DNA of 64,000 bases from a virus (Duplodnaviria; Heunggongvirae; Uroviricota; Caudoviricetes), in the IMG/VR virus record IMGVR_UViG_3300042009_000026, positions 160,001-224,000 of that record; one strand, given 5' to 3'. Shown one piece after another: positions 1 to 64,000 of this stretch. Numbering within the stretch: the first letter of the stretch is position 1; each line of letters begins with the position of its first letter. Position numbers and translations under genes: made by a program. Under the pieces are notes generated by a model. The model saw only the letters and a list, made by a program, of their open reading frames with translations, did no database searches and was not told where the DNA came from.

Positions 1-2
1 TC

Positions 3-1337
3 AACAAGATCCTGAATGAAGATGATCTCCAAGAAGAACCAGTTTTTGATGAACTGGAAAAGATGATGAATTTCTTCTCCGGTGATGAAGCAGAGCAAGC
101 TGACAAACGTCTCCGTGCATCAGGCATGTCTAATGAAGATATGGATGCAATCACTCGTGAAATTGAAAAGGCCCTGAGTGCTTTCCCACTTGCCGATAAC
201 ATCAAAGCTATCGTATCTTTCATGGGTGCTTGGCGACGTGCGGCTATTGCTACGATGGATCACCTGATCGCTGCTCATGGTGGCTTGACCGGCACCATCT
301 CGCAAGAAGACTTTGAAGCATTGCCTTCTCGTGGGCTGTCTGTGATTCCTGGCCAAGCTGGTAGTAAACAAGGTATTGGTGCTGCTGTTAAAGCTGCATG
401 GGCTAAAACAAAAGAGTTCTTCGCGCGTCTGTGGGAACAGTTCCGTAACTGGATTGCTAGGATTTGGGAACGTATTTTTGGTAACGAAAAGCAAGTCGAC
501 ATGTTGCTGTTGACTAACGAAGCTATTCCAGACGAAGGTCAAGCACCATCTGGCCAGCCTCTAGCTCTGCCACCTGGTACTGGTTTGAAATCTGTTTCGG
601 CTGCTAAATCTTTAGCTGGCCCTAGTGCAGCAGGTGAAGTACCAGTCGATGTTACGCCTGAACCAGTTGTCGAGAACGGCTCTCCATTACCTAAAGGTTA
701 CATCTATACCGATGCCCTGAAGAAACTGAAGCTCAGTTCTGGTTATGCTTTTGAACCAACCATTGAGGAATCGCTAATTACCTGGTTTACCGATAGCTAT
801 AACCCAGCTGTAATTAAAATGTGGCGTGATGTTACTAGCATGGCTAACAGTAACTTTGATGTTGGTGCTTTCGATGCCTGGGGCAAGGTATTAACTGACA
901 TGGCGTCTAAGGTAATGGCAGGTGCACCAGTCGGAGAAATTCCCGGTGGGCAATCGCTGGTCCTCAATGAAGGAACCATTGCTTTCTCCTTTGGGGGTGG
1001 TGACGGTACCGAATCTGAGCCGGTGAAGGCATTGAACAAACGTCAAATCGCCCAGATTCTGGCTCGCCAGAAACGTGCTTTCCGTGGGTTAGAACTTGCA
1101 CAGAAATCTACAGATGAACAGAACCGACTGCATGAGCAATTCTCTCAAGTAATCGAGCGTCTGATTAATAATGCTGATGAGGCTAAGGCGTCGCAGTATT
1201 CTGCATTCTACACAACTGTTAACAAGTTGTTGTGTAATACAGCTGTGCGCCAATTGGCTACTACCATTGGTTCCCGTTTCACTGCTCGCACCATCGTTAT
1301 GGATGAGATGATTGCCGCTCGTGCTAAACGTGGCTAA
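3..1337 (+). CDS. phiKZ-like inner head (inner body) protein, 5'-truncated by window edge
   Basis: Frame is open from nt 3 with no upstream stop. S-X-E protease motifs (SNE, SQE) precede an amphipathic helix KAAWAKTKEFFARLWEQFRNWIARIWE typical of phiKZ internal head paralogs. Confidence 0.7.
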   Translation, partial: NKILNEDDLQEEPVFDELEKMMNFFSGDEAEQADKRLRASGMSNEDMDAITREIEKALSAFPLADNIKAIVSFMGAWRRAAIATMDHLIAAHGGLTGTISQEDFEALPSRGLSVIPGQAGSKQGIGAAVKAAWAKTKEFFARLWEQFRNWIARIWERIFGNEKQVDMLLLTNEAIPDEGQAPSGQPLALPPGTGLKSVSAAKSLAGPSAAGEVPVDVTPEPVVENGSPLPKGYIYTDALKKLKLSSGYAFEPTIEESLITWFTDSYNPAVIKMWRDVTSMANSNFDVGAFDAWGKVLTDMASKVMAGAPVGEIPGGQSLVLNEGTIAFSFGGGDGTESEPVKALNKRQIAQILARQKRAFRGLELAQKSTDEQNRLHEQFSQVIERLINNADEAKASQYSAFYTTVNKLLCNTAVRQLATTIGSRFTARTIVMDEMIAARAKRG

Positions 1338-1368
1338 ATAAACGGGAGCCTTCGGGCTCCCTTTATTT
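1338..1368. terminator. Intrinsic, probably bidirectional terminator
   Basis: ATAAAC-GGGAGCC-TTCG-GGCTCCC-TTTATTT directly after the stop codon. Confidence 0.85.
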
Positions 1369-1430
1369 CGATCTACCCAATGCTATGTTAATTGCAATTA
1401 GCACAGAATAAATTCCTTGAGGAACAAAAC

Positions 1431-2936
1431 ATGAAATTGTCAAAACTGCTTAAGGCTATGGAAAACTACGAGGAAGCTCCAATTCCAGAGTCCGTAGCTG
1501 CTGTTGCCGAAGGTAACACTGTTGATCCACAAATCGTAGACGCGTCTGCACCAGTTAATGAACCCTCGACTATCCCAGATGCTGGTGAGATGCCGCTAGG
1601 TGTTCCTGCTGTATCGCCTCTGCCAATCATCGAAGAAGCTCCGGTTATCGCAGCTCCTCTTGCCGAAGTACCTGCTGCTATCGAAGGCGAAGGTATGGAA
1701 CCACTACCACTCGCTGCTGGTCCTCAGCTGATTATCGAATCCCCATTGGATCATGATAATACCATGGCCATGATGGATCGGACTATCGTTGAGTCTACTG
1801 CGATGGGTAATGAACTTACTGAAATCGTAGAAGTACAAACTGCTCTCGAATGCTATCAGAAACTCCTGCGTCAAGCTGGCCCAGATGGTATTACCCGTCA
1901 AGCTGCTGGTTTCATGCGCGTAGGCTTGGAACAATTCCAACATGATGGTCACGTTGATCTGTCCGGTCTGATCGGTTCCATGGAATCAATGGGCGATGGT
2001 GAGAAACAACATCTGCTCCCTTCCAAAGTTAAAGCTGGCGGTATTGGCGATAAGATCAAAGAAGTTGCTGGTAAGGTTTGGGAATGGCTGAAAGGTCTGT
2101 GGGAAAAGGCTAAGACTTTCGTACAACAATTGCTACAAGGTGTTGTTGGTCTGGAACGTAAGCTGAATAAAGCTAAAGCAGCCGCTGAGAAAGCTGGCTC
2201 TACTGCAGGTGGCGAATTCCAAGTACCTAACCCAGAACGTATCATGATCGGCTCTAAGCTTTCGATCAACTACCCAATCGAACTGAAAGCTGTTACGATG
2301 CTGGCATGTAATGTGTATCCAGAACGTATGGCACAGTTCTATAGCGCTGTGGCTTCTGCTATTGGTAATTATGATCCTGCTCATGGTGATTCCCAAGAAG
2401 TAATGGGATTGCTGGAGAAAGCTAAAGAAGTTCTGAAAGATGTAAAAGCTTCTGACCAAGTATTACCAGGCAACGTTAAGATCGATGTTGGTGATTCGGG
2501 TATTTCTTATGGTATCGCCGAAGCAGGTGATTCTGAGAAACCAGAGTCGGTAACTTCCAAAGCACGTTCGGGTTCAACTATCGCAGCTGACCTGCAAACA
2601 ATGTTTGTCGTACTGGAAGCACTGAAATCGTACGGTCAACATCACGAGAAGATGGCACAAGCAGCTAGTAAAGTTGGTGAAGCACTGGAACGACTGAAGA
2701 AAGCTTCGTCGGGTGAGGGCATGGAAGATGGCGCTGCACAAACTGCAGTTGATATCGAAACAGCTGTAGGTAAGCTGCTGCACCAAGCTAACCCACGTGG
2801 TAATGAAATCGTTCGTTATCTGGCTAAAACTACTTCGGCTTACGCTGATGTGATCCTGGCTGAACTGAAAGTTGAAGGCGTTAGTTCTGAGCCTAAACAA
2901 CTCGGCAACGACTCGAAAGAAGTTGCTACTCAATAA
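1431..2936 (+). CDS. phiKZ-like inner head protein (proteolytically matured)
   Basis: RBS GAGGA then ATG 1431. AME, ALE, GLE, SME motifs; Pro/Glu-rich propeptide; helix KIKEVAGKVWEWLKGLWEKAK; paralogous to neighbours. Confidence 0.75.
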   Translation: MKLSKLLKAMENYEEAPIPESVAAVAEGNTVDPQIVDASAPVNEPSTIPDAGEMPLGVPAVSPLPIIEEAPVIAAPLAEVPAAIEGEGMEPLPLAAGPQLIIESPLDHDNTMAMMDRTIVESTAMGNELTEIVEVQTALECYQKLLRQAGPDGITRQAAGFMRVGLEQFQHDGHVDLSGLIGSMESMGDGEKQHLLPSKVKAGGIGDKIKEVAGKVWEWLKGLWEKAKTFVQQLLQGVVGLERKLNKAKAAAEKAGSTAGGEFQVPNPERIMIGSKLSINYPIELKAVTMLACNVYPERMAQFYSAVASAIGNYDPAHGDSQEVMGLLEKAKEVLKDVKASDQVLPGNVKIDVGDSGISYGIAEAGDSEKPESVTSKARSGSTIAADLQTMFVVLEALKSYGQHHEKMAQAASKVGEALERLKKASSGEGMEDGAAQTAVDIETAVGKLLHQANPRGNEIVRYLAKTTSAYADVILAELKVEGVSSEPKQLGNDSKEVATQ

Positions 2937-2942
2937 AACAAT

Positions 2943-2969
2943 AGACGGGGCCTAGTGCCTCGTCTTATG
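2943..2969. terminator. Hairpin followed by TATG (terminator or late-promoter element)
   Basis: AGACGGGGC-CTAGT-GCCTCGTCT-TATG between genes. Confidence 0.6.
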
Positions 2970-2981
2970 TTAGGAGGTCCT

Positions 2982-4145
2982 ATGGACTTTAAAGAAAAGC
3001 TCCAACGGTTAGAAGAACGTCGGGGTGAATCAAGTGCAGAGTGGATGGCCAAATTACAAAATGGAACTCAAGGCGATGCCAATGAAGAGATCCTCAAGTT
3101 AGCCGAGGTACTCGCTGATTCAGATGAGACAATGACAGAAGAGATCATTGACTTAGTGGGTGGGCTAGAACTATACAAGCCTTATGAATCAATTGGCGAT
3201 ACTCCTTTCTTTTCCCTTGGGTTAGAAAGTGTGAGTGATACAGTAGTTAAGATCTTTGATCGTATCATCGCTTTTATTAAGCGTTGGATTAAAATACTTA
3301 ATGAGTCAGAATTTAAGCTATCCCTGCATACTGCTTTGCATAGCCATTCGCTAGAGAACATCCGTACTACCATGCGCACGACTAGCCGGATGCATCATGA
3401 AGACACACGGTTTCAAGTATCTACCCGTATCCATAACTTATCAGTTAACTACCGGCCTATTTCAAATGCAATTGGATTGATCAATGCACTGACTATTCTG
3501 AAGCACGTAGCTAATGCTTATTTCGATACTCACTCGGATAAAGTGTTGTCCCAAGTTAACAGAGTGGTCAGTGGTGTTACTGATCAACGTACAGCTAGTT
3601 TCTTAGCGGAACAGATGGCTGGAGCTAGTCCTTTAAATATTTCTAAGGAACCTATCTTCAGACCGAATGATCTACACGTTGAGTCACCGCACTTAATGGG
3701 CAATCACCGTTTTGTTATTACTGATAACAATATCGCGTCAAGTGATGCTGCTGATCGTGTACAAGGCATTCGAGTTAAGCTAGAACCTTCCCAACTGACT
3801 CCTGCTCAATTACCGAATGGCGTGAACTTTGAATACTTCGATAGTCCCATGACCGAAGCAGTCTTGACTAAATGTGACGATATTCTACGCTTATTGGCTG
3901 ACTCTAACAATGGTCCACGCCGTCACGCACGTAGGCAGGCCATGAATGCCCTTCTGGCTGCCGTAGAACGCGTTAACGAAGAAACACAGCGTAACGGTAT
4001 CCGTGATGAAGCAGAAGCCCGTAAAGTGGTCTCAGTGCTTGAGTCATATATCGCCTGGATTGCTGATCCTTATACTTCGTTCTATGCATATACCTTGCGT
4101 AATGTGCGTGCCGCACTTAATGTGTGTGAGGCCAATATCGCTTAG
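2982..4145 (+). CDS. phiKZ-like head protein (inner-head paralog cluster)
   Basis: RBS AGGAGG, ATG 2982. GLE motifs then helix VVKIFDRIIAFIKRWIK; synteny. Confidence 0.65.
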   Translation: MDFKEKLQRLEERRGESSAEWMAKLQNGTQGDANEEILKLAEVLADSDETMTEEIIDLVGGLELYKPYESIGDTPFFSLGLESVSDTVVKIFDRIIAFIKRWIKILNESEFKLSLHTALHSHSLENIRTTMRTTSRMHHEDTRFQVSTRIHNLSVNYRPISNAIGLINALTILKHVANAYFDTHSDKVLSQVNRVVSGVTDQRTASFLAEQMAGASPLNISKEPIFRPNDLHVESPHLMGNHRFVITDNNIASSDAADRVQGIRVKLEPSQLTPAQLPNGVNFEYFDSPMTEAVLTKCDDILRLLADSNNGPRRHARRQAMNALLAAVERVNEETQRNGIRDEAEARKVVSVLESYIAWIADPYTSFYAYTLRNVRAALNVCEANIA

Positions 4146-4245
4146 TTTTACGCAATCTTGTGAAACGACGTTTCGTCCAAAATTGTCGGGCTGTGCCAAC
4201 GGACGAACGGCATAGCCACAAATCAATCCTGTACAGGTAGAGAAC

Positions 4246-6435
4246 ATGAATATTCTGAATTATCTAACTCCTTCATTTGAGGAGTTCGTTGATGCGCCAG
4301 TTGGTGCTGATCAACTGGCCCACAATTCTGCAGCCGCCGTTCCTGGTGGCACAGAAGTCCCAGGTGCTGCACCAGTAGCCGATACCCAAACTGATTCTTT
4401 GGAAATTCCTGAATCCGTAGGTCCTGCTCTCGTTGCAAGTTCCGATGAAGTACAAGCTGCTGCTGTCGTAGAAGACCCAGGTCATTCCGAAGCTGCAGCC
4501 GCCGCTGCACAAGCAAGTGATTCTGATGCTGCTCTTCTGGAACAAGCACAAGTCGCTCCTGCTGAAACTGGTTCGGCTGATGCCGCTGTTGATACTACAA
4601 CTACTGAAGAAGGTACTGGCGATGTTTCAGAATCTGCCGAATTGGGTGGCGATGACACTAGCACTGTTGACAGCACTGATGGTGACATTGGTGGCGACGA
4701 GCTGGGCGGTGATGCTACTACTGACAGCACTGATCTTGGTGATACTGGATCGGATGAGCTTGGCAGCACTGATGATGCCGCAGGCGATGAAACCGATCTG
4801 GGTACAGATGAAGCGCTGGGTGATGAAGGCACAGAAGAGACTGGCGATGACGCGGGTCTAGGTGATCTCGGCGAAACTACCGACGACACCACAACTGAAG
4901 AAGATGGTCTGGGTGAAACCGAGACTGCAGAAGGTGGCGAAGATGGTCTGGGGGACGGTACTGACGGTGAAACCGAAACCGGAGAAGCCGAAGGCGAAGA
5001 AGAAACCGAAGAAGCGGGCGAAGCCGAAGGCGAAGAAGCCGGCGGCGAGTTCGAAGAAGCCGGTGAAGAAGGTGGGGACGAGTCCGACGAAACTAGCGGT
5101 TCCGAAGAAGAAACCACTGAAGAAGCCGAAGGCGAAGAAACTGATGCCTCCGAAGAAAGTGGTGATGAAACCGATAGCGATGAAGATGACGGGGTGGAAG
5201 TCGATATCCCCGACGTAGATACCGAAACTACCGAGGACGACGCTGTCGAAGCTGAAGAAGAAGCCGCTGAGAAAGTTGCTGAAGACGAAGCTTTAGAAGA
5301 CGAAATCATCGATACATCTAAGTCTGTTGATGAGCTGGATGAAGATGCCGTTGCCGTAGAAGAATTCATTGGCGTACTGCAGCATGGTATTCGTACCAAA
5401 CGTTTCAATGCACAGACCGTAGCTCTGGCTCAGTCTAAATTGCAGAAGCTTTCCGCTAAGTGGCAAAGTGAAGCTCCAATTATTCCTTCGATGGAAGATT
5501 ACTCTGAAAAGAATCTGGGTGCTTATTACACCAATTCGTTGGAATCTTTCTCCAGCTTCTTGAAGAAAATCAAACACGTTCGTGATTCCTACCTGGATAG
5601 CTTTGCTAAGAACATGAACGAGCGGTTGCATTTGAAATCGGTAGATGCTTCTATCGCCGCTATCAACAAAGCCCTTGATGTTCAGATCATGCGTATTAAA
5701 GATCTGAAGCTGGAAGAAGCGGTTAGCGTTAAGATCCCTGCTGTACTTCGTACTAAAGATGGCCTGAATGCCACTCTTACTAAAGAGTTGAAGTTCCTGG
5801 GTCAAATTGCTGGTGTCTTCAACCACGATAAGAAGTTCCTACAAGGTGTAGCTTCTCTGATTTCTGCCGCTGTTAAAGAAGGTGATGCGATCAAGTCGAC
5901 CGCAACATTGCAGAAGGCACTGAAGCTGGCTTTGCCTGCTGACTCGTATCCTGTTGCAGCATATAAAGGTTCCGACATGTCGGACTTCCACTTCGTTCGT
6001 GCTGATGTTAAACGCACGGGTAGTCTCGTGGATGACATGAAGACACTGGGCAAGCGTGCGATCCATGATTCAGTCCAGACTAATCGTGGTATGAGCGGCG
6101 CCAAAGATACCGAACAGTTCCTGAAGGCAGATGTGGTTAAACTTTTGCAGTTCGCCAAAGTTCTGGTCGGTTTGTCTCGTGGTACTTCAGCTGCTGCCGG
6201 TAAAGACATCATTGATTCTATTCATGTCGTTAATACATCGAAGTCCGAAGCTAACCAGAAAGATGCTAAAACTGGGGATGCAGAAACTCGTCGTTCGAAT
6301 GATGCAGCTATGAACCAGATGGTTACTCAGTTCTGGTATGCCCTGCAAGCTTCGTCTGATAACTACGCTCATTTCCAATGGCACATCGTGCTGCTGGTTG
6401 ATAACCTGGTTAACCTGGTTAAGAAAGTCAAATAA
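4246..6435 (+). CDS. Inner head protein with very long acidic propeptide (phiKZ gp97-like)
   Basis: ~250 aa D/E/G/T low-complexity tract. PSME/DY (E417) and SLE/SF (E433) maturation sites precede a basic mature domain. Confidence 0.7.
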   Translation: MNILNYLTPSFEEFVDAPVGADQLAHNSAAAVPGGTEVPGAAPVADTQTDSLEIPESVGPALVASSDEVQAAAVVEDPGHSEAAAAAAQASDSDAALLEQAQVAPAETGSADAAVDTTTTEEGTGDVSESAELGGDDTSTVDSTDGDIGGDELGGDATTDSTDLGDTGSDELGSTDDAAGDETDLGTDEALGDEGTEETGDDAGLGDLGETTDDTTTEEDGLGETETAEGGEDGLGDGTDGETETGEAEGEEETEEAGEAEGEEAGGEFEEAGEEGGDESDETSGSEEETTEEAEGEETDASEESGDETDSDEDDGVEVDIPDVDTETTEDDAVEAEEEAAEKVAEDEALEDEIIDTSKSVDELDEDAVAVEEFIGVLQHGIRTKRFNAQTVALAQSKLQKLSAKWQSEAPIIPSMEDYSEKNLGAYYTNSLESFSSFLKKIKHVRDSYLDSFAKNMNERLHLKSVDASIAAINKALDVQIMRIKDLKLEEAVSVKIPAVLRTKDGLNATLTKELKFLGQIAGVFNHDKKFLQGVASLISAAVKEGDAIKSTATLQKALKLALPADSYPVAAYKGSDMSDFHFVRADVKRTGSLVDDMKTLGKRAIHDSVQTNRGMSGAKDTEQFLKADVVKLLQFAKVLVGLSRGTSAAAGKDIIDSIHVVNTSKSEANQKDAKTGDAETRRSNDAAMNQMVTQFWYALQASSDNYAHFQWHIVLLVDNLVNLVKKVK

Positions 6436-6471
6436 CATAGACGCCTTCCCTCCGGGGAAGGCTTTATGCCG
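6436..6471. terminator. CATA-hairpin-TTTATGCCG element
   Basis: CATAGAC-GCCTTCCC-TCCG-GGGAAGGC-TTTATGCCG. Confidence 0.8.
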
Positions 6472-6507
6472 AATCTTATGACTTTCAAAACTAACGAGGG
6501 GATTCAC

Positions 6508-8133
6508 ATGCCTCATGCACTAATGGTTCTACCCGATACGTACGATTCTGTTATTCGTCGTGTTGCAGTAGATCTGACAGAACAACTGTCAAACATCATT
6601 GATATTCCCAAGTCTACACATGTGTATCTTCCAGGTTACTCTGAGAAGGTTCCATTGGACCAAGGTAACTTCGGTGCTTGTTGCTCTACGGAAATTGTTT
6701 ATGACCCTGAGGCACGTGTTACTATTCGTTACCAAGACATTGCTGATGATAATTTCGCTTTGCCTACAGCCGTAAACACTTATAAGAACTTGCCTGTATG
6801 GGAAGACCCTATCCGAGATATCCAAGTATCACCTGTTCGACGTATGATCGATTTCCGTGTTGACATCGAGTACCAGTCTGAGGGAATTGTTACAGCTAAG
6901 CGTTGGTTGGATGAACAACGTGCCCGTGTTTCACGAGGTGGAGCTGAACTCACACTGAAGCTTGAATATTACTACATGCTACCGCGTCCTTTGCAAGCAT
7001 TGTTACGTGGCATGTACGATACGATTCAATGCAGTGATTGGCCTATCGAAGAAACGTTCATGGAATACCTGGACAAATACTTCTGGCAATCTCATACCCA
7101 CGTAACTACTTTGATCATGACCCACGAGCAGCCTGCTATTCGTGAGAAACAATTAGATGTGGTGGGCTGGTTTGACTTTACAGGTACACCAGACACACCG
7201 TCGGCTAACTCAGACAAAGCAGGTGCTTACACCGTATCGGTTACATTCACTGTACGGTTTGAACAACCTACTCACGTCTATGTTCGATACCCGTTGATCT
7301 GCCACCAGAATCCAATTCCTAATTGTTTCTGGCCTAAGGTACAACCTAAACGTTATCAACAAGTAGATCGTAAGCAGTCTTATCTGCGTGGTCCATTAGA
7401 TAAGCAATTCGTTGCTCCACGTCCTCGACATGTGCCGTACATCCAATATCCAGAAGCCAATGATTGGACAACCAATAGTAAGCCTTACGATGCGTTCACA
7501 TTTTATACGGGATTAGTATCGATCGAGAAAGATGACCGACGCAGTCTGTTGGATCTGACTAATATCGGTAATTGGTTCTTCACTCCTCATTTCTTAGAAT
7601 ACTTCACTGACCTCGGTACGGAAAGTATTCTGCGCCCTGGTGGATTGTTCAACTTCCGTTTGTACAAGAACAATGAATGGATGGATCTGCAGCTAGAACT
7701 CGAGCCAGGTACTACTATGATTCGTGCTCCTTTCGATCTAGACCCTACTAAGTACTATCACATCGAGATCTCGATAGATCGTAATTGGTGGGCTGTTCAT
7801 GATAAGGTATGGGCTTGTCTACGTCGTTACCCAACTGTGTTCTGGACTATGTGTAATCTATTCAATGTAAGTGTTGGCCGTAAGCCTATGTCTGAGATGA
7901 AACTGTTGGGAGTTAAACTTCCTGAACGTTTACCGAAAGAAGGCTGTCCAGGTGAAGGCTTATCTAAGTGGACTGAAGACGTACCGGTGTTCAAGACAGG
8001 TGAAGTTAAGATCGAAGATGTGACACGTGCCCGTCAAGAAATGGAAACACGTATCGGTCCTTGGTTCAAAAGTAACCGTAACCAGATCATGACTGTGTTG
8101 TGTGGTGACATCGTTTCAACGAGGAAAGAATAA
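6508..8133 (+). CDS. Virion structural protein (phiKZ gp98-like by synteny)
   Basis: RBS GAGGGG, ATG 6508; long ORF in the structural operon. Confidence 0.6.
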   Translation: MPHALMVLPDTYDSVIRRVAVDLTEQLSNIIDIPKSTHVYLPGYSEKVPLDQGNFGACCSTEIVYDPEARVTIRYQDIADDNFALPTAVNTYKNLPVWEDPIRDIQVSPVRRMIDFRVDIEYQSEGIVTAKRWLDEQRARVSRGGAELTLKLEYYYMLPRPLQALLRGMYDTIQCSDWPIEETFMEYLDKYFWQSHTHVTTLIMTHEQPAIREKQLDVVGWFDFTGTPDTPSANSDKAGAYTVSVTFTVRFEQPTHVYVRYPLICHQNPIPNCFWPKVQPKRYQQVDRKQSYLRGPLDKQFVAPRPRHVPYIQYPEANDWTTNSKPYDAFTFYTGLVSIEKDDRRSLLDLTNIGNWFFTPHFLEYFTDLGTESILRPGGLFNFRLYKNNEWMDLQLELEPGTTMIRAPFDLDPTKYYHIEISIDRNWWAVHDKVWACLRRYPTVFWTMCNLFNVSVGRKPMSEMKLLGVKLPERLPKEGCPGEGLSKWTEDVPVFKTGEVKIEDVTRARQEMETRIGPWFKSNRNQIMTVLCGDIVSTRKE

Positions 8134-9560
8134 TGCCTATCGTAGAACAAATTAAAGACGCGGGTGATCCGTGTTACGATCCGGGACAAGGTCCAGTTCC
8201 GGAAAGCGCAGTACGTATTGAATCTGAAGTCTTTCGTGGTATTACGATTGACAAGGAATACGCACCGCCTTCAAATCTAATGCAATGGACAAGTGGTTCG
8301 AATTGGATTGTAGACTACTGGTCACAGATCCTTAAGCCTAACCAAGAACCTACTCCACAAAATGTTAACCGTGAACCACACGCACAGCAGTACCGCTGGC
8401 TTAAGCGAATCCCGCTGAAAGTTAATGGTGGATTGTCCGATGATACTGACGATCAGATCAACGTATGGACACGGACTGGTTCAGGTCACACTTATGGTTT
8501 CATGACTCCTAACCAGGGGGACATGTTTGCTGCAGGTATTGGTAACGGTAAGACCGGTCTATTTACGATCACATCGGCTAAACGTGTAACCATTCAGAAA
8601 GGCTCTACTTACGCTATCGAATGGAAACAAGTCAGTGAGCTCACAGAAGAGCGTTATAATGACTTGAAGCGTAAATCTAATGAAGAGTACTGGTTCTCTG
8701 CTGCTTCCGCTAATTCGGGCTGTGGGCCATTCATCACGAATGAAGAACAAGCTCGTTCAACGATGTATGCTAAGTTACTGAAGACACTCGTAGATCGTTA
8801 CATCACTGACTTCTTCTCCAAAGAACATTCTACGTTCCTCGTACCGGATCAACTCTACAAGACTTATGACCACTGGGTAACCAAGGCATTCATCTCGATG
8901 GTTGATACTACGATGGATGGTCGGATGCGTAAAGTCAAAGTGTTAAACGTAATGTCTGAACCGGTAATGTCTCAGCCTACTGTGTGGGATGCTATTGTCC
9001 GGCATGATATGGATAAGATTACTGATTCCACCGAGCAATGCCATTTGGTTAGCACTAAGATCTCTCGGTGGCGCCCAGAACTGCAGGCAATTGGTTACTC
9101 CGGTATCCCACGGTTTGTGTTTCCTATGGAAGCTCCGACTGATGTAGATTCGCAGTATGATGGTGAGGACCGTGCACGTCCATGGGGTATTCCATTCCAT
9201 GAAGGACAACCGCGTCGTCCTATTCCTGGTCCACACAAAACACAATTAGATCGAGACCTGGAATGGTTTCGTCGAGTTAAACCAGAAGACGAACGTAACT
9301 ACGCTAGTCAGATGTATCGTGTACCCGCTGACATCCACCCAGTGGTTCGTGACAACTATTACGTTTTCACAGAGTCGTTCTATCGTTGTGATACACACCT
9401 CCAGTCTAAATTGGAGATGGTTACTACTACGATGATCAAAGGTGAAGAAATCGACAAAAATCAATTTGACGCATTGTTAGAGAACATCCGGTATTGGGAT
9501 AACCTCGAACGGTTCTACTACTATCCGGTGGTGATCGCATTGCTCAAATATGCAATGTAG
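8133..9560 (+). CDS. Virion structural protein (phiKZ gp99-like by synteny)
   Basis: 475 aa, coupled by TAATG overlap. Confidence 0.6.
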   Translation: MPIVEQIKDAGDPCYDPGQGPVPESAVRIESEVFRGITIDKEYAPPSNLMQWTSGSNWIVDYWSQILKPNQEPTPQNVNREPHAQQYRWLKRIPLKVNGGLSDDTDDQINVWTRTGSGHTYGFMTPNQGDMFAAGIGNGKTGLFTITSAKRVTIQKGSTYAIEWKQVSELTEERYNDLKRKSNEEYWFSAASANSGCGPFITNEEQARSTMYAKLLKTLVDRYITDFFSKEHSTFLVPDQLYKTYDHWVTKAFISMVDTTMDGRMRKVKVLNVMSEPVMSQPTVWDAIVRHDMDKITDSTEQCHLVSTKISRWRPELQAIGYSGIPRFVFPMEAPTDVDSQYDGEDRARPWGIPFHEGQPRRPIPGPHKTQLDRDLEWFRRVKPEDERNYASQMYRVPADIHPVVRDNYYVFTESFYRCDTHLQSKLEMVTTTMIKGEEIDKNQFDALLENIRYWDNLERFYYYPVVIALLKYAM

Positions 9561-9567
9561 GTAAATC

Positions 9568-10143
9568 ATGGAAAAGCAACTGATTACTCGTAACACCGCA
9601 TCATGGCGGATTTGGAACTTACGGTTCCATGTACAAATCCCAACACTGGCCCAGTACTCAGCTGAGTATCTGCGTAAGAACTTCATCAACGTATCTGGAG
9701 ATAAGAAACTCGATAAGCTCCGGATGAACCAACTAGTTGACGTTAAACAAACGTGTGCTGGTTTGGCGATGATTATTTCTGAGGGCTATTCATTCTCTAT
9801 CCTGAATCGTTGGGACTGTGTGCAGATGTATAGCGACATCCAAGAGCACTTCCGGAATTGGTTGGATATGACGTATGGTGGTTATCCTCCTGACGCATTC
9901 CCTCCTATCTCTGATATGCGTCTCTTAGAAACGGTTGCTTTAGAGATGCACTCCGAAGCCCAGCGCTTGTCTCCAGCAGACCGTGAGCAGGCTTCTAGGA
10001 TCTTCGAAGGTATCAACCGCATGAACCGTCGTCGTAACTTAGTAGCAGCTGACAAACAGGCTCGTGATCGTGTGATGCAGGGTGGTCAGTTGAAAGCATA
10101 TAACTCCATGGTTGATCAAATTGAAAAGTATATCTTGGGGTGA
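9568..10143 (+). CDS. Conserved jumbo-phage protein (phiKZ gp100-like by synteny)
   Basis: 191 aa ORF in the operon. Confidence 0.55.
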   Translation: MEKQLITRNTASWRIWNLRFHVQIPTLAQYSAEYLRKNFINVSGDKKLDKLRMNQLVDVKQTCAGLAMIISEGYSFSILNRWDCVQMYSDIQEHFRNWLDMTYGGYPPDAFPPISDMRLLETVALEMHSEAQRLSPADREQASRIFEGINRMNRRRNLVAADKQARDRVMQGGQLKAYNSMVDQIEKYILG

Positions 10144-10147
10144 TTAA

Positions 10148-11545
10148 ATGGCTGTTGATAATACGCTACTCATGCGAGAAGTTGAGGACATCCGGGATAA
10201 TGGCTTAGGTAATTCTGGATGGCGAATTGATTGCCAGATCATCATTAAAGAAACACAATGGATCAAACCACACAAAGTCGAATATGAAGCCTTGACTCGG
10301 GACTATGCTTCTAAGGAACAGTTCTCTGATCGGCGTATGATTCAGTTCATGATGCAACAGGGAGATTTCCAGTATGATGTTATTCCTAACCGGGATAACT
10401 TAATGGTGGAAGTTGTTTACGTTCCTTTGCAATTTAACTCATCCGCTCCTGATACCACACGTAAGTCTGAAGTGAAACGTTATCGCGCTGTATTGATGAC
10501 GCAATTCAACAACGCACTTACTAATAAGAATGCCCAGACTAGTTCACGAGAAGCATTGAACCAACTGGGCATGATGTCAGTAGCAATGCAGTTGATCGAT
10601 GAAGCAGCTTTCCGTATCAACATGATGTCCTATGGTAATGGTCTGCGTCAGTGTACCACCATGATGGCTGTCCAAGAAGTCTTGGCTTCTACGATGGGCG
10701 ATGTAGGTACGCAAGATATCAAACGGGTTAACGGGATTAACTTTCAGGAAGGTTTCAATACAGAGATCCGGACAGTAATGGATTTCCCTGATGGGATCAT
10801 GCTGAAAGATGTTCCCCACTATATCCATGAAGAAGAAGGCGGTGTGTACCCAACTGGATTTGGTAGATACCTACAAGACCAGCACTGGTACATCTATCCA
10901 CTGTACGATTCCACTCGGTATAAGAAGAACACTAAGGTTCTGAAACTTATCAACGTTCCTAACGATCGTTATCAAGGTGCTGAGCGAACGTACAAGATCG
11001 ATGAACAACACGTAACAGTGCTCGCTACTGGTGACGCTAGTTCATTGGACAGTGGTTTAGCCGATAACTTGAAGCAAGGTAATGGTCTCCGCTTTGGTGA
11101 CGTCACTAAGCTACTTGGGGACTTCGGTACGGCGAAAGATAACCGAACCCTCATCGATCGTGCTTCTAATGTCTTTGAGGTCTCTACGGGCCTCCTAGAG
11201 TCTGGTATGAATAACGTAAGATGGGCGTATGATCGGGCTACCTCTAACCCGTTCAAGCATTATTCAGAGATGGCTCGACGGCGTGGGATGTTCTTGAAGC
11301 TGCAGTGGTATCATGGCGATTCTGATTTGTTGTTCCCTGGAATGCCGGTTAAGTTTATGACTATTAACGATAACAATGTAGAAACATACAACGGTGTGTT
11401 ATTAGGTGTAGACGAACAGCGAGGACAAGGCGACTCTAACGTGGAAGTAACATCCCATGTTGGTATTGTTACTCTCGGTGTATTCATTAACCGTAAAGAG
11501 GGTGACCCGGTGATTATTGATCCGAACGCTCCTCGCACGAACTAA
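10148..11545 (+). CDS. Virion structural protein, possible baseplate-hub type (phiKZ gp101-like)
   Basis: 465 aa; C-terminal LFPGMPVKF...NGVLLGV beta-rich motif; synteny. Confidence 0.55.
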   Translation: MAVDNTLLMREVEDIRDNGLGNSGWRIDCQIIIKETQWIKPHKVEYEALTRDYASKEQFSDRRMIQFMMQQGDFQYDVIPNRDNLMVEVVYVPLQFNSSAPDTTRKSEVKRYRAVLMTQFNNALTNKNAQTSSREALNQLGMMSVAMQLIDEAAFRINMMSYGNGLRQCTTMMAVQEVLASTMGDVGTQDIKRVNGINFQEGFNTEIRTVMDFPDGIMLKDVPHYIHEEEGGVYPTGFGRYLQDQHWYIYPLYDSTRYKKNTKVLKLINVPNDRYQGAERTYKIDEQHVTVLATGDASSLDSGLADNLKQGNGLRFGDVTKLLGDFGTAKDNRTLIDRASNVFEVSTGLLESGMNNVRWAYDRATSNPFKHYSEMARRRGMFLKLQWYHGDSDLLFPGMPVKFMTINDNNVETYNGVLLGVDEQRGQGDSNVEVTSHVGIVTLGVFINRKEGDPVIIDPNAPRTN

Positions 11546-11548
11546 CGA

Positions 11549-11579
11549 CATAAGCTCCTCCCCAACGGGAGGAGCTATG
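11549..11579. terminator. CATA-hairpin-TATG element
   Basis: CATA-AGCTCCTCCC-CAAC-GGGAGGAGC-TATG. Confidence 0.8.
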
Positions 11580-11590
11580 CAGGTAATCAC

Positions 11591-11962
11591 ATGCCGGGTA
11601 TCAATCACTTCGTAAGAATAGAACAAGTCTGGTCATACAACATGGTGGGTAGCATCAAAGAAATCATGAGTATAGACATGCATGTCATCAATGATCTCTT
11701 CACTAAGACCGCATCGTATCTGATGGCCAAGCATAATTTCTTCTTATATCAAGACAACCAACAATACAATGGCTTCCTCAATGAGCTACATGAACATATT
11801 GAGGGCTACTACAAAGTCACCCCGGATCATCTAATCTACTATTTCGATAACTTATTCCGGATCATCTCTCCTGCATTAGCACAGATCACTGAACGTATTG
11901 TTACCTGTACTACGATCACTACAGAGCTAGGGGAAATTGAAGGGTTCGTATTTGGGACGTAA
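11591..11962 (+). CDS. Hypothetical protein
   Basis: 123 aa ORF filling the gap; start uncertain. Confidence 0.55.
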   Translation: MPGINHFVRIEQVWSYNMVGSIKEIMSIDMHVINDLFTKTASYLMAKHNFFLYQDNQQYNGFLNELHEHIEGYYKVTPDHLIYYFDNLFRIISPALAQITERIVTCTTITTELGEIEGFVFGT

Positions 11963-11968
11963 ATGGTG

Positions 11969-11997
11969 GATTTAAACCTTTTAAAAGCCTATATTAC
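11969..11997 (+). promoter_or_regulatory. phiKZ-type early (virion RNAP) promoter
   Basis: GATTTAAA-N13-TATATTAC; TATATTAC is the known phiKZ early promoter core. Confidence 0.85.
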
Positions 11998-12031
11998 TAA
12001 CATGAATCTAGTCAATTAAAAGGATTAATTT

Positions 12032-12352
12032 ATGGACTTAGTATCGAAGGTAATGTTAGGCTTAGTTAGTAGTGTTGTAGCAGTTAGCGCTGCCATGGCA
12101 ATACACGTTCACATCCGCTCCAAGGAAGCTATGAAGGTGCTGGATGACATGGAGGCTGAACTTAAAGTAGTTCACCATCAATTTAACGAAGCTGACATTT
12201 CCAAACAACAAGCAGAACGCGCTATCGATGCGATCATTGATCGTTATCAAGTTCGTTATCTGATCTATATGCTGGCCGATAAAACTGAAGTAATTACGTT
12301 CTTCGAAGACCATCGTAAAGGCAACAAGAAACTGTTGGGGTATCCAGCATGA
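12032..12352 (+). CDS. Small early protein, N-terminal TM anchor
   Basis: RBS AAGGA; hydrophobic residues 7-27. Confidence 0.75.
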   Translation: MDLVSKVMLGLVSSVVAVSAAMAIHVHIRSKEAMKVLDDMEAELKVVHHQFNEADISKQQAERAIDAIIDRYQVRYLIYMLADKTEVITFFEDHRKGNKKLLGYPA

Positions 12353-12516
12353 GTAATGTAATTGATGATTCCGTCAATGAGCGGTACCGCAGAATGGCTG
12401 AAGGCAAAGAACCTAAGGCCGTATCTCAAGATGTACTCTGGATCACTCCCCGCAGACTAGGCATGCTCTTCGGAGTTTGCTTGGTTATGACCGTTATGTT
12501 TAACGGGATTCACTAA
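12349..12516 (+). CDS. 55-aa protein, C-terminal TM (not in ORF track)
   Basis: ATGA overlap with previous stop; MSNVIDDSVNERYRRMAEGKEPKAVSQDVLWITPRRLGMLFGVCLVMTVMFNGIH. Confidence 0.65.
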   Translation: MSNVIDDSVNERYRRMAEGKEPKAVSQDVLWITPRRLGMLFGVCLVMTVMFNGIH

Positions 12517-12549
12517 CCGTTGTAAACTTTCCGTGTATGGAGCTTTGCC

Positions 12550-12873
12550 ATGTCAATGAATAAGTTTAGTATTGGTTTGATCATCGGTGTAGTTGTCGCC
12601 ATTGGCGCCACTGCTTTCAAAGTGAATTCCGTCTGCAAGAAGCATGACGAGGCTTTGGAACTGTTCGACAAAGAATTCACTGCCTTGTTAGGTCTGGTGA
12701 AATCTGGGTTGTTGACTGTTGAAGAAGGGCTGAAAGAATACGAGGTTGTACACGCTCGTGCAGCAGAACGTTGCCTGGCGCATACACTCGATCGCAAAGC
12801 CACAGAAATCTGGCTGGCTGATATGCACAAGGTCAATATTGGCTTGATCAAGATGACCCTTGCGGATAGCTAA
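12550..12873 (+). CDS. Small early protein, N-terminal TM anchor
   Basis: RBS GGAG; FSIGLIIGVVVAIGATAF; same architecture as 12032. Confidence 0.75.
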   Translation: MSMNKFSIGLIIGVVVAIGATAFKVNSVCKKHDEALELFDKEFTALLGLVKSGLLTVEEGLKEYEVVHARAAERCLAHTLDRKATEIWLADMHKVNIGLIKMTLADS

Positions 12874-12874
12874 G

Positions 12875-12903
12875 ATAACGGGTGGCTTCGGTCGCCCGTT
12901 ATG
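12875..12903. terminator. Hairpin terminator ending in TATG
   Basis: ATAACGGGTGGC-TTCG-GTCGCCCGTTATG. Confidence 0.75.
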
Positions 12904-12915
12904 CTGCCAGATGTT

Positions 12916-12960
12916 GATTTAAAAGATTTAAAAGGCTATATTACAACTGTGAATGTACCC
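12916..12960 (+). promoter_or_regulatory. Early promoter
   Basis: GATTTAAA-N13-TATATTAC; 25-bp core identical to 14264-14288. Confidence 0.85.
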
Positions 12961-12983
12961 CAGTAATCTCAGGAGTTCACATC

Positions 12984-13160
12984 ATGCTTAAGCTAGTCCA
13001 TATTGGTCTCTTGGCTGCTTTCACCGCATCTAACAGTGCTGTGATTGTTGAAGAAGTTAAAAAGCCTGGTCCTCTCCGCAGTAATGCGAAGTTGGCTGTA
13101 GGTGTTTCCTGTGTTGCTTTGGGCGTCAGCTCAATCCTGCTTTCGTTCCGACATACTTAA
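12984..13160 (+). CDS. 58-aa protein with two hydrophobic segments (not in ORF track)
   Basis: RBS AGGAG; MLKLVHIGLLAAFTASNSAVIVEEVKKPGPLRSNAKLAVGVSCVALGVSSILLSFRHT. Confidence 0.75.
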   Translation: MLKLVHIGLLAAFTASNSAVIVEEVKKPGPLRSNAKLAVGVSCVALGVSSILLSFRHT

Positions 13161-13181
13161 TTTAATCTAAGGAGTTACATC

Positions 13182-13361
13182 ATGATCGGCAATATCTTCC
13201 GCGTTACCCTGCTCGGCGCTGTTGGCTATGCTCACGGTCGTTCCGTAGTACAAGAATTTAAGAAACCTGCTGCAGAGCGTAACAACCTTGGCGTTGTTGT
13301 AAGTACCGCGGTTGCCGGTCTGTGTGCTTGTGCCATCGGTGCGATCATCTCCCCTAAATAA
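13182..13361 (+). CDS. 59-aa paralog of 12984 protein (not in ORF track)
   Basis: RBS AAGGAG; MIGNIFRVTLLGAVGYAHGRSVVQEFKKPAAERNNLGVVVSTAVAGLCACAIGAIISPK. Confidence 0.75.
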   Translation: MIGNIFRVTLLGAVGYAHGRSVVQEFKKPAAERNNLGVVVSTAVAGLCACAIGAIISPK

Positions 13362-13486
13362 CCATCTGCCTGGTATATGGCATGAGCTTATAGTCTGCGG
13401 ATTATGAGCTCACCACAAACTTAAACTAAGTCGATTTTCTTTTTAGGTGTTAACTGGCACCTGCGCTATTTATAAGGAGCACAACA

Positions 13487-13657
13487 ATGAAAGTTAAAGG
13501 CATCTTCTCCAACGATCCGGCCAAAGCAATGTCGCAGAAAGAGATCGATCTGCAGACATCCCGGTTGAAATTTGTAAGTGCTGTCGGCGGTCTTATCGCC
13601 ATGACTTTGGGCATTGCGCTGGCTACTATAAAACTCTCCAATGAATTGAAAAAGTAA
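13487..13657 (+). CDS. 56-aa single-TM protein (not in ORF track)
   Basis: RBS AAGGAG; MKVKGIFSNDPAKAMSQKEIDLQTSRLKFVSAVGGLIAMTLGIALATIKLSNELKK. Confidence 0.75.
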   Translation: MKVKGIFSNDPAKAMSQKEIDLQTSRLKFVSAVGGLIAMTLGIALATIKLSNELKK

Positions 13658-13723
13658 TCAGCACAATCTAATGAGAGGGATCGCGTTGGTCCCTCCATTA
13701 ACCAATTCATGGGGGCCGGTTCA

Positions 13724-14200
13724 ATGGCTGAATTCATTATCGGTAAAGATATCTTCAAGGAACCTGGAGATCTTTACATTGTCACAGTAAACACGATCGG
13801 TGTTATGGGTGCGGGTGTTGCTAAAGCATTCGCCGAACGCCATCACGATCTGTTTCTCAAATACAAACATGACTGTAAGATGAAGATCATCACAATCGGT
13901 CATCCAGCTCTATATGAAGGTACTGACGGTAAACGCTATCTAATGTTCCCTACTAAAGAGAACTGGCGAAATCCTTCAACCTACGATTACGTTGGATTAG
14001 GTCTGCAATGGCTCGTCGATAACATCGGTGAAGACGAAGATCAGATCAATCCTAAATGGACCATCATTGTACCACCCCTCGGTTGTGGTAATGGTGGCCT
14101 AGACTTCGATATCGTCTCTGAGATGATAGAAGAAGCTTCTGGTAAGATTCCAAACAAGATGATTGTTGTATATCCACCTTGGATGAGCGGTAAACAGTGA
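13724..14200 (+). CDS. Macrodomain protein, DarG/Poa1-like ADP-ribose glycohydrolase
   Basis: VNTIGVMGAGVAKAF, FPTKENWR and PPLGCGNGGL motifs. Confidence 0.9.
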   Translation: MAEFIIGKDIFKEPGDLYIVTVNTIGVMGAGVAKAFAERHHDLFLKYKHDCKMKIITIGHPALYEGTDGKRYLMFPTKENWRNPSTYDYVGLGLQWLVDNIGEDEDQINPKWTIIVPPLGCGNGGLDFDIVSEMIEEASGKIPNKMIVVYPPWMSGKQ

Positions 14201-14205
14201 TACGC

Positions 14206-14240
14206 CATAAGCGCTACCCCGAAGGGTAGCCTTTATGCCG
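14206..14240. terminator. CATA-hairpin-TTTATGCCG element
   Basis: CATAAGC-GCTACCC-CGAA-GGGTAGC-CTTTATGCCG. Confidence 0.8.
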
Positions 14241-14243
14241 TGA

Positions 14244-14288
14244 CATTGAAACAGAATAAACACCTATATTACAACTGTGAATGTACCC
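14244..14288 (+). promoter_or_regulatory. Early promoter
   Basis: CATTGAAA-N13-TATATTAC, followed by AACTGTGAATGTACCC. Confidence 0.8.
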
Positions 14289-14308
14289 ACCAAATTAAGG
14301 ATAATACG

Positions 14309-14587
14309 ATGAATAGGTTCTTAAGTTTTGTTGGTCTTGTTGCCGCTGCTAATGCGTGCTACTACAACCAATCACGTTTGGATCGTAATGATGCCATGCG
14401 TAAGATTCCTGCAGAAATCGAAGATGCTCTTAAGCACTTCGTTTTTAAACCGACTTTCGATGAATTGAAGAGTCAGTTAACTTTCTTCGAAGCTTGGGGT
14501 AGCTACAATATCTATTACGCCAAGCATCGCGATGAGTTCGTTGCAGAACTCAATAAACAAATCAAAATGGCATCCACCGGTAATTAA
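14309..14587 (+). CDS. Small early protein with hydrophobic N-terminus
   Basis: RBS AAGGA, ATG 14309 (MNRFLSFVGLVAAANAC...). Confidence 0.7.
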   Translation: MNRFLSFVGLVAAANACYYNQSRLDRNDAMRKIPAEIEDALKHFVFKPTFDELKSQLTFFEAWGSYNIYYAKHRDEFVAELNKQIKMASTGN

Positions 14588-14596
14588 GGAAGTTTC

Positions 14597-14776
14597 ATGA
14601 AAAATGTAATTGGCGCAGTTGTAGCGGTTGCAGCAGTTGGTGGCTTGGGTTATATTGCCTACCGTCGCTACATGACCAAAATACTTGATGCTGGTACAGT
14701 TCAAGTTATCAAAGGAATGAAAGAGGTTAATGCCAGAAAAGAACAAGTGATTCACTTGGGCCACGCTAAGGAGTAA
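14597..14776 (+). CDS. 59-aa N-terminal TM protein (not in ORF track)
   Basis: RBS AAGGA; MKNVIGAVVAVAAVGGLGYIAYRRYMTKILDAGTVQVIKGMKEVNARKEQVIHLGHAKE. Confidence 0.75.
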   Translation: MKNVIGAVVAVAAVGGLGYIAYRRYMTKILDAGTVQVIKGMKEVNARKEQVIHLGHAKE

Positions 14777-14780
14777 CAAC

Positions 14781-15218
14781 ATGCAGAAAGAGTCATTGGC
14801 TTTCCAAATTGCTTTCTACACTGGTCTGACCAAACGCATTCAAGCGGCTGGTTTTGCTCTGGGTATGGGGACACCTTTGGTAACCAAAACGTACAAAGGC
14901 TATCTGATTAAACAGATCCAATGTACGATGGAAATGCATGAAGCGTCTTACGACGTGACTTACACCGACAAAGATGGCAAGGAAGGCCATTGTGTCGAAG
15001 TGCTTCAATTTGAAAATGACTCGGTGAAGGAATTCATCGCTCAGCGTTTCAATGTAATGGTCTTCACTCGGGAGGTTACTGGTGTAGCCGTGATCGGTTA
15101 TGACGGTATCTCTGTCGATGGTGAATCTGTAAGTCTGGGTGCTACTTCAGGTGAATACCTGATGAATCCTGGAGCACGCTTGTTCTTCGATTCACGTGTA
15201 GTCGGGAATAAGGTATAA
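14781..15218 (+). CDS. Hypothetical protein
   Basis: RBS AAGGAG; 145 aa. Confidence 0.7.
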   Translation: MQKESLAFQIAFYTGLTKRIQAAGFALGMGTPLVTKTYKGYLIKQIQCTMEMHEASYDVTYTDKDGKEGHCVEVLQFENDSVKEFIAQRFNVMVFTREVTGVAVIGYDGISVDGESVSLGATSGEYLMNPGARLFFDSRVVGNKV

Positions 15219-15219
15219 C

Positions 15220-15243
15220 TTGTGGGGACTTCGGTCCCCATAA
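15220..15243 (+). terminator. Hairpin terminator
   Basis: TTGTGGGGAC-TTCG-GTCCCCATAA. Confidence 0.7.
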
Positions 15244-15309
15244 TTTATTCATAAGCCAGTGCATCGCTGCTTTATGAATAAATTATCAACTACATTAAGA
15301 GTAAACATC

Positions 15310-15480
15310 ATGAAAAACCATATCTATTTCGTAATTGGTCTGATCGTTGGTTCTATTGGTCTGGCTAATCTGTCTGCTCTGGCAGATGATCGTAAAGAAG
15401 TTGTAGCCGTAGTAAAGAAAGAAATCATTCTTGGCCATCGTATCGGCCCGAATGGTCAAGAAATGCTGGTAGTTAAATAA
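15310..15480 (+). CDS. 56-aa protein with signal/TM N-terminus
   Basis: ATG 15310; MKNHIYFVIGLIVGSIGLANLSALADD... Confidence 0.65.
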   Translation: MKNHIYFVIGLIVGSIGLANLSALADDRKEVVAVVKKEIILGHRIGPNGQEMLVVK

Positions 15481-15505
15481 CCCCACCTATACAGGAATAC
15501 CAACT

Positions 15506-15709
15506 ATGAATCTTCTGACACGCGTTGCTATCACCGCTACCGCTGGTATCGCTTCTGGCCTGGGCATCACCCTGCTGAAAGAAGGTATCAAACACGTCCA
15601 TTCCGAGGATCACGATGTCCGTCGTGATGCATCTATCTTCGTAGGCGCTGGCGCGTTCTGCCTGGCAGCTGGAGTAACTGCCGTTCTCTCGACCGTCTTC
15701 GAGGAATGA
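15506..15709 (+). CDS. 67-aa two-TM protein
   Basis: RBS AGGA; two hydrophobic segments. Confidence 0.7.
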   Translation: MNLLTRVAITATAGIASGLGITLLKEGIKHVHSEDHDVRRDASIFVGAGAFCLAAGVTAVLSTVFEE

Positions 15710-15990
15710 CCAGCTGGCAAATCGCAATGACACTGCTGCCCTACGTGGGCAGCATTTTGTCGTCATTCGGTGAAGCTTCAGTAAAAGCTTTCCAAACCCG
15801 CAATATTGCACAAGGCCACGAGAGGAATGCTTTCTATACCTCCATCCTAGTTGCAGGTAGTTACGTAGCTAACGTTAATTTCGTAATCATGGGTGGCTGG
15901 TGGGTATTACTTACCGCAGTTATCGGTGGTTCATTCGGCACTGTATTCGCAATGCGCTTACACAAATTTCTATTTAAGGATAAGTCATGA
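15706..15990 (+). CDS. Small three-TM membrane protein (DUF5698-like)
   Basis: Hydrophobic; ...VIGGSFGTVFAMRLH motif; ATGA coupling. Confidence 0.65.
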   Translation: MTSWQIAMTLLPYVGSILSSFGEASVKAFQTRNIAQGHERNAFYTSILVAGSYVANVNFVIMGGWWVLLTAVIGGSFGTVFAMRLHKFLFKDKS

Positions 15991-16376
15991 AACTCATTCA
16001 ACAAGCACTGGTTGTTCTGTCCAAAATCAAATCCCTTCTGGTTATCCAAGATATCAAGCAACAATTCGTGGATAAAGAAGTTGGTGCGATCATGGATCAT
16101 GTCCGTGCAAGTTATCCAGATTTCATGGTTCATGATGAATCACCCAAGATCATTCACACCATGGGTTCTGTCGAACTGGACTATGTACACATGGCTCAGT
16201 ATAAGAAGGCATTCAAAGGCCTGGGTATCGCTCTACTGAATGCTACGCCCGGAATGCAAGAACAGGGTTTCAATATGTTCCTGCGTTTTGGTAATAACAT
16301 GCTACCAGTAAAAGTCTACAAACAAGTGCACATCGGACGTGGCCAACGCTGCCGCATGATGAAGCCTGCGATTTAA
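15987..16376 (+). CDS. Hypothetical protein
   Basis: 129 aa, ATGA coupling. Confidence 0.65.
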   Translation: MKLIQQALVVLSKIKSLLVIQDIKQQFVDKEVGAIMDHVRASYPDFMVHDESPKIIHTMGSVELDYVHMAQYKKAFKGLGIALLNATPGMQEQGFNMFLRFGNNMLPVKVYKQVHIGRGQRCRMMKPAI

Positions 16377-16398
16377 AAGAATCCAACACCTATATTAC
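16370..16398 (+). promoter_or_regulatory. Early promoter
   Basis: GATTTAAA-N13-TATATTAC. Confidence 0.85.
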
Positions 16399-16435
16399 TG
16401 TTGCGATAACCGTTATCAATTTAAGGAGTTTCATC

Positions 16436-16552
16436 ATGAGTTCTTTCGCTAAAATTATTATTACCGCAGTCGTCTGTGGTGTAGTACAACAAGTGGTCTG
16501 CTCGATCTCCGACGTATACCGGCCTAATCCGAAGGTCGAAGAGCCGAAGTAA
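16436..16552 (+). CDS. 38-aa hydrophobic peptide (not in ORF track)
   Basis: RBS AAGGAG; MSSFAKIIITAVVCGVVQQVVCSISDVYRPNPKVEEPK. Confidence 0.7.
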   Translation: MSSFAKIIITAVVCGVVQQVVCSISDVYRPNPKVEEPK

Positions 16553-16590
16553 TCCCCCCGAATTCTAAATTAAGTATTGGAGCATCTATC

Positions 16591-16725
16591 ATGGGCAAAG
16601 CATTTAATGAAATGGGCACTCTCGGTAAACTGTGTATCATCGTCATCGTTGCTTACACGGTCAAAGACTGTGTGCAACATGTCACTGAAACCATCCGCAT
16701 GAACAAAGCAGCTTCTTCGAAGTAA
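16591..16725 (+). CDS. 44-aa hydrophobic peptide (not in ORF track)
   Basis: RBS GGAG; MGKAFNEMGTLGKLCIIVIVAYTVKDCVQHVTETIRMNKAASSK. Confidence 0.7.
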   Translation: MGKAFNEMGTLGKLCIIVIVAYTVKDCVQHVTETIRMNKAASSK

Positions 16726-16775
16726 TCGGCGAATCCGCCTGCTGTACAACTCAACCCCACGTAAGGAGCATCACC

Positions 16776-16943
16776 ATGCTTAGCAACCTTCTGAAACTTG
16801 CTGGTATCGCTGCCATTGGTTACATTGGCTTCCAAGTTGGTCGTCACTGGGACGAAATCTCTGCGGAGATGGATGAACTGGACCCACCTAATCCTAACGA
16901 TCCAACCGTGATCGTTGAAACCCCTGTGCCACCTGCGGAGTAA
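16776..16943 (+). CDS. 55-aa N-terminal TM protein (not in ORF track)
   Basis: RBS AAGGAG; MLSNLLKLAGIAAIGYIGFQVGRHWDEISAEMDELDPPNPNDPTVIVETPVPPAE. Confidence 0.75.
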   Translation: MLSNLLKLAGIAAIGYIGFQVGRHWDEISAEMDELDPPNPNDPTVIVETPVPPAE

Positions 16944-16948
16944 ACGAC

Positions 16949-17233
16949 ATGTCTATGCTCGGTTCATTGATCAAGATCGGTGCAGTCGGCGCCATGGTAG
17001 TAATAGGGCAACGACTCTGGGACCGCTATCAGGTTGAAGACCTGTATGTGGAACTGGATGCGATCGTTGATCGTGTCCGGGCTGACAAAAATCGGCGTGG
17101 TACTGTTCGTGCACATACGCTGGTTGAAGCGAAAGAACTCATTGCTGCATTTGAGCGCAAGGTTACTTACGTCGATTCGTTAAATGAGCTTCGTCGCAAT
17201 GTCGAAATCTACATCGAGTCGATTCCTGACTGA
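16949..17233 (+). CDS. Small protein, N-terminal TM anchor
   Basis: RBS GGAG; N-terminus resembles the 16776 protein. Confidence 0.7.
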   Translation: MSMLGSLIKIGAVGAMVVIGQRLWDRYQVEDLYVELDAIVDRVRADKNRRGTVRAHTLVEAKELIAAFERKVTYVDSLNELRRNVEIYIESIPD

Positions 17234-17238
17234 TGTCC

Positions 17239-17280
17239 TGGGGTGGGGGGCTACGGCTCCCCATCTCAATTTTCTTTTTT
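17239..17280 (+). terminator. Intrinsic terminator
   Basis: TGGGGTGGGGGGC-TACG-GCTCCCCATCTCA then T-rich tail. Confidence 0.7.
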
Positions 17281-17313
17281 GTAGAGCACTAATTTTATTT
17301 AAGGATAAACACC

Positions 17314-17649
17314 ATGACAAACTTTCAACTGCAGATTGCTGGGAAGATTGTATTGGGGATAGTTGTTACTGCTGGTTTTATCGCCATTGCTCGTACAGCT
17401 ACTCCAATGCGTGACATCAACGACATTATCGAAGAAACGAAATATGAATGGATAGATGCCAAGCTGCGGCAGTCCATCAATGATAAATACAGTGCTGGTA
17501 AAATAACTCGTTTAGAATGGTTAGAAGCCATGCATAATGGTCCAGCTAAATTGCTGTGGCTACGGCTTTCTACCACCTATCCAAATCACACGCACTACAT
17601 CGCTAAACGTATTCGTCAAGAATATCCACACGCAACTAAATGGGTTTAA
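17314..17649 (+). CDS. Small protein, N-terminal TM anchor
   Basis: RBS AAGGA; IVLGIVVTAGFIAIA. Confidence 0.7.
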   Translation: MTNFQLQIAGKIVLGIVVTAGFIAIARTATPMRDINDIIEETKYEWIDAKLRQSINDKYSAGKITRLEWLEAMHNGPAKLLWLRLSTTYPNHTHYIAKRIRQEYPHATKWV

Positions 17650-17651
17650 TA

Positions 17652-17840
17652 ATGCGCAAGATTGCTTTGACTGTTGCTATGTGCTGCGCCATGGTGATTG
17701 GCGTGGCACAAGCCATGTGGGAAATCGAACAACCAGTAGGTGGCGTTTCAGATCAGTTCTGTAAGCGCCCTGAACATCCGTGCACAGCTTTTAACTACGA
17801 GGTGACCCATGAGTCAGTTGCATCGGTTTCCAAGCCCTGA
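17652..17840 (+). CDS. Small putative exported protein
   Basis: MRKIALTVAMCCAMVIGVAQA signal-peptide-like N-terminus. Confidence 0.55.
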   Translation: MRKIALTVAMCCAMVIGVAQAMWEIEQPVGGVSDQFCKRPEHPCTAFNYEVTHESVASVSKP

Positions 17841-17988
17841 AGAAGTTGTAATGCGTTACCCGCATCTCCGTAAGAACTTGGGTCATAATCGCCCCATCGA
17901 AGACCTGGTGATACCGCATGAACTGGCGGTAAAACTATTTAGCTTACATGTCACTGCTGCATTGTTAAAAACAAGGAACAAGAAATGA
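17809..17988 (+). CDS. 59-aa hypothetical protein (not in ORF track)
   Basis: RBS GAGGTG; MSQLHRFPSPEEVVMRYPHLRKNLG...; ATGA-coupled to next gene. Confidence 0.6.
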   Translation: MSQLHRFPSPEEVVMRYPHLRKNLGHNRPIEDLVIPHELAVKLFSLHVTAALLKTRNKK

Positions 17989-18290
17989 TTGTTAAGACAT
18001 TCCCAACCCATGCGCAAATCTGGCCTGCCGCTCCGAAAGGGAAAGTGGACAAGTTGCGTAACCTGATTGTCAAGAACATGTTGTTCCCTGATAACCAACC
18101 GGGTTGGCAAGTATCTGGTCCGAATGGTGACCAAGGTTTCAATGTTCGGCTTCCTGGCATCTACCATGCAATGGATGTAGAAGTATATCGTCAGGAACTC
18201 GTCTTAGCTGGTTGGGAACTCCGGAAAGTTAAACACCACGCTGGGAACACCATTATTGTTCTCGTCAATGTAGGAAATGATCATGCTTGA
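17985..18290 (+). CDS. Hypothetical protein (divergent member of L-xx-GW family)
   Basis: RBS AAGGA; RQELVLAGWELRKV. Confidence 0.65.
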   Translation: MIVKTFPTHAQIWPAAPKGKVDKLRNLIVKNMLFPDNQPGWQVSGPNGDQGFNVRLPGIYHAMDVEVYRQELVLAGWELRKVKHHAGNTIIVLVNVGNDHA

Positions 18291-18831
18291 ACTACCTCCA
18301 AAAGCCCTCGAACTATTCACTGCGATTCCATGTAATGAGCACTATGTTAAATGGTCCGATCGCGTGCATGCGTTTTATGTCTTCATGGGTGAAACAATGC
18401 CTGATTGGTTGGATGGTTGTGCCGTTGCTGTAAATGACGGTACACTTGCATCCAGTATTGCACAGTGGAACAATGTGTTGTGCCATATGTTCGATCATGG
18501 GGTGAAGTTCCAAATAGCGAACTGCCGTTCGTATTGGTTCATCAAACGTCAGACGTCGAAGTGGGCAACTATCGAAGGCGAGCATAAACTGATTGAGTTG
18601 TGCTATGTATCGTTGTTCGGAGATACTTTCTCCGGTCACGCTACAGAATACTTTCCGGCTAACGGGCTGGATGATGTACGCATGGCGTTATACACGCGTG
18701 TACGTAATGACTGGCACTGTAAAGCGTCAGATATTGGGTATAGTGTCAAAGATGCCATCGAAGCTAACAATGATGATGAAGCTTACCGGCAATTGAAAAG
18801 GGAACTGGTCAGTACTACAGCTCCCGCATAA
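18277..18831 (+). CDS. Hypothetical protein
   Basis: 184 aa, RBS AGGA. Confidence 0.65.
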   Translation: MIMLELPPKALELFTAIPCNEHYVKWSDRVHAFYVFMGETMPDWLDGCAVAVNDGTLASSIAQWNNVLCHMFDHGVKFQIANCRSYWFIKRQTSKWATIEGEHKLIELCYVSLFGDTFSGHATEYFPANGLDDVRMALYTRVRNDWHCKASDIGYSVKDAIEANNDDEAYRQLKRELVSTTAPA

Positions 18832-18920
18832 TGTGCGAGCTGCATGACCACGAATACTTAATGATCTTCCATGAACGAGTTAAGTCTCGTTCATGTTGAT
18901 TTGGTAACGGGGAAAATCAA

Positions 18921-19229
18921 ATGTCGCAAGTAGCTGAAAAAGGTTGCACAGTAAGAATCATCGAAGATAGTGATACATACGAACCAACCAAAGATCCAGT
19001 GCTGGCTAAGGTCGTGTATTCCATGCGTGGCCTGCACATCGTTGAAGGTTCCAAGCTCTGGCCTGATCGGACAGATGTGGCTGATGTTCAAGTAGCCATG
19101 GGCGAGATGTATTGCCGTGGTGGTTGGCATGCAACTCGTACCTCCAAGATCATCCGTGTCGATCATGAAAATGGTCTGGTTGAAACTTTGAATTCCGTCT
19201 ATCGCAGTATCGATGGTCGTCTGGCCTAA
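18921..19229 (+). CDS. Hypothetical phage protein
   Basis: 102 aa; RTSKI...VETLNSVY motif common in small phage proteins. Confidence 0.65.
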   Translation: MSQVAEKGCTVRIIEDSDTYEPTKDPVLAKVVYSMRGLHIVEGSKLWPDRTDVADVQVAMGEMYCRGGWHATRTSKIIRVDHENGLVETLNSVYRSIDGRLA

Positions 19230-19238
19230 GGAATAGAA

Positions 19239-19445
19239 ATGCCGTTAGGTATGGCTGGTGGCACAATTGCTGCTATGGTTATAATGCTCATGCTATCTAT
19301 CGTGATTGCTCTGATAGAGATCGGCAAGAATGGGCCAAGCTGTCACAACAAATTAATGTGGTGCTTTGGTACCATGTCGGTCGAAGTGCTGGTTATTTTT
19401 GTAACCATGACCAATTACATTAATCATGGTGTCGGTGCATCATGA
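19239..19445 (+). CDS. Two-TM membrane protein
   Basis: RBS AAGGA; two hydrophobic helices. Confidence 0.65.
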   Translation: MPLGMAGGTIAAMVIMLMLSIVIALIEIGKNGPSCHNKLMWCFGTMSVEVLVIFVTMTNYINHGVGAS

Positions 19446-19705
19446 TCCAATGGCTAACACTAATAGTGGCACTAGCGGCTCTTGTAGTCGCAGTGATCGC
19501 ACTTTATCGTGCAACCCACACCGAACGTAAGGTTCAGGTTATCCCACCTCCTTGCCAACACAAGTGGGGTGTGCGCGAAATGTCAAATCGAAGTGATCGA
19601 TGGGATCGTTGCACTGGTTATGTGTACATCATGCAATGTGCAGACTGTGGTGATCTCAAAGCCACGCATATTAACGTTAACGGTCGTGATTGGACGGAAC
19701 ACTAA
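19442..19705 (+). CDS. TM-anchored zinc-ribbon protein
   Basis: N-terminal TM; CQHKW...CADC. Confidence 0.65.
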   Translation: MIQWLTLIVALAALVVAVIALYRATHTERKVQVIPPPCQHKWGVREMSNRSDRWDRCTGYVYIMQCADCGDLKATHINVNGRDWTEH

Positions 19706-20199
19706 TGAAAGATGAAACGCTGTACCAAGCATTCCAAGCTTTGTTCTTTGCCTGCTGGCATTCGAAAGATAACAAACGCGAATATACCGAAAAGCTTCGT
19801 GCTTTAGCTGAACTAGGTGAAAAGGTTTGGCCAGATAAGTTCGAGATGGTTCGGAAGAATCATTCGTGGTCTACTTGGCAGCAACGTTACAATGACCCTG
19901 AGGCTATTCTGCCTCAACGTATTTGTGATGATGCGCTGCTGCAACGCATTACCATTGAGATGTTACTGAACTGTACCTTTCATGCACGAGGTGATTGGTA
20001 CATCAACATTGAATCTGAACGTGCGATCGATGATAGCCTGAACGGCATGTCATTGACTTACTACAATCGAGTAAGTGAGGAGACCCTGTATATCGGACGT
20101 TTCTTTAGTAGTGTCACTACCACAATGATGATCGAAGTTGGTCATCACATCCGTTTCATCGAGGGCGCTTCTAATCCAATGACGGCAGACACTGAATGA
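19705..20199 (+). CDS. Hypothetical protein
   Basis: TAATG coupling, ATG 19705. Confidence 0.65.
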   Translation: MKDETLYQAFQALFFACWHSKDNKREYTEKLRALAELGEKVWPDKFEMVRKNHSWSTWQQRYNDPEAILPQRICDDALLQRITIEMLLNCTFHARGDWYINIESERAIDDSLNGMSLTYYNRVSEETLYIGRFFSSVTTTMMIEVGHHIRFIEGASNPMTADTE

Positions 20200-20444
20200 T
20201 CACGATTACACTACAAGGCATTTACGTAATCTCTTCATTGCTCAGCTTGGCTATTGCATTGGTTGTAGGTATTCATCTGCATCAACTGGATAATTGTCTT
20301 CGTGAACTTAAGGTTCACAATGATCCCAGGGTTAAATACTTCACAGCTGCTGTTAGTTTCTTCGGTACGGCTATGTGGGTTATCTTGGGTGCAATCTTCG
20401 CTTGTCTGATGGTGTACGAAGACTTCCGTAGACTCGGATTATAA
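20196..20444 (+). CDS. Two-TM membrane protein
   Basis: ATGA coupling; two hydrophobic helices. Confidence 0.65.
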   Translation: MITITLQGIYVISSLLSLAIALVVGIHLHQLDNCLRELKVHNDPRVKYFTAAVSFFGTAMWVILGAIFACLMVYEDFRRLGL

Positions 20445-20590
20445 AAAGTACTGATGCCCCCTACCTAATGTGGACATAGGTGACTAAGAGCATAGGAGGG
20501 GGCTTTTTATCGCTTTAATTGGGAGTAGAGTCTTTAGCTCTACTCTTCCTTTATTCTTTTGCTTTACAACAACCCAATAGGAAATTAACT

Positions 20591-21139
20591 ATGTTCACAT
20601 CTAGCGATAACTATCTGCCTACCATGTTGGTGGTTGGCCTGAACAAGTTTAAACAAACGGATTGGTCTGATTCGGCATGTAGTGCTGCGTCCCGTATCTG
20701 GTATAACTCTACTAACCCGAAGAAAGTTATTCGGAAGGTTGTAGTTAAGCGTCGACATCCAGATGCTCCCCATGCTGCGAAGAAGCTCCGCAAAATAGCG
20801 GAGATGGTTACGTGGTGTCTTAATGAAGGCGAGTACATGACTATCCGTCCAGACGGGTCACTGGAAAACAAATTTATGTGTCTGATCCTGACAGCCCCAT
20901 ATGCTCCCCATCATTTCACAGCTGATGAAGTAAGGATGACTGTCGATTACATCATGGCTTGTCTGAATGCATCAGCTGGACCAGATGATACAGTTAGTGC
21001 ACTAGCAACATACCTGAGGGGTTTGAGTGAGGACAAGTTGTCGAATCCAGAACTACGTGACCTGTCTTATCAGTGGTATCAGTTGATGTTGACTGATCTC
21101 GAAAACAAAATTACCCAGTTAGAAAAGGTAGCAGCCTAA
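20591..21139 (+). CDS. Hypothetical protein
   Basis: RBS AGGA, ATG 20591. Confidence 0.65.
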   Translation: MFTSSDNYLPTMLVVGLNKFKQTDWSDSACSAASRIWYNSTNPKKVIRKVVVKRRHPDAPHAAKKLRKIAEMVTWCLNEGEYMTIRPDGSLENKFMCLILTAPYAPHHFTADEVRMTVDYIMACLNASAGPDDTVSALATYLRGLSEDKLSNPELRDLSYQWYQLMLTDLENKITQLEKVAA

Positions 21140-21459
21140 TGTTGGTAACAGGCTTCTATAAACATGAACCATCTATCCATGAAGATGGTAATGTAGCTAG
21201 TTACGATTCGGTTGGCATGCTTGCCGTTGACCTGAAACGTCGTGCCCGCTGTGTACTGGGCTTACGTGGCATAAATCATGCAGAGACCATGTCATTAGAT
21301 GGCAATGCTGTCCAACATGCAATGCGTATGATCGCCGGTAATCATGAAGGTAGCATACAAGTAATTGAATGGGTGATGGCCGAATATGCCACCCACATTG
21401 CTAATGAAACCCATTACTGGGAATCACCTAGGCTATCATCTGATATCCACTGGGAATAG
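21139..21459 (+). CDS. Hypothetical protein
   Basis: TAATG coupling; 106 aa. Confidence 0.6.
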   Translation: MLVTGFYKHEPSIHEDGNVASYDSVGMLAVDLKRRARCVLGLRGINHAETMSLDGNAVQHAMRMIAGNHEGSIQVIEWVMAEYATHIANETHYWESPRLSSDIHWE

Positions 21460-21505
21460 CTATAGCAGTAAATGCAACTATAGATCAACTACTTAGAGAA
21501 TTCAG

Positions 21506-21937
21506 ATGTTCCAGAAACTGAGAAAAGCCTTTACCCACCGATTGATCGAAGATAACAATATCAATGCTGCATTGATCCGTGAAAGGATTGACATGAATCG
21601 TCGTGTAGCTAACTTGGTAGAGCATGCACTTGTAAGTGGTGCATACGCTGGTCCACAGCTGGCTGATAATGGTTTCATGTGTATCGTTCTGTGCGAGAAC
21701 ACTACCGATCCCGAAGCAGCCATGGTTGCAAGAGAACGGATCATGGCACGCATCTATCCAAATCCCGCCTTAGTGTCGCACATGGTGAGACACGGTGAAC
21801 TGAATCTTACAGATGACCCGTTTATAATGCGTATTCATTGCTCGAATTGGTTCTGGAGTTTCATCAACGAGCAACGTGATCATGCCGATCACCTCGAACA
21901 AAACTGCTGCCCTCGCCAATTTAATAAGGTCTTGTAA
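21506..21937 (+). CDS. Hypothetical protein, tandem paralog A
   Basis: FMCIVL...ARERIMARIYP...SNWFWSFINEQR. Confidence 0.7.
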   Translation: MFQKLRKAFTHRLIEDNNINAALIRERIDMNRRVANLVEHALVSGAYAGPQLADNGFMCIVLCENTTDPEAAMVARERIMARIYPNPALVSHMVRHGELNLTDDPFIMRIHCSNWFWSFINEQRDHADHLEQNCCPRQFNKVL

Positions 21938-22398
21938 TGAAACAACTGGCTAAGTCTCTTGTCGCTGTGATCGCCCCTACTACTGAAATGGGCAAACGTT
22001 TTATCTTCGAAGCAAACCGTAACCAGGAAGTTCTTAAACTCAGACTGGCTGCTGATGCAATCGAACGAATGATCGTAGGTGGGTATTATGCAACTGAAGC
22101 ATACCGCTCTTGGTATATGTGTCTAACCCTGCGCGTAGCTCAAGAACAAGGCGTGATTAGTCGTGAAGCTAGGCATGCAGCACGTTATCACATCATGACC
22201 AAAATTTTCCCAAGATCATCTTTGCTTACTCATTTGCGATACGCTGCCAATGGGTCTGTTGATGAACTAATGGAACATGTCAATCGAGATGAATTCGAAG
22301 AACGCCTGTTCCGTTCAAATTGGTATTGGGGTTTTATTCGTGAACTGCGTGCACGTGCTTGTATACTAGAACATGAAACTTATGGAGGTCACTGGTGA
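21937..22398 (+). CDS. Hypothetical protein, tandem paralog B
   Basis: YMCLTL...ARYHIMTKIFP...SNWYWGFIRELR. Confidence 0.7.
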   Translation: MKQLAKSLVAVIAPTTEMGKRFIFEANRNQEVLKLRLAADAIERMIVGGYYATEAYRSWYMCLTLRVAQEQGVISREARHAARYHIMTKIFPRSSLLTHLRYAANGSVDELMEHVNRDEFEERLFRSNWYWGFIRELRARACILEHETYGGHW

Positions 22399-22685
22399 AA
22401 CTTCGGGATTCGGCAACAGTGGTAGGCGTATTGGTTCGAGAACACCTCGAAGCATTCGAAAAAGAATTTAATCATCAGCTGCGTAATGCCAGTGCAGCTG
22501 CACTGAATTCACGTACTGAGACAGAAGGAAAGAATCGGCGCTACTGGGGAATATCTATTCCAGTGCAAGTAAACACTGCAACGTATATTCACATCCGTGA
22601 TGAACTACGTAAAGTTGGTTGGCAAGTTCTAGACTTTGCCGACGATGTTCCTGATCGCAACACATTCAAAATCGCTGTACTGTGA
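22395..22685 (+). CDS. Hypothetical protein (FN..YW..GW family)
   Basis: RBS GGAGG, GTG start. Confidence 0.7.
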   Translation: MKLRDSATVVGVLVREHLEAFEKEFNHQLRNASAAALNSRTETEGKNRRYWGISIPVQVNTATYIHIRDELRKVGWQVLDFADDVPDRNTFKIAVL

Positions 22686-22719
22686 CATAAAGCCTCTCCT
22701 TCGGGAGAGGCATTTATTT
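22686..22719. terminator. CATA-hairpin terminator
   Basis: CATAAA-GCCTCTCC-TTCG-GGAGAGGC-ATTTATTT. Confidence 0.8.
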
Positions 22720-22727
22720 CGTATTTT

Positions 22728-22756
22728 GATTTAACTTTATTTTACCGCTATATTAC
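22728..22756 (+). promoter_or_regulatory. Early promoter
   Basis: GATTTAAC-N13-TATATTAC. Confidence 0.85.
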
Positions 22757-22783
22757 TAACTTGAATATACTAGGAGCAACACC

Positions 22784-23497
22784 ATGTCTAACCTTATCCG
22801 CGTCTATATTCGTAATAACCTTACCTCTACCGTGTTCTATTTGGTAATGGTTGATCGTAAATGCGAATGGCGCGAAAAGAACACAATGATCGATGCTGTA
22901 CGTGAAGCCATGTGGTTTGATCGTAACAGTGATACTTTCTCCAACATGTACAAGGAAGTCGCTGATTTCATCAAAGCTTCACCTAGCTTGGCTAAGTCAA
23001 TTGAAGTAATCGTCGAAGACAACAACCATGGTACGTTCTACCGCGGTGATCTCGAAGGCCTCGGCAATTTCGAAACCACTACCACCCACATCAAAGACGC
23101 TATGGCTTCTATGCCTGAAGTACCACCTGTAGAAAACTCTTCACCGACTCCACCTGAACGGGTAGAACCAGTGGAGATTCACCCACCGAGACAAATCGTC
23201 TCAACCACCGAAGTTCTCGACGTTGCTAACGAAGAGATTATCGATGAGTTCTGTCAAGAGTTCAACGATAAAATGTCCAAAGGTCAATGGGTCTTAGACC
23301 ACGCGACTTATGGGGCAGGTGGTAAACAGTATTGGAAGTTTACCTATGCGGGTACTTTCAATGCATGCACTATCGCAGCAATCGAAAAGATTCTGCACGA
23401 AGGTGGATGGAAAATCTTGGATGTCACCCATGGGGAAAGCAGGGGTGCATTCATTGATGGTCCGTTTACATGCCTGGATATCGGGCGAGCTGTGTAA
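22784..23497 (+). CDS. Two-domain hypothetical protein with C-terminal FN..YW..GW domain
   Basis: RBS AGGAG; Pro-rich linker. Confidence 0.75.
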   Translation: MSNLIRVYIRNNLTSTVFYLVMVDRKCEWREKNTMIDAVREAMWFDRNSDTFSNMYKEVADFIKASPSLAKSIEVIVEDNNHGTFYRGDLEGLGNFETTTTHIKDAMASMPEVPPVENSSPTPPERVEPVEIHPPRQIVSTTEVLDVANEEIIDEFCQEFNDKMSKGQWVLDHATYGAGGKQYWKFTYAGTFNACTIAAIEKILHEGGWKILDVTHGESRGAFIDGPFTCLDIGRAV

Positions 23498-23510
23498 CAA
23501 GGAGGTGGGT

Positions 23511-23732
23511 ATGTCTGAAGCTATTGAAATGATGAAAACCATTGGTGATCATCATTACGTTGCAACAGATAGTCGTACTGTAATAGCTAGGGAGTATGGG
23601 TTGTCAGCAAATGGCAATCCGTACAGAGGTGCTTGGGTGTTGCGTGAATTCAACACCGGCAAGTACCTGGATCATGATCATAACCGTAATGATCTATTCG
23701 AAAGAAATAAAATTAAAATACTGGAGCTTTAA
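23511..23732 (+). CDS. Hypothetical protein
   Basis: RBS AGGAGGT, ATG 23511. Confidence 0.7.
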   Translation: MSEAIEMMKTIGDHHYVATDSRTVIAREYGLSANGNPYRGAWVLREFNTGKYLDHDHNRNDLFERNKIKILEL

Positions 23733-23734
23733 GC

Positions 23735-24115
23735 ATGTGTCGTAGATTGGGGCGGAAACATCTGGAGTATACAGATCGCAGGAAAAATCTGTATATTCCC
23801 AATAAGGACGTTGGACGTGTCTCAACGGATGGGACATTGAATGTCGGTGCAAAACTGGTGATGCAACGTGCCTATAATGGGCGTCGCATTGTTGAACTGT
23901 ACGGGTTTAACGCGTTGAATGCCTATACGGATCTTCGCGATAAGTTCAACGGTGGCGAACAGTTCTCATTGAACTTACGCCAGACACCAGCGAAAAGAGA
24001 TCGACTGGCACATCTCGAATATACTCAAGGCCGTGTTGGGCCAACAGCATATACGAATGTGCGCCGCGCTGATCACCTCAAACGCAATAACGTAAAAGCA
24101 ACCGGACAGGTATAA
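23735..24115 (+). CDS. Basic hypothetical protein
   Basis: RBS GGAG; 126 aa. Confidence 0.6.
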   Translation: MCRRLGRKHLEYTDRRKNLYIPNKDVGRVSTDGTLNVGAKLVMQRAYNGRRIVELYGFNALNAYTDLRDKFNGGEQFSLNLRQTPAKRDRLAHLEYTQGRVGPTAYTNVRRADHLKRNNVKATGQV

Positions 24116-24125
24116 AGGAATAGCA

Positions 24126-24416
24126 ATGTCACGTGTAATTTCTGCTGCGCAGGCACTCGGCCAACTCCGCGATGACCAAGTCGATGAATTCTTAAAAACA
24201 TTCAACGACTGCATGAGCGATCCGATTTGGATCGACAAATGGCGTTGCGGTCTGCCTGATGCAAACTACTGGCGGTTCTCTATGCATGGGGAACACACTG
24301 TTGCTACGGAATTAAAAATCCGCAGTGAACTGGAAGATGCTGGTTGGAAAGTAAACGAAGTGGCTCGCGGCACAGACCGCACAGCTTATACCTGCTACTA
24401 CGTTGCAAAAGCGTAA
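24126..24416 (+). CDS. Hypothetical protein (FN..YW..GW family)
   Basis: RBS AAGGA. Confidence 0.7.
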   Translation: MSRVISAAQALGQLRDDQVDEFLKTFNDCMSDPIWIDKWRCGLPDANYWRFSMHGEHTVATELKIRSELEDAGWKVNEVARGTDRTAYTCYYVAKA

Positions 24417-24441
24417 GAAACAAAACGACACTGTGTAAAAC

Positions 24442-24471
24442 AAAGGGGTGGTAGATGGATACCACCCCTTT
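24442..24471. terminator. Hairpin terminator
   Basis: AAAGGGGTGGTA-GATGGA-TACCACCCCTTT. Confidence 0.7.
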
Positions 24472-24491
24472 CACTAATTTAAGGATTAAAT

Positions 24492-24950
24492 ATGCCATTC
24501 GAAATTCCGAAGCATGCTATTCCTGCTTTCTTGCGGTTGGTAGAAATAAAAGACCTGTCCAAACATGTTTGGATGTGGGGCCAGTACATGGACTCATTCG
24601 ATAGACCCCTGTTTATCGAAACAGGGGAACACATTTTCGAAACGCCAACAGCAATGCACCATGCTGGTTTTACCACAGACCATGAATTACCAGATGCCAT
24701 GCAGTGGTGCACAGCAATGTTGACCGAGTTGTTCGAAGGAGGACTCATCATTGCAACTGGCGTAGCAGATCGACTGACCGTTACACCGACAGATACCTGT
24801 TTCGTATTGAGTTACGAATCTATTGGTCGGATGCGGGACTGGTGTTGGATCAACCAGCGTGCAGATGAACAATTTCGACTTGATCGTCCATACGACTTGA
24901 TGAAAGCTATCGTTCGTCGTTTTCCTGAACCATGGAACAATATTAACTAA
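24492..24950 (+). CDS. Hypothetical protein
   Basis: RBS AAGGA; 152 aa. Confidence 0.7.
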   Translation: MPFEIPKHAIPAFLRLVEIKDLSKHVWMWGQYMDSFDRPLFIETGEHIFETPTAMHHAGFTTDHELPDAMQWCTAMLTELFEGGLIIATGVADRLTVTPTDTCFVLSYESIGRMRDWCWINQRADEQFRLDRPYDLMKAIVRRFPEPWNNIN

Positions 24951-24963
24951 GTTAGGAATCAGC

Positions 24964-25746
24964 ATGGCTTACGAAAAGATTTATAAAGGTCAACGTGAAA
25001 CTGGTGTTGTCACCAAATACGAATACATCGATGAAGCAGGCAAGACGTGCTTCCACGAGATTGCAGAAAAAGAACCCCATCATGAAATTGAATGGGTCCA
25101 GAAGTGGCAACCAGAGCATGCTCCAGTAGGTTCTGTGGTACGCTACAAATCTTCGCGGTCTTTTGCTCCAGATGACGAACTTGTTGAGGTGACTGTAACT
25201 GGTCACTACTGGAATGGCGTTAAGTCGTGGGTTGTGTTGACTGACGATGTCTGCCAGATTCGGGGTGGTGATAGCAAATGTAGTTTCAATGGTGATCATA
25301 TCCGTGAGATTGTATCCCGTGGTAAAGGCGGGGTGCAGTTTACTAACAACAAACAAACTATCAAGCATTTCACTGAAAACTACAATAAAGGCTTAACCCA
25401 ATTACCGAGCGGCGTAAAGCGCCCACATTTGTACGCCGCACATCTTCCTTCGGATATTGTCGGTTACGTATTAACCACACATCCACGATTTGCTGATTTC
25501 TTTGATGGCATGCATGAAAACATGTTTGTCCATGATATTACAAAAATGCTTGCACCACTGTTCCAGTTCACTTGGACTTCTACATGGAGTGGCTATGCAA
25601 CAATAAACAAAAAGAAACTGATCAAAGCCTTGGCCCGTATTATTCCACGGGGTCGCACCAGTAAGTTGATTTCCTGGAAAGCAGAACAAAAAGCGGCAGC
25701 GGAAGATTATCGTCGAGATATGGAAGATTTCTTCAACGATCTGTAA
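24964..25746 (+). CDS. Hypothetical protein
   Basis: RBS AGGA; 260 aa. Confidence 0.7.
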   Translation: MAYEKIYKGQRETGVVTKYEYIDEAGKTCFHEIAEKEPHHEIEWVQKWQPEHAPVGSVVRYKSSRSFAPDDELVEVTVTGHYWNGVKSWVVLTDDVCQIRGGDSKCSFNGDHIREIVSRGKGGVQFTNNKQTIKHFTENYNKGLTQLPSGVKRPHLYAAHLPSDIVGYVLTTHPRFADFFDGMHENMFVHDITKMLAPLFQFTWTSTWSGYATINKKKLIKALARIIPRGRTSKLISWKAEQKAAAEDYRRDMEDFFNDL

Positions 25747-25811
25747 TACCGATTTAAAAGCAATACACAACTTTTAATCTTGATGTACTTGATTTGGGGT
25801 AACGTTACAAA

Positions 25812-26150
25812 ATGCGTATTACTAACATGTCCAAGAGCTACTCTCCCCCTGCGTTGGATCTGGTAAACCAACTCGTTGATGCTAATGGGATGGTTCCAGT
25901 ATATCACAAAACTGGTCAATGCATGCGTTGGGTTAGTGACGGTGTACGCGAAACACTCGATCCAACTTCGGTATGTCATGACTTCATGGTACCTGCTGCA
26001 TCGCTACAAGCTCGTCTCGGCACAGATGCCGGTGGTGAGTTTATGCATCTTACATTTCCTGCTGCATGTGGTCGTTGGCACAACATCGTTCGTGCTGAAA
26101 ATGGTCGTCTGGTAATGGGCGATCCAAAACTCCCAACTTGGATGTACTGA
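25812..26150 (+). CDS. Hypothetical protein
   Basis: 112 aa ORF. Confidence 0.6.
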   Translation: MRITNMSKSYSPPALDLVNQLVDANGMVPVYHKTGQCMRWVSDGVRETLDPTSVCHDFMVPAASLQARLGTDAGGEFMHLTFPAACGRWHNIVRAENGRLVMGDPKLPTWMY

Positions 26151-26151
26151 T

Positions 26152-26553
26152 ATGAATACCCAGTTCCACGAAATTGATATAAAGGTAGTGAATAGTTATC
26201 ACTCGCCTGAAGTCATCAATGCGTTCTATGCCTTACTTAAGCATCCGACTGAGAAGGTTAGGATCATCCATCAGTTCTACTCAGAAACGTGCACACGCCA
26301 CGTGGAGATCATGGTTGGTGACAAGGTAGCATATACCTGCATCTTCGACATGATGGGGAACGAGATGGTTCGTGGACTGATTAACTACCAGATCCGTGAA
26401 GATCCAATCTACCTGTCTCGCATGGCTCTGCGTGATGTGTATAACTTCCTTCAGCAAAATGCAATCCACCACTACGAAGCAATCGTAGAACGGGTATCTG
26501 CGGACTATCGTGAAGTAGGCGATATCGAAGGTCTCGTCAAAAACATTTCTTAA
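26152..26553 (+). CDS. Hypothetical protein
   Basis: 133 aa ORF in operon. Confidence 0.6.
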   Translation: MNTQFHEIDIKVVNSYHSPEVINAFYALLKHPTEKVRIIHQFYSETCTRHVEIMVGDKVAYTCIFDMMGNEMVRGLINYQIREDPIYLSRMALRDVYNFLQQNAIHHYEAIVERVSADYREVGDIEGLVKNIS

Positions 26554-26940
26554 ATGGAGTGGAAGTTGAAAAAGATTATAACCGTACACCGTAAACGACA
26601 TGGGATCTCATACATTCCTAAGCAGTACGTAAAAGATCTGGCTGATGGTGTTAATATCATCAGCATTATTCTGGAAGGTGATCGTCGTCCAGCCTTTAAG
26701 CCAAATCAGAAAGTACTTGAGCTGACTGATTTGGCATTTGGTTTGAATGGCGATGATCACCGGAAAGCTTTAGCTTTTATGGATGAGTTGGATGGTGAAA
26801 ACCTTTTCATTCATTGTGAAATGGGCCAAGTCCGATCTAAAGGGCTTGCTCGATGGTTGCAACACCAACGTCCCCAGTATCAAATCAGTGGACATACTAC
26901 TGATTTTTGCATGGCACTCCAGATCCATAAGGAAACATAA
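26554..26940 (+). CDS. Putative PTP/dual-specificity (CX5R) phosphatase
   Basis: LFIHCEMGQVRS matches the HCxxGxxRS P-loop. Confidence 0.75.
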   Translation: MEWKLKKIITVHRKRHGISYIPKQYVKDLADGVNIISIILEGDRRPAFKPNQKVLELTDLAFGLNGDDHRKALAFMDELDGENLFIHCEMGQVRSKGLARWLQHQRPQYQISGHTTDFCMALQIHKET

Positions 26941-27224
26941 TGTCTTCAACTTATTCCGAACCAGTTAGTACTGCGGACGTTCTGTACCTCGAACACTACG
27001 GTAATCCGAATTCTTTCGGTACATTGGCACAACGTATTACCGACCATTTTGGTCCAGATGTCAAACTCAGTCAGTTTGATATCGAACCTGAACGTTTGCA
27101 GGTTCGAGGATGCATGTGTTGCAATGATTCTAGCGACTATGAAATCTACTTAGTGATTACCAGACGTACCGATCTGTGTGAATCAACGGCAGATCAGTTG
27201 ATGTCCAGCCTCACCATTTCTTAA
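26940..27224 (+). CDS. Hypothetical protein
   Basis: TAATG coupling; GCMCC motif. Confidence 0.65.
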   Translation: MSSTYSEPVSTADVLYLEHYGNPNSFGTLAQRITDHFGPDVKLSQFDIEPERLQVRGCMCCNDSSDYEIYLVITRRTDLCESTADQLMSSLTIS

Positions 27225-27234
27225 GGAGCGGTAC

Positions 27235-27663
27235 ATGCATTCGGATCTCAGCAGGCTGAAACTGAAATACTACATTAATCGATACGGTGAAATCACCTAC
27301 GATGAAGCAGTTCAGCTTGCGAAAGAAGCAGAACAAATCGCTACTGACTGTGGTCCAATGGACCCAGCCTTTATCTACTTTGCGCAACAAGTCCGCGATA
27401 TGTGGAAGTTTGCCTCAGTTCGTAACGAAACCGAAAATCTGGAACGGAACGAGCATCTTGATCGTAAAGTATTCCTTTGCGCTTGGACGGATTGCACATG
27501 GGGTAAACCCAAAGTCCAACGTACTGAGGAAATCGTTTTCCAGATTCCTCGATACAACCGATCACTTTCGGAACAGCGGTCATATATGGCCCAGGATATT
27601 CGGGTACGCTACAATGTGCTGGTGTGTACTGACGATATTGAATTCATGGAGATGGAAGAATAA
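27235..27663 (+). CDS. Hypothetical protein
   Basis: RBS AAGGAG. Confidence 0.7.
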   Translation: MHSDLSRLKLKYYINRYGEITYDEAVQLAKEAEQIATDCGPMDPAFIYFAQQVRDMWKFASVRNETENLERNEHLDRKVFLCAWTDCTWGKPKVQRTEEIVFQIPRYNRSLSEQRSYMAQDIRVRYNVLVCTDDIEFMEMEE

Positions 27664-28050
27664 ATGCGCGCCAAAGTAAAAGATATTCGCCAGGGTCGTA
27701 CTCTGTGGATGGTTAACTGTTACCTCAAAAATCCACAGCACCGCAGATCAGCTACAGTCCAACGAATAGAATGTCTGGACACACCCAAACCAAGTAAATA
27801 TCGAAGCTGGCAGAAGAAAGTTCTGTTTGCTAATTTCCGTTACCAGGGTACTGTTTGGTCTGGACCAATAGACATTCATCATTCTTTGCGTGACCACAAT
27901 ATCGTCTGGAATGATTACAATCAGCATATGGTCTTCACAAAGCAGAAAGCTGCTGAAGCTTATGCTGACCGTATTCGTAGTGGTTGTTATAATGCGCAAG
28001 AACTAGCTTTCATGCGTAAATGCGACAGGATAACCAACATCGTGCTTTGA
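27664..28050 (+). CDS. Basic hypothetical protein
   Basis: 128 aa, abuts the previous stop. Confidence 0.65.
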   Translation: MRAKVKDIRQGRTLWMVNCYLKNPQHRRSATVQRIECLDTPKPSKYRSWQKKVLFANFRYQGTVWSGPIDIHHSLRDHNIVWNDYNQHMVFTKQKAAEAYADRIRSGCYNAQELAFMRKCDRITNIVL

Positions 28051-28073
28051 TTTCTTACCCAGAGGGATTACAC

Positions 28074-28646
28074 ATGTCTACTCAAGTGACTGATACTGAA
28101 CTATTGAAGTCTATCTGCGAAGTTATCTCTGGTTCTCCAACGAATCGGCTCCGTAGCATCCAGGATATGGTTGACCACATGAAGCGCCACCCAGAAGCAT
28201 CTGGTACGCTTAGTGATGCCATGACCAGTCACTGCATGGATAATCTCGAATGGGTGATAATCGGCAAGTGCTCGGATTCTGATCTGACCATGCACGCTGC
28301 CAACCTGATACGTGCATACTTCTTTGCTCACCTTCGACTTCACGAACTTGTGTACATACACAGTGATCGGTCGAAGGTTACGATCGGCATCGAGATGGTA
28401 CCGACCAAGCATAAGAATGCTATTGGCTTCTATCGGGTGTCTTCTGTTGATTCTGACTCAATGCCGGGAGAAACAGAGTACTACATGTTCCCTACCTGGA
28501 AATTCCAAGCAGGTGTATCACGGCGTTGTCGTGAAGCTTTCCCGAATAAGCGTACTGCCTTCGGCCTAGCTTCTCCGCATGATGCCGTAGATGACACCCC
28601 GCAAGTTATAGAACCACGCATAAGACGTGTGGCCGAGGAAGAATAG
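28074..28646 (+). CDS. Hypothetical protein
   Basis: RBS GAGGG, ATG 28074. Confidence 0.65.
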   Translation: MSTQVTDTELLKSICEVISGSPTNRLRSIQDMVDHMKRHPEASGTLSDAMTSHCMDNLEWVIIGKCSDSDLTMHAANLIRAYFFAHLRLHELVYIHSDRSKVTIGIEMVPTKHKNAIGFYRVSSVDSDSMPGETEYYMFPTWKFQAGVSRRCREAFPNKRTAFGLASPHDAVDDTPQVIEPRIRRVAEEE

Positions 28647-29120
28647 ATGGATCACAGGTTAGTAAAACACATACTGGAAACTATGCCACCTTTTGAACCT
28701 AAAGGAATGAACATGTCAATCCCACAAGTTACACTGCTCACCGATTGTATTGCTGAAGTCATCGAATCCCAAACTGGTTTGGTGGATATCGTTAAAGCTG
28801 TTCTGCGTCACCCTGACATCAGCGCAGTAGCAGAACAATACCGTAAAGAACTAGATCCATCGCCGCATAGAACATTGACCAATCTCATCACCGCCCAGGA
28901 AGAATCTCGCCAGCTCATGGAACGGTTTTCTTACGTTCTCATGTATCTGGAAGATGAAATCCGTGAAGGCACCAAAGGCGAATGGCGTGAAATCGTTAAA
29001 GCTCAATCTAACCAGCGAGTAAGCATTGATGCTATCCGCAGCCTGCGTGAAACATTTGGCACTGGTCTGCGTGACGCGAAGTTCATTGTTGAAGCCTATA
29101 GCGCCGGTCTGTTTGAATAA
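28647..29120 (+). CDS. Protein with C-terminal ribosomal bL12 (L7/L12) CTD-like domain
   Basis: SIDAIRSLRETFGTGLRDAKFIVE resembles bL12 [24 protein letters not shown]. Alternative start 28713. Confidence 0.65.
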   Translation: MDHRLVKHILETMPPFEPKGMNMSIPQVTLLTDCIAEVIESQTGLVDIVKAVLRHPDISAVAEQYRKELDPSPHRTLTNLITAQEESRQLMERFSYVLMYLEDEIREGTKGEWREIVKAQSNQRVSIDAIRSLRETFGTGLRDAKFIVEAYSAGLFE

Positions 29121-29171
29121 GACGACATAAAGGCTACCCTTCGGGGTAGCCGCTATACCTTATTTTTTTTT
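29118..29171. terminator. Bidirectional terminator at convergent junction (near-identical to 41745-41778)
   Basis: TAAGACGACATAAA-GGCTACCC-TTCG-GGGTAGCC then T-run. Confidence 0.85.
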
Positions 29172-29173
29172 GT

Positions 29174-29653
29174 TTACTCAGGCTCTCGACCGAGCTGCAT
29201 CAAGACTTTGTGGCAAGTATCCATATCGTAGAAGACACGATCGTATTCACCTGTGTGAATCTCCAGGTAATTCCCTTCCGTGTGAGGGAATGGTTTCTCA
29301 TATACATCAATAACAATACGTTTACTGTAGAACAAATCTTTCAGCAAGATGTCTCGACGCAATGCGATCTCAGATTCACCGATAGTGGAATGATCCCATT
29401 CGATACCTTTAAGGATACTGTGTGCGATCTCCCCTGCTGCGTTTAGGACAGGGATAAGGTTCTGACTAGCCGTGAACACTACCACACGTGACGAAAGACC
29501 CATACGAGCCTTGTAGACAACGTGGTTGCGCAGAGCTTCGATCAGATGATCAATTTGTTTCATTTTGTACTCCGGGAATAGGGTAGCGGAATAAATTCTC
29601 CCCGAAGGGAGAACCATTCCTGCAACCACCACCAAGGTTCTTAGATAGACCAC
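29174..29653 (-). CDS. Hypothetical protein downstream of helicase
   Basis: 159 aa ORF overlapping the helicase end; start uncertain. Confidence 0.55.
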   Translation of the reverse strand: MVYLRTLVVVAGMVLPSGRIYSATLFPEYKMKQIDHLIEALRNHVVYKARMGLSSRVVVFTASQNLIPVLNAAGEIAHSILKGIEWDHSTIGESEIALRRDILLKDLFYSKRIVIDVYEKPFPHTEGNYLEIHTGEYDRVFYDMDTCHKVLMQLGREPE

Positions 29654-31173
29654 GCATCATCGCCAGCTTCACCAGACATGCCTGGGAGTTGACGCATGCT
29701 GTAGTCAGCTTCTTTGTCGATGTCCCACGGGATTGTACCCACGGGTGCAAATGGAAGTACACAGTATTGGTCTGCTTCGCCAGTTACAGTGTTCCGGTGT
29801 TTACCACGTTGAATAGTGAAGTACGATTTGCCTGCTACTTTAACGATGTGGAAAATGAGTTCCAAGTCTGGTTCCTGACCGAGACGACGGCAACCATCAT
29901 AATAACCACGGTTAGCTACAATCTTCACGAAGTCTTCTGTGTTCTCACGCATGAGCTGCAATGCATCAGATGACAACTGGTGTGGACTAAAGAATGTAAT
30001 GCCTCGTGGAGCCGTGTAGTTACGCATACGCCGGAATAATAGTCGAATGTCATCACCAGCTACCTTCGCATCCAAACCTGTCTTCGGCAACATGTTAAGA
30101 TAGTCGACGCAGAGATATTGGATCTCATAACCCTGAGCTTGCAAACCATCTAGCCAGTTAGTAAAACCAGCAATGGTAAAGTCGGTAGGGTCAAAACGAG
30201 TGATCAGTACTTTGAAACCAGATTCCTGCAAACGAGCAGAAATGTATTGAGTAGCCATGACCGGATCGATTAGTGTCTCATCTACAGCTTCACCTGTTTC
30301 GTTCTCCATCAGGTACTTGTAAAGGATCAACAAGTTATCAGACAGTTCGTTCTCGAGTGTTACGAACAAGCACAGGGGTTTCTTGTTCTTATCTCGCATG
30401 AACGGTTTGTTGAACAAACAGATGTGAGAGAATACCGTCAGAGCAAAACCAGTTTTAAAGTTATGTTGTAGACCACCACCTAGAATGAACTCACCACGAC
30501 GAATAGCACCCAGTTTACCTAACATGCGATTAAGACCTTTCCAACCAGTCTTAAATGCACCTTCAATAGACATAGTCTCTTTAACAGCTTCGAAGTATCG
30601 AGCTACACCTTCCGGATCATCAAAGTCGACAGTACCGATTTCAGCAGGATGCTTAGCTTCAGCACGAGCTTGTACAAATGGATCTAGTTTGGATTGCATC
30701 TCACGAATCAAACTGATGCTATTAGTAGAACCAGTAGCATTAAATAGAAGCTTGTGAGAATATTCCTTCATGATCTGAGAGATCTTCGTATCATTTAAGT
30801 GAGCACGCAGAACGTTACGCTTCTCATTGATACGTTGCATGATGGATAAGCCATCAGGGAATACTTCGTTTACCGCAGCCGCAACTGCTTCAAATAGGTA
30901 TGACTCTTCTCGTGCACATACTTGGACGTTCTGAAGAACTTCCATAAGGCTCGGGAACTCCGTAGGTGTTTTGCAGTTGAGATCAACTACTAATCTACGA
31001 AGCTCCAAAAAGGTTTGACGTCCATGGTCGCTATCGATCGAAGTTTCTTTAACTTGGATCGTTTCGATTACGTCAGAAATCAGCTCGGTCGAAGCCGATG
31101 CAGGGGAGTCGTCGCGATGCTCTAGGCAGAGCAAAGTGATGCAACTAACTAAAAGTTGTTTATGCGAAGACAT
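29641..31173 (-). CDS. DnaB-like replicative helicase (phiKZ gp118-like)
   Basis: TGWKGLNRMLG; Walker A variant GGLQHNFKT; TLEN; Walker B LCVDYLNML; SPHQLS; GKHR; divergent from MCP as in phiKZ. Confidence 0.9.
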   Translation of the reverse strand: MSSHKQLLVSCITLLCLEHRDDSPASASTELISDVIETIQVKETSIDSDHGRQTFLELRRLVVDLNCKTPTEFPSLMEVLQNVQVCAREESYLFEAVAAAVNEVFPDGLSIMQRINEKRNVLRAHLNDTKISQIMKEYSHKLLFNATGSTNSISLIREMQSKLDPFVQARAEAKHPAEIGTVDFDDPEGVARYFEAVKETMSIEGAFKTGWKGLNRMLGKLGAIRRGEFILGGGLQHNFKTGFALTVFSHICLFNKPFMRDKNKKPLCLFVTLENELSDNLLILYKYLMENETGEAVDETLIDPVMATQYISARLQESGFKVLITRFDPTDFTIAGFTNWLDGLQAQGYEIQYLCVDYLNMLPKTGLDAKVAGDDIRLLFRRMRNYTAPRGITFFSPHQLSSDALQLMRENTEDFVKIVANRGYYDGCRRLGQEPDLELIFHIVKVAGKSYFTIQRGKHRNTVTGEADQYCVLPFAPVGTIPWDIDKEADYSMRQLPGMSGEAGDDAWSI

Positions 31174-31298
31174 TTTTGCGATATTCCTGAAAGTGAATGT
31201 TTCTAATTATGTGCCATGTATTATTAACTTGGTTGGTAGTTTATTACATATCCCTATGTATCCAGCTATAACGTCAACATTCAACGGGGTGTCCTCCA

Positions 31299-31835
31299 AT
31301 GGTCAAACTGTTAGTCCTACCCGTCACTCTATTGGAACATTTCCGTAACGACGGTGTACAGCTTACTAAATTGCTTGACATCAACTATATGGCAAGCGTT
31401 GCGTCAGTCAGCGATCTCGCTGCTATCCATGACGCGATCAATAAATTCCCATTCCGCTTTTGTGAAAGCACGAAAGTGGAATTAGCAGATAGTCCGGTTA
31501 CCGGCCTTATGCAACTAGCCAGTGCTTCAGGTGTTACGAACCTTAAGATGCAAGATTTACACAATCGTGTAGAAGGACGTATTACCAACAACGCACTAAC
31601 TAAAGCTCTGCATCCTAGCCTTGAATGCTATGAATACAGTCTTTATCCTGTAGATGAGAATCTTTGGGTTGCTGTGCAAAAGAGTTTGCACATGGGTAAT
31701 GGCGATCCTGCTCGACTCTCCATCAAGGCCAATCGTGCATTATTTGATAGTATGATTGGCGAACTGATGCGAACTCGAACATTCGAGAGTGTCGCTTCAA
31801 CAAAACTGTTCACTTATTATTTAGAGGCACTGTAG
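31299..31835 (+). CDS. Head-associated protein (phiKZ gp119-like)
   Basis: Lies between helicase and MCP as in phiKZ. Confidence 0.6.
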   Translation: MVKLLVLPVTLLEHFRNDGVQLTKLLDINYMASVASVSDLAAIHDAINKFPFRFCESTKVELADSPVTGLMQLASASGVTNLKMQDLHNRVEGRITNNALTKALHPSLECYEYSLYPVDENLWVAVQKSLHMGNGDPARLSIKANRALFDSMIGELMRTRTFESVASTKLFTYYLEAL

Positions 31836-31902
31836 GCAAAGCTCCTACGTCCCTAAGTATTGTAACACCACCAAAAACTCATCTCCTTCGAAGGAATAGA
31901 TC

Positions 31903-34122
31903 ATGAATCTCGATTCACTGTTTAAACATAATGCACAGAAGCAATACACCCGCTTCTCGATGGAAGACTTCCTGGGCGCACTGGAAGCAGAACAGAACTA
32001 CGGCGACAGCGTTCTGGCTAAAGGTAAAGGCCTGGTAGAATTCATCAGTCAAGAAAACTTCGGCGACATCTCTGAAGCTCAACGTGGCACCGCTGGTCAA
32101 ATGTACCAGGACATCGGCGCTACCATGCAGAAGTTCGGTTTCGAACACTTCAAAGATAGCAAAGGCTATATCACCGAAAACCAACAGCGCGCTGCTACAG
32201 TTGCTGCTATTGCTTGCGCTGATCCAGAAGCTTACAAACGTGCCCTGCGTGCCGTTTCTAAAGAAGTAGTTTCCAACGAAGACAACGTTCACAACGTACG
32301 TCACGAATTCGGTGGTCCTGCTGGTACCCTGCAAGTTTTCCAAGACCACCTGGGTCTGGAAAACTACAACGAAAAATCTCAGCGTGACTTCCGCGTCGTA
32401 ACTGTTGGTTACAACCTCGAAGCTTCCCGTCAGGATGAGTTTGCTGAACGTCTGTACCCTACTACCGTTATCAACCCAGTTGAAGGTGGTGTTGTTCAGG
32501 TTCTTCCTTACATCGCTGTAATGAAAGACGTCTATCACGCTGTTAGCGGTGCTAAACTGCTGAACGAAGAAGTCAACATGGTAGAAGCATACCGTGACCC
32601 TTCGATCCTGGATGACAACTGCACTGACCTGATCCCTGCTGTTGATCCAGATGGTACCAACCTGAAGTTCTTCGTTGATCCACTTCTGGTTCCACACCAC
32701 GTTGTTACCAACGAACAGAACATGTCGGTTACCACTGGTCCTCTGAAGCCAAACGTTAAGATCGACCTGATGGGTAACTCTAACGCCAACCTGCTGATCA
32801 ACAAAGGCATGCTGGACGTTTCTGATACCATCGATCCAAGTGGTCGTCTGAAAGCTCTGTACGTCAAGTTCGACGGCAAAGTAGTTCGTTTCGTTGTTGA
32901 CCGTCTGCCTACCGCTGTATTCCAGCCTGGCCTAGTCGGTGACACCCGTATTGCTAAACTGGACTTCATCACTGAAGACCTGGTTGTTGGTGCTGACACC
33001 AAAGCAATCGACGGTTCGGTATCTGCTAACATGCAGGAACTGGTAAACCGTAAGTGGACCGCACGCATCTCCGTTACCTTCACTGGTCACGTATCCACTT
33101 CTCGTGGTGATGCTCGTTACGGCGCTGCTGGTATCGAAATCGACCGTATCGTCGACGAAGACCGCAAGCTGATCTCGATCGAAACTGGCGACGGTGCTGA
33201 TCTGGTTGCAGCTATCGGCGAACTCGAAGTTATCGGTTACGACCTGGACGTTAAGTTCACCAACACCAACCGCCGTCAGCGTGGTCACCTGTTGGCTACT
33301 CGCGCTATCCAGTTCCGTCACCCAATCCCGATGCACGCTCCGGTTACCCTGCCAATGTCCACCATGGATGAGCAAGGCCCAGGCGACGTCGTTAAGGCGC
33401 TGACTGTCAACACCAACATCCGTAACAGCAACAACGCTGTTAAACGTCTGCTGAACTACCTGGCTCAGCTGAAAGAAGTTGTTGGTAATGGTTACGACCG
33501 TCCTAAGTTCGGCGCTGTTGAAGGTGCTCTGAGCATCATGATGCGTCCAACCTACCGTGAAGGTTCGTTGCACCTGCCTGACCACATCGACACCCTGAAA
33601 TCTCAGGATCGCTGGCAGGACGTTTGCAGCACCATCTTGAACTTCGCTAAAGGTATCCTGTTCCCAGCATACCGCGAGTCCAACATCGAAGCTGCTTTCC
33701 GTGTAATCTCGGGCAACCAAGACGAGAAGCCAATGTTCATCTTCGCTACCGACAAAGAAATCGGTAACTACCTGATGACCCAAGGCGACGACCGTACTCT
33801 GGGCGCAATCCTGGAATACGACCTGGTAACTACCAACAACGAACTGTTCGATGGTAAACTGGTAATCGTTCCTACTCGTAAGAACCCAACCGAAAACGAC
33901 ATCCTGTCCTTCGGTCAGTTCTTCTACGTATCGACCGTGATCGCTGACCTGCCTATCACTCGTGGTGGCCAGCAAGTGACTCGTGAGATCGCAGCTGTTC
34001 CGTTCAACCTGCACGTGAACAACATCCCATTCGCAATCAACCTGACCATCACTGGTCTGGAAGAAGTAATGGGCAAATCGCAGTGGAACAAACCACTGAT
34101 CGATGCTATCACTACTCCATGA
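31903..34122 (+). CDS. Major capsid protein precursor (phiKZ gp120-like)
   Basis: 739 aa; strongest codon bias in window; GLE/NYNEKSQRDFRVVTVGYNLEASRQDEFAERLYPT matches the phiKZ MCP maturation region (E153/N154). Confidence 0.92.
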   Translation: MNLDSLFKHNAQKQYTRFSMEDFLGALEAEQNYGDSVLAKGKGLVEFISQENFGDISEAQRGTAGQMYQDIGATMQKFGFEHFKDSKGYITENQQRAATVAAIACADPEAYKRALRAVSKEVVSNEDNVHNVRHEFGGPAGTLQVFQDHLGLENYNEKSQRDFRVVTVGYNLEASRQDEFAERLYPTTVINPVEGGVVQVLPYIAVMKDVYHAVSGAKLLNEEVNMVEAYRDPSILDDNCTDLIPAVDPDGTNLKFFVDPLLVPHHVVTNEQNMSVTTGPLKPNVKIDLMGNSNANLLINKGMLDVSDTIDPSGRLKALYVKFDGKVVRFVVDRLPTAVFQPGLVGDTRIAKLDFITEDLVVGADTKAIDGSVSANMQELVNRKWTARISVTFTGHVSTSRGDARYGAAGIEIDRIVDEDRKLISIETGDGADLVAAIGELEVIGYDLDVKFTNTNRRQRGHLLATRAIQFRHPIPMHAPVTLPMSTMDEQGPGDVVKALTVNTNIRNSNNAVKRLLNYLAQLKEVVGNGYDRPKFGAVEGALSIMMRPTYREGSLHLPDHIDTLKSQDRWQDVCSTILNFAKGILFPAYRESNIEAAFRVISGNQDEKPMFIFATDKEIGNYLMTQGDDRTLGAILEYDLVTTNNELFDGKLVIVPTRKNPTENDILSFGQFFYVSTVIADLPITRGGQQVTREIAAVPFNLHVNNIPFAINLTITGLEEVMGKSQWNKPLIDAITTP

Positions 34123-34206
34123 AGGAATCCGGATAATGTTCGTCTACTAGAAGATGGAACAATCCGGTATCTGGAAGACGGTACTGTCCTACGGTACCAA
34201 GAGTAG
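34123..34206 (+). other. Putative stop-readthrough extension of MCP (27 codons, R-x-L-E-D-G repeats)
   Basis: In frame after TGA: RNPDNVRLLEDGTIRYLEDGTVLRYQE-TAG. It lies upstream of the terminator and matches the C-terminus of the 60484 protein. Confidence 0.65.
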
Positions 34207-34210
34207 CAAA

Positions 34211-34244
34211 CATACTGCCTCTCCTAGTGAGAGGCTTTATGCCG
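34211..34244. terminator. CATA-hairpin-TTTATGCCG element ending the MCP transcript
   Basis: CATACT-GCCTCTC-CTAGT-GAGAGGC-TTTATGCCG. Confidence 0.8.
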
Positions 34245-34270
34245 TGTTGGACTGCAAATAATTTCAAATC

Positions 34271-34278
34271 TATATTAC
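34271..34278 (+). promoter_or_regulatory. Early promoter upstream of the nvRNAP-subunit operon
   Basis: TATATTAC in AT-rich intergenic DNA. Confidence 0.75.
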
Positions 34279-34381
34279 TATCAAGCATATAAACAAGGAG
34301 ATATATTCTCTGCCGTAGTAATTCCGTAGTAGTTATTACTACAGAGAATACGAACCCTTTTAAATCTTGAGATCCCAATCA

Positions 34382-34978
34382 ATGAATTACTTTGACCGCT
34401 TTGAGAAAGTGCTCAACCAAAAGTTCAATGGTGACTTAGAGGCTACCCTGAACTTCACCCGCTTTGATAACTATCAAGGCAAACCGTTACGCATCCGTGA
34501 AATCGATCGTCGTCCTAAGAAGGAACCTGTTTATGTAACAATCCCTGATGAACCGATAGTTGACATTCCAGTTGTTGAACCAGCAGAGGAAGTTGAATTC
34601 GAAGTAATTGATTTAGAAGCAGAGATGGAAAGAAGGAGAAAAAGTACTGAGACTAATAATCCTGTACAACCTGAACCAGCTGTCGAAGAATCGAAAGCTA
34701 TTCCTCTTTCTTTGACCTTACGGGATACGACTCAGTCGACATCCAGGGGGTCGGTTTTACAAAAGAAGAAGAGTCAAACTACCAAGACCGCGCTCTCGGC
34801 TACCGGTGGTAATCGAGCCCAACGTAGAGCCGCCAAAGCCCTTATCCGCAAAGGTGGTAAAACGTCAAGTTCGAGTACTCGGAAAGACGATGAACGAAAC
34901 AGTGGTGGTTCACAAAAAGCCCACGTACCGAAACGTGTGAGTTTGAGTGAACTGGAATTCGGGTTCAGATTGGAATAG
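34382..34978 (+). CDS. Hypothetical protein with acidic middle and basic disordered C-terminus
   Basis: ATG 34382; NRAQRRAAK in a K/R/S-rich tail. Confidence 0.6.
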   Translation: MNYFDRFEKVLNQKFNGDLEATLNFTRFDNYQGKPLRIREIDRRPKKEPVYVTIPDEPIVDIPVVEPAEEVEFEVIDLEAEMERRRKSTETNNPVQPEPAVEESKAIPLSLTLRDTTQSTSRGSVLQKKKSQTTKTALSATGGNRAQRRAAKALIRKGGKTSSSSTRKDDERNSGGSQKAHVPKRVSLSELEFGFRLE

Positions 34979-36170
34979 TTTTATGCCGCAACGTGGGAAA
35001 AGTCCATTCACTGAAATCAAAGGTTTAGATTACCAAGCCGGTTATATTAGCAAAGATAGTGCAATCGCAACTCAGCAAGGTAAGTTGGGTTCTCAGATGT
35101 CTGTTGGCGGAAGCTGGATTATCGAGAACTATACTGATACTGAGATCATCAGTTATAACCGACTGGGTATTACACAACGGGCTAAGCAATGTAAACCGGT
35201 TCGTGGTTATGTCCGTATCGAGATGTGCATGTGGGTTGGCTCTCTGTCAGCATTCGAAGATCTAACGCTTCGTACCACCACCAAGCATTTGACGGAAGCG
35301 CAACGTAAGATGATTAGCGATTACATGGCATCGCCTGTAGCTGATCGCCTGCGTCCGCAATCTGGTTATCAAGAACTAAGACTGCATTGGGATATCCCAG
35401 CACAGTTGTTACGTGATAATCCTCATGGTGTCTATCTAGATGTCCTAGGGATCGTAATCGCATTCGTAGACCCGAATGCTAGCTCGTTCGCTCCACCGCA
35501 TGTCGACTTCGAATATCTAGAAGACGATGAGTTCGAACATCAGGGTGTCTATGCATCCTTCAATAAACATGATGACTTAGTCCAGGCTGTCTGGATCAAT
35601 TATAAAGGAACTAGTGCCACCAAGCTCTGTAACAACCAGAACGATCCAAGCCAAGATGAAGGCCTGACTGTATGGATCGATGGCGAGAAGCATTTCTATA
35701 AGCTATCTGAGATGGCTAGCAATGGCTATCACATGACAAAAGCTGCAGCGTATGCTGAGCATTCTGAATCTAATGCTGCCGCCTCTGGTGCGCACAAACA
35801 ACATCTACAGGAGATGGAAAGAGAATACGACCGCAAGTTGAATGAAGAGAAGACGACTTATGAACGTCGAATGCGTGAAGAAGCAATTGCACGAGAACAA
35901 GAGCAGAGAGAATCTGATCGCCAACTCAAAGAAGCTGACCGGGTCAATAAAGATCTCCAACTCAAGCTTGCTGCAGAGAAGGATTATCGACTCTATCTAG
36001 ATCAGCGTGCAGATAAAAGATACGACCGAGAACAACTTATAGTTGACAAGCGTCCAATCCGGATTACTTCGAAGCTAACTGTGGTAGCTACTGCGACCAC
36101 TGTGGTGTTAGGTTGTATCAAGTTCTACCAGGAAATAAAGCGAATGTACGGCACAGAAGGGAGTACGTAG
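34947..36170 (+). CDS. Conserved protein with coiled coil and C-terminal hydrophobic segment (phiKZ gp122-like)
   Basis: 407 aa (alternative start 34983); E/R-rich coiled coil; LTVVATATTVVLGCI. Confidence 0.6.
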   Translation: MNWNSGSDWNSFMPQRGKSPFTEIKGLDYQAGYISKDSAIATQQGKLGSQMSVGGSWIIENYTDTEIISYNRLGITQRAKQCKPVRGYVRIEMCMWVGSLSAFEDLTLRTTTKHLTEAQRKMISDYMASPVADRLRPQSGYQELRLHWDIPAQLLRDNPHGVYLDVLGIVIAFVDPNASSFAPPHVDFEYLEDDEFEHQGVYASFNKHDDLVQAVWINYKGTSATKLCNNQNDPSQDEGLTVWIDGEKHFYKLSEMASNGYHMTKAAAYAEHSESNAAASGAHKQHLQEMEREYDRKLNEEKTTYERRMREEAIAREQEQRESDRQLKEADRVNKDLQLKLAAEKDYRLYLDQRADKRYDREQLIVDKRPIRITSKLTVVATATTVVLGCIKFYQEIKRMYGTEGST

Positions 36171-37798
36171 TGGACCCGAAGTTAATCGCAGGAATCAAAG
36201 CACGTATGCCAAGGATGAATCCTATCCTGGCGAATGGTATTGCAGTCGAGCAGATGATGACTATCGATGAAGATACCGGCATCAACTATACCCGTCGTGA
36301 GATTGATCGCATCATGGGAATCAATGCCAACATCTGGCCAGCTGATTTCAAGTATGTCGGTAATACACTGGTAACTCCTTGGAAACACTTCGATGAGATT
36401 ACCCGTGAGTATGGCTCTAAGCGGATAGCCAACATCGCGAAGTCGACCACCTACATGGTGAACCTAAACTTCACGTATAAAGGCGAACCACTGTTTCCTC
36501 GTCCATTGCTGTTGCCATCGATTCAAGATGGTGGTATCGTAACACTCAACGGTGCGAACTATACCGTATCTCCAGTATCTAAAGACGTAGCGTTCTCTGT
36601 ATTGAACGGTAGCATCTTTATCCCACTCCGCAGAACCAAGCTGACCTTCAAGCAGAAGTCTCACCACTATTACTGCAATGGTCATCGAAAGATCATGTAT
36701 GTGATCTGGTCTCAGATTCACAACGAGATGGGTAAACGCACTAAGAAGGATTATGATAAGCGTGAGCGAATCGAATCCAGTTTGGCACAATATTTCTTCG
36801 CACAATTCGGCGTAACGGAAACGTTCAAACGCTGGGCAGGTGCAGATGTGCAGGTAGGTTATCTGAAAGACTTCCCTGAATCGCAATACCCACGTGATCA
36901 ATGGAACGTATATCAATCTGCCACGCTTACAGGAGCTCACCCGACGGGTGATCATGTCCTGGTCGTCCCAGCCCATCAGGAAACTGATCTGGTGAAACGA
37001 TTGGTTGCAGGATTCTGGTATGTAGTCGATACATTCCCTAACCGGTTTGTGGAACCGCACTACGCTGATTCTATCGATCTCTGGCGCATCATCCTGGGCC
37101 ACATGGTTTTCGGTGACTTCGAACACCAAGGTAAAGTGGCAGAGAACATCAAGTCCCACATGTATTCTCTGGAAACAACTCTCGATGAGATGACCATGGA
37201 AGAGCTCCACTCTGTTGGTATCAAAGCCAATAACATCTGGGAACTGTTCCATTCCATCATGACTGATATGGCTCACCACTTGTATGCTTCGGATATCGAT
37301 GAAACGTCGATGTATAACAAGCGACTCACGGTACTGCCATATGTGATGGAAGACTTCAACTATGCGGTATCCATGTTCTCGTATATGTTCCAAGGTCGTC
37401 GGGATAAAACCGAATGGTCTCTACAAGAACTGAATGATGGCCTGAAGCGTTCGTTTAAACTGAACACAGCCATCCGTAAGCTCACCTCTGAACACGGTGA
37501 ATTGGATACCCTGTCGATGCCAGGCTCCAACAAAGTAATTCGTTGTACCTCTATCCTAGTTCCTCAGGATCGTGCGAAGTCTGCTCTGGCTCACAACAAG
37601 TCATTGCTGGCGGATAACTCTCGATTGTTGAACGCATCTATTGCTGAAGTGTGCCAGTATCGAAATCAACCGAAGAACAACCCAGATGGTCGTGGGCGTC
37701 TAAATCTGTTCGCTAAGTTCCGTCATGACGGATTGATCGAACGACGTGATGAAGTAAGAGAACGTATCGACGCAGCACAAGCTCGCTTCAGTCGATAA
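36170..37798 (+). CDS. Non-virion RNA polymerase beta subunit, N-terminal part (phiKZ gp123-like)
   Basis: GTG start after GGGAG. PLLLPSIQDGGIVTLNGANYTVS resembles the RNAP beta G.FIING.ERV region; NPDGRGRLN; position matches gp123. Confidence 0.8.
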   Translation: MDPKLIAGIKARMPRMNPILANGIAVEQMMTIDEDTGINYTRREIDRIMGINANIWPADFKYVGNTLVTPWKHFDEITREYGSKRIANIAKSTTYMVNLNFTYKGEPLFPRPLLLPSIQDGGIVTLNGANYTVSPVSKDVAFSVLNGSIFIPLRRTKLTFKQKSHHYYCNGHRKIMYVIWSQIHNEMGKRTKKDYDKRERIESSLAQYFFAQFGVTETFKRWAGADVQVGYLKDFPESQYPRDQWNVYQSATLTGAHPTGDHVLVVPAHQETDLVKRLVAGFWYVVDTFPNRFVEPHYADSIDLWRIILGHMVFGDFEHQGKVAENIKSHMYSLETTLDEMTMEELHSVGIKANNIWELFHSIMTDMAHHLYASDIDETSMYNKRLTVLPYVMEDFNYAVSMFSYMFQGRRDKTEWSLQELNDGLKRSFKLNTAIRKLTSEHGELDTLSMPGSNKVIRCTSILVPQDRAKSALAHNKSLLADNSRLLNASIAEVCQYRNQPKNNPDGRGRLNLFAKFRHDGLIERRDEVRERIDAAQARFSR

Positions 37799-37809
37799 AA
37801 TCTCAGATC

Positions 37810-37817
37810 TACATTAC
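37810..37817 (+). promoter_or_regulatory. Possible early promoter variant
   Basis: TACATTAC, one mismatch to consensus, intergenic. Confidence 0.45.
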
Positions 37818-37880
37818 TAGGATGAAGCTCACACAGAAGGGGTAAGCCCTAATTGCAAACATTCAAAAGGAAACAACTGC

Positions 37881-40055
37881 ATGTACCCGCAACAACAAAT
37901 GATGCAACAGCAACAGCACCAGCCGCAGTATTTGGCGAACATCTGCATCAACCAAGTGGATCAGTCTACATTCAATCCGAACTTGCCGAACGGAAATGAT
38001 TTGCCAATCCAGGTTCCTCAGTCCCAATGGCTGATGAATCCACAAGCACAACAATTGCTTGGTGTTGCCCTCGGTACATTCCGTCTGCGTCTGCAAGAAC
38101 GTGCAGCTCGTTCGCCACTGCATACTTGGGCATATAACCAGATCTCTCAGAACCGTTTCCAGAATCAGATCTGGCAACAATGGTCTGCTCATCTGGCTGG
38201 CTTCCTGGAATTCATCATGGTGGCCCAATCGCAGAACAATCCACCACAAGTGGCAGTTCCGAAAGCAGCAGATACCATGTTCAAATGCTATCTGTCGAAC
38301 TGTGTTGCAGCTCAACCGCAACTCGGTCAGTTCATTGCTCAAGACCAGGCTGCTATTGCAGACATCCAGAAGTATAGCCAGTTGTTCGGTGTGATCATGC
38401 AGGATATCCAGGCATATCGTTCCGGGCGTGCTATGGCTCCGCAACAGCAGATGATGGCTCAACAGCCACAAATGGCCATGATGAATAATGGCGTGATGGT
38501 TTCCATGGCTCAACCAGGCTATGGTCAACTTCCAGCAGTAGGTGTGAACATGAACTATGGTCAACCGCAAATGGCACAGCGTGCACCAATGCAGTTGTCT
38601 GCAATGGCAGTAGGTGCTCAACCACTGGGTGTACAGCCATCCATGGCAGTGCAGCCGTTGTCTGGAACTGGTAATACTGGTATGGACTATGGTATCCCAG
38701 CGGCAGAGCCTGTACCGGCTCCTATGCCAGTGGTACAACCACAACAACAGTCGACAGCACCATTGATGCCAGTTGAATCGTATGGTGAATCTGTGGCCCC
38801 TGTGACCACCCCTGTCGTGCATCAACCGGTGATGACCGTGGAAGAGCTGGATCGTCCGATTCCGATGTCTGCTAAAGATGTCATTCTCGATCCGCACTAT
38901 CACACCCCAGCTGGATTCGATGTTGATATGGAACGTCCATATGACATCATCCATTCCCCAGGCGGCATTGTAACTCGTCCGGCTTACCAAGTTCCCGATT
39001 GGACGGTAACTCGTAACGATACATTCGTCTATACCCAAATGGTCGATCCTTCCCGCTATATTCGTTTCTATACGAAGTGGCCTGATGGGATGGTCCAGGA
39101 AAGCATTGTCGAGATCAATGACATGATGAACTATCTGCAACACGAGATCGATGCCGATCTCCGTCAAGCGGCTACTCACCACAAAGGTGAAGTGCGTCGT
39201 ACTGCCCTGAAGATCCATACCGAGATCACCGACATGAAGCCGATCGCCGAAGTCAAAGAACTGCAACTGGCAGATGAATGCCAACCAGTTAAGATGTCTG
39301 TGGATTTCCAAGGCACCACTGACATGGAGAACGAAGTAGAGTCCCGTAAGGTTCTCCGCCAAGAACTCGGCCTGTCGAAAGAAGCTAAGCTGCCATCCCA
39401 TGAGTATAGCTCCACTCGTACTCACCTGATCGATATCGATCAAGATGGTTTCGATGCTTTGCTGGGTAGTCTGGATACCAACGATCTGCAACAAGTCGCC
39501 AAAGACTTCGCTCTGCACAATCGCCAAGGTCTGCTATCCGCTCGTGTCTATAACTTCATCAATCAGCGACTGACTCTGGAAACGAACTCGTTCCTGAAAG
39601 ATGCCATGTCCCTGGATGTGAACATCGATGACTTCATGAATGACATCGGTCCTCTGTTCGATCACCTGAACACTGAACTGAGCAATGGTCAGAAATATGT
39701 GAACCTGCTGAAAGAAGCAAGTTCTCTGATCCTGTCCCGTGCTGTGCAACTGTCTCGCACTGAAGACGAAGAAGGTGGTGACGTTACCTATTCGATCAAT
39801 GACACCTTCGTCAACCTACAAACTGGTTGGATGCTGGCTGACCTGACTGATGCCAAACTGAATACCGAAGCTCAATTGGTATCTGGTTATACGCATCTTG
39901 CTCTGATCGATGCGATCAAAGGCATGTATTCCCGTGCCTCTGCTGGTGAGCGTATCCTGCGTCGCTTCCGTGTCGTGACTCTGGATGGGGCTTATCTGGA
40001 AATCTTCAAAGGTGTCCTGGTTGATAAAGCGTTCATGTTCAAGCGTGTAGCGTAA
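37881..40055 (+). CDS. Conserved jumbo-phage protein with Q/M/P-rich low-complexity regions (phiKZ gp124-like by synteny)
   Basis: RBS AAGGA; PQQQMM occurs twice. Confidence 0.7.
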   Translation: MYPQQQMMQQQQHQPQYLANICINQVDQSTFNPNLPNGNDLPIQVPQSQWLMNPQAQQLLGVALGTFRLRLQERAARSPLHTWAYNQISQNRFQNQIWQQWSAHLAGFLEFIMVAQSQNNPPQVAVPKAADTMFKCYLSNCVAAQPQLGQFIAQDQAAIADIQKYSQLFGVIMQDIQAYRSGRAMAPQQQMMAQQPQMAMMNNGVMVSMAQPGYGQLPAVGVNMNYGQPQMAQRAPMQLSAMAVGAQPLGVQPSMAVQPLSGTGNTGMDYGIPAAEPVPAPMPVVQPQQQSTAPLMPVESYGESVAPVTTPVVHQPVMTVEELDRPIPMSAKDVILDPHYHTPAGFDVDMERPYDIIHSPGGIVTRPAYQVPDWTVTRNDTFVYTQMVDPSRYIRFYTKWPDGMVQESIVEINDMMNYLQHEIDADLRQAATHHKGEVRRTALKIHTEITDMKPIAEVKELQLADECQPVKMSVDFQGTTDMENEVESRKVLRQELGLSKEAKLPSHEYSSTRTHLIDIDQDGFDALLGSLDTNDLQQVAKDFALHNRQGLLSARVYNFINQRLTLETNSFLKDAMSLDVNIDDFMNDIGPLFDHLNTELSNGQKYVNLLKEASSLILSRAVQLSRTEDEEGGDVTYSINDTFVNLQTGWMLADLTDAKLNTEAQLVSGYTHLALIDAIKGMYSRASAGERILRRFRVVTLDGAYLEIFKGVLVDKAFMFKRVA

Positions 40056-40059
40056 TAGT

Positions 40060-40093
40060 CATAATGCCCTCACCTTTGGGTGAGGGTTCTATT
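40060..40093. terminator. CATA-hairpin terminator
   Basis: CATAAT-GCCCTCACC-TTTG-GGTGAGGGT-TCTATT. Confidence 0.75.
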
Positions 40094-40109
40094 CTGTTTG
40101 GAGCTGTTA

Positions 40110-40457
40110 ATGATTAGCAAATGTGTACGCAGTATCGACCGTGACAAAGGCCTGACTCTGGCAGACTGGCGTAAGTTCTTTGAAGCTATCCCAACACCAT
40201 GGGTTTACAAAGCCCATGAGGGCACACCTGAACGGATTATCAACACAGCAATGAATGCCAAGGCATACATCAGCAATGTTGTATTCCACGATGACCACTT
40301 CACTTACGATCTGAATCTCCTCGATGGTTTCAGTGAAACTGATCACTTGGAACATTTCATCGAACCAGTCTACGGGATCATTTTCCGTGGTGGTAAAGCA
40401 ATACAAGCCGAAATCAAATTCCTGGAGTTCTATCAAAGTGAAAGCGCTCGGGGATAA
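40110..40457 (+). CDS. Hypothetical protein, paralog A
   Basis: RBS GGAG, ATG 40110; YISNVVFHDDHFTY. Confidence 0.65.
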   Translation: MISKCVRSIDRDKGLTLADWRKFFEAIPTPWVYKAHEGTPERIINTAMNAKAYISNVVFHDDHFTYDLNLLDGFSETDHLEHFIEPVYGIIFRGGKAIQAEIKFLEFYQSESARG

Positions 40458-40845
40458 CCTTTACCAATTCGTATTGCCTTACAGTGATTATCCAGAAGGG
40501 TTCAAAGAACTCGTTAAGGATGAACGCGAATGGCAGAAGTGGGTCAGTGATGGCCCTAATCTATCCGAAGCGTACAACTACATCGATGGGAATAATGTCA
40601 TTGGCTTGATCAGTGATGTTAGTTTCCAGGAAGACACATTTACTTTCATCTATCAGGACATGCTACGTAATCCAGATATGATGGACCGCATGAAGTTCTA
40701 TGCACGTGCAGTAGTTGTCGCAAAGACCCCTGAAGAAATACCAAAGATGCACCAGTTGTTTTGTTTCGACTGCATGCCGTCAGAATGGCCAGATCCAATC
40801 CAACAATTCAAATTGAACAACATTGTTGACATGTGTCAACCCTAA
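40438..40845 (+). CDS. Hypothetical protein, paralog B
   Basis: GTG 40438 after GGAG; LISDVSFQEDTFTF. Confidence 0.6.
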   Translation: MKALGDNLYQFVLPYSDYPEGFKELVKDEREWQKWVSDGPNLSEAYNYIDGNNVIGLISDVSFQEDTFTFIYQDMLRNPDMMDRMKFYARAVVVAKTPEEIPKMHQLFCFDCMPSEWPDPIQQFKLNNIVDMCQP

Positions 40846-40863
40846 TTAAAAAGGAAAGCTACG

Positions 40864-41730
40864 ATGAACGCTATTGTTGTATGTGATGATGCCCTGGCAG
40901 AAGTGATGGATCAAGAAGCTAAGACTGCGCGTGATGTGCAGTACATTACTGGCAGTGGCCAAGTCGTAAAGCTTAAGGCTCCGTCGATTGAAGACATGCA
41001 GCAAATGCATGATAATCTTACCAATCAACATAATGCACTCGATCTCCATGGCACTGCCCAACCGGATCACTTTTCTCGGGAAGGTTTGCGTCAACGTGAA
41101 AACTTGCACAACGAGACTTACATGGAACAACTCATCAAACCGATGTTCCCAGATGACTTCCCAGAAGAACAGGTAACTGATACCAAGCATAAAGCTTTGG
41201 ATGAAGATGGCACTTACCACTACATTGCTATGGACGACCTGCCTTTGGTTGGCCGTACTGATGCTCCGTACAAAGTTGCTACCACTGGTGACTTGTACAA
41301 ATACGTCAGTGGTCAATACTTGACGTTCAACCCGTATGCTGAAGTTGGATTCCAGCTCTCTGTTCCGCGTGTAGTTATCGAAGATGATACTGCGCATATG
41401 CCTACTGGCGGTAAAGGACCTCTGTCGATCATCTACAATGTTCATGCACTGCGTCGTGATCTGTATATGAAAGGTGTGATGAACTGGACTTACATGGACA
41501 TGGTTCCGAAAGGTTTGATCGCCCCTTCTGATCAACTGGAGAAACAACGTTCGATCTATTTCCGTCATAGCCACAAAGCACTGGTGGAGCAACTCCGTAC
41601 ACAACTCCGGGTTCGTGGTGAACTCCAGAAGGAATATGTTAATGCTCTGTCTCGCATTGGTGTTGACGTCTGGTATGCTGATCACCAGTTCGGTTTCAAA
41701 GACGGTGAGTTTGTAGCAGTGTTTGCATAA
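40864..41730 (+). CDS. Hypothetical protein
   Basis: RBS AAGGA; 288 aa. Confidence 0.7.
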   Translation: MNAIVVCDDALAEVMDQEAKTARDVQYITGSGQVVKLKAPSIEDMQQMHDNLTNQHNALDLHGTAQPDHFSREGLRQRENLHNETYMEQLIKPMFPDDFPEEQVTDTKHKALDEDGTYHYIAMDDLPLVGRTDAPYKVATTGDLYKYVSGQYLTFNPYAEVGFQLSVPRVVIEDDTAHMPTGGKGPLSIIYNVHALRRDLYMKGVMNWTYMDMVPKGLIAPSDQLEKQRSIYFRHSHKALVEQLRTQLRVRGELQKEYVNALSRIGVDVWYADHQFGFKDGEFVAVFA

Positions 41731-41744
41731 ATCAACATACCGGA

Positions 41745-41799
41745 TAAGACGACATAATGGCTACCCTTCGGGGTAGCCTTATGCTGTATTTTTTTTTTT
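41745..41799. terminator. Bidirectional terminator at convergent junction
   Basis: TAAGACGACATAAT-GGCTACCC-TTCG-GGGTAGCC-TTATGC then long T-run. Confidence 0.85.
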
Positions 41800-41811
41800 G
41801 TTTCTTCGTGA

Positions 41812-42240
41812 CTAGAAATGCAGTGTAACTGGATAAGGAGGCAACCAATTGATTGCATTAATCCGAGGAGTTAATGTTACAGACGTAGCTGCTGGTAGAA
41901 TAGTACCAAAGAAGAAGTCTTCATCGTAAACAGCAATGTCATAAACACTACGAAGCATTTCTAATATTTCCGTAGTGTTAGCATAATCCCCAGGCTTACC
42001 CACTAGCTTAACATCCTTCAAAGCATCATCGATACGATAGCGATTATAATAAACCACTTGCGAACCTTTGATACGAGTAGAAGTGGTCTTAGCCTGTATG
42101 GTTACTCGAGCATTACAATCATTCTGCAACCATACACCCGCATTAACAAAGTCGACATCTTTAATTTGGATAGCAGGCACGATCCCATGTAATGCACTGA
42201 ACTCATTCAAGAGTTTTTCTTTTGTGTCCGGTAAATACAT
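41812..42240 (-). CDS. Virion structural protein (Y-x-R-L-D/N domain family)
   Basis: SQVVYYNRYRI; similar to the 42248 and 60484 proteins. Confidence 0.6.
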   Translation of the reverse strand: MYLPDTKEKLLNEFSALHGIVPAIQIKDVDFVNAGVWLQNDCNARVTIQAKTTSTRIKGSQVVYYNRYRIDDALKDVKLVGKPGDYANTTEILEMLRSVYDIAVYDEDFFFGTILPAATSVTLTPRINAINWLPPYPVTLHF

Positions 42241-42247
42241 GTTAACC

Positions 42248-43123
42248 TCAATCGTAGTGCAGACGTAAGAAGCCTGTCATGTTAGAAGATAGATCACTAA
42301 GTTCTAATACCACTACACGGTAGAACTCAGAACGAGAAGTCCACTTAGGGATAGTCGCCCCATTGTAGACAACCTTACAATGTGGTTCACCATCTACTAA
42401 AGAATGGACGATGTTGTTAACGGCAGGAACAGATTGGATTTGGAACTTGATACCCGATGCCTGGAATAAAGGATTCAGTAGTTGTTCTGGGTTATGATAC
42501 AACCCAACTGGAAGATCCTTAAGACTATCTCGCCAACGACTGAAGTCATAACCATTCGTGCAGTAGTTACCATTGATTTTGGCAGGATCAGGTCGAACCG
42601 TTACTTCAGGAAACTCATTCGGTTTAGTTGTCAACGTAGAGATGTCAATCTTAGACGTATTAGTTAAACGAACGCGCAAGAAACCAACAAACCGTAAGGA
42701 CTTGTCATCCGCCTGAATAATTATATCGTTATCACCTACAGCATTGAATCGATCGAAAGTTTGATGGATGAAGTCATCTGTCTCAAATACAATCTCATTA
42801 CGTTTACCAAGCTTAGTCAGAATATCAATCGTGCTAATGGGTAACGTTAAACCACGAATGTCAACAGCAAAGGTATTGCGGAAGAACTCAGTGCAATTCA
42901 GTCGATCATAAGTGAATACCGTTTCGGTAATCTCTGGCATCATGTTAACTGGATTAGTAGAACGGTTCGGAATGATTTCAATCTGAGTTAGCTTAGGACC
43001 CAACTTAACCAGTTCCTTTAACTTCACAATTCCAGGTTGGAGTTGGAAATTATATTTGTCATTGATCATGTCACAAATAGCTTGCCATGAACCTACCTTG
43101 AGGTAGTCGCGTGTGATATACAT
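42248..43123 (-). CDS. Virion structural protein (phiKZ gp127-like)
   Basis: FTYDRLNC motif; synteny. Confidence 0.6.
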   Translation of the reverse strand: MYITRDYLKVGSWQAICDMINDKYNFQLQPGIVKLKELVKLGPKLTQIEIIPNRSTNPVNMMPEITETVFTYDRLNCTEFFRNTFAVDIRGLTLPISTIDILTKLGKRNEIVFETDDFIHQTFDRFNAVGDNDIIIQADDKSLRFVGFLRVRLTNTSKIDISTLTTKPNEFPEVTVRPDPAKINGNYCTNGYDFSRWRDSLKDLPVGLYHNPEQLLNPLFQASGIKFQIQSVPAVNNIVHSLVDGEPHCKVVYNGATIPKWTSRSEFYRVVVLELSDLSSNMTGFLRLHYD

Positions 43124-45295
43124 TTAAACATCATCCATATCTGGGTAGTTGGGGTCGTCTGAGTTTTGGTATTGACCGAGGTGGTTATCTACTGGCGGAG
43201 CATCATCAGTAAAGAACTGTACCTTCATCAACCCTACGGATGGCATCTTGGTCTTAATGTGAGAAACAGCTAACGAAAGATCGTTAATATAAACCATCGG
43301 ATCAATCCTCCGATACAATGTACCATCAGCAGACAAATCGATATTAGGTAATACCTGAGCATCTGTAATTTTGGTCTTCATGTAACCAATCGATTTGTAA
43401 GCATGGACATTTATGGTATCCACCGTTGCTCGGAAGTAGGAGCCCATTGACGCTCTGTAATCACCTACCCGTACCGTTGGCATACCAATGACATGGAAGT
43501 TAGTGTAGGCGACGTTACGGAGGTACTGGAGAGGATAAGATGACAGACGTTTCATCAACCGCAACAGTTCCCGCTGAATTTCACCCAATGTGATCACTTT
43601 AAACAGATTCGCACCAGTTGCAATGTTAATGCAGTCTGTTACAAGTTGTTCATATTCGGAAACACGGAACCCACGAATGTCGATACCCTGAGGTAAGAAG
43701 TAATCATCAAATGAGATAGGGTCTTTTACCAGACGACATGTACGATTCATGTAATGTGCCTTAACAGCATTCTCACACATCGCTCGACCATCTTTATGTT
43801 CCTGTAGCGAATATAGTTCCCACAGACGTAAGTAAGACTTATGACACCGAGTAGCGTCTAAGTAAAACTGTTCTGTAGAAATGTAAGACGTCATCGGGAA
43901 TACACGGTCTTGGATAGCGGTCAATACGTTGTCCCCAACGATACGTGGAGACACGAATGTCTTCAGTTGATCCAATGTCGGGAGAGGATTACGCATTACT
44001 TCATACGCGACCATAGAAGGAATCATGGTGATATCAGATTCCAATACTTGGGCATAAGCGTAGAGCATCATGATGTATGCATCTTTGACAGACACCGTCA
44101 TAAGCTCACCAGTCCGTGGATTAGGGATCTGTACATAAGCACGATACTTACCACGAGAGGCTAAGTCTAACCATTCGTTCAACAGAACGTTCATGTGAGA
44201 ACGCACAGAAGAAGTAGACCGGTCGATTACTTCAGAGTCGAGGATCTTAGTAGGCAAAGTAGAGAACTGATCAGATTCGATTTGTTCGGTAATCTCTTTC
44301 TCTGCGTCAAAACGTACGAGTGGGTTATCACGAGCCAGTGGATCTTCTCGTTCGAGAACCTGCCCAACGGTAGCTTTATCTTGTCCTTCATGAACAACAG
44401 GAAAGTTAACATCCAGTTTGATAAGTTCAGCCGTTGGCTTTAGGTCACCAGGCATTGCGGAAGCGTTCTGCTTGATGTTATACCAGATTAACGGGATACC
44501 ACGAGGGGTAAGGATATTATCTACCAACCGTTGCCATGTAGATTCTTTACCCACGTTACGTTCGTACCAATTAACATCACGGTACAAATGAAGTTGTTGC
44601 CCTTTGTCGAGATAAGGCATGAACTCATCCAAACGAGAGTTCGAACCCAGCCATTCACGAATGAAGAAACTGTTAGCACGACGGGTCTTAGCATTACGCA
44701 AACGAATCAACATGATCGCTAGCGGAAGCTGCGTATAAAGAGAACCCAGGAAGCCTGCAAAGTACAGATCATCCGAGATGTTAAACTGTTCATTGTACCA
44801 GCGATTGTAAAATGACGTCACCCAGTCTTGAAGTTCGTGATCGAAGTTATCTTCGTTCTCTTCAACATACTTGGGGTCATAGTACAAAATCTCACCATTA
44901 TGTGAATCAATCGCACGATCGATGTCAATTGGGTAGATAACCCCATTGATCAAACCGACTTGGTCAGGAAACTGACGCACTAGGTTATTGTAATAAATAC
45001 TGCCTGGAACATACTCTCGGGCAGTTGCACGGTGAATTGCTAGATTATCCTTTGTGAAGTCTATCATTTCCAACGTGTCTATGGACCGCACTACCATTTT
45101 ACTGTCCGTCGAGTGATACTCGCCAGCCATGTTCATGTAGTACTTCCACGATTTAGGATCAAGCTCATCCGAGATGATACCTTCTTCCGCCAGCCGTTCA
45201 TTTAGAATAGTGGCTGCTGCATCGAATTTAATCACCACTGTACGGGCTAGGCGCATTGTATCGTTTCGGTAAACTTCGAAATAAACGTTGCTCAT
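43124..45295 (-). CDS. Virion structural protein, probable baseplate component (phiKZ gp128-like)
   Basis: 723 aa; WKYYMNMAGEYH motif; divergent from portal as in phiKZ. Confidence 0.65.
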   Translation of the reverse strand: MSNVYFEVYRNDTMRLARTVVIKFDAAATILNERLAEEGIISDELDPKSWKYYMNMAGEYHSTDSKMVVRSIDTLEMIDFTKDNLAIHRATAREYVPGSIYYNNLVRQFPDQVGLINGVIYPIDIDRAIDSHNGEILYYDPKYVEENEDNFDHELQDWVTSFYNRWYNEQFNISDDLYFAGFLGSLYTQLPLAIMLIRLRNAKTRRANSFFIREWLGSNSRLDEFMPYLDKGQQLHLYRDVNWYERNVGKESTWQRLVDNILTPRGIPLIWYNIKQNASAMPGDLKPTAELIKLDVNFPVVHEGQDKATVGQVLEREDPLARDNPLVRFDAEKEITEQIESDQFSTLPTKILDSEVIDRSTSSVRSHMNVLLNEWLDLASRGKYRAYVQIPNPRTGELMTVSVKDAYIMMLYAYAQVLESDITMIPSMVAYEVMRNPLPTLDQLKTFVSPRIVGDNVLTAIQDRVFPMTSYISTEQFYLDATRCHKSYLRLWELYSLQEHKDGRAMCENAVKAHYMNRTCRLVKDPISFDDYFLPQGIDIRGFRVSEYEQLVTDCINIATGANLFKVITLGEIQRELLRLMKRLSSYPLQYLRNVAYTNFHVIGMPTVRVGDYRASMGSYFRATVDTINVHAYKSIGYMKTKITDAQVLPNIDLSADGTLYRRIDPMVYINDLSLAVSHIKTKMPSVGLMKVQFFTDDAPPVDNHLGQYQNSDDPNYPDMDDV

Positions 45296-45328
45296 GCTTT
45301 TTACTCACTTGAATAATGGGAGCTTCTC

Positions 45329-48088
45329 ATGGCTCGAAAAACTGGGGGGAACGGTAAAACGTATCCCATGTTTGAACAAACCCAAGAAGGCCTCAATCCA
45401 TTAACGCCCATTGGCGGTGTTATTAACTTGCTGCGTAAAGCAGTTAGTGAAAAGGGACAGAGTGTCAACCAACCACGCGTTGGTATCAACAAACAAACAA
45501 TGGATCGAGTATCGCGTCAGACGTCGCAAGACATTACTGATAACGACTCAATCATGCAGCTCAACCCAGACTTAGAACTTGTTGAGACCGTAATGGTCGG
45601 TAACATTCTCTCGCCTAAGGATCTGGGTGAAACGGAACTGGCTTGGTCTGTTGACCCGGTTCTGTTTGATAGTGAAATTGCACGACTACTGATAGAGCCT
45701 GTAGAAGAGCATTTTAAACGAGACTATAAGATTAACGACCGTCTCGACCTGGTGCTACGAGAGATCATGTTCCGTAAAGGCGCATCGATCCATATCGTTC
45801 TACCAGAGACCGTACTCGACCATTTGGTTAACGGCACACGCAAGGTTTCCATGGAGGCCTATGCAGGTTTCCGTAAGCGTATGTCACAGGGCGAACCACT
45901 CGGTTTATTAGGTCACCCCACCAATGCTAACATCTCGTTAGAAAGTTGGAATGTAACTACCGACGGCGCAAACAAGATTCGTGGTGATGCTAATCTACTC
46001 GTTACTGACAACTTCAACATCCTGAAGTCTCCCGTAGTGGGTCGTCGTGTTCGTGAGACACGTATCGCTGACCGTTTGAATCGTCATCGTATTTCTCTTG
46101 AAGCAGAACTGCAACAAGAAACGCAGAACTACAACTTTACCAATGCTGACATTGAAAAGCTTTATCAACGGAACCGTAATGGCACTACTGACCATGCTCA
46201 AGTTGTAACATCACCTCAGTTCATGGACAGGAAGTCTGTAGGGCATCCCCTGGCACTGCTTCCACCAATGGAAGCCGTTATCCCGGTATTCATGCAGGGC
46301 CGTCCACATGAGCACGTAGGTTACTTCTTGCTGGTAGACCAAAATGGTTATCCGGTATCGAAAGACTCTACTCGTGACTTCTATGGTGAGCTGCAAAGTT
46401 CATGGAATTCTAGCGGTGGCGGTAACTCTGATGGCAACTCTGAGATCCTCCGTCTAACACGTGAGGCGATGGGAGCCAATGCCAGCAAGCAGGATTATGA
46501 AGTAGACGAGATCCAAAAGACTTATAATTCGATCATTGTGAACGATCTACATAACCGTCTTCGTAACGGCGAGTACGATCAAGAACTCGAAATCGGTATG
46601 TCTGAAGAAATCCAACGGATCATGTTGTTCCGTAGCTGGGAACAGAAATGTACTCAACTCGTTTTCATTCCATCCGAACTCTGCACCTATATGGCTTTCA
46701 ACTTCAATGCTAACGGTGTGGGTGAATCACTACTGTCCCGTTCGAAGATGATTGCAACCATGCGTTCTACTTTGCTGATGGCTGATACCGTCGGTGGCAT
46801 GCGTAACGCAGTAGGTCGTAAGAAAGTTAACATCACGCTAGACCCGGATGATCCAGATGCTGAACAAACCATCTCGAACATTCAATCAGCTATCATGGAA
46901 CAAGCACATCGTTCGTTCCCACTGGCTGCTCCCGATCCTACTCAAGCAATGGACCACCTAATCCGTTCTGGCTTTGACTTTGCCATTAACGTTAACGGTG
47001 CAGACTATGCTGAAACGAAAGTAGAGTATGATGACTATAACACGAACCAACAGGCTGGTAACCCAGATCTGCAGGATCGTCTACGTCGCATGCATATTTC
47101 CGGTATGGGTGTACACCCTGAGAAAGTTGACCCGATGTCTTCACCAGACTTCGCTACAACTGCAACTCAGAACGACTTGGTATTCTCCCGTCGTGTACGT
47201 GCTTATCAGAAAGCTTTCACTGAGTACCTGCAAAAGTTCATTCGTACTTACACACACCACAGTTCGATCTTGCGCCAGAAGATGGCTAAGGCGATTGTGA
47301 AGAACCGTAAGATGTTATCGCCAGAACAAGCAGCACAACCAATCGATGAGATCATTGATGAATTCATCGGAGCATTGGAAGTATCGTTGCCTGCTCCTGA
47401 TAATACCCAACATGAACGTCAAGCCGAATCGTATCGTGCTTATTCCGATCTGTTGGACTCGACACTGGAAGCTTTCATTACACCTGACCTGTTCCCTGAT
47501 GAAGTACTAGGGATGTCTGGTGTAGCTGATAAGATCCTGAACCATGTTAAAGCTTACTTCAAACGTCAGTGGCTAACCAACAACAATGTCATGCCTGAAC
47601 TGGGTGTACTGTTGGAGATGGATGGTGATAAGCCTGCGTTCTCGTTGTTAGACTACATGGCAACTGCCCAGTCTACTATGGGTCGAGCATTCATGGAGTT
47701 TATGAAGCACGAAGTCGATAACAAAGACGCATTTGCCAAAGAGTTCAAGAAAGTTATTGAAGCTGCTGGCGCAAGCGACGGTGGATTTGGTGGAGATGCT
47801 GGTGGTGGCTTCGGTGATGATACCGGAGGTGATGACACAGGTAGCGGAGACGATGGTTTCGGCGATCTGGGTGGCGGTACAGACGACGGTATGGGCGGTG
47901 ACCTTAGCAGTGACATGGGTGGTGACACCAGTGGTACTGATGACATGGGTCTTGATGAACCTAGTGCTGATGACTCAACTACAGACGAGGATGCAGCGGG
48001 CGATACGGATGGCTTGGATGATCCGCATGCAGCAGCAGCTAAGGATGAAGAAGAGGATAAGGACGAAGAAGCACTCAACAATTTGTAA
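45329..48088 (+). CDS. Portal protein (phiKZ gp129-like) with acidic C-terminal tail
   Basis: 919 aa; SME/SLE motifs; GVGESLL; D/G-rich tail; synteny. Confidence 0.75.
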   Translation: MARKTGGNGKTYPMFEQTQEGLNPLTPIGGVINLLRKAVSEKGQSVNQPRVGINKQTMDRVSRQTSQDITDNDSIMQLNPDLELVETVMVGNILSPKDLGETELAWSVDPVLFDSEIARLLIEPVEEHFKRDYKINDRLDLVLREIMFRKGASIHIVLPETVLDHLVNGTRKVSMEAYAGFRKRMSQGEPLGLLGHPTNANISLESWNVTTDGANKIRGDANLLVTDNFNILKSPVVGRRVRETRIADRLNRHRISLEAELQQETQNYNFTNADIEKLYQRNRNGTTDHAQVVTSPQFMDRKSVGHPLALLPPMEAVIPVFMQGRPHEHVGYFLLVDQNGYPVSKDSTRDFYGELQSSWNSSGGGNSDGNSEILRLTREAMGANASKQDYEVDEIQKTYNSIIVNDLHNRLRNGEYDQELEIGMSEEIQRIMLFRSWEQKCTQLVFIPSELCTYMAFNFNANGVGESLLSRSKMIATMRSTLLMADTVGGMRNAVGRKKVNITLDPDDPDAEQTISNIQSAIMEQAHRSFPLAAPDPTQAMDHLIRSGFDFAINVNGADYAETKVEYDDYNTNQQAGNPDLQDRLRRMHISGMGVHPEKVDPMSSPDFATTATQNDLVFSRRVRAYQKAFTEYLQKFIRTYTHHSSILRQKMAKAIVKNRKMLSPEQAAQPIDEIIDEFIGALEVSLPAPDNTQHERQAESYRAYSDLLDSTLEAFITPDLFPDEVLGMSGVADKILNHVKAYFKRQWLTNNNVMPELGVLLEMDGDKPAFSLLDYMATAQSTMGRAFMEFMKHEVDNKDAFAKEFKKVIEAAGASDGGFGGDAGGGFGDDTGGDDTGSGDDGFGDLGGGTDDGMGGDLSSDMGGDTSGTDDMGLDEPSADDSTTDEDAAGDTDGLDDPHAAAAKDEEEDKDEEALNNL

Positions 48089-48091
48089 CGA

Positions 48092-48126
48092 CATATTAGC
48101 CTTCCCGTTGGGGAAGGCTTTATGCC
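48092..48126. terminator. CATA-hairpin-TTATGCC bidirectional terminator
   Basis: CATATT-AGCCTTCCC-GTTG-GGGAAGGCT-TTATGCC between convergent genes. Confidence 0.85.
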
Positions 48127-48127
48127 A

Positions 48128-49375
48128 TCAATTAGAACCAAGTACTCGGAAGAAAGCATCATCATGGATGAAGGGTTGTGCTGGATTACGGCCACCATCT
48201 ACAATAGCTTTAGTTTGCCACCGTCTATGGTTAGCATCGTAGTCGTGCCGAATATTATTTGTACCTGCATAAACGAATGTATCCACTTCATGAATCGTGT
48301 GGTAATCAAGCATCCGACCATAAGCACCTACGATGGGTAGGTTATCACCCGAAGGATCAATGAACCGACCTGGTAGACGTAACCATTCGATAGGTTCGTA
48401 GTCTTGAAAGAATGAAGGAGTGTCAACAACTACAAAGAAAGATTGTGACATGGTTAGATACTTCAACACTACTTCATCAGAACGCATTTGTTCAAGAGAC
48501 ATTAGTGTTGGGTTTTTAGGATCAACAACCAAACCTAAAGTATCTAGATCTAGTTCTTTAACTGATTGGATATACCGATCCAAGAACATCGAAGAACCAA
48601 CTTCAACACGCCATGTCCTATCACCTACGGGCTTATAGACTTTCCCCAATACCTGCAGATAACCACCTACCACCAACAGAACAGTTTTGTCCGTAATATC
48701 GATGTTGCTAGGCATGGTGATATAAGAAGCATCATTTAGTGGAGCACCTTCCCGTTGCGGACTAATCATTGATTCGGTAATAGGGATCTTTTGAATAGCT
48801 CCAATCGTTTCGAATGAGTATACACCGATCTGGTTATTGTTCGCACGACGTACAGACTTATTACCATCCAATACACGAATACCAGCAGCAGTATAATCGG
48901 TGATATGGAAATATCCATTAACCGTAGTTAGGCAATACTTATCGTAATCGGCATACGAATGAATCGGATGTGTTAGAATCAAATCTTCTTTGACAAATTT
49001 AGATGCTGTGGAGTTAACATGCAGGTCACGACCTTTAGGTTGAGCAATATAACCAGCATGCCAAGCCTGAGCATATCGTACCAGTCGTTCTGTTTCATCT
49101 GGTAACTGCGCTTCGAAAGGCAAGGTCACATTACCAATAGAAGTTAACCATTGCTGTACAGTAAATGTCGGATCAACGTTATTCATCCAAGTTGTAACAT
49201 TATCAAACTTAAGAGCTTTGAGTTGTTGCTGGCCTGCACCTGGATAACCGATGTAAAGAATTACGTCGCCATAAGTCACAGACAGAGTGGTAACGATTGC
49301 ATTACTGAGGTCAGCTTCTTGCCAACGACCTTTACGTCTATCGGCCCGATAGCGTGCACGTACTAGAGTGTACAT
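48128..49375 (-). CDS. Virion structural protein (phiKZ gp130-like)
   Basis: RBS GGAGG; 415 aa; synteny. Confidence 0.6.
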   Translation of the reverse strand: MYTLVRARYRADRRKGRWQEADLSNAIVTTLSVTYGDVILYIGYPGAGQQQLKALKFDNVTTWMNNVDPTFTVQQWLTSIGNVTLPFEAQLPDETERLVRYAQAWHAGYIAQPKGRDLHVNSTASKFVKEDLILTHPIHSYADYDKYCLTTVNGYFHITDYTAAGIRVLDGNKSVRRANNNQIGVYSFETIGAIQKIPITESMISPQREGAPLNDASYITMPSNIDITDKTVLLVVGGYLQVLGKVYKPVGDRTWRVEVGSSMFLDRYIQSVKELDLDTLGLVVDPKNPTLMSLEQMRSDEVVLKYLTMSQSFFVVVDTPSFFQDYEPIEWLRLPGRFIDPSGDNLPIVGAYGRMLDYHTIHEVDTFVYAGTNNIRHDYDANHRRWQTKAIVDGGRNPAQPFIHDDAFFRVLGSN

Positions 49376-49482
49376 TGATGAACCTCCGTGGGATTGAATA
49401 ATCCTATGTGAATTTAAAAATACTGGTGTGCATACACATCATTAAGCTAACAACTGCGCACCAGCGCTACATAGGAGGATAT

Positions 49483-51726
49483 ATGTCCACCATGAGTACA
49501 ACTGGTCTCTACGAAGAGGACCTGCACGGCACGAACCCTGCGAACCTCGTAACAGGTGAGATCCAGACGCTGCAAGTTCCTGGGCCTGATGATTACTACT
49601 TCATCATTCCAAAAGCTGCTCCGTACTTTACGGACTCTCTCAAAGTGTACAACGCCCAAACGGGACAGTTGTATGTGGAAAACGAAGACTACCTAACAGG
49701 CCACTTCTTCATTGAAGCTATGGACTCAATCGGTCGACCAATTAATGGTTCTATTCGTTTTATGAAACGAACCATCCAGGGTCAAGTACGATTAGAGTAT
49801 CGGACTATTGGTGGTCAATGGGGCTTTAGTGATTCGGCTATCCTGGCAGAACTGTCTAACCGACAGCTTAATCCACTTATCCGTACTTGGGCTCAAATCG
49901 ATGTACTCCCGGCATTGTTTCCTGTACTGGAACACAACCAAGCAGTTAACTCACTGATTGGCTCTGCACAAATCCTGGAAGCATTGGAAGCCTTAACTGC
50001 GGTCGTCGAGGCTTCGGCTGAAGGCGCCTCCCAGTCTCACTTGCTGGACTTTGCTAACCCACACCGGGTAACTAAAGCACAAGTGTTATTAGGCCTAGTA
50101 CAAAACTATGCAATGGCAACAGATACTGAAGCCCGCGCTGGTCTGCGTGATGATGTTTACATGTCGTCTCGTGCTGTTTATCTACAAGTAGTGGATAAAG
50201 CACTGACCCCGCTCAATGCACACATTGCTGCTCAAGGTAACGTGCATGGCTTGACAGCTGCTGACCTCAACTTAGGTCGGGTTCCTAACTTCTCTGCTGC
50301 ATCGCCAACAGAAGCGGTAGATATCACTAACAACATTACACTGTTAACTCCGTATACCGGTGCATTGTTGTTCGAACAGCTTTCTAACGTACCACGGATC
50401 GATGCATTAGAAAACCTAATCCGCGATCACATTGCTGATACCAACAATCCACACCAACTGACTCCTGCTATTTTGGGTATGTACTCAAATGCAGAGATTG
50501 ATCAGAAACTGGCCGACATCGCTGGTGGGGGTGGTGATGCTACTACTTTCGGTGGTAAGACTCCAGCAGAATGGGAAGATAGCTTCACCTCAGTAGATGA
50601 TGTCGAATCGGTAATCGATAAAGTTCGTATTCAACACGAAGAGAATATTGCATTAATTCAAACCGTGTCACTAACATCCAGTTGGACACCAGCCGATGAA
50701 ACAGCTTATCAAGGTTCCTTGATTGGTTCCGCCACTGCAGGCTACGGCATGTATGGTGTGATCAACTCATTCAACTCAGTTAATCTGATTCAAGGGTCTG
50801 ATGTTCCACAGATTCCGAACTTGGCTACATTGCGAAACGCTGCTGATGGCTGGGCATCTGCTGAAGATGCGGTTTACGTTATCGCTCCGAATGGTGCATT
50901 GCGGGCCTATGGTTCTGCATCCGTTGCTGCTCCAGTAGGTTGGAAGGATGATGTTTCCTTTAATACAGCTAATGCATTGGAAGCAGTATGGGCTACGGCT
51001 AGTTTGGTATACATGCGTAAGCGTGGTACTCCTGCCAACGGATCTAACCCAGCTATTCCTGGTGATCTGTACATGTACGGCGCGGCCACGCCATTGACTT
51101 TGGTTTCCCCATCATCAGAAGGACCAGTGACTATCTTTACTTCATCCCAGCAAACCTACATCGGCGAAACATCGGTATTGGAAATTGCAGATGATGTATT
51201 CGTTGGTCGCGGTACTGCTCCATGGGTATCTGCTATCAATGCTGTTATCACCGCAGTATCTGCAGAAATCGATGGCATCGACAATACTGATTTCATTCGG
51301 GATATCCGGATTGGCGACACACATGTAATCATCACTAGCTCGGTTCAAGGTGATCTCTATGTGTATCAAATCAACCGTACTGGTAACAACGTTACTGGTG
51401 TAGTCCGAGTTACTGATCCAGCTATTTTCGATACCCATGGTACCTTAGTACCAATTGGCGCAATCACTGGGGTTAAAGCAGTATCTGGTGCATACAAGCA
51501 CTTCTGTATTGTTACTGCAGATGACGAAGCCTTGTTCTTTGGGGATAACTCCCAAGGTCAATGTGAAGTGGATAATGCAGCTGGTCCATTCCTATCGATT
51601 GCAGCAGGCAATAACTTTACCGTTACGGTTAATACAAAACACCAAACGATGTTCTGGGGTAATTCACCGGATAACTCAATGTTGTATGGTAACCGTGGCA
51701 TTACGATCGAAGAGGTAACTCCATGA
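49483..51726 (+). CDS. Tail fibre/baseplate protein with C-terminal beta-propeller (phiKZ gp131-like)
   Basis: RBS AGGAGG; H-x3/4-NPH repeats; RCC1-like blades (SIAAGNNFTVTV...WGN, FGDNSQGQC). Confidence 0.75.
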   Translation: MSTMSTTGLYEEDLHGTNPANLVTGEIQTLQVPGPDDYYFIIPKAAPYFTDSLKVYNAQTGQLYVENEDYLTGHFFIEAMDSIGRPINGSIRFMKRTIQGQVRLEYRTIGGQWGFSDSAILAELSNRQLNPLIRTWAQIDVLPALFPVLEHNQAVNSLIGSAQILEALEALTAVVEASAEGASQSHLLDFANPHRVTKAQVLLGLVQNYAMATDTEARAGLRDDVYMSSRAVYLQVVDKALTPLNAHIAAQGNVHGLTAADLNLGRVPNFSAASPTEAVDITNNITLLTPYTGALLFEQLSNVPRIDALENLIRDHIADTNNPHQLTPAILGMYSNAEIDQKLADIAGGGGDATTFGGKTPAEWEDSFTSVDDVESVIDKVRIQHEENIALIQTVSLTSSWTPADETAYQGSLIGSATAGYGMYGVINSFNSVNLIQGSDVPQIPNLATLRNAADGWASAEDAVYVIAPNGALRAYGSASVAAPVGWKDDVSFNTANALEAVWATASLVYMRKRGTPANGSNPAIPGDLYMYGAATPLTLVSPSSEGPVTIFTSSQQTYIGETSVLEIADDVFVGRGTAPWVSAINAVITAVSAEIDGIDNTDFIRDIRIGDTHVIITSSVQGDLYVYQINRTGNNVTGVVRVTDPAIFDTHGTLVPIGAITGVKAVSGAYKHFCIVTADDEALFFGDNSQGQCEVDNAAGPFLSIAAGNNFTVTVNTKHQTMFWGNSPDNSMLYGNRGITIEEVTP

Positions 51727-52040
51727 TCAGTACAGCTATCGTAGCGGCCATGCTTCAACGTATGGCCATTTGGGCAGGTGAAACAGTCAACCGCTTCTCA
51801 TTGGTAAAGACCAGACTTGAAGCACTGGAACTGTCTTTCCGTAATCTAAGAGAAACGACCGCCGATGAAATCGGCTTAGGTCTAGTTGCAAATTACGCGC
51901 CTTCAACGTTAACACAAGCGAAGGGCGGAGTGAACAACTCGTCGCATATGACACCAAGACGTACCAATGATTTTGCCGAAGAGAAGATCTACGGACCAAT
52001 CGGCGATGCGTTTGCGACAGCAGCTGCTCGCTTGCCATAA
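51723..52040 (+). CDS. Short tail-fibre-family paralog
   Basis: IGLGLVANY...HMTP repeat shared with neighbours. Confidence 0.65.
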   Translation: MISTAIVAAMLQRMAIWAGETVNRFSLVKTRLEALELSFRNLRETTADEIGLGLVANYAPSTLTQAKGGVNNSSHMTPRRTNDFAEEKIYGPIGDAFATAAARLP

Positions 52041-52106
52041 AACACACAAGACAGGGCATGGGTAACCGTGCCTTCTTTTGTAAGCATTATCCAAACGGAG
52101 TAACCC

Positions 52107-53456
52107 ATGGATAGCCCAATCGTACAGCTACCACTTGATCTAACGGGGACTGACCCTAACAACCATATTGGTAGCGAAGAACACCTACTGGTAGATCTTG
52201 ATGGTTTCCCGTATAAAATCATCACCCTCTTCCACGGTGGTTTTTATACGAAGGGACTCAAGGTCTACGATGCAGACTACAATAAGCTTATGCCTGATGT
52301 AGATTACATCTGTACTTACAAACATCAACAAGTTAGTGACCGCACAGGTCTGGAAGTTTGTAGTGCAATCGTTTTCATTAATCCAGCCATTGATGGCATC
52401 GTTTACACTTCTTCCCAAATGGTCGGTGATGACATCGCCTTCAGTTTTACTGTAGTGCAGGATTACATCACTTTCTACAATACTAAAACACCCGATTATA
52501 TTCCTACGTGGTCTGACTACATCGGTACCGAACCCAATTGGAGTCCAGGTGAACTAGTGCAAGCACGTTGGGGGTTGGATACTTATCAACCGTTCAACAA
52601 CGAATTAGAAACCATCTCACGTCGCCTAGTGATTGGTAATGATAATGCTGAAGAAGATTTACGAGAATCTATTCGCGATCGTCTAGATGTATTCTTGGCT
52701 CGGTTCAACAACCGACTACAGCAACACATCGATGATAAAGCTAACCCGCATGCTAGTGATGCAGAAAAAGTAGGACTAGGCTTACTGGAGAACTTACCAG
52801 TAGCTACAGCACCTCAGGCTTTAGCAATTGCATCGGATGATCATTACATGACTCCTGCTCTGGCATGGCAAGTTAGTGATCAGTATGCATCGATTCCTTT
52901 GAAAGCTCACACTGATCTAAATCCAGCCAACCCACATGATCTTTCTTATCTCCAGTTGAATTCACACAGCAAAGCACAAGCTACTGCAATAATCAACTCG
53001 AAACATCAGAAAGGTACAGTCATTGCAAACGCTCGGACCATTCTCTATCAAGGTGAATGGCACACATATGAAGCGTATGTAGCTAAGCTACGAAAGAATC
53101 TCTCAACATCTTATTTCCCTAACGGTATTTTGCAACCCCAGAAAATGGGAGCTGGACCATTAGAATGGAATGCGGTAATGCGTGGTGATCGTAGATGGTC
53201 ACGGGTAGCGGATATCCTAGCCGAATATGTTACTACACCAGCAGGTTCTTTTAATACCATTAGCGTTAACGCTTATGATCCGAATATTGCAATGAACATT
53301 GTGCGTTCTACTTGGCCATATGAGCCAGTAGGTAGTACAGTATTTGCTCGGATGTTAGTTGCCGTTCAACAAGGCTGGGGTAATGGCTCAACGCATTATG
53401 ATGTTGCTCAAGACTATGCATTTGTCATGACACCTTCTGGTTGGATTATGGCTTAA
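52107..53456 (+). CDS. Tail fibre protein (gp131-135 paralog family)
   Basis: LPLDLTG N-terminus; NPH repeats. Confidence 0.7.
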   Translation: MDSPIVQLPLDLTGTDPNNHIGSEEHLLVDLDGFPYKIITLFHGGFYTKGLKVYDADYNKLMPDVDYICTYKHQQVSDRTGLEVCSAIVFINPAIDGIVYTSSQMVGDDIAFSFTVVQDYITFYNTKTPDYIPTWSDYIGTEPNWSPGELVQARWGLDTYQPFNNELETISRRLVIGNDNAEEDLRESIRDRLDVFLARFNNRLQQHIDDKANPHASDAEKVGLGLLENLPVATAPQALAIASDDHYMTPALAWQVSDQYASIPLKAHTDLNPANPHDLSYLQLNSHSKAQATAIINSKHQKGTVIANARTILYQGEWHTYEAYVAKLRKNLSTSYFPNGILQPQKMGAGPLEWNAVMRGDRRWSRVADILAEYVTTPAGSFNTISVNAYDPNIAMNIVRSTWPYEPVGSTVFARMLVAVQQGWGNGSTHYDVAQDYAFVMTPSGWIMA

Positions 53457-53466
53457 GGTAAACAAG

Positions 53467-54837
53467 ATGACTCCACTACTGCACAAGTTTCCACTAGACT
53501 GGACAGGTACCGACCTGCGTAATCGGACACGAAGCGAGATGCATGACATGTCTGCGCTTTATGATCTGGACTACCGCTGTGTAGTCTTGGATCATGGTTA
53601 CTTCTATACTGACGATCTGTACATCATCGATGAAGCAGGCCGTGAACTGAAAGAGACCACAGACTACCAACTCGTTGGCTTTAATACCGACGTGGTAGGT
53701 AAGACAGCTAAGACCGTTGTGTCCGTAATTGTGATTACCAATAAAAAGGTAGCCTCTAAAATTTACGTTGATGCACAGATGGTCGGTGGTGGTTATGAAA
53801 AGGTAGGGCCTGCAATCGATCAGATGGCTATGGGTCTACTCAACAACACCCGCAAAGTCCACTGGAACAACATTAAAGACAAACCTGACCGTTATCCTGC
53901 CGGTGGCCATATGCACCCGCTATGGGAACTGTACGGCTTCACACCTACTGTTACGGTACTGAAGAGGATGTCTGTTGCTTTCGGTAAGAAAGTTCAGCAA
54001 GTATTGGATGCAATCTACAAAGACTTCGATACTCAAATGAAAACCATTGAGGGTGAACTCGATGTTGTGGAAGCTCGTTTGACTGCACACATTGCAGACA
54101 CTGCTAACCCACACAAAGACTCGAAAAATAACATCGGTTTAGCGAATGTATTCAATGCACCTACTGCTACATTAACACAAGCACGTTTAACTAATGGCGA
54201 TCTGATGCAGGTCTATGCAACTCCATGGTCGATTGGACAGGCACTCGATGCTAACTTTACACCGGTCTTGCAAGAACATATCGCTAACAAGAATAACCCA
54301 CATCGAAACACCACTACTCAGTTGAACATGTACACAATTCCTCAAATGCAGGATAAAGCTAATCTTTATACTGACCAAGGGGCGACGATGGACAAGTCTG
54401 CAGCTGTCTATGGTCAGACTGCTGATTCGTTGCGTCCACTGATGCAACTGAACAACCACACGAATAATTTGACAGTTGGCATGTACCCATTCCAGATTTG
54501 GGCTCGTCCATATATCGGCGGGTTATCTCCAAATGCACAGGTATTAAAACCTGATGGCTATTGGCAAAACATTGCCGATGTGATTACACGTGGGGTTACA
54601 CCAAGTACGCGTATCACTGTGATGCAAGGTGAATTCAACGATTATGCTCATGCGGTCAATACCGCAAACGCAATCATGACGGGTTGGCCTGTCGGTTCAT
54701 TGCTCTATTGCCACTGGAACTATGCTAAAGCATCTGGTAACGGTAACGGTGCAACTCAATGGGCAAGAACACGAAACACCAGTATTCTCGTCTACACTGG
54801 TGGTGGCGGTTGGATTACTAGTGCAGGAGGTGCATAA
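53467..54837 (+). CDS. Tail fibre protein (gp131-135 paralog family)
   Basis: FPLDWTG N-terminus; HxH motif; NPH repeats. Confidence 0.7.
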   Translation: MTPLLHKFPLDWTGTDLRNRTRSEMHDMSALYDLDYRCVVLDHGYFYTDDLYIIDEAGRELKETTDYQLVGFNTDVVGKTAKTVVSVIVITNKKVASKIYVDAQMVGGGYEKVGPAIDQMAMGLLNNTRKVHWNNIKDKPDRYPAGGHMHPLWELYGFTPTVTVLKRMSVAFGKKVQQVLDAIYKDFDTQMKTIEGELDVVEARLTAHIADTANPHKDSKNNIGLANVFNAPTATLTQARLTNGDLMQVYATPWSIGQALDANFTPVLQEHIANKNNPHRNTTTQLNMYTIPQMQDKANLYTDQGATMDKSAAVYGQTADSLRPLMQLNNHTNNLTVGMYPFQIWARPYIGGLSPNAQVLKPDGYWQNIADVITRGVTPSTRITVMQGEFNDYAHAVNTANAIMTGWPVGSLLYCHWNYAKASGNGNGATQWARTRNTSILVYTGGGGWITSAGGA

Positions 54838-56165
54838 TGGCTAGACTTACATTCCTTCCCTTAGATCTTACGGGGCAGGCACTTGTCAACAGACGTACAG
54901 GTGAACAACACCCACTGATTAAAGTTGGTGATAAAGTTAACCGCGTCTGTGTTTTGGATCATGGTGCTTTCTATACCAGCGGCCTAGTGGTTCGTGATAA
55001 TACCGGTCGACTACTTTCCCCTGTCACAGATTTTAAGACAACCTATCATTACGACAAGTTATCTAAGTTGACGGCTAAAGAAGTAATGGGTTTGATCGTG
55101 GTTACTAACCCGACGGTGGTATCACCATTAACCGTACAATACCAAGCTGTAGGTGGTAATTTCAGTATCTCTGTTACAGAACTTAAAGCGTTGTTAGAAT
55201 CCATTAAAGAAGATAACTTCACGCTTAAGTGGGAAGACATCATCGGTAAACCGACTGCATATGTTCCTGAAGACCATGACCATGAATACTGGCAATTGTG
55301 GGGTCTGGAAACTACCGTCGTTGAAATCGATCGGATTGCCGCTTCCTGGAAAGCTGGTACAATGGCTATCTCTAAAGAGAGCAAAGACTACGGCTCAATC
55401 TACGTTCAGAAAGGACGAGATGCTATCAATGCCTACGCGGTGAAAGTATCTGCTCACTTGGCTGATGTTAACAATCCACATGCGACAGATAAGAATAAGG
55501 TTGGCTTGGGCTGGATTAACAACTGGACAATGGCAACAGGCGTACAGGTAGTTAACCGAAACGATTCGACCCATTACATGCCTATCGGTGGGATGTATCG
55601 AATTCTGAATACAGGTCCTTTGCCTGATCTCAATGCACACGTCACCAACTTCTCCAATCCACACGGCACAACGGCAGCAATGGCCGGCAGCTGGACAACC
55701 ACAGAGATCAACCAATCCTTCACTGCGAAATACCTGTGGACGGATATAGCTACTAACTCGACACTGTATGGTGGTCGTACATCTGCTACACTGCGTTATG
55801 ACGTAACCGTTAACTTGGACCCACGTGATATTGTTGTTGGTGGCTTCCCCCATACTCAAATGGGGAGTAACGGTGGTGGTATTGGCTTAGATACTTGGAA
55901 CTGGGCATTGTGTGGTGATGGCAACTGGAGACGCTGGGTAGATCTACTGGCTGGGTTCAATAGTTCCCGTCGTCGATATGTATCACTAGGTAACTATAGC
56001 GACGCAGCAACTTTGCTAAACGTGGCCAACACTGCTTTTGGTGGCTGGCCAGATAACACGGTGGCAATCGGAACAATCGTCAACCATCCTACACCAGATG
56101 TGATATATACCACTCTCAAAGCTTTCGTCAAGTCCGGTGGGGCTTGGGTTAGTATCTACGGTTAA
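54837..56165 (+). CDS. Tail fibre protein (gp131-135 paralog family)
   Basis: LPLDLTG N-terminus; WEDIIGKP..HDH; NPH repeats. Confidence 0.7.
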   Translation: MARLTFLPLDLTGQALVNRRTGEQHPLIKVGDKVNRVCVLDHGAFYTSGLVVRDNTGRLLSPVTDFKTTYHYDKLSKLTAKEVMGLIVVTNPTVVSPLTVQYQAVGGNFSISVTELKALLESIKEDNFTLKWEDIIGKPTAYVPEDHDHEYWQLWGLETTVVEIDRIAASWKAGTMAISKESKDYGSIYVQKGRDAINAYAVKVSAHLADVNNPHATDKNKVGLGWINNWTMATGVQVVNRNDSTHYMPIGGMYRILNTGPLPDLNAHVTNFSNPHGTTAAMAGSWTTTEINQSFTAKYLWTDIATNSTLYGGRTSATLRYDVTVNLDPRDIVVGGFPHTQMGSNGGGIGLDTWNWALCGDGNWRRWVDLLAGFNSSRRRYVSLGNYSDAATLLNVANTAFGGWPDNTVAIGTIVNHPTPDVIYTTLKAFVKSGGAWVSIYG

Positions 56166-56179
56166 AAAGAGAAAACAAC

Positions 56180-56749
56180 ATGTATAATGAAACAGTGCTT
56201 TCAGATATGACGAGCGGTGAACGTGTTCGTGCATTGCTGATGTTTAACAAAGTCAACGGGGAATTCATTGCAGCACTTAGCTGGAATGATCCTACTACAC
56301 TAGGGGGTCAAGATTATATTCAGTATGTCGAAGCACAATACGACATGACGAATGATGTAGTTAAGGGTAAATACCCAGACTACAAAATCATGAATAAGAA
56401 CGAAGGTCCACAGCCGTACTACGAAGCTCAAGCAGATGCAGTAATGTCGGCTAAGATCACTAAGCTTTATCCAGTGGTTGAACAGGTCAACGTTCTTGCT
56501 CGTGCACTAGGTATCCTGGCTGAGAAGTTAGGCGTTACTGAAGAACTCAGTGAACTTACCGAGATGGTGGAATACATCAAACTCTGTAAAGAAGTGAATG
56601 CATCTACTAAGGAATTCTATAGTGAGTCTCCCGATTTCATTTACATCAGCAATGAAGAACTTGCAATCCAAGAAAATGCTCGATACGAAGGTGGTCTTCA
56701 CGAAGCCTTTGGGGCAAGAACGATCACAGGTGGACGTGTTTTCGGCTGA
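56180..56749 (+). CDS. Hypothetical protein, possible fibre assembly chaperone
   Basis: 189 aa directly after the fibre genes. Confidence 0.55.
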   Translation: MYNETVLSDMTSGERVRALLMFNKVNGEFIAALSWNDPTTLGGQDYIQYVEAQYDMTNDVVKGKYPDYKIMNKNEGPQPYYEAQADAVMSAKITKLYPVVEQVNVLARALGILAEKLGVTEELSELTEMVEYIKLCKEVNASTKEFYSESPDFIYISNEELAIQENARYEGGLHEAFGARTITGGRVFG

Positions 56750-57182
56750 TACGGCTGAAGCCATTGTGGGGGCTCTAGAAGCCCTTCCATCTGGTTACTG
56801 GTACCAACGCTCAAAGATCAACTCCATCCCCACTAAAGGGGTGACTGAGTGCGACTACGGGTTCTTAGGGCACAACCAGATGCCTAGAGAACTCCGTGAA
56901 GCATTATGGGACCTAGCTCCATCTATTCCCAAGTCAATGTTAGAAGAAGTTTGTGTTAACCGTTATGAAATTGGTGCTGGGATGCCTGAGCATATTGACT
57001 TAGCCCAATATCAATACAACATGGTTATTGCACTATCTAACAATGGCGATGGATGTACTGTGATGGATGAGTTCTTCATCGACGTACCGGGTAAAGGAAT
57101 GGTGTTCCCTCGCAAGTCCGAACCACATGCCGTACCTCCGGTTAAACATAAACGTTATGTAATAATTTTCCTGTATGCATAA
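56676..57182 (+). CDS. 2OG-Fe(II) dioxygenase
   Basis: VNRYEIGAGMPEHID (HxD), EPHAV (distal His), KRYVIIF (2OG-binding Arg). Start uncertain (56676 or 56730/56736). Confidence 0.8.
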   Translation: MLDTKVVFTKPLGQERSQVDVFSADTAEAIVGALEALPSGYWYQRSKINSIPTKGVTECDYGFLGHNQMPRELREALWDLAPSIPKSMLEEVCVNRYEIGAGMPEHIDLAQYQYNMVIALSNNGDGCTVMDEFFIDVPGKGMVFPRKSEPHAVPPVKHKRYVIIFLYA

Positions 57183-57185
57183 GGA

Positions 57186-57683
57186 GTGGACATGTACACA
57201 CGTCTGCACACGCTTTCAGAAACAGCAGTAACCGAACTACGTGAGCTTAAAGACGAAGTGTCTTTCTCCGATTCGTACGGTTCTCGTCGGAGACAAGGCA
57301 AGAACGATGCCAACGCTCTAAGTATCTACAACTACTCTAAGTGGTTTAACTGGACTCACAAACAACGTGAAGTTATCCGTAAATCATTACCCGAGCAACA
57401 AACCAAGAAAGCTAAACAAGTTTGGTTCTTGGAGTTCCCTGCTCGAACTGGTTTCCTAGATGTAATGACATATTGGATCGACCACGCTAAGATGTGTGGT
57501 AAAATCTGTGCTTATTCATTGACAGATAACCAGACGATCTATATCGATGGCCATTCGGTTACTCTTGCTAAAGGAGAAGGTATTTACTTCTGCCTGTCGA
57601 GTATCCATCAGATCAAGCCTTCCAAAGAAGGTCAACTGTGGGCATGTGTTATGACACAACAGCCTGTGGAAGCCCTAATGTAG
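57186..57683 (+). CDS. Degenerate double-stranded beta-helix (2OG-oxygenase-like) protein
   Basis: RBS AAGGAG; GEGIYF...IHQIKP pattern but no HxD. Confidence 0.5.
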   Translation: MDMYTRLHTLSETAVTELRELKDEVSFSDSYGSRRRQGKNDANALSIYNYSKWFNWTHKQREVIRKSLPEQQTKKAKQVWFLEFPARTGFLDVMTYWIDHAKMCGKICAYSLTDNQTIYIDGHSVTLAKGEGIYFCLSSIHQIKPSKEGQLWACVMTQQPVEALM

Positions 57684-57735
57684 AAATACTTTTTCTACTT
57701 AATAATACAATGCCTCAACAAACAAGGACATCGAA

Positions 57736-58632
57736 ATGTCGATCTTGGACCAACAAGTTGTTAACGTAACACGTACCGCTATTGGTGCACTGTTACAAAC
57801 TGTTAAATATTTGGGGATGCCTACAAAGCTTGCCCTGATGCTAAACACTACACTGAACCAGAAGTTCAACGTACAGAATGGTGTGTTGCCTTCTGACGCA
57901 CAGTCTCTTAACTTCCGTTATCTCGTTATCGGGAACATGGGTCACTACACCGTCAAAGCTGATGATGGTTCGGATGAAACTGATGTTCGTCCACACCGTA
58001 CTAACCATAACGGATTGTATAATCATATTCCATTTGTACTCCGTGAAGTAACTGATGACCTGACTTCATTGGAACGTGAGAAGTATTGCCTCCGTACCCA
58101 AGAAACACATAAAGGCAAACCTTACTTTGCTTACTATGGTCGCCGTATCAATATCTCTTCAGTCGTTCCTCAGCTATTAGAAGTAGAGATCATCAACGGT
58201 GTTGAAGTTACACGTCCATACGTACCTACACTGGAAGACTTGAATCCTACGCCACCGGTTATCCCGAATACTGGTATTGTTGTTGGTTCGAACAAATTCA
58301 TTTCGGCTTCTGCTATTGTGGAAGTTAAGTTCACTAAAGAAGACATCGCTGAGATCGTTAATGCTCACCGTGTCCGTACTGGTTCGACTCGTTCCCCAGT
58401 TATCTCTGAAATCGGTTTGGTAACAGGTGTAGACAAACTCGTACCTGGCCCTGCTGGTAGTGGCGGTAGCTTTGACTACAACGAAGTTATCGGCGCACAG
58501 ATTTCTGTACACGTTGCAACTAACCACCCTATCGCATACAACTCTAATGGTCTGACCATGGTTTACGATATCGGTGCTTCTGAACCAATGCTGGGTGATC
58601 AAGCCCTCAACGTTGCTGAGTTCGCGAGCTAA
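57736..58632 (+). CDS. Virion structural protein (phiKZ gp139-like)
   Basis: RBS AAGGA; [17 protein letters not shown]; synteny. Confidence 0.65.
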
Positions 58633-58634
58633 CT

Positions 58635-59282
58635 ATGCTTAAGATGCCGGAGAACTCAGAACCGTTTAAGATTCTGTCTTTAGACCCTGGCTCTTCGCAT
58701 CTAGGGGTAGCAATACTACTCGACATGTTGGATGGTTCAGACGTAACAATTGATGATTCCTTCACAGTTCATCTTAAAGACACCTGCCCAGAATATTCTG
58801 AATTGGGTGACTTGCATGGTAACCGCGTGATTCGTCTGATGCAACTCGGAGATGCTGTTTTAAATCTCGTGAGAACGCACAGGCCACATGCGGTGATTGT
58901 GGAGGCTAACTACTTAGGTCGTTTCGCTACTGCCTTCGCAGCGCTCGTAGAGTGCGTTGCAATGGTGCGTAGTGCTGTGTACATGTACGACCCATTCATG
59001 CCTCTTTATCAGGTTGACCCTTCCACTGCGAAGATCAATGCTGGTATGGAACGTATTAAAGGAACAGACAAGGAAGATGTACGTCGTGCAATGAGAAAGC
59101 GTAAAGGCGTCGCTTGGAACGTAAATCTAGAAGAACTAGACGAACACAGCGTCGATGCATGCGCCATTGGCGTGTACTGCGCAGAACACATTACACCTAG
59201 GGTAATGCCCGCCGAGCCAGTGAAGAAATTCACCAAGGCTAAGAAGGAACGCAAGAAGCGGAGACGAGGTAAAAGACGATGA
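58635..59282 (+). CDS. RuvC-like Holliday junction resolvase
   Basis: ILSLDPGSSHLG, VIVE, DKEDV, EHSVDACAIG acidic tetrad. Confidence 0.85.
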   Translation: MLKMPENSEPFKILSLDPGSSHLGVAILLDMLDGSDVTIDDSFTVHLKDTCPEYSELGDLHGNRVIRLMQLGDAVLNLVRTHRPHAVIVEANYLGRFATAFAALVECVAMVRSAVYMYDPFMPLYQVDPSTAKINAGMERIKGTDKEDVRRAMRKRKGVAWNVNLEELDEHSVDACAIGVYCAEHITPRVMPAEPVKKFTKAKKERKKRRRGKRR

Positions 59283-59785
59283 ATTTTTTCAAAGGTCTAC
59301 AGTGGTTCGAATGGCTCCTGATTGGTATCGTAGTTACGATGCTCGGAGCTTCATGGTTAATCTGGAACAAATACGATGAGCGCACACTAGAAGTCGGCGG
59401 TATGAAAGTCGAAAATAGTGTACTCACGGAGACGGTGAAATATAAAGATCAGTCCGCTACCATCTCGGATCAGGTTGTCGCTGAATTTGTTCAGGATAAA
59501 GAAGATGCGAAGGCAGAGTTGGAACAGTCACGTGAAGGAGTGATTGATGACTACATTAACATGGCAACAGCCACAACCGTTGCACCCGCGACAGTTGTGG
59601 ACGTCCCTAAAACAAAGGTTACAACGAGGCCAAAGGCAACTCAAACTCGGCCCGCCACCAAAGCATCTGATGATACTGGTGATCTTGCTCGTATTAGTCT
59701 CATGGCTAACAGGATGCGCGAGCACTACTGCACAGCTGCCCCAGAACGTGGTGTCGGCTGTAATGCCGGCGGTACTAACCAATGA
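59279..59785 (+). CDS. Inner-membrane spanin (i-spanin, Rz-like)
   Basis: N-terminal TM, coiled coil, C-terminal cysteines; overlaps a lipoprotein gene. Confidence 0.7.
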   Translation: MNFFKGLQWFEWLLIGIVVTMLGASWLIWNKYDERTLEVGGMKVENSVLTETVKYKDQSATISDQVVAEFVQDKEDAKAELEQSREGVIDDYINMATATTVAPATVVDVPKTKVTTRPKATQTRPATKASDDTGDLARISLMANRMREHYCTAAPERGVGCNAGGTNQ

Positions 59786-60020
59786 GTGTTACGTTTCTCC
59801 GCCTCCTACTGATGAAGACATCCTTAACGCTCCACAGCGTTATCGTGTAGCCGGTAAGATGTCGGATTGGGAAGCTCGTTTCCTGTTGATGTCTGATCAC
59901 TGGCTCCTACAAACTGACGCACTTGGCGTGTGTAATAAACAAGTGCGCAAATCACGTGAGTGGGTAAACAAACATCGTGGTTTGGAGAAGCCTAATGAAA
60001 ATCTCGGAAATCCTGAATGA
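59670..60020 (+). CDS. Outer-membrane lipoprotein spanin (o-spanin, Rz1-like)
   Basis: MILVILLVLVSWLTG-C lipobox, Pro-rich; starts inside the i-spanin gene in another frame. Confidence 0.7.
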   Translation: MILVILLVLVSWLTGCASTTAQLPQNVVSAVMPAVLTNECYVSPPPTDEDILNAPQRYRVAGKMSDWEARFLLMSDHWLLQTDALGVCNKQVRKSREWVNKHRGLEKPNENLGNPE

Positions 60021-60396
60021 GATCGACCAGAGTCCGATTTCCTCTCACTCAACTGCAGCATTAATGATTGGTTATCTGAACAGTGAATTAGCACTGGTCG
60101 GAGAGACCGCATTGACTTCGAGCTCTACGGGCGCAGAAGCCATCGCTGCAATTTACAAAACCCCACGTGAAAAGCAAGATGTTATTTTCCAAAAGGACTT
60201 TACGTCTATTCGGAAGAAAGACAGTTACAAGTTCATGGTTCTATCCATGGCTGTTCTTGCTGTAGTGGCGGGGGCTGGTTTCGCTGGAAGCGTAGCTAAG
60301 TTGGAAGGAGAGGCAGCGGCAGGTGTGACGGACGTATTCAAAGTTCTGATCACCGGGTTGTTTGAAATTGCTAAAATGCTTATTTCAGGTCAATAA
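59995..60396 (+). CDS. Membrane protein, holin candidate
   Basis: RBS GGAG, ATG 59995; C-terminal TM plus amphipathic helix; in lysis cluster. Confidence 0.5.
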   Translation: MKISEILNEIDQSPISSHSTAALMIGYLNSELALVGETALTSSSTGAEAIAAIYKTPREKQDVIFQKDFTSIRKKDSYKFMVLSMAVLAVVAGAGFAGSVAKLEGEAAAGVTDVFKVLITGLFEIAKMLISGQ

Positions 60397-60405
60397 AAAT
60401 ATACT

Positions 60406-60437
60406 GTCCGTCCCTTAAGGGGACGGACTTTATTATG
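60406..60437 (+). terminator. Hairpin terminator
   Basis: GTCCGTCCC-TTAAG-GGGACGGAC-TTTATTATG. Confidence 0.75.
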
Positions 60438-60483
60438 CTATGTGGATTAATCAACTTTGTAACCACAGGACTGAGGTTTAAAC

Positions 60484-61023
60484 ATGATCACTACAGATCG
60501 TTTCCCGTATGACATGCCTTCCCGCGACGCGCTCGTGGAACAGGTGAATCGTGACTTGCAACGGAACTACAAACCGAACCAAGTTAGTTTTGAAGATATG
60601 TTCTTTGCTCCTCTGCCTGCTATCCCTGGCCGTACGTTTATTGAGATGACTAGTCGCCTTACTGGCCTAAAGGAATTCTTTGTATATCGCCGGTTAGATT
60701 TGGCTAATCCTAAGGCACTGGGCACAAGTACTCGCATTAAAGTGTTGGGACAACCGTCTCCAGCCAGTATCGCAAACGAAATTAATCGCAGCCGTCTGAT
60801 GTCATTCGGCCCTGATGATATTTCATTCTCCACGGTAGTTATCCAACCTCCTGAGAACACATTCGTCTATCGCTTGAAAGCGATGACAGGCAGTTACGCT
60901 TACTTCGGCGAAACAGACATTATCGTTGAAATTATGGAAGCTAACCCGTACGCTCGTTATCTTGAAGACGGCGATGCCCGGTTGATGGAAACCGGCGAAA
61001 TTCGTGAACTCGAACACGCCTGA
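60484..61023 (+). CDS. Virion-type protein (YRRLDL domain) with C-terminal R-x-L-E-D-G repeats
   Basis: RBS GAGG; FVYRRLDL; ends NPYARYLEDGDARLMETGEIRELEHA. Confidence 0.7.
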   Translation: MITTDRFPYDMPSRDALVEQVNRDLQRNYKPNQVSFEDMFFAPLPAIPGRTFIEMTSRLTGLKEFFVYRRLDLANPKALGTSTRIKVLGQPSPASIANEINRSRLMSFGPDDISFSTVVIQPPENTFVYRLKAMTGSYAYFGETDIIVEIMEANPYARYLEDGDARLMETGEIRELEHA

Positions 61024-61033
61024 GGTATATGAC

Positions 61034-61618
61034 ATGGCTATTCAAAACGCTATACTCGATTCTATTCCTTTACCTAAAGCGAATAAGTCTCGTGCAGCAG
61101 CTATTCCAACCCTAGAAGCTATCGGCAAGATTACTGGCATGTCCCCGACATTGTTGGCTACCTTCGCATCGATTGAATCGGGATTTGATTACACTGTCAA
61201 AGCATCGACATCAAGTGCAACTGGTTGGTTCCAACATCTAAATAAAACTTGGGATGATATCCTGGCGTTAACTAATGCCAAGTACAGTCTTAAGGATGAT
61301 GCTCAGCGTAGTCTCCGTTTAGATCCTCGAGCCAATGGCTTGATGGGCGCTGAACTGTTGAAGGACAATGCTCGCATTCTTCGGAGTGGCCTGGGACGTG
61401 AACCTAATGATACTGAACTATACGCCGCACATTTCTTCGGTGTTGGTGCAGCTAAGAAGTTCTTACTAGCGGATCGTAAAGCACTGGGTAAGGACTTATT
61501 CCCTAAACAAGCTGAAGCAAACGTTGGTATCTTCTACGCTCGTGATAAGAAGACAGCCCTGTCAATCGCACAGATTATCGATTTACTCGATTCTAAGGTT
61601 GCGAAACACCGTGGCTAA
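61034..61618 (+). CDS. Endolysin, lytic transglycosylase (phiKZ gp144 catalytic domain only)
   Basis: ANKSRAAA, FASIES (catalytic Glu), SSATGWFQ, LMGAEL, AHFFG all match KZ144; RBS GAGG before ATG 61034. Confidence 0.92.
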   Translation: MAIQNAILDSIPLPKANKSRAAAIPTLEAIGKITGMSPTLLATFASIESGFDYTVKASTSSATGWFQHLNKTWDDILALTNAKYSLKDDAQRSLRLDPRANGLMGAELLKDNARILRSGLGREPNDTELYAAHFFGVGAAKKFLLADRKALGKDLFPKQAEANVGIFYARDKKTALSIAQIIDLLDSKVAKHRG

Positions 61619-61646
61619 TAACGCCAGATAAAGAAAGGACAAAGCC

Positions 61647-62981
61647 ATGAGCGGAGCACCAGCTGCACCAAACAAAAACATGCTTTCTGGTATGGAGCCA
61701 CTTCTCACCCTTAATGGTGATGAATTTGTAGAAGTAGTTAAAAGAGCTATCGATGGTAAATATAAAAACTACCGGGTACTAGCTAGTAAACTAAGAGATG
61801 CATCCACAGCGTATGATTTCGCTGTGGAGAATGGTTTTCAGGGTACATTAGGACAATGGCTCGATTGTACTCGTGCGCTCTATACTCCTGACCCAGCTTC
61901 GAATGGTAAAGTATTCGTGGCGGATACCCAAGGTATTGGACAATGGGTCGAAGTTAATATCGGCATTGTCGAAGGGTTGCAAGAAGAACTAGATCGCGTC
62001 TTATCTCAAATCGACACATCTACGGGGGTAGCTGCAGACGCGGCTACCGCTGCAAGGTTGGCAGCAGAACAAACAGCCGCAGACGTTGTTGAATCAACAG
62101 CAGTTAAAAATACGACTGCGGACTTCGCTACTGCAGCACAAACTTCTGCTCAACAAGCAGCTAGCTCTAAAACAGCAGCCCAGGGTTCTTCATCGACTGC
62201 ACAAACAGCAGCAACTCAGGCAATTGATGCCAAAGATGCAGCTGAAACATTTGCGGCTAATGCCGAGGGTTCATTTGCAGCAGTAGTTGCGGCTAAGGAC
62301 ACTGCGGTAGGTGCAGCGACTACAGCTGTTTCTGCGAAAGATGAAGCTGTATCGATGCGTCCAGTAATTGATGAAATGACAGAAGCAGCAGAAGTAGCTT
62401 TGGCTAGTACCAATGCAGCACTTACGGAAACACGTAATGCACGTGATGCAGTAGTGGGTGCTGAAGCAGAGTTGGATTTGATGAAGTTGTCATTGGCAGC
62501 AATTACTGCTGACCCGACTAACGCTGTGGTATCATGGGAACTCGGTGCCAAAGACTTTAACTTGGTTCAAGGCGGGGCAACGTTTAAAGCTGTTGCAGCT
62601 CGACTTGCTGGTTGGAGTATGCCTGACGAAGTAGCATCTTACCTGACTACTGTTGTTTCATTGCCTAGTCATTGGGCAACCATGGACATCTATGTCAAAT
62701 GGGTAAACGAAGTGGCTAACGTAGGTAACTGTGTACTCGGTGGTGAGATCCACAAATGGAAAGTTGGAGAGACCATGAACGCTACTCCTGCGGGTGGTTC
62801 TGGTGTAATGGCGGCTAACCCGTCTCCGTATATCGTCATTGAATCTAAGGTTGCTTCTGCACTAGTGCTCGATCCGACCCGCATGACGACTATCCGTATT
62901 GCTCGTCAAGGTGCATCAGTTAACGACACATTGCTGAATGCGATGACAATCTTTTCTATCAGATTGGTTAAGACATCATGA
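61647..62981 (+). CDS. Fibre-like virion protein: N-terminal anchor, Ala-rich stalk, C-terminal beta domain
   Basis: LSGMEPLLTLNGDEFVEVV, TAYDFAVENGFQGTLGQWL, ~150 aa A/T/S-rich stalk. Confidence 0.7.
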   Translation: MSGAPAAPNKNMLSGMEPLLTLNGDEFVEVVKRAIDGKYKNYRVLASKLRDASTAYDFAVENGFQGTLGQWLDCTRALYTPDPASNGKVFVADTQGIGQWVEVNIGIVEGLQEELDRVLSQIDTSTGVAADAATAARLAAEQTAADVVESTAVKNTTADFATAAQTSAQQAASSKTAAQGSSSTAQTAATQAIDAKDAAETFAANAEGSFAAVVAAKDTAVGAATTAVSAKDEAVSMRPVIDEMTEAAEVALASTNAALTETRNARDAVVGAEAELDLMKLSLAAITADPTNAVVSWELGAKDFNLVQGGATFKAVAARLAGWSMPDEVASYLTTVVSLPSHWATMDIYVKWVNEVANVGNCVLGGEIHKWKVGETMNATPAGGSGVMAANPSPYIVIESKVASALVLDPTRMTTIRIARQGASVNDTLLNAMTIFSIRLVKTS

Positions 62982-63160
62982 ACATTACTTATGCATCAGA
63001 AGGTCCTGGGTCACTGTTTACTATCCATGGAGAAATCGATGGCTTTGAACATAGCGCTACTGTGGATGCTTCGCTGACCGAAACCATGACTCGCGAGGAA
63101 GCTACTGCACTCGGAGAGTCTTTAATCCAAGAGGCGTACCAACGCTATCTTGAGGAGTAA
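62978..63160 (+). CDS. Small acidic protein
   Basis: ATGA coupling; 60 aa. Confidence 0.6.
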   Translation: MNITYASEGPGSLFTIHGEIDGFEHSATVDASLTETMTREEATALGESLIQEAYQRYLEE

Positions 63161-63165
63161 CTGCG

Positions 63166-64000
63166 ATGATGATTCCCTTATGGCAGTCAGGTATTCCAGG
63201 TTCACCTGCAGTGCGGGTGATGCCACCGAATCCACTTTACGTGGATACAGTGATCGGCACCGACAAAGGTAAGGGTACATTAACTGAACCTTTACGGTCA
63301 TTGGATGACGCTCGTTTGATGTGTGCTGGGTTGCCTAATTGGGTAATTAAAATCCATGCTCCATTAGAAACACCACTCCGTCAAGAAGTGGTATATGAAT
63401 CCACTGCCGATCTAACAATTGAAGGCATTGCTGCTAATGACCAGTGGTATGTATACGGTTCAGAAGTTGTTTCTGACTGGACGCCACTGGGCGATGGGTT
63501 ATATAGCAAAGCCATGGTTGACTGGACATTAATCCTATTCGCGGTAGTCACCACGATGCAGGAACTAGTTGGCGATCGGATGTTTCAACGTAAGTTGTTG
63601 GCTAGTGATACACCAGCTACACCCAATGAAGGTGAGTTTGGTTACACCGGCGGTACGATGTATATCAAGCTAGTAGGTGGAGTTGATCCAAACCTACATG
63701 TGATCGAAGTAGCCAAACGTAACACTGGGCTAGGTACACGGGGTCATGGGTTACTCAAGATCCGAAATATGTACGGGCGTTATTTCCTCAGTGCAGGCAT
63801 TAAGAATGGCCTGGCCTTTAACCCACTGGGTACTGGGAATCTAATTGCTGAAGATTGCGTCATTGAATACACCGCAGGTAGCGGTTTCGCTGCCGTTGGA
63901 CAAACCGAACTAACGACATGTATCCGTTCCAAGGCATATCGATGTGCAAACGACGGGTTTAACCTACATGGTCTGTCTGGTGCTTCATTGATGTTGTTGT
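63166..64000 (+). CDS. Right-handed beta-helix (pectin-lyase-like) protein, 3'-truncated
   Basis: Not in ORF track because it has no stop in the window. RBS GAGGAG; LYVDTVIGTDKGKGTLTEPLRSL leader; later IAEDCVIEY..GSGF and CANDGFNLH beta-helix repeats. Confidence 0.7.
   Translation, partial: MMIPLWQSGIPGSPAVRVMPPNPLYVDTVIGTDKGKGTLTEPLRSLDDARLMCAGLPNWVIKIHAPLETPLRQEVVYESTADLTIEGIAANDQWYVYGSEVVSDWTPLGDGLYSKAMVDWTLILFAVVTTMQELVGDRMFQRKLLASDTPATPNEGEFGYTGGTMYIKLVGGVDPNLHVIEVAKRNTGLGTRGHGLLKIRNMYGRYFLSAGIKNGLAFNPLGTGNLIAEDCVIEYTAGSGFAAVGQTELTTCIRSKAYRCANDGFNLHGLSGASLMLL

Follow-up and report, generated by a model that had tools for sequence, protein, structure and literature searches.

The locus examined here raises the question of whether the major capsid protein (MCP) gene of a phiKZ-like phage ends at its stop codon or whether some ribosomes continue past it to make a longer capsid protein. 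The window (the whole stretch of DNA analyzed, 64,000 nucleotides long) comes from a 317-kb double-stranded DNA (dsDNA) jumbo phage of Pseudomonas. The MCP coding sequence, a member of the phiKZ gp120 family, spans 739 codons on the plus strand (31903 to 34119; open reading frame [ORF] list and translation; Pfam PF25620 PhiKZ_MCP, E value = 6.8e-225). Its ORF (31903 to 34122) closes with ACT CCA TGA; the TGA (34120 to 34122, plus strand) is the proposed readthrough site and is followed by an A at 34123. As the original prediction had stated, the same frame then stays open for 27 codons (34123 to 34203), with no in-frame ATG, GTG, or TTG among them, up to a TAG (34204 to 34206, plus strand) at which the extended frame would really end, and a terminator hairpin (34217 to 34235) lies 3' of this TAG. 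The peptide encoded behind the stop was found to be repetitive, as claimed, with two full units of 8 residues and a third, partial R-x-L-E-D-G unit. It can be divided into a variable linker of six codons that is rich in Gly, Pro, and Asn (34123 to 34140, plus strand; delimited by codon alignment) and a tag module of three R-x-L-E(-D-G) units with a period of 8 to 9 residues (34141 to 34203, plus strand), which is marked by conserved residues with synonymous variation and by a match to the gp143-tail profile described below.

An open frame behind a stop is not significant on its own in a single sequence, since 31% of the 55 long ORFs of the window also have at least 27 open codons behind their stops; the significance of the post-stop frame comes from the comparison with relatives. 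The assertion that most other major structural genes here end in TAA was roughly right (TAA 34, TGA 13, and TAG 8 among these 55 ORFs). TGA accounts for 24% of the stops, and the base after an ordinary TGA is most often T (6 of 13). Rare codons, defined as those with less than 10% of the MCP's own synonymous usage, make up 12 of the 27 codons of the extension and 33 of the 739 codons of the MCP (4.5%), which bears out the rare-codon content noted originally. Such poor codon usage directly behind the TGA fits what would be expected of a rarely translated tail.

A conserved TGA together with a conserved L-E-D-G frame showing synonymous variation had been named beforehand as a test of readthrough, and this combination was present at 26 of 26 loci. 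The loci cover the Pseudomonas phiKZ clade from phiKZ to Noxifer and fall into 14 clusters that differ from one another by at least 10% at the nucleotide level; the TGA and an in-frame tail of 26 to 30 codons with a common motif occurred in all 26 loci and all 14 clusters. Noxifer, whose MCP is 64% identical in its C-terminal half, is among the tail carriers, and about 160 nucleotides (nt) beyond the MCP stop are still homologous to phiKZ at the DNA level. The base after the first stop is A in 18 loci, G in 7, C in 1, and T in none, while the identity of the second stop varies freely (TAA 17, TGA 6, and TAG 3) and changes even within close clusters. In the codon alignment of the relatives, the length of the tail always changes by whole codons, the linker region varies (N-P-G and G-K-G types), the conserved Arg of the tail is encoded by CGT, CGA, CGC, CGG, AGG, and AGA, and the conserved Gly is encoded by all four of its codons. 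Across 22 sequences, frame 0 contains no stops, and the other five frames contain 12 to 33 (33 in frame +1 and 26 in frame +2). The dN/dS ratio is lowest in frame 0 (0.47, versus 0.65 to 1.16 in the remaining frames), a value that is only moderate because about half of the tail positions are free. Judged from these alignments, selection acts on the post-stop frame, on the TGA, and on the peptide. A minus-strand ORF (34112 to 34378) and the other frames were rejected as candidates, with no conservation and abundant stops in the relatives. A frameshift extension of the T7 10B type was ruled out, because the extension lies in frame 0 and the +1 and +2 frames are interrupted by the 33 and 26 stops given above.

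The region lies between a strongly expressed gene and a terminator, a position that would also suit an untranslated RNA or DNA element (a structure upstream of the terminator, an mRNA stabilizer, or a small RNA from the 3' untranslated region) whose protein-like look is incidental. The window sequence does fold better than shuffled versions (z = -3.8), a CCGTC/GACGG pairing is retained in 21 sequences, and phiKZ has been suggested to make processed small RNAs (noted in PMC9163698). However, only a weak consensus structure emerges (-4.4 kcal/mol), and its five pairs are formed by conserved codons. Moreover, such an element would leave unexplained the frame that is open in 26 of 26 loci, the whole-codon indels, and the switches between CGN and AGR codons for Arg, as well as three observations set out below: a match to a protein tail (E value = 1.2e-8) despite about 52% nucleotide identity, the replacement of TGA by TAA on tail loss, and the like layout with unrelated sequences in phages Goslar and RP31. 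We consider an untranslated element to be very unlikely.

A second alternative is that the 27 codons are translated alone as a micropeptide, through re-initiation after the TGA or from a noncanonical start, and that no extended capsid protein is made. A purine-rich, Shine-Dalgarno-like stretch (AAGGA, GGAAAGGG) is found behind the TGA in most loci of the Pseudomonas clade, and in metagenomes, many free proteins of 43 to 65 amino acids (aa) also bear the tag. Yet Noxifer lacks the purine-rich stretch, and the first 8 codons of every locus are without an in-frame ATG, GTG, or TTG or any other conserved start. The first six residues vary like a Gly/Pro linker, as they would in a fused tail, and re-initiation needs no strict keeping of TGA, the leakiest stop. 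In our judgment, separate translation of the tail is highly improbable.

The tag has a counterpart elsewhere in the window. The homologue of phiKZ gp143 (60484 to 61023, plus strand; 179 aa; phrog_2935, E value = 2e-33) combines a DUF7941-type N-terminal domain with a C-terminal tag (60943 to 61020), and its tail is kept in 44 homologues. A hidden Markov model (HMM) built from the C-termini of the gp143 family alone matched the post-stop segment behind the MCP gene with an E value of 1.2e-8 (33 bits) when the 8,767 segments of the six-frame-translated genome were searched, and the next segment had an E value of 3.9. The match sits at the extreme C-terminus, so that the end of the module is the last residue before the TAG. 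In the reverse search, the gp143 homologue was the top match after self (E value = 0.02). On the strength of these profile matches, the predicted MCP tail peptide has a homologue in the real C-terminal end of a different virion protein. The profile of gp143-family C-termini also matched 240 proteins at an E value of ≤0.001 in 1.84 billion, tail and minor-tail proteins among them, and a literature search for the tag motif string returned nothing relevant. Because the Asp-Gly spacing of the tag resembles that of T4 fibritin, a foldon-like trimerization tag was considered, but it is not claimed.

The clear homology between the MCP-tail and gp143-tail modules, together with the 65% nucleotide identity of the two paralogues in phiKZ, would also accommodate an unused copy of the gp143 3' end, decaying or hitch-hiking, that gene conversion keeps coding-like. 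Nevertheless, the paralogues in the window and in 201phi2-1 are at a chance-level motif identity of 0.52 to 0.56, compared with nucleotide identities of 0.63 to 0.73 among the MCP tails as orthologues in the window phage, phiKZ, and 201phi2-1, and each copy retains its own signature ending across genomes. In this genome, the paralogues reach 0.52, as against 0.67 to 0.73 for orthologous tails in phiKZ and 201phi2-1. Gene conversion would neither hold the copy in the frame of the MCP nor preserve the TGA, and we regard an idle copy of this kind as extremely unlikely.

With a Pfam DUF7941 score under the cutoff (18 versus 27 bits), the gp143 homologue was assigned to this type through its predicted structure. 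The best PDB match of its AF2 model (pLDDT 84) was a 150-residue chain of 9xqd, the phiKZ outer peripheral baseplate (E value = 1.2e-6, TM 0.72), which, following the account in the Goslar preprint (10.64898/2026.04.21.720040), we take to be the N-terminal domain of gp127; the same preprint lists phiKZ gp143 as DUF7941. The modeled protein encoded at 60484 to 61023 is thus predicted to have a DUF7941-type N-terminal domain. In phiKZ, gp143 is a DUF7941-type virion protein and also a lysis regulator.

The tail is missing from two natural lineages, both of which have an MCP gene that ends in TAA. In one of them, seen in two samples and with an MCP that is 98% identical, about 60 nt are deleted from the tail; in the other, with an MCP that is 73% identical, the tail is absent. 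These metagenomic lineages suggest that the tail is dispensable. Homologues in which the MCP and the tail are fused without a stop, which had also been proposed as support, were not found among the candidates from 5.8 billion proteins, all matches ending at the same position.

The same layout recurs in distant chimalliviruses. The MCP gene of Goslar ends in TGA-A and is followed by 28 codons that resemble the C-terminus of Goslar gp23 (E value = 0.005 genome-wide and 4e-6 pairwise), a DUF7941 protein whose gene adjoins the endolysin gene. Similarly, the MCP gene of Ralstonia phage RP31 ends in TGA-A followed by 15 codons that resemble the end of the phage's own 184-aa DUF7941-like protein, with a score that was reached in 2 of 5,000 shuffles. 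Goslar and RP31 show motifs that differ, with each MCP tail copying that of a short DUF7941 protein from its own phage. The tails of gp143 and Goslar gp23 are matched to those of the MCPs by homology (the E value of 1.2e-8 given above) and by covariation in three distant lineages; the difference is that the gp143 tail is made constitutively on gp143, whereas the MCP tail lies behind a stop. In addition, C-terminally green fluorescent protein (GFP)-tagged Goslar MCP still localizes in a capsid-like manner (preprint 10.64898/2026.04.21.720040), which we counted in favor of readthrough.

Readthrough of the MCP UGA, as put forward in the original prediction, is supported by the TGA and frame conserved in the relatives, by the TAA found upon tail loss, and by the homology to the gp143 tail. 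From these comparisons, we think it likely that UGA readthrough yields a minor capsid isoform bearing a portable tag. Most ribosomes would terminate at the UGA (34120 to 34122) and release the capsid protein at its normal length of 739 residues. At the same codon, a minority would incorporate an amino acid, with Trp from near-cognate tRNA-Trp the likeliest, and would then add 27 codons up to the UAG at 34204, giving a short flexible linker and a tag of about 21 residues that consists of three R-x-L-E-D-G units, as on a gp143-type C-terminus. It is by this readthrough route that we infer the tail to be translated. Reporter UGA readthrough amounts to 0.04% in Pseudomonas aeruginosa and 0.08% in Pseudomonas putida (PMC9481147), and at such basal levels about 1 extended subunit would be expected per 1,620-subunit capsid unless the context or the infection boosts it. 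RNAalifold applied to 21 tails found no conserved stimulatory RNA structure (consensus of only -4.4 kcal/mol), and a suppressor tRNA with a UCA anticodon is absent from the phage genome.

The UGA might alternatively be decoded as selenocysteine by means of a SECIS-like hairpin just downstream, and a hairpin does begin a few bases past the UGA in the window. However, the structure of this hairpin is not conserved, and the sequence behind the UGA is wholly different between clades while the peptide is retained. Furthermore, an Rfam scan of positions 33900 to 34450 with E values of up to 10 gave no SECIS match, its single hit being a chance-level snoRNA match on the opposite strand. We see next to no chance that selenocysteine is the explanation.

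If the UGA is instead read through as proposed, the solved phiKZ capsid indicates where the tag would lie. The MCP's C-terminal arms converge at the center of each hexamer and contact the outer protein gp244 at the pentamers, and from these positions the tag would probably be exposed on the capsid, where it would act as a docking or display element. Because the tag is an ordinary gp143-type C-terminus, the few capsid subunits per particle that bear it would carry its binding specificity. The part that comes behind the N-terminal DUF7941 domain has been predicted to dock on the following protomer and so to form filaments (preprint 10.64898/2026.04.21.720040). One tentative and rather doubtful possibility is that the MCP tail imitates the tail found on the short DUF7941 protein of the same phage (gp143 in phiKZ, gp23 in Goslar) and that the few extended subunits recruit this protein or its filaments onto the head. 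Such docking would provide the capsid with anchor points of its own for the proposed DUF7941 fiber cloud and, as gp143 tunes the holin too, could tie lysis timing to how much capsid has been assembled. It would also be family-wide in the Chimalliviridae, with the tag and its receptor coevolving in each lineage.

Among RNA phages and plant viruses, minor capsid proteins made by readthrough are textbook knowledge. In Qbeta (Qubevirus), a small single-stranded RNA phage of Escherichia coli, a leaky UGA ends the coat gene, and minority readthrough gives an extended minor subunit of the shell, A1, whose extension of about 200 residues is needed for infectivity. The comparison with the Qbeta coat and A1 proteins that had been drawn for this locus stands only as an analogy of mechanism, namely, a capsid gene ending in a UGA that is proposed to leak and a predicted in-frame C-terminal extension. 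The tail here has 27 residues, copies the end of another virion protein, and is probably dispensable. In luteoviruses and poleroviruses, readthrough of the capsid-gene stop produces CP-RTD, a surface extension on few subunits with an extra binding function. A readthrough extension on few capsid subunits is likewise what we propose; in contrast, these are plant RNA viruses of eukaryotes that use UAG and have known stimulatory RNA elements; no stimulatory element was found here. T7 and T3, with 10B, and Listeria phages PSA and A118 are tailed dsDNA phages in which recoding where the MCP gene ends gives a minor capsid protein with a longer C-terminus; there, slippery sites cause a -1 or +1 frameshift into another frame, whereas the extension here would stay in frame 0 beyond a stop codon.

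We found no report of a readthrough-made MCP extension in the phiKZ cryo-electron microscopy (cryo-EM) papers or other literature, and no description of capsid readthrough in tailed dsDNA phages, for which frameshifting alone appears to be known. If readthrough does occur, phiKZ, a leading model of nucleus-forming jumbo phages, and its relatives would have a hidden, unannotated structural form, one that would escape symmetry-averaged cryo-EM and proteomics with standard databases. It would also define a portable C-terminal tag, tie the capsid to DUF7941 filament proteins and to gp143, the lysis regulator, and provide a natural template for display in low copy number on the capsids of jumbo phages.

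The surroundings of the extension are conserved as well. Behind the second stop, a terminator-type hairpin is followed by a conserved TTTATG (34217 to 34241, plus strand; fold check and alignment with relatives), and in the alignment both the position of the hairpin and GCTTTATG right behind it are conserved out to phiKZ. Farther downstream, the promoter-like TCTATATTAC (34269 to 34278, plus strand), which belongs to the context outside the recoding and would mark the start of the next transcription unit, occurs once within the window and is invariant in five phages, including phiKZ.

The gene for the phiKZ-type major capsid protein (MCP; 31903-34122, 739 codons; PF25620, E = 6.8e-225) ends in TGA followed by A, and its frame then stays open for 27 codons up to a TAG at 34204-34206, downstream of which lies a G+C-rich hairpin (34217-34235). 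The original prediction had described this order of features, and every detail that was checked proved right, including the abundance of rare codons, which make up 12 of the 27 codons in the extension versus 4.5% of MCP codons. The encoded tail consists of a six-residue linker followed by three R-x-L-E(-D-G) units with a period of 8 to 9, and there is no in-frame ATG, GTG, or TTG among the 27 codons. The open frame alone means little, because at least 27 open codons follow the stop in 31% of the long ORFs in the window.

Next, we looked into how the tail is conserved among relatives. DNA homology runs about 160 nt past the MCP stop, phiKZ included at 71% identity (blastn). Our tail-bearing set comprised 26 loci (the window plus GenBank phages, IMG/VR, metagenomes, and assemblies), which formed 14 clusters differing by at least 10% across the 3'-terminal 600 nt of the MCP gene and covered Phikzvirus, phiPA3/PA1C, Pawinskivirus, Tepukevirus, Phabio, 201phi2-1, and Noxifer. 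The window phage is Tepukevirus-like, and the C-terminal half of the Noxifer MCP is only 64% identical. All 26 loci have the TGA, then an open frame of 26 to 30 codons with a common residue pattern, then a stop, and then a hairpin. Indels within the tail always comprise whole codons. Arg is encoded at its invariant positions by CGT, CGA, CGC, CGG, AGG, or AGA, and each of the four Gly codons occurs at the invariant Gly positions. Across 22 sequences, frame 0 of the tail contained no stops and the remaining five frames contained 12 to 33, and dN/dS was lowest in frame 0 (0.47 versus 0.65 to 1.16). The region could alternatively be read as an untranslated RNA element; RNAalifold yielded no convincing shared structure in the tails (-4.4 kcal/mol), the tail region had no Rfam match, and a search for a stimulatory RNA element for readthrough found none. 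Together, the retained TGA and open frame, the whole-codon indels, the synonymous Arg and Gly codons, the frame 0 dN/dS, and the weak RNA structure indicate, at the level of sequence comparison, that the region is under protein-level constraint in frame with the MCP. No homologue with the MCP and tail joined without a stop was present in the databases searched.

The first stop is TGA in 14 of 14 clusters, and TGA accounts for 24% of the stops in the window (13/55). The second stop, after the tail, switches among TAA, TAG, and TGA even inside clusters. The base 3' of the MCP TGA is A in 18 cases, G in 7, C in 1, and T in none; T is the most frequent base after TGA in ordinary window genes (6/13) and provides the strongest termination context in E. 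coli. Two lineages have lost the tail, both with TAA. In the first, found in two independent samples (MCP ends at L031 1601-1660 and L056 2074-2135), the C-terminal half of the MCP is 98% identical to the window's, and about 60 nt of tail are deleted; the second is 73% identical, with an unrelated spacer. TGA therefore accompanies the tail and TAA its absence. This pattern argues that the TGA stop is part of the proposed recoding device, and the tail is probably dispensable. L031 retains the window's next downstream gene; the next gene in L056 is unlike it and has a weak Pfam match to GIY-YIG (homing-endonuclease-type).

The three-unit motif is also found in the last 26 residues of the window's homologue of phiKZ gp143, a short virion protein (60484-61023; phrog_2935, E = 2e-33), and recurs in the orthologues from phiKZ, 201phi2-1, and Noxifer and in 44 homologues from the databases. 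In the 317-kb genome, we scanned the complete set of 8,767 stop-to-stop segments with a profile built from gp143-family tails only. This profile recovered its own gene (E = 1.6e-13) and, second, the MCP post-stop segment (E = 1.2e-8); the third match had an E value of 3.9. By this measure, the MCP tail duplicates the genuine C terminus of another protein. A relic of gene conversion might also look coding; however, the MCP and gp143 tails of the window genome share only 52% nucleotide identity, whereas the value for the orthologous MCP tails in phiKZ and 201phi2-1 is 0.67 to 0.73, so that gene conversion fails to account for the coding appearance.

We searched a second profile, covering the last 37 residues of gp143 homologues (last strand plus tag), against 1.84 billion representatives and obtained 240 proteins at E ≤ 0.001, with the module frequently at the extreme C terminus. 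Carriers include tail proteins (phrog_1101), minor tail proteins (phrog_837), and a virion structural protein (phrog_15220), and the tag forms the extreme C terminus in two of these matches. Dozens of proteins of 43 to 65 aa end exactly in the R-L-L-E-D-G tag, and arrays reach 18 units (profile matches P0064 to P0210). The module is widespread and constitutes a portable tag carried by phage virion proteins; R-L-L-E-D-G falls outside every Pfam family, and we found no description of such a tag.

Most distant chimalliviruses (LucasX, DT01, RAY, SEGD1, RSL2, Eowyn, and a Vibrio phage) have a TAA-ended MCP and no tail, with two TGA-A exceptions, Goslar and RP31. In Goslar (L025 1577-1666), 28 in-frame codons follow the TGA-A, and the tail matches the C terminus of gp23 at 10 of 19 residues (E = 0.005 for the whole genome and 4e-6 pairwise). 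Goslar gp23 (L068 1027-1569) is a 180-aa DUF7941 protein that is abundant in the virion and adjoins the endolysin gene, the position of gp143 in phiKZ. In the Ralstonia phage RP31 (L026 1619-1669), 15 in-frame codons follow, and the tail matches the last residues of the phage's own 184-aa DUF7941-like protein (L072 1417-1968, minus strand), with a score reached in 2 of 5,000 shuffles. The tail motifs of the three lineages are mutually unrelated, and each MCP tail follows its own short DUF7941 tail. This covariation argues that both tails would serve one partner within each phage.

Among bacterial stop codons, UGA is the leakiest, being occasionally decoded by tRNA-Trp. Most likely, ribosomes would read through the MCP UGA and translate the tail as a capsid extension; this is the simplest route, because the tail lacks a start codon, opens like a linker, and always follows a TGA. 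An independent micropeptide and a selenocysteine site are further alternatives and, like the RNA element and the conversion relic, fail specific tests; we consider the four unlikely even when taken jointly. Reporter UGA readthrough is low in the host genus, at 0.04% in P. aeruginosa and 0.08% in P. putida (PMC9481147), and the phiKZ capsid has 1,620 MCP copies (PMC11297242), so that roughly 1 tailed subunit per head would be expected at these rates and about 16 if readthrough reached 1%. The proposed working principle resembles that of Qbeta A1 and the luteovirus CP-RTD, but here the virus is a tailed double-stranded DNA jumbo phage and the tail is borrowed from another virion protein. The literature searched, including two phiKZ cryo-EM studies in which gp120 is modeled as far as its annotated end, contained no earlier report of an MCP readthrough tail.

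The window phage, D6, and Psa21 encode a tRNA-Trp(CCA) (G000:C1:59937-60012, minus strand, one of 10 phage tRNAs and outside the window at G000:C1:160001-224000; L064 1494-1569 in D6 and L065 1501-1576 in Psa21). Its D-stem, GUUC/GAAC, gives U:A at 11:24, which we take to be the arrangement seen in the classical Hirsh UGA suppressor, a variant of E. coli tRNA-Trp. As a lead, this tRNA may aid UGA readthrough; the gene had no DNA match in phiKZ, 201phi2-1, or Noxifer. Close to it is a gene for tRNA-Cys(GCA), which is likewise near-cognate to UGA.

In the phiKZ capsid, the MCP C-terminal arms, which span residues 728 to the annotated end at 747, come together as a six-helix bundle at the hexamer center, and in pentamers they touch the outer decoration protein gp244 (PMC11297242). 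Because the arms lie there, the tail is probably exposed at capsomer centers; if only a few subunits carried it, its density would be lost on averaging. gp143 is reported to be a virion protein and a nonessential regulator of the holin gp142 (PMC12894885). It is also reported as a DUF7941 protein, and such proteins are proposed to polymerize head to tail into filaments, with the post-N-terminal segment docking on the next protomer (preprint 10.64898/2026.04.21.720040). The AF2 model of the window homologue had a pLDDT of 84, with the tail at about 75 and showing periodic beta-bridges. Its sole strong PDB match was a chain of 150 residues from the structure of the phiKZ outer peripheral baseplate (9xqd, E = 1.2e-6); going by the description in the same preprint, we take this chain to represent the N-terminal domain of gp127. 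Our preferred reading is that the tail would act as a docking or display tag on a few capsid subunits per head, which would bind the same partner as the gp143 tail does, and this partner may be the DUF7941 N-terminal domain itself.

The GenBank record of HPP-Temi (L020 1554-1697) annotates a 47-aa hypothetical protein across the MCP stop in a different frame. This frame is unconserved among relatives, so the call is probably spurious, an effect of the unannotated tail region. Farther downstream (34236-34278), GCTTTATG abuts the 3' side of the hairpin and TCTATATTAC lies 30 nt beyond, both invariant from the window phage to phiKZ; they resemble promoter motifs of phiKZ, the late one (TATG) and the early one (TATATTAC), and 60 nt appear to pack a terminator and two promoter-like motifs.

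Follow-up and report, generated by a model that had tools for sequence, protein, structure and literature searches.

A portable three-repeat tag on a capsid extension and on a gp143-like protein of a phiKZ-like phage as a candidate docking peptide for trimeric fibres

Two copies of the same three-repeat peptide are encoded in the window, i.e. the whole 64,000-nt stretch analysed here, which originates from a giant Pseudomonas phage with a 317-kb genome: one follows the TGA stop codon of the major capsid protein gene, the other forms the tail of the protein encoded at 60484-61023. Both belong to a widespread, portable family of tags, and our main reading, to which we give a probability of about two in three, is a plug and socket pairing in which two carriers, the capsid readthrough form among them, hold socket-bearing fibres. 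In the proposed mechanism, the three-repeat peptide would serve as a portable plug and the N-terminal module of about 45 residues of gp145-type fibres as its socket. A single plug would lie on the axis of the fibre trimer with each repeat clamped between two of the three N-modules, whereby a carrier present in a single copy could hold a three-fold fibre, and one repeat per trimer chain would explain why every tag has exactly three repeats. The first carrier would be the gp143-like DUF7941 protein (60484-61023) and the second a minority variant of the major capsid protein arising from readthrough at the TGA at 34120-34122, while the cargo would consist of four socket-bearing fibre proteins, of which the one encoded from 61647 is the nearest. 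What we infer in this scheme comprises the binding of the proteins, the readthrough and its rate, the outward position of the capsid tag and the fibres on the head. If true, it would amount to a general rule of phage architecture, according to which a 24-residue three-repeat peptide on any virion protein mounts a trimeric fibre, and which would help in reading unannotated tail modules and in predicting the location of fibres. The features concerned are listed in Table 1.

Table 1. Positions of the features in the window, with the basis of each assignment.
Feature	Position	Strand	Basis
Major capsid protein gene, 739 aa	31903..34122	+	Pfam PhiKZ_MCP E 5.9e-225, PHROG 3231
Candidate readthrough stop TGA, next base A	34120..34122	+	invariant in phiKZ-like capsid loci
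In-frame capsid extension with three-repeat tag, 27 codons (34123-34203), stop TAG 34204-34206	34123..34206	+	protein-level conservation
Likely terminator following the extension, a hairpin with 7-bp stem and 5-nt loop plus T-run	34217..34239	+	read from sequence
Two DUF7941 paralogs, 142 aa and 291 aa, phiKZ gp126/gp127 equivalents	41812..43123	-	PF25613 E 4e-9 and 2e-17
Upstream lysis genes: i-spanin 59279-59785, embedded o-spanin frame with L-T-G-C lipobox (within 59544-60020), holin 59977-60396	59279..60396	+	ORFs, gene order
Proposed carrier protein, 179 aa, phiKZ gp143 ortholog: DUF7941-type N-terminal part and C-terminal tag	60484..61023	+	tblastn, PHROG 2935 E 2e-33
Three-repeat tag (putative plug) of the carrier, residues 154-179	60943..61020	+	R, E, G columns invariant among orthologs
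Endolysin, SLT transglycosylase domain, phiKZ gp144 equivalent	61034..61618	+	PHROG 4067 transglycosylase E 2e-41, Pfam SLT E 3e-4
Fibre protein, phiKZ gp145 type, 444 aa, Ala-rich middle	61647..62981	+	N-terminus matches phiKZ gp145 and PHROG 15433 residues 3-75
Putative socket formed by the fibre's N-terminal module, residues 1-48 approximately; predicted contacts 9-14, 31, 38-41	61647..61790	+	hhalign, predicted complex
ORF, 60 aa, overlapping the fibre stop	62978..63160	+	no family match (Pfam, PHROG)
Start of a 409-aa protein without socket module, ending at window-equivalent 64395	63166..64000	+	PHROG 16653 'hydrolase' weak E 2e-9, no Pfam match

Each of the two tags is composed of three eight-residue units of the form R-x-L-E-D-G-x-x; in the carrier tail (60943-61020), N-P precedes three units of the type R-x-[LM]-E-[DT]-G. 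Both lie at the extreme C-terminus, the third unit standing two residues from the end of the 60484 protein and the capsid extension ending at its third unit. A six-frame search of the 317,367-bp genome with a strict and a loose regular expression returned these two tags and one chance match outside the ORFs, and there was no third ORF site. The tag family is defined here by a profile made in this analysis (three tandem units R-x-[LIT]-E-[DN..]-G-x-x with invariant R, E and G), as no published family was found for the three-repeat tag. A profile built from unrelated phages, without the two window tags, matched the capsid extension (E 1.6e-11) and the 60484 tail (E 4.3e-5) among 8,767 six-frame segments, with the runner-up at 0.23. 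The sequence-only reading had claimed that the 60484 protein and the frame behind the capsid TGA (34123-34203) share this peptide and that the fibre begins with a distinct N-terminal module, and both are borne out: besides this fibre and phiKZ gp145, the module opens three further proteins of the genome (1159, 199 and 1360 aa, at genome positions 224407, 240597 and 241838), so that four proteins of this phage carry it. This count, the wide spread of the tag and the place of the 60484 gene in a lysis cassette go beyond the sequence-only reading, which had also called the 63166 product a beta-helix protein; the sole family match of that product is the weak 'hydrolase' match to PHROG 16653.

Beyond this genome, a pattern scan of IMG/VR yielded 47 tag matches compared with about 0.4 expected by chance, a figure which is our own estimate from the information content of the pattern; the third repeat, which the pattern does not demand, was still found in most of them. 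Nearly all of the 47 matches stand at the extreme C-terminus, on tail tube (Pfam Phage_tail_2), distal tail, tail and mini-proteins, and a few fibre-like proteins (L036, L071) bear the tag N-terminally. Co-occurrence of the tag and the fibre module, named as a check by the sequence-only reading, was found in unrelated phages in both directions, using the general socket signature K-I-S-x-L ... E-[IV]-V ... N-K-K. In the forward test, the tagged gene was followed by a socket gene within -4 to +12 nt in 10 of 18 families, and conversely, of 25 socket genes sampled independently and without regard to the tag, 15 were located directly behind an ORF ending in a three-repeat tag. The socket genes of these unrelated phages are fibre-like. 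The adjacent partner is absent in 8/18 tagged families and in 10/25 socket genes, and in the largest tagged family, which is tail-tube-like, the next gene is head-tail connector-like and not a socket gene. Neither window tag has a directly adjacent socket gene: fibre gene 61647 lies two genes 3' of the 60484 gene, with the endolysin gene in between, and 27 kb from the capsid gene.

The distribution of the tag would also be compatible with a self-contained surface decoration, e.g. a small adhesive or self-associating beta unit, in which case the proximity to fibres would reflect that both belong to the accessory equipment of tail modules. Carriers of the tag range from tail tube, distal tail and tail proteins to the capsid protein, and Ig-like decorations are likewise spread over varied structural proteins; the eight tagged families that have no adjacent socket gene and the N-terminal tags on fibre-like proteins point in the same direction. 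We nevertheless regard such a decoration as very unlikely, because the socket gene starts within 12 nt of, or overlaps, the stop of the tagged gene in 10 families, and because general co-location would not give the precision with which 15 of the 25 independently sampled socket genes directly follow a tag. The interface modelled below, which falls on conserved residues of both partners while both types of control remain at 0.02 or less, argues against it as well.

The middle part of fibre 61647 shows weak matches to tail-fibre PHROGs, and its N-terminal socket module was compared with the general socket, i.e. the modules behind tagged genes of unrelated phages. The profile-profile comparison with hhalign resulted in a probability of 76.5% (E 2.2e-5) over 24 columns, which is moderate support, and when the general socket profile was ranked over the ORFs of the genome, three of the four socket proteins were in the top five. 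The phiKZ-type socket profile gave no match in the unrelated tagged loci because the sockets have diverged. To count these missing matches as evidence against co-occurrence was considered and rejected, as inspection of the downstream genes and the comparison of the profiles reveal the relation.

The complex of three N-termini of fibre 61647 with one 60484 tail was predicted with our own shallow alignments (15 and 9 rows), a chosen stoichiometry of 3:1 and the 60484 tag only, and reached an ipSAE of 0.77 (runs 0.74, 0.78 and 0.77) compared with 0.02 for the best control. The partner pLDDT was at least 66, and at least 96% of the contacts were shared between runs. This exceeds a pass mark that 58 out of 80 solved complexes attain, as do 2 of 110 mismatched pairs; for a prediction with supplied alignments, these counts apply only roughly. 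In the model, residues 9-14, 31 and 38-41 of all three fibre copies meet residues 156-169 and 171-179 of the carrier, so that the interface consists of exactly the tag and the conserved residues of the fibre module; the tag sits in the trimer axis, and repeats 1, 2 and 3 are distributed one each over the three fibre copies. Since neither the tag nor either socket alignment has a sequence match in the PDB, the result is unlikely to echo a solved structure. The proposal of the sequence-only reading that the repeat is a docking peptide and the fibre N-module its binder gains support from this prediction, which it had suggested itself, and from the forward and reverse adjacency tests. That the tag trimerises by itself in the manner of a foldon, or forms a triple beta-helix cap, was dropped as the main reading, as the carriers include hexameric proteins and proteins in a monomeric context and the model contains one tag per trimer.

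In known anchoring systems, such as the T7 gp17-type N-terminal anchors, the K1-5/SP6 adaptor and the Klebsiella 'anchor-branch' arrangement, a conserved N-terminal part docks on a conserved site of the virion and the distal parts can be swapped. Unlike in these systems, to which no sequence relation was found, the partner on the virion side would be a peptide of three repeats and 24 residues, which any carrier could acquire at its end and which the model places within the trimer axis; the tag and the general socket have no match in Pfam, PHROG or the PDB, and the N-terminus of the window fibre matches PHROG 15433. No Pfam family exists for the tag or the socket, and literature searches for the motif strings returned unrelated words only and no paper describing a tag-socket system.

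The capsid extension evolves as a coding sequence behind an invariant TGA. In 21 distinct capsid loci from phiKZ, PhiPA3, PS119XW, Viktualia, Psa21, D6, RVTF4, 201phi2-1, Phabio and metagenomic relatives, the capsid frame first ends at TGA, with an in-frame extension behind it in all cases (21/21), while the second stop varies between TAA, TGA and TAG; in the genome as a whole, TAA is used 143 times, TGA 76 times and TAG 31 times. The invariant Arg, Glu and Gly of the extension are encoded by up to five synonymous codons, CGN/AGR switches included. In the outgroup chimalliviruses LucasX, RAY, DT01 and RSL2, the capsid gene ends with TAA and carries no tag (4/4). The DNA of the capsid gene is 88% identical to its Psa21 counterpart, and a hairpin is kept at the same site in the relatives with differing stem sequences. 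No in-frame ATG, GTG or TTG occurs in the extension. A conserved UGA with an in-frame extension under protein-level selection is the pattern of readthrough of the Q-beta A1 type, and the invariant TGA combined with synonymous codon turnover at invariant residues argues that the extension is very probably a product of stop-codon readthrough. A low-copy display on the capsid, set by readthrough, would fit the conserved TGA and the coding-type substitutions.

In Q-beta, a leaky UGA ends the coat gene, and the C-terminally extended coat protein A1 is incorporated into the shell in a low copy number set by readthrough; with about 195 residues, the extension forms a folded domain that this small RNA phage needs for infection. 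The coat extension proposed here would likewise arise at a leaky UGA with its copy number set by readthrough; however, it concerns a 317-kb dsDNA phage and would add only 27 residues as a proposed docking peptide for a separate fibre. A minor fraction of capsid or tail subunits with a surface-exposed C-terminal piece is also known from the frameshift product 10B of T7 and from recoded Ig-like domains. These share with our proposal the addition of a C-terminal piece by translational recoding, but they arise by frameshifting and the piece acts by itself, whereas here the stop codon would be read through and the piece would recruit another virion protein. If true, a dsDNA phage would offer a case of programmed stop-codon readthrough in its capsid gene, and this within the nucleus-forming jumbo phage family that has been studied best; the published phiKZ capsid and virion models would miss a minor capsid species and its cargo.

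The pairing may also be true for the gp143-like carrier only, with a capsid extension that is too scarce or points inward, so that nothing is displayed on the head and the extension has a different function or is a relic confined to the clade. The genome encodes no suppressor tRNA with the anticodon UCA, and the capsid loci compared show no obvious conserved stimulatory element 3' of the TGA beyond A or G at +1, both of which would suit an inefficient extension, and text searches of the available parts of the phiKZ capsid and virion papers turned up neither a readthrough product nor head fibres (PMC13250141, PMC11297242). According to the accessible text of the capsid paper, the C-terminal arm is modelled to the last annotated residue, and the arms sit at the centre of the hexamer around a 9 Å pore; the direction of their six-helix bundle is not stated there (PMC11297242). 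The same text describes contacts of the C-terminal arm with the exterior protein gp244 in pentons, which speaks against an inward tag (PMC11297242). A relic would decay, but the extension is the best match of the genome to the general tag profile, and the TGA (21/21) and the extension are conserved, with synonymous turnover, as deep as phiKZ, 201phi2-1 and Psa21. Overall, we consider a pairing limited to the gp143-like carrier unlikely.

A more far-reaching form of the two-carrier pairing is put forward tentatively, as possible but short of probable: phiKZ-like heads would carry a few dozen gp145-type fibres on readthrough capsid subunits, the leakiness of the stop would set their number, and the gp143-like plug would mount the same fibres at the tail. 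If true, this would place the essential gp145, which is otherwise unplaced in the virion, and would fit the GenBank record of phiKZ, in which gp145 and gp146 are labelled 'structural head protein'; head fibres could serve the first contact with the cell or its flagellum. A text search of the phiKZ virion atlas, in which 40 proteins are modelled, found no mention of gp143, gp145 or gp146 (PMC13250141). In transposon sequencing of phiKZ, five insertions were obtained in orf143 and none in gp145 and gp146 (10.1101/2025.11.23.690004); therefore, gp143 is not the only essential anchor.

By tblastn, the carrier was found in 69 Pseudomonas phage records, PHIKZ143 included, with the tail covered in all of them. 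Its match to DUF7941 (PF25613; E 0.0019, 18.1 bits) is below the Pfam gathering cut-off of 27, the match to PHROG 1037 is weak, and the AF2 monomer has a mean pLDDT of 73; its phiKZ ortholog gp143 is listed as DUF7941 in the Goslar preprint (10.64898/2026.04.21.720040). DUF7941 proteins of chimalliviruses are described there as virion proteins of head-to-tail filaments, proposed to sit at the peripheral baseplate, some of them with host-recognition domains (10.64898/2026.04.21.720040). The carrier is of the same family, but in Goslar the DUF7941 module is itself fused to the recognition domains, whereas here the module ends in a tag proposed for a separate fibre. The preprint mentions neither the tail motif nor the capsid extension, and a text search for 'readthrough' was empty (10.64898/2026.04.21.720040). 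The tag is absent from both DUF7941 paralogs of the window, and docking of the tag onto the DUF7941 N-domain, after the head-to-tail model, was considered first and looks less likely, as these paralogs have no such motif.

The carrier gene is also part of a lysis cassette of the phiKZ type (i-spanin, embedded o-spanin with lipobox, holin, gp143, SLT endolysin), which corresponds to the order gp141/141.1/142/143/144 in phiKZ, as given in the available text (PMC12894885). The 60484 protein might instead be a cytoplasmic lysis regulator only, with a tail for holin control or turnover and a predicted complex that is an artefact or reflects a cytoplasmic coupling of fibre supply to lysis timing. 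In the accessible parts of the published work, phiKZ gp143 is a cytoplasmic holin regulator that advances holin triggering and can block a truncated holin, and an AlphaFold model places it on the holin's N-terminal domain (PMC12894885). In every relative, the gene is flanked by those of the holin and the endolysin, and orf143 is non-essential (10.1101/2025.11.23.690004). We judge a purely regulatory role improbable: the holin model uses the first globular domain and not the tail (PMC12894885), several records, those of phiKZ and KTN4 included, label the orthologs as virion structural proteins, and the Goslar preprint places gp143 among the DUF7941 proteins, the proposed peripheral-baseplate associates (10.64898/2026.04.21.720040). 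Phages that lack this cassette also carry the tag on tail-tube and distal-tail proteins, which argues for a role in the virion. The carrier gene is orthologous to that of phiKZ and occupies the same slot between holin and endolysin; the regulatory role described there is exerted via the first domain, the C-terminal repeats are not treated in the available text (PMC12894885), and the role as a virion adaptor would be additional or alternative to it. The position of the endolysin gene is syntenic with phiKZ and Psa21, and an alternative, earlier start (GTG at 61004) is present in the ORF listing.

The window corresponds to positions 160001-224000 of a phage genome of 317,367 bp with direct terminal repeats. 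The source is a phiKZ-like nucleus-forming jumbo phage. At the DNA level it is closest to Psa21 and D6, both phages of Pseudomonas syringae, and to RVTF4. The gene map was based on ORF calls, family searches, the phiKZ map and a paper on the lysis cassette (PMC12894885), and it identifies the region 59279-61618 as a complete phiKZ-type lysis cassette with the fibre genes behind it. The features are compiled in the table. Orthologs of the 179-aa protein encoded at 60484 (phiKZ gp143) were found by tblastn in 69 records, all of them Pseudomonas phages, and the matches always reach within 1-2 residues of the C-terminus. The phiKZ equivalent of the endolysin, gp144, additionally forms part of the neck of the virion (PMC13250141).

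Features of the capsid, lysis and fibre regions (window positions unless marked as genome)
Feature	Position	Strand	Remarks
Major capsid protein, 739 aa	31903-34122		Pfam PhiKZ_MCP, E 6e-225; stop TGA at 34120-34122
Capsid extension, 27 in-frame codons	34123-34203		stop TAG at 34204-34206
Hairpin and T-run	34217-34239		behind the extension
Two DUF7941 paralogs	41812-43123	-	phiKZ gp126/gp127 equivalents
i-spanin	59279-59785		lysis cassette
o-spanin frame, embedded			L-T-G-C lipobox; lysis cassette
Holin	59977-60396		single TMD; lysis cassette
Carrier protein, 179 aa	60484-61023		phiKZ gp143 ortholog; C-terminal tag at 60943-61020
SLT endolysin	end 61618		lysis cassette
Fibre, 444 aa	61647-62981		N-terminal module
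ORF, 60 aa	between fibre and 63166 gene		overlaps fibre stop; socket-less
Hydrolase-like protein, 409 aa	start 63166		socket-less
Module genes	61647-64000 and genome 224407-245920		socket-less proteins in between
tRNA-Trp (CCA)	genome C1:59937-60012		outside the window

The sequence-only reading had proposed that two matching peptide tags, one at the end of the 60484 protein and one behind the capsid stop codon, are the receptor for the N-terminal module of the fibre, here referred to as the socket. Both tags were confirmed, each consisting of N-P followed by three R-x-[LM]-E-[DT]-G-x-x units, and no further real tag site was found with strict and loose patterns in all six frames of the whole genome. 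When a profile containing only tags of unrelated phages was searched against 8,767 six-frame segments, it retrieved the capsid extension (E 1.6e-11) and the 60484 tail (E 4.3e-5), followed by the next segment at 0.23. The two DUF7941 paralogs have a Y-x-R-[LI]-D core in common with the 60484 protein and lack the tag.

The tag has no counterpart in Pfam or the PDB and is widespread among phages. IMG/VR was scanned with a degenerate DNA pattern covering two units (R-x-L-E-[DN]-G-x-x-R-x-L-E-D-G), which matched 47 stretches, with less than one expected by chance as estimated from the information content of the pattern. About a dozen of these are phiKZ-like capsid or gp143 loci. The rest are phage contigs without relation to them, mostly small, and almost every one has the tag peptide at the protein end and a third unit, though the pattern needed only two. 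The carriers include tail-tube-like proteins (Pfam Phage_tail_2, E 4e-21), one distal tail protein, large “tail proteins” (PHROGs 1101 and 376), a 554-aa family, repeat proteins, and mini-proteins of 44-61 aa. The tag is N-terminal in two Gly/Thr-rich fibre-like repeat proteins (L036:9310-10107 and L071:8040-8954), and a 185-aa protein (L041:2716-3270) carries two tags in tandem; these arrangements hint at fibre-on-fibre branching or double mounts.

Genes with LEDG tails and genes with the fibre module are coupled as neighbours in unrelated phages. In the unrelated tagged loci, the next gene starts -4 to +12 nt relative to the stop of the tagged gene, and a socket is found at its start in 10 of 18 carrier families, the consensus being M-A-x-K-I-[ST]-x-L, an acidic stretch ending in E-[IV]-V, and then N-K-K. 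The socket proteins are fibre-like, matching tail collar fibre repeats, Phage_fiber_rpt, DUF5907 and minor tail PHROGs. The N-termini of the window fibre and of phiKZ gp145 have the same architecture, and a profile-profile comparison of the phiKZ-type modules (alignment A3) with those behind tagged genes in unrelated phages (A4) gave a probability of 76.5% (E 2.2e-5). In the reverse direction, IMG/VR was scanned for the module alone, which yielded 25 new, distinct module genes; 15 of them lie directly behind an ORF ending in three looser units, R-[ILV]-[TL]-E-x-[GN]-x-x. These looser tags are beyond the reach of the original tag pattern, so tag and socket are associated whichever of the two is taken as the starting point. 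The chief exception is the family of tail-tube-like proteins, whose next gene is connector-like and not a socket gene. In this Phage_tail_2-type family of about 160 aa (L038, L039, L047, L050-L052, L061, L063, L068, L075, L076), the gene that follows encodes 146 aa, and the cargo, if any, must be encoded elsewhere.

Within the phage genome, the module heads four proteins, namely the fibre and proteins of 1159, 199 and 1360 aa further downstream, and a search with the general module profile put three of these four in the five best-ranked ORFs of the genome, matching at the N-terminus in each case. The count is then two plugs, i.e., tags, to four candidate cargoes. Psa21 has fewer genes in this fibre region, which suggests a gain of fibre genes by the phage of the window.

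For the complex, the C-terminal part of the 60484 protein (residues 128-179, alignment A6) was modelled together with three chains of the fibre N-terminus (residues 1-130, A5). The resulting ipSAE of 0.77 (runs 0.74, 0.78 and 0.77), as opposed to 0.02 for the best control, supports the claim that the fibre module is the binder of the LEDG tail; partner pLDDT did not fall below 66, and the runs had at least 96% of their contacts in common. In the calibration, 58 of 80 solved complexes and 2 of 110 mismatched pairs scored this high, which is a rough guide here given the self-made alignments and an input that is not a simple pair. From each of the three fibre copies, residues 9-14, 31 and 38-41 take part in the predicted interface, and from the carrier residues 156-169 and 171-179, i.e., the tag and nothing else; on the fibre side, the contacts fall on the motifs that are conserved among sockets. 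In the model, repeats 1, 2 and 3 are touched by residue 12 of copies 1, 2 and 3, respectively, and the L-E-D of each repeat also by residue 41 of the adjacent copy. This pattern would place one tag along the trimer axis and assign one repeat to each chain. Such an arrangement would account for the fixed number of three repeats and would let a single carrier hold a three-fold fibre. The carrier alone was predicted with a mean pLDDT of 73, and of about 67 in the tail, where the beta bridges are spaced eight residues apart. Together, sequence comparison and model support the plug-and-socket interpretation. Both the modular docking of fibres and minor capsid forms made by recoding are known in kind. 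What is new is the occurrence of the tag-socket system among phiKZ-like jumbo phages, a capsid protein that would acquire the tag via a conserved TGA, and the predicted model of one tag per trimer.

The capsid gene ends were compared among seven GenBank phages (Psa21, D6, RVTF4, PhiPA3, KTN4/phiKZ, PS119XW and Viktualia) and 15 IMG/VR contigs, 201phi2-1 and Phabio among them, resulting with the window in 23 loci with 21 distinct sequences. At every locus the first stop is TGA, followed by 25-30 in-frame codons with three units and then TAA, TGA or TAG. The invariant Arg, Glu and Gly are each encoded by several synonymous codons across the loci (second Arg: CGG, CGT, CGA, AGA and AGG; Gly: all four codons), and the constraint therefore acts on the peptide and not on the RNA. 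The extension, behind its conserved TGA, behaves as a coding sequence. It contains no in-frame ATG, GTG or TTG. The position of the hairpin behind it is kept in relatives with different stem sequences. The long ORFs of the genome end in TAA (143), TGA (76) and TAG (31). In the distant chimalliviruses LucasX, RAY, DT01 and RSL2, the capsid stop is TAA and the tag is absent. Serratia phage PCH45 (L114) has a TGA followed by an open frame of 49 codons of unrelated sequence with no LEDG units, which may be due to chance or represent a different readthrough extension. The simplest reading of the LEDG extension would be low-level UGA readthrough, which also generates the A1 protein of Q-beta; no mention of readthrough at the phiKZ capsid stop was found in the searchable literature. 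None of the ten phage-encoded tRNAs has a UCA anticodon. The D-stem of the phage tRNA-Trp is G-T-T-C / G-A-A-C, with A at position 24 paired with U11, as in the Hirsh UGA suppressor, a form of E. coli tRNA-Trp, and this tRNA might boost readthrough of the capsid TGA. A tRNA-Trp is not known from phiKZ, so it would not be required across the whole clade.

In a preprint on phage Goslar, phiKZ gp143, gp126 and gp127 are listed as DUF7941 proteins, which are proposed to form head-to-tail filaments anchored at the peripheral baseplate; some of those in Goslar are fused to carbohydrate-binding or hydrolase domains (10.64898/2026.04.21.720040). A DUF7941 protein ending in a fibre plug would realise this design non-covalently. 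On the capsid side, a structural study describes the C-terminal arm of the phiKZ capsid protein as modelled to residue 747, the last annotated one, with the arms forming a six-helix bundle round a 9 A pore at every hexamer centre and contacting the exterior protein gp244 in the pentons (PMC11297242). Because of this arm position, the extension could emerge at the capsomer centres. The GenBank record of phiKZ labels gp145 and gp146 as “structural head protein”. Three points speak against the interpretation. Searching the text of the phiKZ atlas, which covers 40 virion proteins, gave no mention of gp143, gp145 or gp146 (PMC13250141). By transposon sequencing, orf143 is dispensable in phiKZ and gp145 and gp146 are without insertions (10.1101/2025.11.23.690004), and plasmid-expressed gp143 changes holin timing, according to the cassette paper (PMC12894885). 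An essential fibre therefore cannot depend on gp143 as its only anchor. These findings leave room for gp143 to act in lysis as well, or for another anchor, for example the tag behind the capsid gene.
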